Assembly (NCBI GenBank): GCA_000222855.1 | Contig: GL995228.1 | Span: forward strand, 7,404 to 18,636 | Direction: 5' to 3' | DNA from: Succinivibrionaceae bacterium WG-1 | GTDB lineage: Bacteria > Pseudomonadota > Gammaproteobacteria > Enterobacterales > Succinivibrionaceae | DNA: 11,233 bases | Shown: one piece after another, positions 1 through 11,233 of the stretch | How positions within the stretch are numbered: the stretch's first letter is position 1 | How the letters are laid out: the number at the start of each line of letters is the position of its first letter | The notes under the pieces: generated by a model | What the model saw: only the letters and a program-made list of their open reading frames with translations | Told to the model about the DNA's origin: nothing | The model's database searches: none | Program-made: the position numbers and the translations under genes

Positions 1-584
1 ACCATCAAATAAATAAGCTACAAAATATGTTATTAAATAAATTACCTTAATTACCTTACTAAAATTGTACTACAACAATAAGATAAAACTACTATTTTAA
101 CGATTGGTATCCCAATTATAATCAAATATCAACAAAAAAATGTCACATAAAGTTCTAATATATAAAACTAACACATGTCATATATATAATAAATTTATCA
201 CTATATTTAATACTAGATTTGTATTTAGTTTTTAAATTTTATTTTTTTATTCTTAGATTTTAGAGAATTTTAGTTTTTTATAGCAAAATTTATTTATATT
301 TTGGCAATCATTTTATAATAATTCAACATGTTGATTATTTGTTGATTTATTGTATTTGTTTTTGTTTAAACAATAAAAAAACTGACTATTTTTGTAGCAA
401 ATTCACATTTTTACTTACATTCGACTATTTTTTGTACAATATATCACATATTAAAATTTTGATTTTTCTTTTTTTAATTAAAGTGTATACTTATATATGA
501 ATCTAATTAGCCTGTAAAAAGATTCGACTTCATAATAAAAAAAGGATGATTTATAGATTGAGAGTTTATAAATACAACCTAAGA

Positions 585-624
585 GGACGAGTATATGACC
601 ACTAAGTACTCGTCCTTTTTTCTT
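585..624 (+). terminator. Intrinsic-terminator-like hairpin: 9-bp stem GGACGAGTA (585-593) / TACTCGTCC (607-615), 13-nt loop, then TTTTTTCTT (616-624). No + strand gene lies upstream, so its role is unclear; it may be bidirectional or the end of a small RNA.
   Basis: Perfect inverted repeat read directly from the sequence, followed by a T-run; it is one of the few GC-containing stems in a ~760-bp AT-rich non-coding stretch. Confidence 0.4.
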
Positions 625-710
625 GCCAAAAACAAAGATACAAAGATTATAAATATTATCAAAGTATTATAATTATACTGTTATTATTAACCTTTCCTAA
701 ATAAAACAAA

Positions 711-744
711 AGAATAGAAGTTTTAACACTCCTATTCTTTTTTA
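711..744 (-). terminator. Candidate intrinsic terminator downstream of the 764-2059 gene: stem AGAATAG (711-717) / CTATTCT (732-738). T-rich on both sides (TTTTTT 739-744 on +; TTTGTTTTATT on the minus strand).
   Basis: Inverted repeat with flanking T-runs, placed 20-50 nt 3' of the minus-strand stop at 764-766. The loop is rather long (14 nt), so confidence is moderate. Confidence 0.4.
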
Positions 745-763
745 ATGTTAAACAGATAAAAAA

Positions 764-2059
764 TTATTTTATTCTTTCTTCAGTCTTTGTAGTATGCGTG
801 TATTTATCAGATTCTTTTAGGTTATGAAAACTTTCAAAATCTAAATAACTTTGAGCTTCTACAGCACTGCTTACATTAGAGTGATCACTAATCATACAAA
901 AATGTACAACTAAAGATATCACAATAGCTAGAAAATAGCTTACGCCCCAAATTACAGATTGCTCTTCTCCTTCTAAGAAGTAACACATTGCTATATATGT
1001 AACAATTAAGAATAAAAAAGAACTCAAAAAAGATGATAAGAAAAATTTACCCCAACTTGTTGGTAAATTACCAACCATCTTACCTGTTTGACCGTTCATT
1101 GCAAAAATAAAATCTTCGCCATTCCAAGTATTTTTTACAATCCAGATTGGAAATAAAGCATATTTTATTTCTCTGTCATTGAATTCAATATTGTAATTTT
1201 TAATTTCAATTCTATCGTAGTTACCAATATTATTTCTTACAGTTGTCAAAAATGATTGCACTAAACGTTTCTCAAAACGCGGATATAAATCATCAAAATT
1301 TACATCATACTTCTGAGCGTCATAACCTGATAGATAAGCAGTTTTAAAATCTAATGCTTCTAAAGTATTAAAAGGCTCAATAGAGTCCATTAAGCTATCA
1401 TCCATTTCGCTAGATGCGTCAGCAGGAATATCATTAAAGTCCATTTTACTATGACGAAACACACTATAATGATCACTATAAACTATTTTTCTATCAGCTA
1501 TTCGTTCTGTACGAATATTTTTAGCCGCAAAATTTACTTCCCCATCAGCCTTACAACTTAGTAACCAAAATGGTACATACACTGAATGTATCTCATTTTT
1601 GGTAGCAGTTGTTGCAAAACTTTTAGGCACAAATGACTTGGTAGTAATATGTTTAGTGTAAGCTTCTTGTACTGCTTTTAAATCAAGTTTAAAAGGAATA
1701 ATAACGTCAGGTTGAGCATCCTTAATCTTATTAGTTAAAATTATAGGACTACCACAGAAAGGACATTTTTCTGATATTGATGTTAAAGCAGGAGTAATGG
1801 CACCACCGCATGATTTACACACATACGTTGCTTGATCTTTATTCTCAATATCTTCACCTGTTTCAGGATCTTTATCGAGTTCTGTGGCCCCATCTTTTAT
1901 ATCAACATTATTTTTTGATTTTTTATTCTCAGCCATAGTGTCATATTCTTCTTGTGACAGTACACTGTCACAAAAAGGACATTTTAGCTTCTGAGTTTTT
2001 ATATCAAATTCAAAAGTGCCACCACAAAAGGGGCACTTATAACGTTCTGCATCGCTCAT
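764..2059 (-). CDS. Zinc-ribbon-containing membrane protein. The N-terminus has two paired CxxC modules (CPFCGG..CPFCDS and CKSCGG..CPFCGS). The C-terminus has about two hydrophobic helices (FFLSSFLSSFLFLIVTYIAMCYF, VIWGVSYFLAIVISLVVHF). Likely partner of the upstream SPFH protein.
   Basis: 431-aa ORF. CxxC...CxxC pairs are visible in the translation. A GAGG ribosome-binding site lies 5 nt upstream of the ATG and only 8 nt after the upstream gene's stop, indicating translational coupling. Gene content resembles Zn-ribbon/membrane proteins that accompany COG4260 SPFH proteins (e.g. B. subtilis ydjG/ydjH); the fold assignment is inferred, not searched. Confidence 0.6.
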   Translation of the reverse strand: MSDAERYKCPFCGGTFEFDIKTQKLKCPFCDSVLSQEEYDTMAENKKSKNNVDIKDGATELDKDPETGEDIENKDQATYVCKSCGGAITPALTSISEKCPFCGSPIILTNKIKDAQPDVIIPFKLDLKAVQEAYTKHITTKSFVPKSFATTATKNEIHSVYVPFWLLSCKADGEVNFAAKNIRTERIADRKIVYSDHYSVFRHSKMDFNDIPADASSEMDDSLMDSIEPFNTLEALDFKTAYLSGYDAQKYDVNFDDLYPRFEKRLVQSFLTTVRNNIGNYDRIEIKNYNIEFNDREIKYALFPIWIVKNTWNGEDFIFAMNGQTGKMVGNLPTSWGKFFLSSFLSSFLFLIVTYIAMCYFLEGEEQSVIWGVSYFLAIVISLVVHFCMISDHSNVSSAVEAQSYLDFESFHNLKESDKYTHTTKTEERIK

Positions 2060-2067
2060 AAAACCTC

Positions 2068-3342
2068 TTAGAGCTTGTTACCACATTGCGGACAGAATTT
2101 TGAAGCAATACCTTCAATTGTAAAACCACAATTTGGACAAGTTGCGCTTGAAGTTTGAGGTTTTGGTTTACCGCATTCAGTACAGAATTTACCGGTGTTT
2201 ACGGTGCCACATGCACAAGTCCATCCAGCAGGAGCTTCAGGCTTTTTATTACCACATTCAGTACAGAACTTACCTGTGTTTACAGTGCCACAAGCACAAG
2301 TCCAACCATTAGCTTGAGTTGGTTGTTGTTGCTGTTGCGCCATTCCAAATAAGCTTGCCGCATTCATGTTTCCGCCCATGCCTTGTGCAAGTCCCATCCC
2401 CATAAAGCCATTCATAGCACCATTGGCGTTTCCTGCAGCAGTCTTTAATGCATCAGCTTGAGCAGCAGCAGTTTGCGCAGCTGCTAACGCAGGATTTGCA
2501 AAAGCAGTAGCACGTTGTAAAGTCTTTAAGAGTTCTTGTTCTTCTTCTGGTAATGAAACTGAATTTAATGCAATTGAGAATACTGTAATACCACGTTTTG
2601 ACCACTTTTCATTAAGAACTTTATTCATGCTTTCACAAAGTTCATCAACGTGTTGCGGAATTGCATATGGTCTAATGTTTAAATTAGATAAAGCACCAAA
2701 TGCTTCATTTAAACCACCAACAAACTCTTGTTTTAATGTTGGAAGAATAGTTTCCTTTTCATATACATCTGCAACGTTACCACCTAATTCTCTATAAAAA
2801 GAAACAGGGTCTGTAATCTTAAATGTAAACATACCATTGCAACGTACAGACAAGTCCATATCAATATTTATATTTCTATCAACGATACGGAACGGAATCG
2901 GATTTACTGTACCAAACTTATTATCAACAATTTCTTTAATGTTAAAGTAGTACACACGTTGATCAGTTCCTGCAAGACCGCCCATCTTAAAACGTTCCCA
3001 CATTGTACCAAGAACATCTTTTACTTTTTGAACGTTTAATGGACCATAAAATACAGTAGGTTGAGCACCTTTATCATAGGTATAACGACCAGGTTCTGCA
3101 GCTACTTCTGTTACAATACCTTGGTCTACTACAATTGCACATTGACCATCTGCAACAACAATACCAGAACCATCAGATATTACATTATCACTTCCATCGG
3201 TATTTGAAGAACGGCTACTTGTATTCTTAAATCCCTTAACCATAAGAGTGTCATTATCTAATGAATTACAAGTAAAATACTCTTTCCATTGATCGGCTAA
3301 AGTACCGCTCATTGCACCAATTGCTGCTTTAATTAAACCCAT
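2068..3342 (-). CDS. SPFH/band-7 (stomatin-prohibitin-flotillin) family protein with a Gly/Ala/Gln-rich linker and three C-terminal zinc-ribbon modules (COG4260-like; resembles the flotillin-like YdjI associated with PspA in Bacillus).
   Basis: 424-aa ORF. The N-terminus MGLIKAAIGA... and the overall SPFH-like pattern are typical of COG4260 proteins. The C-terminus has WTCACGTVNTGKFCTECG twice plus CPNCG...CPQCG. A GGAG ribosome-binding site lies 7 nt before the ATG. Confidence 0.7.
   Translation of the reverse strand: MGLIKAAIGAMSGTLADQWKEYFTCNSLDNDTLMVKGFKNTSSRSSNTDGSDNVISDGSGIVVADGQCAIVVDQGIVTEVAAEPGRYTYDKGAQPTVFYGPLNVQKVKDVLGTMWERFKMGGLAGTDQRVYYFNIKEIVDNKFGTVNPIPFRIVDRNINIDMDLSVRCNGMFTFKITDPVSFYRELGGNVADVYEKETILPTLKQEFVGGLNEAFGALSNLNIRPYAIPQHVDELCESMNKVLNEKWSKRGITVFSIALNSVSLPEEEQELLKTLQRATAFANPALAAAQTAAAQADALKTAAGNANGAMNGFMGMGLAQGMGGNMNAASLFGMAQQQQQPTQANGWTCACGTVNTGKFCTECGNKKPEAPAGWTCACGTVNTGKFCTECGKPKPQTSSATCPNCGFTIEGIASKFCPQCGNKL
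2171..2309 (-). repeat. Intragenic tandem duplication with period 81 bp (27 codons), encoding two copies of the WTCACGTVNTGKFCTECG zinc-ribbon module.
   Basis: 2171-2228 and 2252-2309 are near-identical at the DNA level (ccgcattcagtacagaatttaccggtgtttacggtgccacatgcacaagtcca vs ccacattcagtacagaacttacctgtgtttacagtgccacaagcacaagtcca). Confidence 0.7.
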
Positions 3343-3551
3343 ATCTATGCTCCAACTAAATACGTCTTGATTAAATCAAATAATAGAAGTTAAAACCTTG
3401 TTAAATAAACCGTAATACAATATATATCAAAATCTCTCTTAAAGAAAAAAAATCATTTAATAACGTGGAGTTGTTAAAAAAATAATACTAAAAACACCAT
3501 ATATATTTTGAAAAAGATTGATTATAAGAGTTAAAAATTTCTTAATAAGCC

Positions 3552-3595
3552 AAAAAAAACTACTATCATAACTATGTATGATAGTAGTTTTTTGG
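3552..3595. terminator. Bidirectional intrinsic terminator: near-perfect 19-bp palindrome AAAAAAAACTACTATCATA / TATGATAGTAGTTTTTTGG. It serves the AGCS symporter gene (minus strand) and insulates the SPFH operon promoter region.
   Basis: A-run, stem and T-run, symmetric, located 28 nt 3' of the stop at 3623. Confidence 0.65.
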
Positions 3596-3622
3596 TTAAA
3601 TAATATCGCTATATTTGGCTAA

Positions 3623-5017
3623 TTAATTTGCTTGTTTATCTAAAGTTCTTTTTGAAAGAGTTGAACGAAGATGATTAAAATAAATAGCAGTTTCTTCATA
3701 AACATGCTTTCTTAAGAAGAATAAAGCAATTAAATTAGGGAATGCCATTAAACCATTAAAGATATCAGCAAGAATCCATACTACATCTAATGTCATGAAA
3801 GATGCACTTGCAACTATTGCAATATAGATAACACGATAAGCATAGATTACTTTTGTACCAAATAAGTACACAACACTACTTTCAGCGTAATAATTCCAAC
3901 CAATTGTAGTAGTAAAAGCAAAAAGTAATAAACCAATGTTTATTACATATATGCCCCAAGATTCACCTAAAGTATCAGAGAATGCTTTAGTAGTAATAGC
4001 AGCGCCATTTAATCCTTCAATGTTCCAAGTATCTGTTAAAACAATAACTAAACCTGTAAGCATACAAACAATGATGGTATCTAAAAATGTACCAGTCATG
4101 TTTACAAGACCTTGTTCGGCAGCATATTTAGTTTTTGCAGTAGCAGCTGCAATTGGTGCAGAACCTAAGCCTGCTTCATTTGAGAAAATACCACGAGCCA
4201 CCCCAAAACGTAATGCCATTAAAATACCAACACCTGTAGCGCCACCAACACATGCATCAAAACTAAATGCTGAACTTACAATTTGATATATTGCATTAGG
4301 TAACAAATCAATCTTCATAATAATAATGAAGAGACAGCCAACAATATAGAATACTGCCATTACAGGAATTACTTTGGCACTAAAGGCAGAAATACTTTTT
4401 AAACCACCTAAAGTTACTAAACCAACTAAAGCTGTAATGATGGCACAAGAACCAACAGAACTCATACCAAACATAAGTTCATTAGCTTGTACCATAGAGT
4501 TAATTTGACAGTATGTACCAATACCAAAGCAACCTGCACCAATTGTAAATAACGCAAATAATGCTGCTAAAGATTTACTGTGTAATCCATTTTTTATATA
4601 GTACATTGGACCACCACAGAATCTTCCTTTGGCGTCCTTTTCACGATATTTTACAGCAAGTAGACATTCTGCATATTTAGTTGCCATACCAAAGAAAGCT
4701 GCAACAAACATCCAAAATAAGGCACCAGGTCCACCCATATGAACAGCTGTTGCCACCCCTACGATATTACCAGTACCAATAGTACTAGCAAGAGCAGTAC
4801 AAAGAGCAGCAAAACTTGTGATTTCACCATCTTTACCCTTTTCATCTATATGAGGAGTAAATACAAGTTTTAAAGCTTTTGGAAGATATGACACTTGTAA
4901 GAATTTAAGTGACACAGTGAGCATAATACCAATACAAAGAAGTAAAACTAGTAAAGGTGCGCCCCAAATATAACCATCAATCGTATCTAATATTTGGCTT
5001 AACGAATCCATAATCAT
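3623..5017 (-). CDS. Sodium:alanine (amino acid) symporter, AGCS family. The probable start is the internal Met at 5015-5017 (MIMDSLSQILD...); the ORF track extends to 5056.
   Basis: Polytopic membrane protein with the AGCS signature region SFAALCTALASTIGTGNIVGVATA. AAGGAT lies 5 nt upstream of the ATG at 5017, whereas there is no ribosome-binding site before the ATG at 5056. Confidence 0.8.
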   Translation of the reverse strand: MIMDSLSQILDTIDGYIWGAPLLVLLLCIGIMLTVSLKFLQVSYLPKALKLVFTPHIDEKGKDGEITSFAALCTALASTIGTGNIVGVATAVHMGGPGALFWMFVAAFFGMATKYAECLLAVKYREKDAKGRFCGGPMYYIKNGLHSKSLAALFALFTIGAGCFGIGTYCQINSMVQANELMFGMSSVGSCAIITALVGLVTLGGLKSISAFSAKVIPVMAVFYIVGCLFIIIMKIDLLPNAIYQIVSSAFSFDACVGGATGVGILMALRFGVARGIFSNEAGLGSAPIAAATAKTKYAAEQGLVNMTGTFLDTIIVCMLTGLVIVLTDTWNIEGLNGAAITTKAFSDTLGESWGIYVINIGLLLFAFTTTIGWNYYAESSVVYLFGTKVIYAYRVIYIAIVASASFMTLDVVWILADIFNGLMAFPNLIALFFLRKHVYEETAIYFNHLRSTLSKRTLDKQAN

Positions 5018-5120
5018 TGTATCCTTGGAATATTTAATAATCTTCACATTAAACACATATTGTAAAAATCATTAAACCAATAAAAGCTTATACCAATCGC
5101 TCAACTTAGACATTTTTATA

Positions 5121-5170
5121 AAAAAAAAAATTATTCAGAATGCATAAAACATTCTGAATAAATCTTTTTA
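5121..5170. terminator. Hairpin with a perfect 12-bp stem TTATTCAGAATG (5131-5142) / CATTCTGAATAA (5150-5161), 7-nt loop, preceded by A10 and followed by TCTTTTT. Bidirectional terminator/insulator between the DGR unit and the symporter gene.
   Basis: Read directly from the sequence. Lies in a 524-bp intergenic region, upstream of the symporter start and about 420 nt downstream of the RT stop. Confidence 0.5.
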
Positions 5171-5501
5171 GATTTATTTGATTTACCAAAATTGACTGAT
5201 TTTTTGATTTAATTAGAAAAAAATAATGATAATTATTTGGTAATAAAATCAAAAAAATTTGATTATTTATATAAGACTTCTTGGAAATAATAACTTTTAA
5301 AACAATTTAAAAATAAATGTAAAAATTATTTTTCTAAGTACCAAATTAAAACTTTTTTCTTTAGTACTTTAAAGTTAAGGATATTCTTCTACTTCTGTAC
5401 AGAAGACATTATGTTTTAATTTGAAAAATTAAATAAAATAACGGCGCTATTGTACAATAAATTAACAACTTTTTAAAATTTAATAACAAGAAAACAGTTA
5501 G

Positions 5502-5531
5502 AAAAAAAATACTCACGTCTTACGATGCGAG
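5502..5531 (-). terminator. Weak candidate terminator 3' of the RT gene: on the minus strand CUCGC...GUGAG (5-bp stem including one G.U pair) followed by a U8 run (A-run 5502-5509 on +).
   Basis: Short imperfect stem plus a long U-tract, about 50 nt after the RT stop at 5581-5583. Confidence 0.25.
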
Positions 5532-5580
5532 ATTTATTTTTGATTGTGTGATTTTTATATCTATAATTATGTTTAAATTA

Positions 5581-6165
5581 TTAATGTCTAGTTAATATAA
5601 GTTTGTTTAAATATTTAGAAAATAACTTGTAACAATTACCATAAAGCAAATATCCTTTATAACTCATAACAACTTGTCTGACATCTTCATACGACATTTT
5701 TCTTTCTGTGTAATTTTTGCTTAAAAATTTAAATTTGTTTTTAAATCTAGTTTTTGTTTGTCGCTTTACATATTTTAGGATCTTTCCTGTTTCTGTTAAA
5801 ATTATTCTAAATCCTAAAAATGTTACCCCGTTTTTTATTGGTATTATTTGAGTTTTACTGTTCAATAATAATTTTTCATCTTGAGATAACTTATTCTTCA
5901 ACAACGCTAAAGCTGTTTGAAGATACGATTTATCATGATGAATTATCAAAAAATCATCCATATATCTTGTATAATATTTAAATCCCATAGCTTCTTTTAA
6001 AAATCTATCCATGGAATCAAGATAATAAATGGCAAACCACTGACTTGTTTGATTCCCCATTGGTAAACCTTTATTAGGAGCAACTTCATAACTGTCAATT
6101 ATATCGTGAAGTATTTTTAATACTTTATTATCTAAATTTAACCTTTTAGTTTTTCTTTCAAAACA
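5581..6165 (-). CDS. DGR reverse transcriptase, C-terminal part (motifs 4-7: GLPMGNQTSQWFAIYYL, YTRYMDDFLII, thumb). The open frame extends upstream of the annotated Met to 6165, reading ...KTKRLNLDNKVLKILHDIIDSYEVAPNKGLPMGNQTSQ...
   Basis: The ORF track gives 5581-6060. My manual translation of 6061-6165 in the same frame is open and encodes RT-like sequence. YMDD is the catalytic YxDD box, and the SQ-containing motif 4 is diagnostic of DGR RTs rather than group II intron RTs (which have QG). Confidence 0.8.
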   Translation of the reverse strand, partial: CFERKTKRLNLDNKVLKILHDIIDSYEVAPNKGLPMGNQTSQWFAIYYLDSMDRFLKEAMGFKYYTRYMDDFLIIHHDKSYLQTALALLKNKLSQDEKLLLNSKTQIIPIKNGVTFLGFRIILTETGKILKYVKRQTKTRFKNKFKFLSKNYTERKMSYEDVRQVVMSYKGYLLYGNCYKLFSKYLNKLILTRH

Positions 6166-6635
6166 TCATGATCTATTGAATCAAAAAATTTTTTTATATC
6201 ACATTTAAGAAAATACCCATTATTTTGATATTTAGAATAAAATTTTCTTAAAAAATAAGTTAATCTATCTAATGAAAAATGTAACCCTTTTCCTATTCTA
6301 CAAGCACAGTTATCATAAATCAGTTTTTTATCAATCACAGGGGCTAAGATTTCATCACATAAACAATGTTGAACAACTCTATCTTGATAATATAAAGCAT
6401 GTATCAATCTTTTTTTAGGTTCAAAAACATAAAAAGAATAATAACCAGAAATTCTATACGTTCCGTTTAACAATTGTTCCCTAAGTCTTGTTAAATTAAA
6501 AGCTAATTGCATTTCAAAAGAAATTACTTCTATTTTATTATTCTTACTTCTCTTTGCTTTTCTATGAGCTTTATATAGATTTGAAAAATCTGTTAATTTA
6601 TCAAAATCAGATAAAGTAGTTGCAGCATTATTCAT
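6138..6635 (-). CDS. DGR reverse transcriptase, N-terminal part (NLYKAHRKAKRSK..., FEPKKRLIHALYYQDRVVQH, CRIGKG, YFLKCDIKKFFDSIDH = RT motifs 1-3). It ends at a stop that overlaps the downstream RT frame by 28 nt, so the RT gene is frameshifted.
   Basis: 165-aa ORF. Motif content and order match DGR RTs (Brt-like). The stop at 6138-6140 is in a different frame from the continuing RT frame (6165 to 5581). Confidence 0.8.
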   Translation of the reverse strand: MNNAATTLSDFDKLTDFSNLYKAHRKAKRSKNNKIEVISFEMQLAFNLTRLREQLLNGTYRISGYYSFYVFEPKKRLIHALYYQDRVVQHCLCDEILAPVIDKKLIYDNCACRIGKGLHFSLDRLTYFLRKFYSKYQNNGYFLKCDIKKFFDSIDHDVLKEKLKG

Positions 6636-6825
6636 AAAAAATGACTTTATAAGCGTAGTAGGCCGATAGGAGTATAAACTCTAGGTTATATAAACTAAAA
6701 AGCGTATATAACCCTACCGGCTAATATTTACCTTTTTATCTAGGAAGGAAATGATTCCTTTAGTCTCGACTCTGTTTAAATCTACTTAGAATTAAAATCA
6801 CGTTTTAGAGAACTTTGAAACTAAG
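6636..6825 (-). ncRNA. Candidate DGR spacer region between TR and RT, probably part of the structured DGR RNA that primes cDNA synthesis.
   Basis: Non-coding 190 nt lying directly between the TR 3' end and the RT start. Contains a short hairpin AAGGAA-atga-TTCCTT (6745-6760) and a direct repeat AAAGCGTA (6650-6657, 6700-6707). The functional assignment is by analogy to the Bordetella phage DGR only. Confidence 0.35.
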
Positions 6826-6939
6826 GCGGGACGAACACCAACATTTGTATTGTTAACGTTGTTGTTGTTGATGTTACCATCGTTGTTTACATTCTGTACA
6901 TTGTTATTGTTACTCCCAGGCGAGCGCAACCAATAATAA
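6826..6939 (-). repeat. DGR template repeat (TR), 114 bp. On the coding strand it encodes YYWLRSPGSNNNNVQNVNNDGNINNNNVNNTNVGVRPA, rich in AAC/AAT codons.
   Basis: Identical to 7477-7590 except at 16 positions. Every one is T on the + strand (A on the coding strand) in this copy, while the other copy has A, G or C. No indels (offset exactly 651 bp). Confidence 0.92.
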
Positions 6940-6987
6940 GAATTTTATAATCATTCCCTAGATAATGATCATATCAAAATCTAACAA

Positions 6988-7380
6988 TTATTGCCATCTC
7001 CTTCTATCAGAATTCATCCATGCTCCTAATAAATTCTGACAGTCTGTTGTCAATTTAGCAATCTGACAATATTGCTTCATGAGTATAGCATTCATTGTCA
7101 ATGCAAGTTCTGCGTAATAAGCTAACAATTTTATATTTGTCATAGCTTCTCTTTGTAATGACAATCTAAAATTTAAAGCATTAAAATCTCCCCTATTTAC
7201 AAAAACATCATTTGCTTTATATATTTCCCCTATAATATCCAATGCTAAATTTTGCAATCTTGTAACAATTGTAAATCTAAATTGTTTTGGAGATTTTTGA
7301 GTAACTGTGATTATATAACTACAAAGTTCCTTAGCTTTAGTTACGATTGATAATTCTGATTGTGGTCTACAATTGTTCAT
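6988..7380 (-). CDS. avd: DGR accessory variability determinant (Avd-like four-helix-bundle protein).
   Basis: 130 aa, placed between VR and TR as in canonical DGRs. The pattern ...LSIVTKAKELCSYIITVTQKSPKQFRFTIVTRLQNLALDIIGEIYKAN... and the basic C-terminus LGAWMNSDRRRWQ resemble bAvd / S23-associated four-helix-bundle proteins. No obvious SD; the ATG directly follows the hairpin U-tract. Confidence 0.75.
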   Translation of the reverse strand: MNNCRPQSELSIVTKAKELCSYIITVTQKSPKQFRFTIVTRLQNLALDIIGEIYKANDVFVNRGDFNALNFRLSLQREAMTNIKLLAYYAELALTMNAILMKQYCQIAKLTTDCQNLLGAWMNSDRRRWQ

Positions 7381-7386
7381 AAAAAA

Positions 7387-7408
7387 TTTATCGCGCCTTA
7401 CGGCGCGA
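7387..7408 (-). terminator. GC-rich stem-loop between the target gene and avd: TCGCGCC (7391-7397) / GGCGCGA (7402-7408), loop TTAC. On the minus strand it is followed by UAAAUUUUUU (revcomp of 7381-7390). Candidate intrinsic terminator/attenuator and/or a DGR homing-associated hairpin.
   Basis: Read directly from the sequence. A 7-bp all-GC stem is very conspicuous in this ~27% GC context. It lies 69 nt 3' of the VR end and immediately 5' of the avd ATG. Confidence 0.55.
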
Positions 7409-7457
7409 AATTCCTTTGGTCATGAATTGGATGATTTCAGATTTGAAGATTATCAGA

Positions 7458-10043
7458 TTACAGATTTATCCATAAAGCGGGACGAACACCAACAAGTGTA
7501 CTGAGAACGTAGTTGTAGTAGATGATACCATCGTTGTGGACACTCTGCACAAAGTTATTGTAACTCCCAGGCGAGCGCAACCAATAATAACCGTAACCAT
7601 TATCAGTATATAAATCTAATTCTGCTACATAATTTGAAAATTTTGCCCTTTTATCTTTCAAATATTTTTGTACTTCAGTATCATCTAATAACCAAATTTT
7701 ATCATTAGAAACATTATCATCTCTTGTAACAATTTTAGATTGCACAATTTGTTTTTGCTCTGTTTTAGAAAAGGAATTTTCTAAAAAAATATTATTTAAC
7801 CATTTCCTAATGCTTGAATCAGACCATTTATTACTACTAGTATTACCTCTAAAAGGTTTTACATCTAAAATAATATCACTTAAAAGTAAAGCTTTGCCAT
7901 CTTTTACATCTAAAACTCTCCACATTATTGGAGACTTTTTTTCTAAGCTTTCTTGCCAATATTGTCCAAATTTAACAACATCATTAATCTTAATATTTTT
8001 ATTTATACTATTACGAAAATCATTTGCCTGTAAGACATTTAGTGCTTCTAAAGAATCCTCATGAACTTCGTTAAATCGCTTATACAAAAATAATGATTTT
8101 TGTTTTAAATTTTGAGTATATTCATTTAAGCTATTTTTATCTTTAAAAACATACTCATCAACAATTATAAGATTATTAACTATATGCTTATACTCATTCA
8201 AATATTCTTTATCTTTATTATCTTGTGGATTTAATGACTTTATATCATTAAAACATTTTTGTTTAAACTCATATAGCTCTTCTAATCTATTGCTATTGTA
8301 TAATTTTGCAACATATTGATAAAACTCTTGATAACTTCTAAAACAATAATTTCCTTTATCAAAAACTAGTGTTGTCTTTATAACACTATCTAGTTGTTCA
8401 GATTTATTTCCAACAAAAATGTTCATTATATTCGTTAAATCATCTTTTACATTGCTAATAAAAGAAACATACGCAACAACATCTTTATCATATAATTCGT
8501 TACAAAAATTCAGAAAATCTTGTACTGATTTAAAAGATTTTTTGTTTATAACAAAATCTTCCCTACCTGTTAAAGCATAACCTAATCTTAAAGCTTGATA
8601 AGTATCATCAATATTTTGTTCCGATATTAATTTCTTTTGTAATTCAAGAACCTCAACATAATTTTGACTTAAATCCTTGTCTAAAACTTTATTTTTACAA
8701 TAATTTATCAAAAATGCATTAAGTAATTTTTTGGCACTTTTTACAATTTTATCTTGTCCTTTACTACCTAACTTGGCTTCGTTTATTAAAGCATTACCAT
8801 AATCGTTTAAGTCTGTAAAAACATATCCTTGCCAATAAATTTTTGTAAGAGTTGGTTCTAACTGATATAAAAGCTTTTGATATCTAAAATCGTCATTAGG
8901 ATTATTTTGTAGCACCTCCATTGCTTGTCTACAAAATTCTGTTTCTTTTTCTTTATTATTGATATCGTAATGTCTTTCGAGTAAGCCTCGACCTACTTCT
9001 TTTTTACCAAGTTCCCAATTTGTTCCTAAAGCATCAATTAAATCATAATTTGAAGTATATATTGTGCCATTAAACTTGTATGGAATTGAAGTTTGCTTTG
9101 AATTTGATGATGCACTTGCCAAACTTGAATTAAAATCCCCTGGAATTACTTGTTCTTCACCTTTTAACCATTTTTGAACTTCGGTATAAGTCCAACGTTT
9201 ATTAGGATTATTAGCTTCATTACGATTTGAAATATCTTTATAGGTTAAACCTAAAATTAAATTCTTTAAGTCTTGAGGAAAATCTACCGCAAATGGAATT
9301 TTTTGAATAGAAGCAAGACCAGCTAATTGCGAACTACTTATATTACTATTTTGAAAAGGAGTAAAACCTGTGAATAATTCATAAATCATTATGCCTAATG
9401 CATAATAATCAGTCTCTTTTGTAAAACTATTATTAAAGGCTTCTGGTGCTAAATAAGTTGGAGTCATACCTGTCTGAGTAAACACAACAGTATTACCATT
9501 GGTAACAGAACTTATACCAAAATCAATTATTACTAAATTGCCTTCATTATCTATCATTACATTGTCAGGTTTTAAATCCTTATGTAAGATATCTAATTGA
9601 TGAATATTATTTAATCCTGTTACTATTTGCGGAATAATTTGTTCTTTTAATTCTTGTTCAGAAAATGTGCCACAATTTTGCAAGTAACTTCTTAAAGAAC
9701 CATTAGTAAAATAAGGCATTACTACATATGTAAATCCCAATTCTTCTGAATAATAAGATACAGGAGCAACATACTGAGGTTTTGAATTAAAAATTTTTGC
9801 AATAACTTCAGCTTTTAAGGCGTCTTTACGACGATAAAGTTTAACAATTTGTTCTGAATTATCATTTATATCAATGGCTTTATATAAATCAGATTCACTT
9901 GAATACGTATTTAATTTCTCTGTAACATTAAATCGATTATTTAATGTTCTGCCTAAAAGATTAGGAATATCTGCATTATTTTGAGAGTTTGAATTTATTT
10001 TTGTAGCTAAATTTTTTAACTTATTTATTAACGTAGTAGCCAT
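7458..10043 (-). CDS. DGR target protein. N-terminal Hanks-type Ser/Thr protein kinase domain, roughly 400-aa alpha-helical-looking middle region, and C-terminal variable domain (probably C-type-lectin/FGE-like fold) carrying the VR. No signal peptide or TM segment, so predicted cytoplasmic.
   Basis: 861 aa. Kinase motifs are visible: VKLY (beta3 Lys), HKDLKPDN (catalytic loop, non-RD), IIDFGIS (DFG), TYLAPE (APE). The glycine-rich loop is degenerate. The C-terminal ~140 aa (KFGQYWQ...WLRSPG...VGVRPALWINL) ends with the VR. An AGGT ribosome-binding site lies 8 nt before the ATG. Confidence 0.8.
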   Translation of the reverse strand: MATTLINKLKNLATKINSNSQNNADIPNLLGRTLNNRFNVTEKLNTYSSESDLYKAIDINDNSEQIVKLYRRKDALKAEVIAKIFNSKPQYVAPVSYYSEELGFTYVVMPYFTNGSLRSYLQNCGTFSEQELKEQIIPQIVTGLNNIHQLDILHKDLKPDNVMIDNEGNLVIIDFGISSVTNGNTVVFTQTGMTPTYLAPEAFNNSFTKETDYYALGIMIYELFTGFTPFQNSNISSSQLAGLASIQKIPFAVDFPQDLKNLILGLTYKDISNRNEANNPNKRWTYTEVQKWLKGEEQVIPGDFNSSLASASSNSKQTSIPYKFNGTIYTSNYDLIDALGTNWELGKKEVGRGLLERHYDINNKEKETEFCRQAMEVLQNNPNDDFRYQKLLYQLEPTLTKIYWQGYVFTDLNDYGNALINEAKLGSKGQDKIVKSAKKLLNAFLINYCKNKVLDKDLSQNYVEVLELQKKLISEQNIDDTYQALRLGYALTGREDFVINKKSFKSVQDFLNFCNELYDKDVVAYVSFISNVKDDLTNIMNIFVGNKSEQLDSVIKTTLVFDKGNYCFRSYQEFYQYVAKLYNSNRLEELYEFKQKCFNDIKSLNPQDNKDKEYLNEYKHIVNNLIIVDEYVFKDKNSLNEYTQNLKQKSLFLYKRFNEVHEDSLEALNVLQANDFRNSINKNIKINDVVKFGQYWQESLEKKSPIMWRVLDVKDGKALLLSDIILDVKPFRGNTSSNKWSDSSIRKWLNNIFLENSFSKTEQKQIVQSKIVTRDDNVSNDKIWLLDDTEVQKYLKDKRAKFSNYVAELDLYTDNGYGYYWLRSPGSYNNFVQSVHNDGIIYYNYVLSTLVGVRPALWINL
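7477..7590 (-). repeat. DGR variable repeat (VR), the last 114 bp of the target gene (ends 17 nt before the stop). Encodes YYWLRSPGSYNNFVQSVHNDGIIYYNYVLSTLVGVRPA.
   Basis: Relative to the TR, 13 codons differ. Eleven are Asn-to-X changes (Y,F,S,H,I,Y,Y,Y,L,S,L) and two are silent third-position changes, all at TR adenines. The 3' 18 nt (coding strand TGTTGGTGTTCGTCCCGC) are GC-rich and identical in TR and VR, as expected for an IMH-like element. Confidence 0.92.
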
Positions 10044-10261
10044 TGATTTACCTGTATTTGAGTAATTCGAATTTTGTAAAATATTTTGCTGTAAATAATT
10101 TTATTCCATAAAAAATATTTTAAACGATTGAATAATATTTTTAAAAACCATTCACTTAAAGCATTTTTATTACATCAAAAAAATGTATCACAATTCACAA
10201 AAATTATTCTTTGCAATTACTAAAGTTGTTTATTCTAATTATTTATGCATTTATAAAACAA

Positions 10262-10298
10262 AAAGGAAAATAGCACACACTTGTATCTATTTTCCTTT
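10262..10298 (-). terminator. Intrinsic terminator of the outer-membrane protein gene: 12-bp perfect stem AAAGGAAAATAG (10262-10273) / CTATTTTCCTTT (10287-10298), followed on the minus strand by UUUGUUUUAU.
   Basis: Inverted repeat plus U-tract about 30 nt after the stop at 10330. Confidence 0.6.
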
Positions 10299-10329
10299 AT
10301 TTGATTAAATTGAAAGTTTTACTTCAATA

Positions 10330-11022
10330 TTAGAATTGGTAAATTAAACCACCTTGAATTTCAACAGAAAGAGTTTCTTTTTGTAATCTCATAACTCTTG
10401 TAGAAAGATCTAGTTTTATATTATCGGTAGCTTTATATTGAGCACCAATTGTTCCATGATATATAAATTTGGTTTCTCTATCAGAAAGAGATTCATTTTC
10501 AGCAAAGAATGAAGTCATATCTATCTCTTCTCCATCTTCTATCACTTTAAAACTTTTAATTTTACTTTTTTGCACAGAGAAGCCAAAACCACCACCAATA
10601 TATGGACTAAAAGCACTAGAATCCCACAAATGAACATAGGCATTTAATAATCCACCATAGTATTTATCTTCCCCACGACCTTTTACTTTTAACTTGTTAC
10701 CCTTCTTATCAATTTTAGCTTCAAATTTTTCTGTATATTCTCTTGCAAAGTGATAGAAAAATTCCGCTTCTGCACGGACCCCAAAAAAATCATTAATTGG
10801 AGTATGAACACCTGCAAATAAACTTACAATTGGAGCACTATAATGTTCAGCTGAAAAATTCTTTTTATATTTACTACCAGCGTATTCATCTTGAACAATA
10901 GCTACCCCTCCTTTGATACCAATGTAAGGTTTAAGATTAAAATCACCAGCATTGGCATTTTGAGCTAAAAACATCGCAGATGACAAAGTTGCCATTGTCA
11001 AAAGTTTGCTAATTTTTTTCAT
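10330..11022 (-). CDS. Outer-membrane beta-barrel protein (OmpA-like/OmpW/opacity-type small porin family). Signal peptide MKKISKLLTMATLSSAMFLAQNANA, C-terminal ...GGLIYQF.
   Basis: 230 aa. Cleavable signal peptide ending ANA, alternating hydrophobic beta-strand pattern with G/Y-rich turns, terminal aromatic F. A GGGGAT ribosome-binding site lies 6 nt before the ATG. Confidence 0.65.
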   Translation of the reverse strand: MKKISKLLTMATLSSAMFLAQNANAGDFNLKPYIGIKGGVAIVQDEYAGSKYKKNFSAEHYSAPIVSLFAGVHTPINDFFGVRAEAEFFYHFAREYTEKFEAKIDKKGNKLKVKGRGEDKYYGGLLNAYVHLWDSSAFSPYIGGGFGFSVQKSKIKSFKVIEDGEEIDMTSFFAENESLSDRETKFIYHGTIGAQYKATDNIKLDLSTRVMRLQKETLSVEIQGGLIYQF

Positions 11023-11233
11023 AATTTATCCCCAATTCAATACATTAAAGTTTTCAAATAGTGTTTTATATATTTAGATTAAATATCATTTATTTTAGTT
11101 GGTCAATTATTTTCAGGCATTATAATTTAGATGTCATGTTAAAACTCAAAAATGCCATATATACCCACGAAAAATTACCAAAAGTGTGGACAATAATAAA
11201 TTTTTATTATTTATACAATTTTTAAGAGGCTTC

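What the first reader, a model, noticed from the sequence alone, without database searches (positions are those of the whole stretch)
5581..10043. Complete diversity-generating retroelement with adenine-only TR/VR divergence
114 bp at 6826-6939 (TR) and 7477-7590 (VR, 3' end of an 861-aa gene) align without gaps at a constant offset of 651 bp. They differ at exactly 16 positions (TR coords 6844, 6845, 6850, 6853, 6854, 6860, 6866, 6869, 6874, 6887, 6888, 6892, 6897, 6901, 6902, 6911). At every one the TR copy has T on the + strand, which is A on the coding minus strand, while the VR has A, G or C. Eleven of fifteen TR Asn codons (AAC/AAT) are replaced in the VR and two Val codons carry silent changes. 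Together with an Avd-like ORF and an RT with the DGR-specific GNQTSQxFA motif arranged target-VR / avd / TR / RT, this is an unambiguous DGR that has been mutagenically active.
Basis: seen in the sequence. Interest (0 to 1): 0.85.

Follow-up and report, generated by a model that had tools for sequence, protein, structure and literature searches.

The report
Active DGR diversifying a protein kinase
This is a genuine diversity-generating retroelement in a gut Succinivibrionaceae bacterium that rewrites the ligand-binding tip of a cytoplasmic protein kinase, an ordinary member of a known kind, and in this particular sequence its reverse transcriptase gene is split by a one-base deletion.

Summary
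TR (6822/6826-6939) and VR (7473/7477-7590) align without gaps at offset 651. They differ at the 16 listed positions, and all 16 are TR adenines on the coding (minus) strand.

Two independent assemblies are about 99% identical to the window. Both have the same TR but different VRs, and 49 of the 50 differences from TR lie at adenines. This is direct evidence of repeated mutagenic homing.

The other parts fit a DGR:
- The RT matches Bordetella phage Brt far better than it matches group II intron RTs.
- In 46 TR/VR pairs next to related RTs, 93% of mismatches are at adenines.
- Avd matches DGR Avd models.
- The VR lies in a C-terminal DUF6273 domain whose model has a C-type-lectin fold.
- The target is a soluble Hanks-type Ser/Thr kinase.

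One correction is needed. "Complete" is not true of the sequence as given. The RT is split into 165-aa and 159-aa ORFs by a missing A in the run at 6144-6147. Both related assemblies have the intact 351-aa gene. I think a homopolymer sequencing error is more likely (about 60%) than real inactivation.

Kinase-lectin DGR targets are already described, so this is a new member of a known kind. In passing I found a conserved AATCT repeat array after VRs in this RT lineage.

The parts
7458..10043 (-). Target gene, 861 aa. It has an N-terminal Hanks-type Ser/Thr kinase domain (about residues 30-290), a middle region of five repeats of a beta-hairpin plus helices (about 320-680), and a C-terminal DUF6273 domain of C-type-lectin fold (715-860) that carries the VR.
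7473..7590 (-). Variable repeat (VR), codons 819-857 of the target. The diversified codons are 828-850.
   Evidence: The three alleles in the window, L001 and L002 differ from one another at 16-25 positions. All but one of these positions are at TR adenines.
7473..7493 (-). IMH-like 3' end of the VR. GTTGGTGTTCGTCCCGC is a 17-nt adenine-free block identical in TR and VR. It is followed by TTTA in the VR and CTTA in the TR, after which the two sequences diverge.
   Evidence: Read directly from the sequence. The block GTTCG(C/T)CCCGC is conserved across the RT clade. Its function is inferred from the Bordetella phage IMH (PMC3240598, PMC5758913).
7426..7472 (-). Array of four ATCT motifs at 7-8 nt spacing, plus one ATCA, immediately after the VR. 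It overlaps the last four codons and the stop codon. It is a candidate target-side cis element specific to this DGR lineage.
   Evidence: The same array follows 45 VRs in the RT clade, at 3.2 ATCT per 60 nt against a background of 0.28. It is also present where the VR is internal to a coding gene (L155, L162, L163, and phage nd12). It is absent after TRs and absent in BPP-1. Its function has not been shown.
7391..7408 (-). GC-rich hairpin TCGCGCC-GTAA-GGCGCGA followed by TAAATTTTTT, lying between the target stop codon and the avd start codon.
   Evidence: Comparable hairpins with other stem sequences, often with a GTAA, GAA or GCA loop and a T run, follow VRs across the clade. The hairpin is 64 nt from the VR and its loop is not GRNA. 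It therefore differs from the phage consensus of Guo et al. (PMC3240598). It could equally be an intrinsic terminator.
6988..7380 (-). avd, the accessory variability determinant, 130 aa.
   Evidence: PHROG 'Avd protein of DGR' E 5e-19. NCBIfam DivGenRetAVD scores 47 bits against a cut-off of 80. Pfam bAvd scores 35 bits against a cut-off of 40. The protein is 100% identical in L001 and L002.
6822..6939 (-). Template repeat (TR). It is non-coding, has 40 adenines and reads as 15 AAY codons in the VR frame.
   Evidence: It is identical in the window, L001 and L002.
6636..6821 (-). Spacer of the DGR RNA between the TR and the RT start codon. Helix P1 pairs the last bases of the TR and its 3' flank (6818-6829) with 6757-6766, just upstream of the conserved AAAGGAATC.
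   Evidence: The consensus fold of 30 clade members has 13 pairs, and 11 of them show compensatory changes. 92.8% of cells are paired, against 39-56% when the partners are slid. No shuffle out of 500 reached the observed covariation score. Mapping to window coordinates shows all 8 P1 pairs formed, while helix 3 is only weakly matched in the window.
5581..6635 (-). Reverse transcriptase gene, interrupted here. The N-terminal ORF is 6138-6635 (165 aa) and the C-terminal ORF is 5581-6060 (159 aa, which carries MGNQTSQWFA and YMDD). The frames can only be joined within about 6141-6165.
   Evidence: Adding one A gives a 351-aa protein that is 100% identical to the RT of L001 and L002. The best PDB match is 8ub7_A at E 4e-39, which is BPP-1 Brt.
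6144..6147 (-). Site of the frameshift. The window has a run of four A on the coding strand (T4 on the + strand), where L001 and L002 have five.

Best explanation
The locus is a chromosomal diversity-generating retroelement of a Succinivibrionaceae bacterium, arranged target(VR)-avd-TR-RT on the minus strand.

A transcript containing the TR and the structured spacer is reverse transcribed by the RT together with Avd. Random nucleotides are inserted opposite template adenines. The resulting cDNA replaces the VR at the 3' end of the target gene.

Replacement recodes up to 15 AAY codons and a few others in a surface beta-hairpin of a C-type-lectin-fold (DUF6273) domain. From the codon table I estimate at least about 10^17 possible sequences.

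The target is a soluble Hanks-type Ser/Thr kinase. The element therefore most likely varies what the kinase binds: a ligand that regulates it, or a substrate. Relatives of this DGR diversify the same kind of domain fused to TIR, NACHT and SIR2 domains. By that analogy, the kinase is plausibly an intracellular sensor in a conflict or defence pathway.

Shown here:
- the TR/VR anatomy and its adenine specificity;
- allelic VR turnover among near-identical genomes, with an invariant TR;
- the family assignments of RT, Avd and the lectin fold;
- conservation of the spacer RNA fold.

Inferred:
- the cDNA mechanism itself, taken from the Bordetella phage system;
- the roles of the IMH-like block, the AATCT array and the hairpin;
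- the biological role of the kinase.

The 1-nt gap in the RT of this window is more likely a homopolymer under-call in this assembly (about 60%) than a real inactivating mutation.
For: TR/VR:
- The repeat pair has 16 of 16 mismatches at TR adenines, p about 6e-9.
- Two assemblies 99.1-99.5% identical to the window have an identical TR and different VRs. The counts at adenine are 16/16 in the window, 16/16 plus a 9-nt in-frame deletion in L001, and 17/18 in L002.

RT:
- The match to BPP-1 Brt is E 4e-39, against 4e-14 for the best group II intron RT.
- Among 80 metagenome loci with RTs 46-58% identical, 46 TR/VR pairs were found, and 836 of 903 mismatches are at TR adenines.
- The repaired RT is 100% identical to the intact 351-aa RT in L001 and L002.

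Avd: PHROG Avd E 5e-19, and NCBIfam DivGenRetAVD is the only hit.

Target:
- Pfam finds Pkinase and DUF6273.
- All 38 clade targets carry DUF6273. Seven have Pkinase, four TIR_2, two NACHT and two SIR2_2.
- A 36%-identical kinase-DUF6273 target is followed by avd and RT in the same order in L084.

Spacer RNA: helices with covariation.

The frameshift as an artefact:
- Six of six single-base indels against L001 are homopolymer deletions in the window.
- In the 6.5 kb shared by all three sequences, outside the VR, the window-specific changes are 4 such indels and only 3 substitutions.
Against: - As the sequence stands, the RT is not a single ORF, so this copy may be unable to mutagenise.
- Five of the six homopolymer differences are intergenic. 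Long A/T runs are also genuinely hypermutable. The pattern therefore does not exclude real mutations.
- Avd is below the curated cut-offs of Pfam and NCBIfam.
- The hairpin after the VR does not fit the published GRNA-loop and 4-34 bp pattern, and it looks like a terminator.
- Nothing tested here shows what the kinase phosphorylates or what the lectin domain binds.
- The defence-sensor reading rests only on domain associations in relatives. No defence genes flank this locus; the neighbours are an outer-membrane protein gene and an alanine symporter gene.
Confidence: 0.93

Rival explanations
1. The element is a DGR, but in this strain it is genuinely dead. A real 1-nt deletion in the RT has frozen the VR at its present allele, and the other parts have not yet decayed.
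For: The RT is split into 165-aa and 159-aa ORFs. Both pieces were called as separate genes on the 173.6-kb source contig, and only there. A DGR RT is dispensable, so a frameshift in it would not be purged. All other homopolymer differences lie outside genes, as expected if selection removes them from essential genes.
Against: Apart from the missing A, the RT is 100% identical at protein level to the intact alleles. All six indels run in the same direction, and the ratio of 4 indels to 3 substitutions is typical of homopolymer under-calling. The affected run is only 5 nt long, which is not a hypermutable length. The window's VR differs from both other alleles, so homing occurred recently in at least two of the three lineages.
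Confidence: 0.38
2. The RT is made from the two ORFs by programmed -1 ribosomal frameshifting or transcriptional slippage at CTAAAAGG. The split would then be a regulatory feature.
For: The frames overlap in a 25-nt stretch that contains A and T runs. A -1 shift on A AAA G would give exactly the full-length protein.
Against: The two closest relatives and all 17 clade RTs aligned encode the RT in a single frame. There is no X XXY YYZ heptamer and no obvious stimulatory structure. An A4 run is too short for efficient slippage.
Confidence: 0.03
3. The repeat is an ordinary duplication or gene-conversion tract that has diverged by normal mutation, and it merely lies next to an unrelated retroelement (group II intron, retron or defence RT).
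For: The RT also gives weak matches to group II intron, retron and DRT models.
Against: All 16 differences are at adenines of one copy. That copy is invariant across three assemblies while the other varies. The RT is far closer to Brt than to any other RT class, and all scores to other classes are far below their cut-offs. No intron RNA or retron family was found by Rfam. Relatives of the RT all sit beside A-biased TR/VR pairs.
Confidence: 0.01

Closest known systems
Bordetella phage BPP-1 DGR (mtd-avd-TR-brt)
   Same: The gene order is the same: target with a C-terminal VR, then avd, TR and RT. Both show adenine-specific TR-to-VR differences, an A-free GC-rich block at the 3' end of the repeat, and a C-type-lectin-fold target domain. 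The RT aligns to Brt over 329 residues at E 4e-39 and has the GxxxSQ and YMDD motifs.
   Different: This element is chromosomal and not in a phage. Its target is a cytoplasmic kinase and not a tail-fibre protein. BPP-1 has a single GAAA-loop hairpin a few nucleotides after the VR and no AATCT array. Here an AATCT array is followed by a GTAA-loop hairpin at +64. The spacer sequences are unrelated.
Ser/Thr-kinase-CLec DGR targets of cyanobacteria (Vallota-Eastman et al. 2020, PMC7517822), the kinase-containing target type b12 of Wu et al. 2018 (PMC5758913), and Pkinase-CLec targets in Thiohalocapsa PB-PSB1 (bioRxiv 10.1101/2023.09.22.558884)
   Same: The target architecture is the same: an N-terminal Hanks-type kinase with a C-terminal diversified lectin-fold domain in a cellular, non-phage DGR.
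   Different: The host is a gut Succinivibrionaceae bacterium. The lectin domain is of the DUF6273 type. The middle region is made of five repeats of a beta-hairpin plus helices. Only three other protein clusters share the full architecture in a database of 5.8 billion sequences.
DUF6273-targeting phage DGRs (phages nd4/nd12 'tentaclins', PMC10743442; Toutatisvirus hotspot, bioRxiv 10.1101/2024.10.15.618418)
   Same: The VR lies in a DUF6273 domain of lectin fold. The nd12 RT is the closest phage RT, at 44% identity. The nd12 VR is followed by the same ATCT array.
   Different: Those targets are phage receptor-binding or decoration proteins with Ig-like domains. This target is a cellular kinase.
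DGR-diversified 'antigen sensor' proteins in conflict systems (Kaur et al. 2020, PMC7159879; Dore et al. 2023, bioRxiv 10.1101/2023.09.22.558884)
   Same: Within this RT clade, the same variable lectin domain is fused to TIR, NACHT, SIR2, TPR or kinase modules.
   Different: Whether this RT belongs to the same RT lineage as those systems was not tested. No conflict-system partner genes were seen next to this locus.

Membership tests
Diversity-generating retroelement (DGR) | A TR/VR repeat pair whose differences fall at adenines of the non-coding template copy. | tested here: met
   16 of 16 differences are at TR adenines, with p about 6e-9.
Diversity-generating retroelement (DGR) | The TR is invariant while the VR varies between closely related genomes, and the variation is confined to TR-adenine positions. 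| tested here: met
   Three assemblies at least 99% identical have an identical TR and three different VR alleles. 49 of the 50 differences from the TR are at adenines.
Diversity-generating retroelement (DGR) | The reverse transcriptase belongs to the DGR clade ((I/L/M)GxxxSQ motif, closest to Brt) and not to group II intron or retron RTs. | tested here: met
   MGNQTSQ and YMDD are present. The match to Brt (8ub7) is E 4e-39, against 4e-14 for a group II RT. Relatives 46-58% identical flank 46 TR/VR pairs in which 93% of mismatches are at adenines. No formal phylogeny was built.
Diversity-generating retroelement (DGR) | An intact RT open reading frame. | tested here: not met
   In the window the gene is split at 6144-6147 into 165-aa and 159-aa ORFs. 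It is intact (351 aa) in L001 and L002. Whether the break is real or a sequencing error cannot be decided from the sequences held.
Diversity-generating retroelement (DGR) | An accessory protein Avd (or HRDC) encoded next to the TR. | tested here: met
   A 130-aa ORF lies between the target and the TR. PHROG 'Avd protein of DGR' gives E 5e-19. NCBIfam DivGenRetAVD (47 bits, cut-off 80) and Pfam bAvd (35 bits, cut-off 40) are the only hits but fall below their cut-offs.
Diversity-generating retroelement (DGR) | The VR lies in a C-type-lectin-fold (or Ig-like) domain, usually at the C-terminus of the target. | tested here: met
Diversity-generating retroelement (DGR) | An IMH at the 3' end of the VR, with a non-identical IMH* at the end of the TR. 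| tested here: inconclusive
   A 17-nt A-free block is shared by TR and VR, and the two sequences diverge right after it (TTTA in the VR, CTTA in the TR). This fits the published description (PMC5758913), but its function cannot be tested here.
Diversity-generating retroelement (DGR) | A GC-rich hairpin or cruciform with a 4-nt GRNA loop 4-34 bp downstream of the VR (the phage-type DGR pattern; reported in only 34% of DGRs). | tested here: inconclusive
   A 7-bp GC stem with a 4-nt loop is present. However, the loop is GTAA, the hairpin lies 64 nt from the VR, and it is followed by a T run like a terminator.
Diversity-generating retroelement (DGR) | Adenine-mutagenised cDNA synthesis and retrohoming shown experimentally. 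| not testable with these tools
   This needs wet-lab work or read-level population data.
Hanks-type Ser/Thr protein kinase (for the target) | A kinase fold with the catalytic Lys, the alphaC Glu, an HxD catalytic loop with a downstream Asn, and the DFG and APE motifs. | tested here: met
   Pkinase E 1e-38. IVK67-69, HKD154, DFG174 and APE199 are present. The match to PKA is E 1e-27. The Gly-rich loop GxGxxG is absent and the catalytic loop reads HKD, not HRD. Activity is therefore plausible but not assured.

The most novel reading that the evidence does not exclude
The array of AATCT motifs at 7-8 nt spacing that follows the VR here and in 45 related VRs may be a previously undescribed target-side recognition element of the DUF6273-associated DGR lineage. 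It also follows remote VRs, VRs inside coding sequence and the VR of a phage relative, but never a TR. It would mark VRs as recipients, taking over or supplementing the role that the single GRNA-loop hairpin plays in the Bordetella phage. A second and less likely novelty would be that the RT frameshift is real, so that natural populations carry switched-off DGR alleles next to active ones.
Probability: 0.3. Interest if true: 0.55.

Novelty: new member of a known kind. Interest (0 to 1): 0.38.

Why it matters
The locus is a clean, well-documented case of a cellular DGR acting on a cytoplasmic signalling kinase in a gut bacterium. Three natural VR alleles on an otherwise near-identical background show that the element has been active recently.

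This supports the emerging view that cellular DGRs diversify intracellular sensors as well as surface or phage receptor-binding proteins. The Succinivibrionaceae population concerned is probably the cultivable wallaby foregut WG-1 group, which is my inference. If so, it offers a tractable candidate for asking what such a kinase senses.

The conserved AATCT array and the spacer RNA fold give testable cis elements for how this lineage recognises its target. The split RT is a practical warning: DGR scanners that require an intact RT ORF would miss or mis-score this locus.

Tried and rejected
- Rfam at gathering thresholds and a tRNA scan of the window found nothing.
- A genome-contig scan with the target protein found no relative. 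The window's own 173.6-kb contig could not be retrieved by exact-protein look-up.
- The syntenic regions of other Succinivibrionaceae (L004-L083) contain no DGR and do not conserve the neighbourhood.
- No second VR was found in the window or on the 43-kb contig of L001/L003. The rest of the genome could not be searched.
- Sequence searches of Avd and of the C-terminal domain against PDB gave nothing significant. A fold search was needed to place the C-terminal domain.
- A text search for the PDB code 8UB7 found no paper. I identified the chain by matching its sequence to BPP-1 brt.
- The distribution of homopolymer indels between coding and intergenic DNA does not discriminate between sequencing error and real mutation.
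- I considered programmed frameshifting and rejected it, because all relatives are in frame.
- The padloc matches of the kinase (PD-T4-6, mad6) are generic kinase-domain similarity. I did not use them as evidence for a defence role.
- Wu et al. 2018 was searched for the terms 'downstream of VR', 'hairpin', 'stem-loop', 'direct repeats' and 'RNA structure', with no hits. Its inverted-repeat section describes only GC-rich inverted repeats and terminators. This does not establish that the AATCT array is unpublished.

Full report
**1. The observation**

The window contains one long direct repeat, 6822-6939 and 7473-7590, with a start-to-start spacing of 651 nt and 86% identity. There are sixteen mismatches between 6844 and 6911. 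At each one the TR copy has T on the + strand, which is A on the coding minus strand, and the VR copy has A, G or C.

It is a C-to-T difference in the short stretch after the adenine-free 3' block.

Read in the frame of the 861-aa ORF 7458-10043 (minus strand), the TR has 15 AAC/AAT codons. Eleven of them are altered in the VR, and two GTA codons carry silent changes. If 16 mismatches fell at random on the 113 aligned bases (40 A), all would be at A with probability 6e-9. Restricting to the 70-nt variable core gives 5e-6.

**2. The RT gene is split in this sequence**

The ORF list shows two minus-strand ORFs, 6138-6635 (165 aa) and 5581-6060 (159 aa), in different frames. The first carries RT motifs 1-3. 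The second begins with MGNQTSQWFA and carries YMDD.

The frames can be joined only within about 25 nt, and the simplest repair is one extra A in the run at 6144-6147 (coding strand CTAAAAGG). This gives a 351-aa protein.

**3. Independent copies of the locus**

An exact-protein look-up with Avd found the same locus in two other public assemblies:
- L001 is a 43-kb contig of the assembly GCA_965351355.1.
- L002 is contig ADGC01006584 of the Tammar wallaby foregut metagenome (PMC3818352).

The window is 99.1% identical to L001 and 99.5% identical to L002 over 11.2 kb and 6.5 kb respectively. Both encode an intact 351-aa RT. My repaired protein is 100% identical to it.

The TR is identical in all three sequences, while the three VRs all differ:
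- the window has 16 of 16 differences from the TR at adenines;
- L001 has 16 of 16 at adenines, plus a 9-nt in-frame deletion;
- L002 has 17 of 18 at adenines, with one G-to-T change.

The VRs differ from one another at 16-25 positions, and all but one of those are TR-adenine positions. It shows repeated mutagenic homing on a nearly clonal background. In-frame indels in VRs are a known non-canonical outcome (PMC5758913).

**4. Is the frameshift real?**

Against L001, the window has six single-base indels. All six are deletions in A or T runs: at 236, 468, 5119, 5216, 6143 and 6635. In the 6.5 kb shared by all three sequences, outside the VR, the window-specific changes are four such deletions and only three substitutions. 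This ratio, and the single direction of the indels, are what homopolymer under-calling produces.

On the other hand, five of the six lie in intergenic DNA. Long runs are also truly mutable, so the distribution does not discriminate between the two explanations. I put a sequencing artefact at about 60% and a real inactivating mutation at just under 40%. Programmed frameshifting is unlikely because every relative is in frame.

**5. Identity of the parts**

*RT.* The best solved-structure match is 8ub7 chain A at E 4e-39 over residues 11-339. The next is a group II intron RT at 4e-14. A tblastn search of part of that chain's sequence against the phage collection shows it is Brt of Bordetella phage BPP-1. 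NCBIfam matches to group II intron, retron and DRT models are all far below their cut-offs.

A metagenome scan returned 80 loci whose RTs are 46-58% identical to this one. Forty-six ungapped TR/VR pairs were found beside them, and 836 of 903 mismatches (93%) are at TR adenines. The RT therefore belongs to a lineage of working DGRs.

*Avd.* The 130-aa ORF matches PHROG 'Avd protein of DGR' at E 5e-19. It also matches the NCBIfam and Pfam Avd models, though below their cut-offs.

*Target.* Pfam finds Pkinase (E 1e-38) and DUF6273 (E 2e-23). The catalytic Lys, HKD, DFG and APE motifs are present, the Gly-rich loop is not, and there is no transmembrane segment.

The diversified codons 828-850 map to a beta-hairpin, model residues 139-161. 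This matches what has been described for DUF6273 targets of gut phages (PMC10743442). The full-length model (pLDDT 77) shows five repeats of a small beta-hairpin followed by helices between the kinase and the lectin domain.

**6. Context**

A neighbouring sigma-54 activator gene on L003 is 75-80% identical to those of Succinimonas, Ruminobacter and uncultured Succinivibrionaceae. The flanking genes in the window encode an outer-membrane beta-barrel protein, an alanine:sodium symporter, an SPFH protein and a zinc-ribbon protein. The element is therefore chromosomal and not in a prophage.

The dominant Succinivibrionaceae of the wallaby foregut is the WG-1 population (PMC9097414; taxonomy). That the window comes from WG-1 itself is my inference, not a result.

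**7. The target family**

All 38 targets recovered from the RT clade carry DUF6273. Seven have Pkinase, four TIR_2, two NACHT and two SIR2_2. Others have TPR, YobI-ATPase, fn3 or LRR domains.

A 36%-identical kinase-DUF6273 protein is followed by avd and RT in the same order in L084, and its TR/VR pair has 10 of 14 mismatches at adenines. The full architecture is rare: only three other clusters were found in the 5.8-billion-sequence database.

Kinase-lectin DGR targets are already known from three sources: cyanobacteria (PMC7517822), the survey of Wu et al. (PMC5758913) and Thiohalocapsa (bioRxiv 10.1101/2023.09.22.558884). In the Thiohalocapsa work such proteins are proposed to be hypervariable sensors in conflict systems.

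**8. Cis elements**

The spacer between the TR and the RT start folds into helices that are conserved in the clade. The main one is P1. It pairs the last bases of the TR and its 3' flank with a segment just before a conserved AAAGGAATC.

Eleven of the 13 predicted pairs show compensatory changes. 92.8% of cells are paired, against 39-56% when the partners are slid. No shuffle out of 500 reached the observed covariation score. In the window, P1 is 6818-6829 paired with 6757-6766. The second hairpin is only weakly matched there.

Downstream of the VR, the window reads TGGATAAATCTGTAATCTGATAATCTTCAAATCTGAAATCATCC, with four ATCT motifs at 7-8 nt spacing. A GC hairpin with a GTAA loop follows at 7391-7408, and then a T run.

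The same array follows VRs throughout the clade, at 3.2 ATCT per 60 nt against a background of 0.28. This includes remote VRs, VRs internal to coding genes and the VR of phage nd12. The array does not follow TRs and is absent from BPP-1.

The hairpin differs from the phage consensus of a GRNA loop 4-34 bp from the VR (PMC3240598). It could simply be a terminator. The papers I read do not describe the array, but I cannot show that it is unpublished.

**9. Verdict**

It is a new member of a known kind. It has good natural evidence of activity and a known but still poorly understood type of target.

Calling it "complete" needs the caveat of the split RT. Interest is moderate and not high. The part most worth following up is the AATCT array, as a possible lineage-specific target-recognition element.

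Noticed in passing
window 7426-7472 (minus strand); also L084, L092-L168 after each VR; L170 7817-7850: An array of 3-5 (A)ATCT motifs at 7-8 nt spacing immediately follows VRs in this RT lineage. It is usually followed by one to four GC hairpins separated by AATC(T). The array is present even where the VR is inside a coding sequence. It is absent after TRs and absent in Bordetella phage BPP-1.
   Followed up: partly
window 6144-6147, and 236, 468, 5119, 5216, 6635: The window has six one-base deletions in A/T homopolymer runs relative to L001. L002 agrees with L001 at the four sites it covers. One deletion splits the RT gene and the other five are intergenic.
   Followed up: yes
L001 9800-9908 (corresponds to window 7543-7551): The VR allele of L001 lacks 9 nt (three codons) relative to the TR, in frame, in addition to 16 adenine-site substitutions. 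The deletion can be placed at several adjacent positions without creating any non-adenine mismatch.
   Followed up: partly
L002 5772-5782 (window about 7713) and L002 88-3260 (from window about 10225 outward): In the wallaby metagenome contig, an extra G splits the target gene into 779-aa and 85-aa ORFs. Upstream of the target, the outer-membrane protein gene is replaced by an IS-type DDE transposase gene and a serine recombinase gene. The L002 VR also has one non-adenine (G-to-T) difference from the TR.
   Followed up: no
window 7617-7849 and 8406-8679 compared with L001: Two clusters of substitutions lie in the non-VR part of the target gene in L001, about 45 changes that are not adenine-specific. 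The rest of the locus is nearly identical. This looks like a recombination mosaic and not DGR action.
   Followed up: no
window 8000-9080 (target residues about 320-680): The region between the kinase and the lectin domain has no Pfam match. In the model it forms five repeats, each a small beta-hairpin followed by three or four helices.
   Followed up: no
window 2068-2312, and 764-2059; L088 4114-8550: The SPFH (Band_7_1) protein ends in tandem zinc-ribbon repeats (76-nt direct repeat 2152-2227 / 2233-2308) and is followed by a zinc-ribbon protein gene. In an unrelated contig, a Band_7_1 gene lies two genes upstream of a TIR-TPR-DUF6273 gene. This may be coincidence.
   Followed up: no
window 5131-5161: A 12-13 bp inverted repeat is flanked by a T run on one side and an A run on the other. 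This terminator-like site lies between the RT gene and the alanine symporter gene, about 420 nt past the RT stop codon.
   Followed up: no
L085-L087 6001-7524: A shorter kinase-DUF6273 protein (507 aa) in Clostridia sits in a cluster of FHA, PP2C, FtsW, transpeptidase and PASTA-kinase genes, with no RT within 6 kb. The kinase-DUF6273 fusion therefore also exists outside DGR cassettes.
   Followed up: no

Follow-up and report, generated by a model that had tools for sequence, protein, structure and literature searches.

The reverse transcriptase (RT) gene of the DGR in this DNA is split between two reading frames, and the split is in all likelihood a homopolymer-length error of sequencing or assembly, in which one A was dropped from a short run. 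The DGR lies in what we call the window, the whole 11.2-kb stretch of DNA that was analysed. The true gene would encode a single 351-aa DGR RT whose mRNA would read ...CUA AAA AGG UUA AAU... (L K R L N) at the critical site, and the assembly, in giving four A's for five at 6144-6147, would bring in an apparent stop three codons on. The remaining cassette, a kinase-DUF6273 target with its VR, Avd and the TR, is intact and would be expected to serve ordinary DGR function, in which reverse transcription of the TR RNA would introduce errors specifically at adenines and the resulting cDNA would take the place of the VR. A sequence-only reading of the same DNA had left it open whether the RT was inactivated, still made through recoding or simply mis-sequenced; the DGR anatomy that it described stood, and of its three readings the evidence from the assembled sequences compared here strongly favours the trivial one, mis-sequencing.

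The window is AT-rich (~27% GC), has relatives among sequences from the wallaby foregut and encodes outer-membrane beta-barrel proteins. On its minus strand it carries a complete DGR cassette in the order target(VR)-avd-TR-RT. The target gene (7458..10043, minus strand) encodes an 861-aa protein (UniParc UPI00025560E9) with a Pfam Pkinase match (9.5e-39) and a C-terminal DUF6273 match (2.4e-23), and the VR (7473..7590, minus strand) is situated inside the 3' end of this gene and ends 13 nt ahead of its stop codon (7458-7460). Avd, a 130-aa protein encoded at 6988..7380 on the minus strand, matches the Pfam bAvd family with E = 2.3e-8 and 34.9 bits, a bAvd-like score under the Pfam cutoff of 40; its gene is located between the target and the TR, the canonical DGR position. 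Comparison of the TR (6822..6939, minus strand) with the VR gave mismatches at 17 of 118 positions, 16 of which are TR adenines, the same number of divergent sites that had been counted from the sequence alone; the 17th is a C>T change at the 3' end that is common to all three VRs examined (the window's and those of two further loci described below). The VR 3' boundary is GC-rich and IMH-like, with an invariant GTTGGTGTTCGTCCCGC followed by this C/T difference between TR and VR. The RT bears the features of the DGR clade, namely an RVT_1 domain, GNQTSQ (motif 4, xGNxxSQ) and YMDD (YxDD), and has 1334 homologs at E<=1e-30; in a scan of genome contigs with the RT, the best relative among the matches listed was 41% identical. 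A search of the window against Rfam returned no matches. The DGR is real and of a known kind, and only the frame of its RT departs from the ordinary.

The first of the two RT frames (6138..6635, minus strand) is a 165-aa ORF that holds motifs 1-3 and matches the intact 351-aa RT of the comparison loci exactly over residues 1-164; read from 6635 to 6138, its translation ends in ...FFDSIDHDVLKEKLKG (...VLKEKLKG), with the TAA at 6140..6138. The second (5581..6165, minus strand) is in the -1 frame, is open from 6165, after a TGA at 6168..6166, to a stop at 5583..5581, and has its first ATG at 6060. It reads CFERKTKRLNLDNKVLKILHDIIDSYEVAPNKGLPMGNQTSQ... and continues the RT as ...RLNLDNKVLKILHDIIDSYEVAPNKGLPMGNQTSQ..., holds motifs 4-7 (GNQTSQ, YMDD) and, from RLNLD on, equals residues 165-351 of the intact RT. 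The RVT_1 match is divided between the two ORFs such that its halves abut exactly, profile positions 8-91 falling in the first and 92-205 in the second; the two pieces are therefore contiguous halves of one domain. The translations and the domain halves thus bear out the description of a split RT given in the sequence-only reading, and the A5 and A4 runs that it had noted in the overlap of the frames are located at 6154..6150 and 6147..6144.

To find the missing base, the window was compared with intact alleles of the same locus. A search with the Avd protein recovered it at 100% identity from two further public assemblies, a 43-kb contig (L001) of GCA_965351355.1, which is a 2025 MAG, and ADGC01006584 (L002) of GCA_000205705.1; the ADGC records are those of the Tammar wallaby foregut metagenome (PMC3818352). 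Each of these loci encodes one 351-aa RT, in contrast to the broken frame that the window sequence shows. Within the 1.1-kb region of the RT, three differences in all separate the window from both loci (DNA >99.7% identical): a synonymous TAT/TAC (T/C) difference; a T7 run shortened to T6 immediately ahead of the start codon of the RT (6636..6641, minus strand), a contraction private to the window; and one A fewer in CTAAAAAGG, which gives CTAAAAGG in the window. The DNA alignment, the indel list and a three-way branch assignment all place the last of these at 6144..6147 (minus strand), where an A4 run in the window corresponds to A5 in L001 and L002. The other run in the overlap, an A5 (GAAAAAC) at 6150..6154 (minus strand), reads the same in the intact alleles, and the frame change therefore does not lie there. 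Alignment to intact RTs, which had been proposed as the way of locating the exact base, accordingly pointed to the A4 run and not to the A5 run, and the proposed look at orthologous loci returned A5 and a single ORF in both cases. Restoring the A yields a protein of 351 aa, as had been anticipated in the claim that a one-base indel would give a contiguous RT of ~350 aa; when the first ORF minus its last Gly was joined to the second ORF from RLNLD, the product differed from the L001 RT at 0 of 351 residues. What the sequence-only reading had named as its refutation, one more A that restores a single ORF over 5581-6635, was seen at two near-identical loci, in a comparison made at the level of related loci. 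Set against these two intact alleles, the split comes down to a shortage of exactly one base and is not a chance pattern.

The wider RT family has the same continuous form. Each of the best 120 of the 1334 homologs is a single protein of 337-459 aa, and 20 sampled from these 120 (52-58% identical) aligned without a gap across the junction. The A4 allele was absent from the other assemblies and was seen only in the window's own source contig, three alleles being known; scans of metagenome and viral sequences with a pattern that allowed A4 or A4+N returned the wallaby contig (A5) only and nothing viral.

The lost A was one of several such losses in the window. Over 11.2 kb the window is 99.07% identical to L001, and the two differ by six 1-nt indels in A/T runs, all six of which are contractions in the window (6/6, p = 0.03). 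In addition to the run within the RT gene and the one just upstream of it, the private contractions (all minus strand, with runs given in the RT sense) comprise two in the spacer between the RT and the symporter gene, a T7 run at 5217..5223 and a T11 run at 5120..5130 that are T8 and T12, respectively, in L001 and L002, and two in non-coding DNA, an A7 run at 469..475 and an A4 run at 237..240 that are A8 and A5, respectively, in L001 and in L085, a Logan contig from run DRR848609 that served as a third independent assembly. The longer run was thus found in L001 at six of six sites, in L002 at the four sites that it covers and in L085 at the other two.

When changes were assigned to branches over the 6.5 kb common to the window, L001 and L002, with the VR excluded, the substitutions numbered 3 on the window branch, 35 on that of L001 and 1 on that of L002; the window branch also had 4 run contractions and the L002 branch 1 indel, and the L001 branch was free of run indels. 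A Fisher test of 4:3 for the window versus 0:35 for L001 gave p = 3e-4, a comparison that loses strength if the clustered L001 substitutions are recombination imports; with these treated as imports, the ratios became 4:2 versus 0:2 and p = 0.43. Expressed as run indels per substitutions, the window had 6 per 5 and the sister lineages 0 per ~48. The window also carries five private substitutions, four of them in genes and three of those four synonymous. It is a genuinely distinct strain, and some of its private differences are therefore real. The sole non-synonymous one, at 4848 (codon 70 of the Na+/alanine symporter, counted from GTG), gives ATA (Ile) in the window versus AAA (Lys) in both other assemblies and could be real or a base error.

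The decisive evidence for an artefact is the fragmentation of neighbouring genes in the assembly from which the window was taken. Exact-sequence matching placed all of the window's proteins, the 861-aa target and the two RT fragments among them, on one 173,608-bp NCBI contig, and we surveyed 90%-identity clusters of nine genes flanking the window in L001 and in a further locus, L083, counting also an adjoining 115,074-bp contig that we infer to belong to the same assembly. Five of these nine genes, intact in L001, are fragmented on one or the other contig: an Opp-type ABC ATPase (333 aa, reduced to pieces of 167 and 162 aa), a substrate-binding protein (799 to 545 aa), OppC (303 to 263 aa), a LacI regulator (344 to 243 aa) and VanY (231 to 172 aa). 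For four fragments, the part read out of frame (tail or head) could be recreated from the L001 gene by changing one base in a 7-nt run of A or T, and the breaks mapped in this way were A7>A6, A7>A6, A7>A8 and T7>T6 (three contractions and one expansion). The ATPase and VanY are full length in the wallaby metagenome as well, and the source strain is otherwise >99.9% identical to the strain in which the broken genes are intact. Altogether there were at least 10 run-length discrepancies in ~23 kb (nine contractions and one expansion), and six of 16 genes were broken. Six broken genes fit an assembly prone to homopolymer error and not a living gut bacterium.

Two results speak directly to the artefact explanation: six A/T-run contractions are private to the window and are contradicted by independent assemblies, and many unrelated genes of the source assembly are frameshifted at runs. 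Since the same kind of run-length fault recurs in many neighbouring genes, the RT break is almost certainly an artefact. The sequencing platform may have been one prone to homopolymer error, e.g., pyrosequencing; this is suggested by the UniParc identifier of the target protein, which we take to mark an early-2010s deposit. A nanopore-type signature, which the six contractions out of six in the window brought to mind, was set aside on the grounds of that identifier and of the one expansion among the neighbouring genes. Uncorrected homopolymer indels that frameshift genes and raise pseudogene counts are a documented assembly artefact (Homopolish, PMC8011154), and the case described here resembles it in that one-base changes in A/T runs are private to one assembly and frameshift genes that are intact in relatives. 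The documented artefact is one of long-read or pyrosequencing assemblies; the present case is known from assembled sequence and comprises nine contractions together with one expansion.

The comparison assemblies have breaks of their own. At ~5774 of L002 (equivalent to window position 7713) a G>GG change splits the target into 779 and 85 aa, and in L086, at the equivalent of window position 10320, an A4>A3 change closely follows the 3' end of the OMP gene. The wallaby data are old too, and these contigs probably carry the same class of run-length error.

An alternative to the artefact is that a very recent slipped-strand deletion (A5>A4) inactivated the RT in the source strain, in which case the 165-aa N-terminal fragment and a C-terminal fragment with no start codon close by would form no active enzyme and the VR would be frozen at its present state, with TR, Avd and target still intact. 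The frameshift is, after all, present in the sequence as given, the window comes from a distinct strain whose private substitutions are mostly synonymous, and an RT is dispensable, such that a frameshift would be tolerated in the only broken gene of the seven in the window. Selection also predicts that run contractions should collect outside genes, and five of the six are non-coding; from the non-coding per-run rates, however, ~2.7 coding contractions would be expected and one was observed (P(<=1) ~0.25, by arithmetic on run counts), so that the coding/non-coding spread does not discriminate between error and selection. It also counts against the artefact that consensus errors are less to be expected in a run as short as this one (A5>A4) and that one broken gene of seven fits real variation filtered by selection. 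A real deletion would have to be extremely recent since the RT has no other amino-acid change, and the A4 allele occurs in no other assembly found. Moreover, the same strain would have to have lost transporter, regulator and peptidase genes (the five of nine neighbours that are broken here yet intact in near-identical strains), which is implausible biology for a free-living gut bacterium, and it would have to have gained run indels at a ratio for which the sister lineages, with none per ~48 substitutions against the window's six per five, offer no precedent. We therefore consider a real deletion unlikely. Were it true, the frameshift would be an ordinary recent loss-of-function mutation; the question of a 'frozen VR' is without basis unless the four A's are real.

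Much less probable still is that the frameshift is real and bypassed, either by a -1 slip of tRNA-Lys on A_AAA_G or by an RNA polymerase that adds an A. In the slip scheme CUA AAA GGU would be read as A AAA and then AGG, giving a low level of full-length RT, and the bypass would throttle DGR activity or serve as an on/off phase switch. The geometry permits it: a -1 shift at the AAA codon (6146..6144) gives the exact wild-type LKEKLK-RLNLD, a stop codon stands two codons downstream, and the junction peptide expected from a -1 product of the A4 allele is LKEKLKRLNLDNK. The site is nonetheless poorly equipped. The zero frame reads CUA AAA GGU UAA and lacks an X_XXY_YYZ heptamer, A_AAA_GGU permitting single P-site re-pairing only; no Shine-Dalgarno-like (GGAGG-like) element was found upstream; and the 121 nt downstream fold with an MFE of -11.6 kcal/mol versus a shuffle mean of -12.8 (z = +0.48), i.e., no structure. 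In programmed -1 frameshifting (dnaX, A_AAA_AAG; IS transposases) the protein is likewise restored by slippage of -1 at an A-rich site, but the RT site is without the full heptamer, the structure, the Shine-Dalgarno-like element and the conservation in orthologs. The frameshift is absent from L001, from L002 and from the best 120 of 1334 homologs, and run faults throughout the assembly account for it without recoding. Efficient transcriptional slippage or phase variation needs ~7-9 A's or more, and contingency loci have tracts of ~7-8 nt or more, so that a run of 4-5 A's falls short; when the phase switch was examined the tract was found only as A5 (intact) or A4 (here), the two lengths not recurring across samples. 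That the A4 is real and the RT is made through rare tRNA-Lys slippage, or that the tract toggles between A4 and A5, is accordingly a reading to which we give hardly any credence; if it were true, the diversifier would run at a very low or switchable level and the kinase-coupled variable protein would be fixed.

With the RT break read as a homopolymer-length error, the cassette conforms to canonical DGRs (Bordetella phage BPP-1 brt/avd/TR/mtd; surveys, e.g., PMC5758913) in its gene order, its GNQTSQ/YMDD RT, its bAvd-like accessory protein, its 118-nt TR/VR pair with mismatches at TR adenines, its conserved GC-rich 3' end and the position of the VR at the target C-terminus. It differs from them in the apparent RT frameshift alone, which is missing from L001 and L002, and in nothing mechanistic. 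For DGR surveys this means that the cassette should be counted as intact. It also calls for caution, for a frameshifted RT in an A-rich tract tempts one to stories of recoding or of a frozen VR, when here it is most probably a problem of assembly quality, as comparison with near-identical loci and with the neighbouring genes of the source assembly brought out.

The three loci also bear on DGR activity. The window, L001 and L002 have one and the same TR sequence and Avd, yet carry three VRs (window, 7473-7590; L001, 9800-9908; L002, 5897-6014) that differ only at TR-adenine positions, and outside the VR only ~4 substitutions in 6.5 kb separate the window from L002. Three VRs on near-identical flanks indicate that mutagenic homing was very recent in this population, in which the DGR is evidently active; that three near-identical genomes carry three VRs likewise makes it probable that the cassette itself is active. 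In addition, when set beside the TR and the other VRs, the L001 VR has a 9-nt in-frame deletion at ~9838, equivalent to window 7543-7551, which leaves its target at 858 versus 861 aa and is unusual for a retrohoming product.

Within the remainder of the target gene the substitutions that separate the window from L001 are tightly clustered, with 21 sites at 8406-8679 and 12 sites at 7627-7849, and the kilobases to either side show hardly any difference, a pattern suggestive of mosaicism or of recombination tracts in the target outside its VR.

The nearest parallel to the target itself comes from cyanobacterial DGR variable proteins, in which an N-terminal serine kinase is joined to a C-terminal CLec domain (PMC7517822). 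Both combine a Ser/Thr kinase with a diversified C-terminal ligand-binding module; the present target differs in that its host is AT-rich (~27% GC) and has OMP genes, and in that its C-terminal module is annotated as DUF6273. A kinase-DUF6273 target in an AT-rich gut bacterium would add a further DGR-diversified signalling protein to a class that has so far been mostly cyanobacterial.

Two further features of the window are recorded. At 26-48 it reads TAAGGTAATTAAGGTAATT where L085 has a shorter and different sequence, and the alignment degrades in the first 50 bases; this may be a small tandem duplication, or the 173.6-kb source contig may end here. At 2001-2500, in the 3' end of an SPFH/Band-7 zinc-ribbon gene, GC content peaks at 0.45 versus ~0.27 elsewhere, and many of the window-versus-L001 substitutions also fall at 2194-2425.

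Follow-up and report, generated by a model that had tools for sequence, protein, structure and literature searches.

A GC-rich hairpin between the VR and avd of a DGR locus in an AT-rich Succinivibrionaceae-like host: a probable target-site element for mutagenic retrohoming

Results

The DGR locus and its genes

The window (the whole 11,233-nt stretch of DNA analysed here) contains a genuine, recently active DGR, with a kinase-DUF6273 target gene, a bAvd gene, a TR and an RT (Table 1). The first-pass annotation had already recognised it as such, and the domains of the target, Avd and RT, together with the location of almost all VR/TR mismatches at TR adenines, confirm this assignment. The three strains compared were identical over about 1 kb, with the exception of the VR, and the hairpin between the VR and avd was identical in all three. 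The RT, present as two ORFs in the window, is intact (351 aa) in the two other strains. The VR and TR copies of the 18-mer TGTTGGTGTTCGTCCCGC (7494-7477 and 6843-6826, respectively) are bordered by flanks that diverge. The earlier proposal that this 18-mer and the subsequent divergence mark the IMH/IMH* boundary is sensible, the final A-to-N difference lying immediately upstream of the 18-mer.

Table 1. Positions, within the window, of the genes and other features of the DGR locus.
Feature	Position (strand)	Remarks
DGR target gene, 861 aa	7458..10043 (-)	N-terminal protein kinase domain; C-terminal DUF6273 domain holding the VR
VR, 3' end of the target gene	7473..7590 (-)	118 nt; 16/17 mismatches to the TR at TR adenines
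18-mer TGTTGGTGTTCGTCCCGC	7477..7494 (-)	GC-rich, A-free, common to the VR and TR; putative common part of IMH/IMH*
Five AATC motifs, 7-8 nt spacing	7433..7466 (-)	Starts at 7466, 7459, 7451, 7443 and 7436; in the last target codons and across the stop
GC-rich hairpin TCGCGCC-GTAA-GGCGCGA	7391..7408 (-)	7 bp, six G-C pairs, C-G closing pair, GNNA loop on the sense strand
UAAAUUUUUU tail, from the hairpin to the avd ATG	7381..7390 (-)	T6 at 7386-7381; corresponds to the A/T-run motif after the relatives' last hairpin
avd, bAvd-like four-helix-bundle accessory protein, 130 aa	6988..7380 (-)	No SD upstream
TR	6822..6939 (-)	No hairpin (stem ≥5, GC ≥4) after the TR
TR-RT spacer	6683..6810 (-)	Sub-threshold match to Rfam RT-14
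DGR reverse transcriptase	5581..6635 (-)	Two ORFs here; one A lost from an A5 run near 6147

The TR-RT spacer is likely to be the structured part of the DGR RNA (Weinberg 2017; PMC5737381). It matched Rfam RT-14 with 40.7 bits, below the gathering score of 48.1, and a AAAGGAATC..ATTCC hairpin in this spacer is kept in the relatives. No sigma-70-like site was found between the VR and avd, implying that transcription into avd passes through the hairpin. The absence of an SD upstream of avd was also confirmed, and GAGG or GGAG is present at several other genes of the window. This absence had been taken as a hint of transcript processing, a suggestion that comparison does not support: the RT start shares the same ATTTTTTATGAAYAAT context and the relatives have GAGG, so the lack of an SD at avd looks like a lineage-specific loss.

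Position, shape and stability of the hairpin

On the minus strand, the hairpin consists of the stem arm TCGCGCC (7408-7402), the loop GTAA (7401-7398) and the stem arm GGCGCGA (7397-7391). The coordinates initially reported agree with this minus-strand reading. The original description of a 7-bp all-GC stem was correct as to length, but one of the pairs, the outermost, is T-A. The hairpin had also been placed directly 3' of the VR, which was off by about 50-64 nt: it lies 49 nt past the target stop codon (7460-7458), about 64 nt past the end of the VR/TR homology (7473) and 10 nt before the avd ATG (7380-7378), and is thus outside the published 4-34 bp range. The distance is still 47 nt if a BPP-1-style IMH of 35 bp is counted from position 7490.

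No other hairpin in the 11.2-kb window has a stem of at least 6 bp with at least five G-C pairs. A chance origin was ruled out by dinucleotide shuffling, with stems of at least 7 bp and at least six G-C pairs obtained in 0/300 shuffles, and stems of at least 6 bp with at least five G-C pairs in 3%. The predicted folding energy in DNA was -9.9 kcal/mol for the sense strand and -9.8 kcal/mol for the antisense strand. In RNA, the core reached -14.3 kcal/mol, and inclusion of the A/U extension lowered this to -16.9 kcal/mol (z of about -4); the UAAAUUUUUU tail was able to pair with AAGGAAUU upstream of the stem. The hairpin was also the best-scoring terminator-like site in a lenient scan of the window. 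An Rfam search of the window and 20 related loci identified no family over the hairpin region, the RT-14 match in the TR-RT spacer being the only noteworthy result.

Hairpins in related DGR loci

The spacer between the VR and avd was compared across 51 related DGR loci. At least one GC hairpin was present in this spacer at 47 of these loci (range one to five, usually two or three), making it a conserved feature of the family. Their GC stems are short, with Watson-Crick pairing and a C-G closing pair, and the GNA or GNNA loops lie on the sense strand in every case. In the 8.2 kb of spacer sequence, we counted 86 sense-oriented C-GNA/GNNA-G hairpins (10.45 per kb) and none in the antisense orientation; the background in the other 280 kb, outside the spacers, was 0.041 per kb per strand, corresponding to an enrichment of about 250-fold. 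The loops were GAA, GCA, GTA, GTAA, GAAA and GCAA, with a C-G closing pair in 107/120 cases, and GTAA was the commonest tetraloop in the related loci (15 cases). The arms next to the loop took 25 different forms among the 86 hairpins, and members of the same array were nearly always unlike; what is conserved is the structure and not the stem sequence. Only one G.T pair and six other mismatches were found among 586 stem pairs, which suggests that pairing is kept on both strands, with the reservation that the detection rule itself partly accounts for the rarity of G.T pairs and that short GC stems offer few chances for wobble.

The first hairpin in the relatives usually begins 31-48 nt past the anchor, and the distance from the last, with its A/T motif, to the avd ATG varies rather little (20-35 nt). 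The window hairpin aligned with this last hairpin, CCGCC-GTAA-GGCGG, and was the top match of a model built from the relatives only (17.9 bits, E of about 0.01). With respect to the family consensus CCGCC, its fifth pair from the loop is swapped from C-G to G-C, with pairing kept. Covariation within the last hairpin alone was uninformative, as none of its five innermost pairs (CCGCC/GGCGG) varies among the 15 closest examples; the evidence is provided by the outer pairs, by the G-C swap in the window and by the remaining hairpins. From these alignments, the window hairpin is homologous to the last, avd-proximal hairpin of the relatives, and is apparently the single survivor of a conserved set of hairpins following the VR.

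The distribution of the hairpins follows that of the VR. They were found at 37/47 avd genes with a VR upstream and at 3/24 avd genes with none, these three having VR-like ends missed by the search pattern. Remote VR copies also retain hairpins, twice in locus L068 and once in L029, and in L068 the module occurs after remote VRs with no avd behind them. No hairpins were detected at the TR copies reaching into the AATC region (L031 and L062), and the window's TR likewise has none. Exceptions exist: four of the 51 related loci and about two of six remote VR-like ends lack hairpins. The association of the hairpins with VR ends is shown by these comparisons and is what a role in target recognition would predict, in line with the function put forward in the first-pass annotation.

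The AATC repeat

The most interesting side observation of this study is a conserved AATC repeat, with a period of 7-8 nt, between the VR and the hairpin. In the spacers of the related loci (7.6 kb), AATC occurs 264 times, versus 32 ± 5.6 times in shuffled sequences, and at least three copies are present in the first 60 nt at 44/51 loci. We considered whether the DGR RNA is complementary to this repeat, and rejected the possibility: GATT occurs 32 times in 28 TR-RT spacers, versus 22.8 ± 4.7 in shuffles, and the excess is due to the conserved GGAATC..GATTCC hairpin. A long-range helix between GTGGAT (Trp-Ile codons) and an ATCCAC located beyond the AATC repeat was also discarded; it is present in many minimum-free-energy folds, but is lost in the TGGCT subgroup, and the changes in the window are not compensatory.

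Discussion

We consider it probable that the hairpin is a structural element of the DGR target site promoting mutagenic retrohoming, rather than mainly a terminator. This short, GC-rich inverted repeat, located past the VR/IMH, would extrude as a DNA hairpin or cruciform, the sense strand forming a C-GNNA-G mini-hairpin. It would thereby mark the VR copy, and not the TR, as the recipient, and would raise the efficiency of cDNA integration, as in the Bordetella phage BPP-1 element. In the AT-rich Succinivibrionaceae-like host, the spacer would have been cut down to one hairpin, from arrays of two to five in the relatives. Action at the DNA level and promotion of homing are inferred; the Watson-Crick purity of the stems, the mini-hairpin loops and the tracking of the VR over avd or TR point to a strand-specific structure in DNA. 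Several observations weigh against the target-site reading: the distance of about 64 nt from the homology end (49 nt from the stop codon) exceeds the reported values, the GTAA loop departs from the GRNA consensus at position 2, and the GNRA-type loop, upstream A-tract and downstream U-run would suit an RNA terminator equally well. A broad survey detected such repeats in only 34% of DGRs (PMC5758913). In this strain, with its frameshifted RT, the element may not be working.

It is unlikely that the hairpin works primarily at the RNA level, as an intrinsic (Rho-independent) terminator or attenuator that would end most target transcripts and, through partial read-through to avd-TR-RT, set the ratio of target to machinery. 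It does share with terminators a GC-rich stem-loop 49 nt past a stop codon, a U-rich tail and an A-rich segment upstream. It is the top terminator-like site of the window, its RNA form reaches -14.3 kcal/mol, and the pairing of AAGGAAUU with the AAUUUUUU tail gives the typical A-tract/U-tract architecture; transcription to avd, for want of a sigma-70-like site after the VR, crosses it, and terminators are known downstream of the target in some DGRs (PMC5758913). However, the U6 run begins 4 nt past the stem and not at its base, an offset reduced to 1 nt only if two A-U pairs and a bulge are added, and in the relatives the T-run is found 6-10 nt past the last stem, within a conserved CGCRCGA-TTTTT-GAAAA motif, which is not the geometry of a terminator. 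The comparison speaks against attenuation, raised in the first-pass annotation, as the conserved role. Most hairpins in the relatives' arrays have no T-run at all, and the host's own terminator-like sites are of another kind, with AT-rich stems of 13-14 bp that lead directly into long T-runs. The next gene of the cassette, in the same orientation, begins 10 nt beyond the hairpin; avd has no room for its own promoter, and a strong terminator would silence avd in an element with diversified VRs in three strains. Moreover, C-GNA-G triloops are stable in DNA rather than RNA (PMC13037366), and the hairpins track VRs even where no avd follows and are missing before avd genes that lack a preceding VR. 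Termination or attenuation may be a secondary function alongside the target-site role: the hairpin, transcribed en route to avd with U6 four nt further on, may cause some pausing or partial termination as a side effect.

The position of the hairpin so close to avd, fairly constant for the last hairpin of the relatives, also raises the question of an RNA element in the avd leader, controlling translation or protecting the mRNA end. With its extension, the helix (-16.9 kcal/mol) takes in the U-run and ends 3 nt before an AUG that has no SD, and folding up to -3 could gate initiation. We regard this explanation as improbable, because in the relatives an ordinary GAGG SD, at a good distance from the hairpin, follows the motif, avd genes without a preceding VR have no such hairpin, the same module stands behind remote VRs without avd in L068, and the RT start is equally devoid of an SD, yet has no hairpin. 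Least of all do we believe that the hairpin is an inert relic, the functionless leftover of an imported, GC-richer cassette. The nearest relatives of Avd (about 66% identity) are indeed from GC-richer Clostridia-type genomes, the host being Succinivibrionaceae-like according to a homology search with the symporter, the remaining hairpins of the array have apparently been lost and the RT is frameshifted here. Nevertheless, a perfect 7-bp stem with a family-typical loop survives, identical in three strains, in an otherwise AT-rich spacer, the change in the fifth pair from the loop affected both sides and left pairing intact, and recent activity is evident from the VRs of the three strains.

The bAvd/DUF6273 DGR family is large and mainly gut-associated, and we tentatively suggest, as a possibility on which we would not insist, that its recipient signal is an extended module of two parts: four or five AATC motifs with a period of 7-8 nt, beginning within the final target codons, followed by an array of C-GNA-G or C-GNNA-G DNA mini-hairpins, each punctuated by AATC, with the RT-Avd complex or a host factor reading the whole in single-stranded DNA. 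If this were so, the window, with five AATC motifs and one hairpin, would represent the minimal form. Such a natural one-hairpin version in an AT-rich host, with its adjoining AATC repeat, would be a convenient substrate for dissecting the requirements of DGR target recognition.

Comparison with known systems

GC-rich inverted repeats following DGR VRs are already known, and a hairpin at this position is, in itself, expected biology. [quoted passage not shown] The window hairpin resembles the hairpin/cruciform described downstream of BPP-1 mtd (Guo et al. 2011) in its location after the VR of a DGR target and absence after the TR, its GC-rich stem (7 bp with six G-C pairs here, 7-10 bp in published examples), its 4-nt loop, which begins with G and ends with A when read on the sense strand (PMC3240598), and a stem sequence that varies among relatives with pairing kept. 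It differs in its loop, GTAA (GNRA/GBAA type), with T rather than a purine at position 2; the published GRNA consensus is based on eight phage DGRs, with GTAA absent from the loops tested experimentally (PMC3240598). It also differs in its distance of about 64 nt from the end of the TR/VR homology, the published range of 4-34 bp having been described as “quite flexible” from one element to another, yet important in BPP-1 itself (PMC3240598). The published description does not include the arrays of one to five hairpins seen in this family, mostly with triloops (GAA, GCA and GTA) and preceded by the AATC repeat. The family element is, thus, broader than the definition used by annotation tools, in its triloops, GTAA loops, longer distance from the VR and arrays. 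The standard detection rules of MyDGR (PMC6602519) would miss the window hairpin, and rules specifying one hairpin, a GRNA loop and 4-34 bp would miss the two-part AATC/hairpin module.

The C-G closing pair and GNA or GNNA loop are also those of the extraordinarily stable DNA mini-hairpins d(GCGNAGC) and d(GCGNNAGC) (Hirao and co-workers; reviewed in PMC13037366), which are more stable in DNA than in RNA and accept GBAA loops, of which GTAA is a variant (PMC13037366; PMC3201870). This motif is known from initiation signals in single-stranded DNA (PMC13037366), and is a structural motif rather than a functional family; here, it is carried on longer stems of 5-10 bp, and its formation in vivo is putative. 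A further parallel, discussed in PMC3240598, is provided by the target sites of group IIC introns, in which an RT of a related retroelement lineage uses a GC-rich DNA stem-loop as a landmark for nearby insertion, terminator-like stem-loops being recognised in single-stranded DNA. For these introns, the loop sequence is unimportant and insertion occurs downstream of the hairpin, whereas the loops of the DGR family described here are conserved and polar, and it is the segment upstream of the hairpin that is diversified.

Organization and recent activity of the locus

The locus is a diversity-generating retroelement (DGR), and the minus strand encodes every gene of the window. The host is an AT-rich gammaproteobacterium, and in a homology search the best named relatives of the flanking symporter were Succinivibrionaceae MAGs. 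The target, of 861 aa, combines a protein kinase domain with a variable DUF6273 domain at the C-terminus, an architecture more suggestive of a hypervariable sensor kinase than of a surface adhesin. The ORF after the target is bAvd-like (avd, the accessory gene), and two ORFs jointly make up an RVT_1 reverse transcriptase (RT).

Mismatches between the variable repeat (VR) and the template repeat (TR) fall at TR adenines in 16 of 17 cases, the remaining one being a C/T difference right after an A-free 18-mer (TGTTGGTGTTCGTCCCGC, 7494-7477) common to both repeats. The last mutated position lies directly before this 18-mer and the flanks diverge beyond it, consistent with the boundary between the putative 3'-end elements IMH (VR) and IMH* (TR) that the first-pass annotation had placed here. 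The locus was present in two further assemblies, and the three sequences were identical over ~1 kb outside the VR. Because the three strains differ only within the VR, again at TR adenines, the element must have been recently active in this lineage. The VR of one sister strain lacks 9 nt, in frame; the other strain has its target broken, 5' of the VR, into ORFs of 779 and 85 aa (~9830-9880 in L001 and 5772-5782 in L002, the loci of the two sister strains).

The RT gene is broken into two ORFs near 6147 by the loss of one A from an A5 run (CTAAAAAGG to CTAAAAGG), and is unbroken (351 aa) in the two other strains. The frameshift may reflect an error in sequencing the homopolymer, a mutation that inactivates the gene, or slippage. 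Just 5' of the RT start there is also a difference in T-run length (T6/T7).

Features of the DGR locus, in window coordinates
Feature	Position	Strand	Description
Target gene	7458-10043	minus	Kinase domain N-terminal, Ser/Thr-type; DUF6273 domain variable, C-type-lectin-like
VR	7473-7590		118-nt repeat
TR	6822-6939		118-nt repeat
Target-gene 3' end	stop 7460-7458	minus	...GGTGTTCGTCCCGCTTTATGGATAAATCTGTAA, as read on the strand
AATC repeat	7466-7433	minus	Five copies, last target codons across stop
Target stop to hairpin		minus	TCTGATAATCTTCAAATCTGAAATCATCCAATTCATGACCAAAGGAATT, as read on the strand
Hairpin	7408-7391	minus	TCGCGCC-GTAA-GGCGCGA, as read on the strand
Tail, hairpin to avd	7390-7381	minus	TAAATTTTTT, as read on the strand
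avd ATG	7380	minus	As read on the strand
8-mer at hairpin	7410-7417	minus	AAAGGAAT
8-mer in TR-RT spacer	6754-6761		AAAGGAAT(C)
Promoter-like site	6968-6997	minus	Extended -10 (ATGGCA, 18 nt, TG-TATGAT)
TR-RT spacer	6683-6810	minus	
RT gene	5581-6635	minus	Two ORFs
Imperfect hairpin past RT gene	5505-5531	minus	CTCGCATC-GTAA-GACGTGAG, then T8
Second terminator-like hairpin	5131-5161		AT-rich, with T10

Position and strength of the hairpin

The first-pass annotation located the hairpin region correctly, on a minus-strand reading. It described the stem as all-GC and directly adjacent to the VR; six of its seven pairs are in fact G-C, the outer one being T-A, and it begins 49 nt past the stop codon and ~64 nt past the end of TR/VR homology. 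No other hairpin of equal strength was found within the window, and none of 300 dinucleotide-preserving shuffles yielded a stem of ≥7 bp with ≥6 G-C pairs. The hairpin was also the best-scoring terminator-like site in a scan of the window. As DNA it folds at -9.9 kcal/mol on one strand and -9.8 kcal/mol on the other, and as RNA at -14.3 kcal/mol; the RNA value reaches -16.9 kcal/mol with an A/U extension in which AAGGAAUU pairs with AAUUUUUU and which ends 3 nt short of the AUG. The 8-mer AAAGGAAT abuts the 5' side of the hairpin and recurs, likewise on the minus strand, in a conserved segment of the TR-RT spacer; its presence at both sites may be a coincidence.

Hairpin arrays in related loci

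The Avd protein has hundreds of relatives (~60-66% identity), and an alignment-based scan with one genome per species gave 80 loci, mainly from Clostridia of gut samples, with some from Succinimonas, Treponemataceae and others. In 51 of them, the conserved target end (…CGNCCNGCNNTNNGG, encoding RPALW) lay at most 420 nt upstream of avd, delimiting a spacer. At least one GC hairpin was present in 47 of these 51 spacers, the commonest number being two or three. The loops were GAA (25), GCA (20), GTAA (15), GTA (10), and GAAA, GCAA and GGA (4 each), with a C-G closing pair in 107 of 120 hairpins. Under a strict definition (C-GNA-G or C-GNNA-G, stem ≥5, GC ≥4), 86 hairpins were found in 8.2 kb of spacers, all 86 with the loop in the sense orientation, and 23 in the remaining 280 kb, both strands summed; the enrichment is thus ~250-fold and the polarity complete. 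The loop-proximal arms were of 25 different types, and a stem was almost never repeated within one array. Among 586 stem pairs, there were one G.T and six other mismatches.

When the 70 nt immediately upstream of avd were aligned, the window hairpin corresponded to the avd-proximal (last) hairpin of the relatives, for which the consensus is CCGCC-GTAA-GGCGG, then TCGCRCGA-TTTTT-GAAAA, a GAGG Shine-Dalgarno (SD) sequence and ATG. A covariance model built from 15 relatives only had its best window match at 7373-7415 (minus strand; 17.9 bits, rough E ~0.01), with the A/T motif aligned too. Compared with this consensus, the window has G-C instead of C-G at pair five of the stem, counted from the loop, with pairing retained, and ~20 nt, including the SD, have been lost. 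The window spacer is thus a minimal, one-hairpin form of that found in the family.

In nearly every family member, AATC recurs with a 7-8 nt period between the VR and the first hairpin; the five copies of the window have this spacing too. The repeat begins in Asn-Leu codons and crosses the stop codon, and AATC also occurs between hairpins in the related spacers, which contain 264 copies in 7.6 kb, versus 32 ± 5.6 in shuffles; 44 of the 51 loci have at least three copies within the first 60 nt. No description of this repeat was found in the literature searched, and a test for complementarity to the TR-RT spacer was negative.

DNA-level element or transcriptional signal

Four lines of evidence lead us to favour a DNA-level, VR-associated element. 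Hairpins were present at 37 of 47 avd genes with a VR end upstream and at three of 24 without a recognized one, all three having VR-like ends missed by the search pattern. Additional VR copies distant from avd retain the module (twice in L068 and once in L029, both related loci). In two further loci, TR/VR homology extends beyond the GC-rich block into the AATC repeat (L031, ~3528-3570; L062, ~1042-1085), and the TR copies lack hairpins; none was found after the TR of the window either. By this distribution, the hairpins track VRs, not avd, and their presence at VRs but not TRs is what a recipient-versus-donor signal predicts (PMC5758913, PMC3240598). The loop and closing-pair type are those of the DNA mini-hairpin d(GCGNAGC)/d(GCGNNAGC), a motif of extraordinary stability in DNA and of markedly lower stability in RNA; it requires C-G as the closing pair, and GBAA loops, GTAA among them, are tolerated (PMC13037366, PMC3201870). 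The near absence of G.T pairs allows pairing on both strands, but is weaker evidence, because the detection rule favours perfect stems.

The first-pass annotation had also considered an attenuator. The fourth line of evidence is the T-run of relatives, which does not sit like a terminator tail: it lies 6-10 nt past the last stem, within a conserved motif, and the other hairpins have none. Terminator-like sites of the host itself, as seen in the window, differ: their stems are long and AT-rich, and their T-runs lie at the base of the stem. A scan revealed no sigma-70-like site in the stretch from the VR to avd, and the hairpin ends only 10 nt short of the avd ATG, so Avd-coding transcripts must traverse it; efficient termination there would be hard to reconcile with an element that is evidently active. 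A degree of pausing or of incomplete termination is possible, since the stem is followed after just 4 nt by a U6 in this lineage. An attenuator role would probably be secondary.

Translation start of avd and downstream signals

The lack of an SD at avd was confirmed. It had been read as a hint of unusual initiation or of a processed transcript. The RT gene likewise lacks an SD, the two starts share the context ATTTTTTATGAAYAAT (7372-7387 and 6627-6642), and relatives have GAGG before avd. GAGG or GGAG precedes other genes of the window. The loss at avd looks more like a lineage-specific change than evidence of RNA processing.

A promoter-like site in the last avd codons, just 5' of the TR, could give rise to a separate TR-RT transcript; consensus matches are frequent in AT-rich DNA. 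The TR-RT spacer matches Rfam RT-14 at 40.7 bits, below the gathering score of 48.1, and an AAAGGAATC..ATTCC hairpin is conserved in that of relatives; this region is probably the structured spacer in the RNA of the DGR, comparable to RT-10 of phage BPP-1. The imperfect hairpin past the RT gene, with a GTAA loop like that of the post-VR hairpin, looks like the terminator of the cassette. A second terminator-like hairpin is also present.

Comparison with published DGR hairpins

In BPP-1, an 8-bp GC inverted repeat past the VR forms a hairpin/cruciform, and efficient homing requires the structure of this repeat, not the sequence of its stem (Guo et al. 2011, PMC3240598). Eight phage DGRs have stems of 7-10 bp, sense-strand GRNA loops and distances of 4-34 bp (PMC3240598), and MyDGR applies precisely these criteria of Guo et al. 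in its searches (PMC6602519). In the survey by Wu et al., 34% of 372 DGRs carried such repeats, and only a minority had terminators (PMC5758913). The window hairpin agrees with the Guo type in its presence after the VR but not after the TR, in the length and composition of its stem, and in loop size and polarity; it departs from GRNA at one position and lies outside the distance range. The comparative evidence supports its earlier reading as a putative DGR target-site hairpin. The class of element is already known, and we file the window hairpin within it, while its family, taken together, extends beyond the published definition.

What the first reader, a model, noticed from the sequence alone, without database searches (positions are those of the whole stretch)
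7458..10043. DGR target is a cytoplasmic Ser/Thr kinase fused to the variable ligand-binding domain
The first ~300 aa of the target carry Hanks-kinase catalytic motifs (HKDLKPDN, DFG, APE, beta3 Lys). The protein has no signal peptide or transmembrane segment. Its C-terminal ~140 aa end in the hypervariable YYWLRSPG...VGVRPA segment. A DGR diversifying the sensor end of an intracellular eukaryotic-like kinase implies programmable signalling or ligand recognition rather than surface display. Kinase-fused DGR targets have so far been described mainly in cyanobacteria, so one in an AT-rich genome of this kind deserves attention. The degenerate glycine-rich loop and non-RD (HKD) catalytic loop leave open whether it is an active kinase or a pseudokinase scaffold.
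Basis: partly seen in the sequence, partly recalled or inferred. Interest (0 to 1): 0.85.

Follow-up and report, generated by a model that had tools for sequence, protein, structure and literature searches.

The report
DGR-diversified cytoplasmic kinase with lectin-fold sensor
A gut bacterium (probably a Succinivibrionaceae) uses a mutagenic retroelement to rewrite the ligand-binding tip of a soluble Ser/Thr kinase; this kind of system is already described in cyanobacteria and a purple sulfur bacterium, so it is a well-supported new example, not a new principle.

Summary
Window 10043..7458 (- strand) encodes an 861-aa protein with three modules:
- a Hanks-type kinase domain (Pfam Pkinase E=9.5e-39; CaMKII-like model);
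- a 350-aa repeat region that matches no Pfam family;

No signal peptide or transmembrane segment is detectable.

Its last 118 nt (VR, 7590..7473) match a template repeat (TR, 6939..6822) downstream of an Avd gene and upstream of a reverse transcriptase. Of 17 mismatches, 16 sit at TR adenines (P=6e-8).

Two near-identical assemblies (99.1-99.5% identical) carry the same TR but different VRs. They differ at 19 codons, so the element has been active recently.

The catalytic residues are invariant in 46 homologues. The glycine-rich loop is a family-specific SGEA motif (SSES here).

The split RT is a 1-nt homopolymer difference and is probably an assembly error.

The family is heavily expanded in Succinivibrionaceae: at least 17 loci in one genome, and only one of the 79 fetched loci has its own RT. 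Kinase-lectin-fold DGR targets are already published, so I file this as a new member of a known kind, with some distinctive features.

The parts
7458..10043 (-). DGR target gene: 861-aa soluble kinase / repeat region / DUF6273 (CLec-fold) protein
   Evidence: ORF. Pfam Pkinase and DUF6273. Identical to database protein UPI00025560E9. More than 500 homologues with the same architecture.
9144..9977 (-). Hanks-type Ser/Thr kinase domain (residues about 23-300). It is non-RD (HKD) and has an atypical G-loop (SSES; family motif SGEA).
   Evidence: Pfam E=9.5e-39. PDB profile hits to CDPK1, PKA and StkP at about 1e-28. Foldseek TM 0.82-0.85 to CaMKII and CaMKK2. K68, H154, D156, K158, N161, D174-F-G, A-P-E201, D212 and R274 are invariant in 46 homologues.
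8034..9086 (-). Middle region (residues about 320-670): five repeats of a beta-hairpin plus helices, with no Pfam family
   Evidence: AF2 secondary structure shows hairpins at 322-329, 402-409, 497-504, 559-568 and 626-633, with pLDDT mostly 85-95. No Pfam hit even at E<=10. The first repeats are shared with the Firmicutes kinases.
7461..7979 (-). C-terminal DUF6273 / C-type-lectin-fold domain (residues about 689-861)
7473..7590 (-). Variable region (VR). The variable codons are 828-850. The A-free 3' segment (about 7473-7494) is IMH-like and carries one C>T difference from the TR at 7476.
   Evidence: Repeat D1. Alignment. 16 of 17 mismatches at TR adenines, P=5.8e-8. 19 codons differ among three near-identical assemblies.
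7391..7408 (-). GC-rich hairpin (7-bp stem TCGCGCC/GGCGCGA, loop GTAA), 50 nt after the stop codon. It is a candidate DGR target-recognition hairpin and could also act as a terminator.
   Evidence: Sequence. Hairpin scan shows the same element in L001, and GCAA-loop equivalents after the VRs of L030 and L023. The role is inferred from published DGR hairpin/cruciform elements (my own knowledge, not tested).
6988..7380 (-). Avd accessory gene (130 aa)
   Evidence: Pfam bAvd E=2.3e-8, 34.9 bits, below the 40-bit cutoff. NCBIfam DivGenRetAVD E=2e-12, 47 bits, below the 80-bit cutoff. Its position between target and TR is canonical.
6822..6939 (-). Template repeat (TR): 41 adenines and 15 AAY codons when read in the VR frame
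   Evidence: Identical in the window and in L001; one search lists no window-vs-L082 difference at these coordinates.
5581..6635 (-). DGR reverse transcriptase. In the window it is split into two ORFs (6635..6138 and 6060..5581) because one A is missing from an A-run at about 6148.
   Evidence: RVT_1 hits on both halves. The motifs GNQTSQ and YMDD are visible in the sequence. It is intact (351 aa) in L001 and L082. The missing base is one of several homopolymer length differences.

Best explanation
This is a canonical chromosomal DGR cassette on the - strand, in the order target, Avd, TR, RT. Its target is a soluble and probably cytoplasmic protein.

Shown:
- The target has an N-terminal Hanks-type kinase, a 350-aa hairpin-helix repeat region and a C-terminal DUF6273 domain with a C-type-lectin fold.
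- TR and VR differ almost only at TR adenines.
- Closely related assemblies carry the same TR but different VRs.

Inferred mechanism:
- The RT, with Avd, copies the TR RNA into cDNA and misincorporates opposite adenines.
- The cDNA replaces the VR, guided by the A-free GC-rich 3' end and the downstream GC hairpin.
- This rewrites up to about 20 codons (residues 828-850). Fifteen of them are AAY codons, which gives on the order of 1e20 possible sequences in the last three strands and loops of the lectin-fold domain.

Inferred function:
- The variable domain binds an intracellular ligand.
- Binding either switches the kinase on or recruits the bound protein as its substrate.
- The cell lineage can therefore re-tune what this signalling enzyme responds to.

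The kinase is most likely catalytically competent: every catalytic residue is invariant across the family. It is non-RD, so it probably does not depend on activation-loop phosphorylation. It binds ATP with an unusual SGEA-type loop.

The protein belongs to a large paralogous family in Succinivibrionaceae. In that family the VR-like ends of many RT-less copies bear the adenine-biased signature of past or trans-acting DGR mutagenesis.
For: Architecture and folds.

DGR signature:
- 118-nt TR/VR pair.
- 16 of 17 mismatches at adenines, P=5.8e-8.
- Avd.
- RT with RVT_1 and the GxxxSQ/YMDD motifs.
- Hairpin.

Recent activity:
- L001 is 99.1% identical over 11.2 kb, and L082 is 99.5% identical over 6.5 kb.
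- The TR is unchanged: the L001 TR aligns identically, and no difference from L001 or L082 falls within 6822-6939.
- 25 of the 34 differences from L082 fall in the VR.
- 19 codons vary among the three assemblies, and L001 has a 9-nt VR deletion between AATGTA repeats.

Kinase integrity: K68, HxDxKPxN, DFG, APE, D212 and R274 are invariant in 46 homologues at 32-41% identity.

Cytoplasmic location: no hydrophobic segment reaches the TM threshold in the query or in most homologues, and the N-terminus is polar.

Family context:
- 392 relatives in species-representative genomes, concentrated in Succinimonas, Ruminobacter and UBA3769.
- Only L049 carries its own RT.
- The VR-like ends of paralogues differ from the L049 TR mainly at adenines: 19/22, 19/21 and 22/25 mismatches.

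Link to phospho-signalling partners:
- The same kinase chassis sits in a conserved cassette with FHA, PP2C, ClpB-like AAA+ and radical-SAM genes in 17 Firmicutes loci.
- In Ruminobacter amylophilus (L021) that cassette carries a kinase with a DUF6273 end.
Against: - No experiment shows phosphotransfer, ligand binding or localisation.
- The glycine-rich loop is not canonical. In this lineage it departs even from the family motif (S49 for G, S51 for A).
- There is no strictly conserved alphaC glutamate. Position 79 is D/E in 38 of 46 sequences, and position 82 is E/D in 33 of 46 but Ala here.
- In the window as given, the RT is frameshifted.
- No FHA or PP2C partner lies in the 22 kb around the gene.
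- I could not compute the surface exposure of the VR residues.
- The TM and signal-peptide test was a simple hydropathy scan.
Confidence: 0.65

Rival explanations
1. Pseudokinase scaffold. The kinase-like domain no longer transfers phosphate. It serves as an ATP-independent, or ATP-binding only, adaptor that couples the variable lectin-fold domain to partner proteins.
For: - The glycine-rich loop lacks all three canonical glycines here (SSES). The family keeps only one (SGEA).
- The Pfam Pkinase match starts only at profile position 53.
- There is no strictly conserved alphaC glutamate, and the beta3-to-alphaC spacing is short.
Against: - The beta3 Lys, the catalytic Asp and Asn, the DFG Asp, APE, the alphaF Asp and the subdomain XI Arg are all invariant in 46 homologues at 32-41% identity. 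By general knowledge of the kinase superfamily, pseudokinases usually lose at least one of these residues.
- S48, E50 and Y54 of the loop are also invariant. That points to a conserved alternative nucleotide-binding loop, not to decay.
- Relatives are encoded next to PP2C phosphatase and FHA genes, which implies real phosphorylation.
Confidence: 0.15
2. Frozen or decaying element in this particular genome. The RT frameshift is real, the VR no longer diversifies, and the present VR is simply the last variant that was fixed.
For: - In the window the RT is split at an A-run.
- Related loci L030 and L025 show that cassettes of this family do decay. They retain the target and Avd but have lost TR and RT.
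- Most paralogues have no RT of their own.
Against: - Relative to both L001 and L082, the window is one base short in four separate A/T homopolymers (6642, 6148, 5224, 5131).
- L082 has its own extra G, which splits its target gene. This is the pattern expected from homopolymer sequencing errors.
- The VR has no non-adenine drift apart from the IMH position.
- The TR is identical in the two other assemblies, and their RTs are intact.
Confidence: 0.12
3. Exported or surface-exposed binding protein. The protein leaves the cell by a route that needs no N-terminal signal, and the variable domain binds external ligands, as in classical DGR targets such as Mtd and TvpA.
For: - DUF6273 domains are otherwise typical of phage tail or receptor-binding proteins and of secreted proteins such as the Thomasclavelia IgA peptidase.
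- A DGR of the same RT clade (L083) diversifies a DUF6273 domain that follows a hydrophobic, TM-like segment in a canonical HRD kinase. That domain is presumably extracellular.
Against: - No signal peptide, lipobox or TM segment is seen in the window protein or in most of its 45 aligned homologues.
- An ATP-dependent kinase domain argues for a cytoplasmic site of action (general knowledge).
- The cassettes of relatives encode cytoplasmic signalling partners: FHA, PP2C and AAA+.
Confidence: 0.05

Closest known systems
Cyanobacterial DGR variable proteins with an N-terminal Ser/Thr kinase and a C-terminal CLec domain (Vallota-Eastman et al. 2020, PMC7517822)
   Same: - The logic is the same: a Hanks-type kinase is fused to a C-terminal CLec-fold domain that carries the VR.
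- Large intragenomic families of paralogues lie both inside and outside DGR loci, with varying VR/TR homology.
- The same hypotheses were proposed there (an autoinhibitory sensor, or a substrate selector).
   Different: - The lineage differs: gut or rumen Succinivibrionaceae, which are AT-rich Gammaproteobacteria.
- The variable domain scores as DUF6273 (PF19789), and no FGE-sulfatase hit was returned.
- The kinase subfamily is non-RD and has an SGEA loop.
- A 350-aa hairpin-helix repeat lies between the two domains.
- I did not test direct sequence homology to the cyanobacterial proteins.
DGR-diversified putative antigen sensors of Thiohalocapsa PB-PSB1 and other multicellular bacteria (Dore et al. 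2024, PMC10907252)
   Same: - Cytoplasmic multidomain conflict or signalling proteins, including Pkinase-containing ones, with a C-terminal CLec VR.
- Many targets per genome.
- Degraded redundant DGR components.
   Different: - Those targets are mostly STAND NTPase, CHAT or TIR proteins in aggregate-forming bacteria.
- Here there is a single kinase chassis, in bacteria not known to be multicellular.
- No effector domain is fused to it.
TvpA (Treponema denticola, 2Y3C), Mtd (Bordetella phage) and phage DUF6273 targets (tentaclins, PMC10743442)
   Same: - The TR is rich in AAY codons.
   Different: Those are surface or virion receptor-binding proteins. This one is fused to a kinase and has no export signal.
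Single-gene defence kinases and MADS kinase (PD-T4-6, mad6, Stk2-type)
   Same: The kinase domain gives its best PADLOC scores to mad6 (2.6e-42) and PD-T4-6. The idea of an intracellular kinase that senses an invader protein would fit a diversified sensor.
   Different: - The similarity is limited to the generic kinase domain.
- The NCBIfam MAD6 score is 99 bits against a cutoff of 460.
- No defence genes lie in the window.

Membership tests
Diversity-generating retroelement (DGR) | TR/VR repeat pair whose differences fall at template adenines | tested here: met
   118 nt; 16 of 17 mismatches at TR adenines, P=5.8e-8. The same rule holds for the two other VR alleles.
Diversity-generating retroelement (DGR) | Adjacent reverse transcriptase of DGR type (GxxxSQ motif, YxDD box) | tested here: met
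   RVT_1 on both halves. GNQTSQ and YMDD are read in the sequence. The RT is intact (351 aa) in L001 and L082, but frameshifted in the window as given. The library used has no DGR-specific RT model, so clade membership rests on the motif (my own knowledge).
Diversity-generating retroelement (DGR) | Accessory Avd protein | tested here: inconclusive
   bAvd E=2.3e-8, but 34.9 bits is below the 40-bit cutoff. DivGenRetAVD E=2e-12, but 47 bits is below the 80-bit cutoff. Its size (130 aa) and position are canonical.
Diversity-generating retroelement (DGR) | Evidence of actual diversification | tested here: met
   Three assemblies that are 99.1-99.5% identical carry an identical TR but differ at 19 VR codons.
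Hanks-type (eukaryotic-like) Ser/Thr protein kinase, Pfam PF00069 | Profile match above the curated threshold, and the kinase fold | tested here: met
   133.8 bits against a cutoff of 31.7. Foldseek TM 0.82-0.85 to CaMKII and CaMKK2.
Hanks-type (eukaryotic-like) Ser/Thr protein kinase, Pfam PF00069 | Catalytic residues: beta3 Lys, HxD...N, DFG, APE | tested here: met
   All are present, and all are invariant in 46 homologues.
Hanks-type (eukaryotic-like) Ser/Thr protein kinase, Pfam PF00069 | Canonical GxGxxG loop and conserved alphaC Glu | tested here: not met
   The loop is SSES here and SGEA in the family. No position in the alphaC helix carries a strictly conserved acidic residue.
Hanks-type (eukaryotic-like) Ser/Thr protein kinase, Pfam PF00069 | Phosphotransferase activity | not testable with these tools
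   This needs a biochemical assay.
DUF6273 (PF19789) / C-type-lectin-fold DGR variable domain | Profile match and CLec fold, with the VR at the C-terminal strands | tested here: met
   [not shown]
DUF6273 (PF19789) / C-type-lectin-fold DGR variable domain | Variable residues clustered on one solvent-exposed face | not testable with these tools
Only secondary structure and pLDDT were returned.
Cyanobacterial STK-CLec variable-protein family (PMC7517822) | Sequence homology of the CLec domain to that orthologue set | not tested
   No cyanobacterial member was fetched. Pfam assigns the window domain to DUF6273, and no FGE-sulfatase hit appeared at E<=0.01.
Known anti-phage kinases (MADS mad6, PD-T4-6, Mokosh MkoA) | Full-length match above the family threshold, plus the system's partner genes | tested here: not met
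   Only the kinase domain matches. NCBIfam MAD6 scores 99 bits against 460. No partner genes are in the window.

The most novel reading that the evidence does not exclude
The kinase-repeat-DUF6273 paralogues of Succinivibrionaceae would form an intracellular, DGR-generated repertoire of antigen receptors in unicellular gut bacteria. There are at least 17 loci in one genome. Only one of the 79 fetched loci has its own RT, and many carry adenine-biased VR scars and GC hairpins. Each variant lectin-fold tip would recognise a different invader (phage) protein or metabolite. Binding would activate a non-RD kinase that signals through an FHA / PP2C / ClpB-like AAA+ / radical-SAM cassette. That cassette is seen with the same kinase chassis in Ruminobacter amylophilus and in 17 Firmicutes loci, some of them next to PDC-S37/Hhe-like defence helicases. 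If true, this is an anticipatory immune system built on kinase signalling, and the non-RD state parallels eukaryotic pattern-recognition-receptor kinases.
Probability: 0.2. Interest if true: 0.8.

Novelty: new member of a known kind. Interest (0 to 1): 0.5.

Why it matters
Most characterised DGR targets are surface or virion adhesins. Cytoplasmic signalling enzymes with a hypervariable sensor raise a different question: what does a cell gain by randomising an internal receptor?

This locus has practical advantages for asking that question:
- It is compact.
- Natural near-identical assemblies differ essentially only in the VR, so the element is demonstrably live.
- Relatives occur in two named DSM strains, Succinimonas amylolytica DSM 2873 and Ruminobacter amylophilus DSM 1361, and the window organism itself may be the cultured wallaby isolate WG-1 (unconfirmed).
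- The kinase gives an easy biochemical read-out.

It also extends kinase-type DGR targets in three ways. It moves them to herbivore-gut Gammaproteobacteria. It moves them to the DUF6273 class of lectin-fold domains, which is otherwise known from phage tail proteins. And it links the kinase chassis to a conserved FHA/PP2C/AAA+ cassette that could be the downstream pathway.

Tried and rejected
1. The genome-contig scan with the single protein found nothing. Repeating it with the family alignment gave 392 relatives.
2. Exact-sequence look-up of the window target on contigs failed, although the protein is in the collection as P0121. The context came from the 96%-identical P0001 and from the Avd look-up.
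3. The afdb50 fold library was unavailable.
4. A Pfam search of the middle region at E<=10 gave only noise, so the repeat remains unassigned.
5. A 162-aa 'conserved neighbour' cluster in 39 loci turned out to be antisense ORFs inside the kinase genes, and I discarded it.
6. I considered a programmed -1 frameshift in the RT at A_AAA_G. I rejected it in favour of a homopolymer length error. The window is also one base short in three other A/T runs relative to both other assemblies, and both of those encode an uninterrupted RT.
7. The RT homologue search gave no named organisms, so it could not tell whether S. amylolytica DSM 2873 has an RT.
8. The PADLOC hits to defence kinases are generic kinase-domain similarity, not membership.
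9. Literature searches for DGR plus Succinivibrionaceae returned nothing.
10. The organism name could not be confirmed. The link to the tammar wallaby isolate WG-1 rests only on my recollection of the ADGC01 accession prefix.
Full report
**1. What is in the window**

All genes discussed lie on the - strand. In order they are:
- an OMP beta-barrel gene (11022..10330);
- the 861-aa target (10043..7458);
- a 130-aa Avd (7380..6988);
- a non-coding stretch holding the template repeat;
- a reverse transcriptase split into two ORFs (6635..6138 and 6060..5581);
- a Na:alanine symporter, an SPFH/zinc-ribbon protein and a zinc-ribbon protein.

GC content is 18-45% per 500-nt window and mostly about 23-36%.

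**2. Checking the observation**

- Kinase by sequence. Pfam gives Pkinase E=9.5e-39 for residues 85-278 and DUF6273 E=2.4e-23 for residues 715-860. A profile of 46 homologues hits solved kinases such as CDPK1, PKA and StkP at about 1e-28.
- Kinase by structure. The full-length AF2 model has mean pLDDT 84 and shows three modules joined by low-confidence linkers: kinase 23-300, repeat region 320-670 and C-terminal domain 689-860. Foldseek aligns the kinase module to CaMKII and CaMKK2 with TM 0.82-0.85 (normalised to the target) and rmsd 2.6-3.1 A.
- Viral matches. In the viral structure library the best matches are phage DUF6273 proteins. A published study reports these to be CLec-like DGR targets (PMC10743442).
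- Localisation. The most hydrophobic 19-residue window scores 1.34 and lies in the kinase core, and the N-terminus is polar. I see no export or membrane signal, with the caveat that this is a simple scan.

**3. The DGR**

- Repeat pair. The last 118 nt of the gene (7590..7473) repeat at 6939..6822 with 86% identity. Sixteen of the 17 mismatches are at TR adenines, and the TR has 41 A in 118 nt (P=5.8e-8). The remaining mismatch is a C>T near the 3' end, inside an A-free GC-rich stretch. That is the position expected for an IMH/IMH* difference.
- Coding potential. Read in the VR frame, the TR holds 15 AAY codons. By my calculation this gives on the order of 1e20 possible peptides.
- RT. It carries the GNQTSQ and YMDD motifs.
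- Hairpin. Fifty nucleotides after the stop codon there is a 7-bp GC stem with a GTAA loop (7408..7391). The same element is present in L001. GCAA-loop equivalents follow the VRs of two Succinimonas paralogues.

**4. Is it active?**

Two other assemblies carry the same locus.
- L001 (GCA_965351355.1) is 99.1% identical over 11.2 kb.
- L082 (ADGC01006584.1, a metagenome contig) is 99.5% identical over 6.5 kb.
- The TR of L001 aligns identically to the window TR, and no window-versus-L082 difference falls at TR coordinates.
- 25 of the 34 differences from L082 fall inside the VR.
- Across the three assemblies, 19 codons between residues 828 and 850 differ, and every difference is at a TR-adenine position.
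- L001 also lacks 9 nt of VR between two AATGTA repeats of the template. I read this as template slippage.

This is strong comparative evidence for recent mutagenic retrohoming in this population.

The RT split in the window comes from one missing A in an A-run near 6148. The window is also one base short in three other A/T runs (6642, 5224, 5131) relative to both other assemblies. L082 has its own extra G, which splits its target gene. I therefore consider the RT frameshift a probable homopolymer sequencing error, though real decay cannot be excluded.

**5. Is the kinase a kinase?**

In an alignment of 46 full-length homologues (32-41% identity, plus one at 96%), the following residues are invariant:
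- K68;
- H154, D156, K158, P159, N161;
- D174-F-G176;
- A199-P-E201;
- D212;
- R274.

The family is non-RD: HKD in 43 of 46 sequences.

The glycine-rich loop is replaced by a conserved S-G-E-A-D-(I/L)-Y motif. S48, E50 and Y54 are invariant. The window lineage alone has S49 and S51.

Acidic residues in the short alphaC helix (78-87) are common but not invariant.

The pattern suggests an unusual but selected nucleotide-binding loop, not a decayed pseudokinase. Only biochemistry can settle this.

**6. Family and context**

- Size of the family. More than 500 database proteins share the Pkinase + DUF6273 architecture, and all the named ones come from Succinimonas or Ruminobacter.
- Distribution. 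In species-representative genomes there are 392 relatives. Among only the best 79 loci, by my count:
  - Succinimonas sp. fecal_MAG_26 contributes 17;
  - UBA3769 contributes 12;
  - a Ruminobacter MAG contributes 7;
  - S. amylolytica DSM 2873 contributes 6;
  - R. amylophilus DSM 1361 contributes 3.
- Copies. Tandem copies occur, and some proteins carry two DUF6273 domains.
- RT linkage. Only one of these loci (L049) has its own Avd-TR-RT. Two others (L030, L025) keep Avd but have lost TR and RT.
- Adenine bias in paralogues. The VR-like ends of many paralogues differ from the L049 TR mainly at adenines: 18/18 for its own VR, then 19/22, 19/21, 22/25 and 23/27. This holds even across species. 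It means these ends were shaped by DGR mutagenesis. Some may still be trans targets, while others, with more non-adenine changes, look like fossils.
- Organism. It is probably a Succinivibrionaceae of a herbivore foregut. The window's Avd and neighbouring proteins occur on a 173.6-kb NCBI contig and in the ADGC01 metagenome. I could not confirm the name; WG-1 is my recollection only.

**7. Clues to the pathway**

- Firmicutes relatives. Relatives in Lachnospiraceae and other Firmicutes share the kinase and the first repeats, including the TGEADLY loop and HKDLKPSN, but lack DUF6273.
- Conserved cassette. In 17 loci these relatives head a cassette of:
  - a 430-aa protein with no Pfam match;
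  - a zinc-ribbon-FHA protein;
  - a radical-SAM activase-like protein;
  - a ClpB-like AAA+ ATPase;
  - a PP2C phosphatase.

  In R. amylophilus (L021) the same cassette carries a 1083-aa kinase that does end in DUF6273.
- Defence neighbours. Several of these loci abut a 2100-aa DUF4011 helicase that matches the PADLOC candidates PDC-S37 and Hhe.
- What this means. The chassis is tied to genuine phospho-signalling and, weakly, to conflict systems. No such partners lie within 22 kb of the window gene.
- A second fusion. RTs 55-57% identical to the window RT serve other DUF6273 targets. One (L083) is a canonical HRD kinase in which a hydrophobic, TM-like segment precedes the DUF6273 domain. Another (L086) is a GDSL lipase fusion. 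Kinase-DUF6273 fusions therefore arose at least twice, once apparently as a receptor kinase and once as a soluble protein.

**8. Comparison with what is known**

DGR targets combining a Ser/Thr kinase with a C-terminal CLec domain have been published:
- a GenBank-wide survey, class b12 (PMC5758913);
- cyanobacteria, with large paralogue families and the same functional hypotheses (PMC7517822);
- Thiohalocapsa (PMC10907252);
- a MAG survey (PMC11661182).

I found no paper linking DGRs with Succinivibrionaceae. The present case is therefore a new member of a known kind. It is distinguished by its lineage, the DUF6273-type variable domain, the atypical non-RD kinase subfamily, the unassigned repeat region and the scale of the paralogue expansion.

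**9. Verdict**

- Observation: confirmed.
- Interpretation: supported as an inference.
- Mechanism of diversification: well supported.
- Biological role (tunable intracellular sensing, possibly immune): plausible but unproven.
- Interest: moderate (0.5).

Noticed in passing
window 6148 (also 6642, 5224, 5131, 476, 241): The RT is split by a missing A in an A-run. Relative to L001, the window is one base short in six A/T homopolymers; L082, where it overlaps, confirms four of them (6642, 6148, 5224, 5131). L082 in turn has an extra G at 7713 that splits its own target gene. The pattern looks like homopolymer sequencing error and not like biology.
   Followed up: yes
L001:12456-12570 (VR), against window 7543-7551: The VR of the sister assembly lacks 9 nt that lie between two AATGTA direct repeats of the TR. 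This fits template slippage during cDNA synthesis or homing, and it gives an 858-aa instead of an 861-aa protein.
   Followed up: partly
window 8406-8679 and 7627-7849 (target residues 455-546 and 732-806): Between the window and L001, residues 1-454 are identical. There are 23 nonsynonymous and 7 synonymous codon differences, and they cluster in two patches outside the VR: mid-region repeats 3-4, and the lectin-fold domain upstream of the VR. L082 lacks these differences. This could be a recombination patch from a paralogue or local positive selection.
   Followed up: partly
window 2068-3342 (- strand); L083:2598-3848; L085:1132-2388: An SPFH (Band_7_1) protein with C-terminal zinc ribbons lies within a few kb of the DGR in the window. 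It also lies next to two DGRs of the same RT clade from other organisms; the L083 protein is 49.5% identical to the window protein. None of the RT-less kinase paralogue loci has it. It may be a recurrent neighbour of this DGR clade.
   Followed up: partly
L021:7932-17321; L056:7917-16373, and 16 other Firmicutes loci: There is a conserved six-gene cassette: kinase of this subfamily, a 430-575-aa protein with no Pfam match, a zinc-ribbon-FHA protein, a radical-SAM activase-like (Fer4_12) protein, a ClpB-like AAA_2 ATPase, and PP2C. In Ruminobacter amylophilus the kinase of this cassette ends in DUF6273. Some loci abut a PDC-S37/Hhe-like DUF4011 helicase.
   Followed up: partly
L030:9576-9953 and L025:11772-12131: These are remnant DGR cassettes. 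The kinase-DUF6273 target and Avd are retained, and so is the spacer upstream of the TR. The TR and RT are gone, and an AAA-ATPase_like/PDDEXK_9 gene follows. That ATPase/nuclease gene family occurs in 10 of the kinase loci, including L001:634-2238, which is just outside the window.
   Followed up: partly
L082:88-3156, against window 10225 onward: In the metagenome variant, homology to the window stops 182 nt upstream of the target start codon. A DDE transposase and a serine recombinase replace the OMP gene, so there is a strain-level rearrangement right next to the DGR.
   Followed up: no
L083:4205-8023: A contig with a Clostridia-type neighbour (SipL) carries a DGR whose RT is 57% identical to the window RT. 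Its target is a canonical HRD kinase with a GxGxxG loop, followed by a hydrophobic TM-like segment and a DUF6273 VR domain. It looks like a receptor kinase with a diversified ectodomain, formed by an independent kinase-DUF6273 fusion.
   Followed up: partly
window 8034-9086 (target residues 320-670): Five repeats of a short beta-hairpin plus helices are predicted with high confidence. The motif resembles PYxFxGxxYxSxxEL. There is no Pfam match. The N-terminal part (to about residue 520) is shared with the Firmicutes cassette kinases. Precomputed annotations on some relatives list PF27224, which is absent from the local Pfam copy.
   Followed up: partly
L022:7929-13138; L003:224-10670: Some family members carry two DUF6273 domains, each with a VR-like end, and are followed by a stand-alone DUF6273 gene. 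Some loci hold up to three kinase paralogues in tandem.
   Followed up: no
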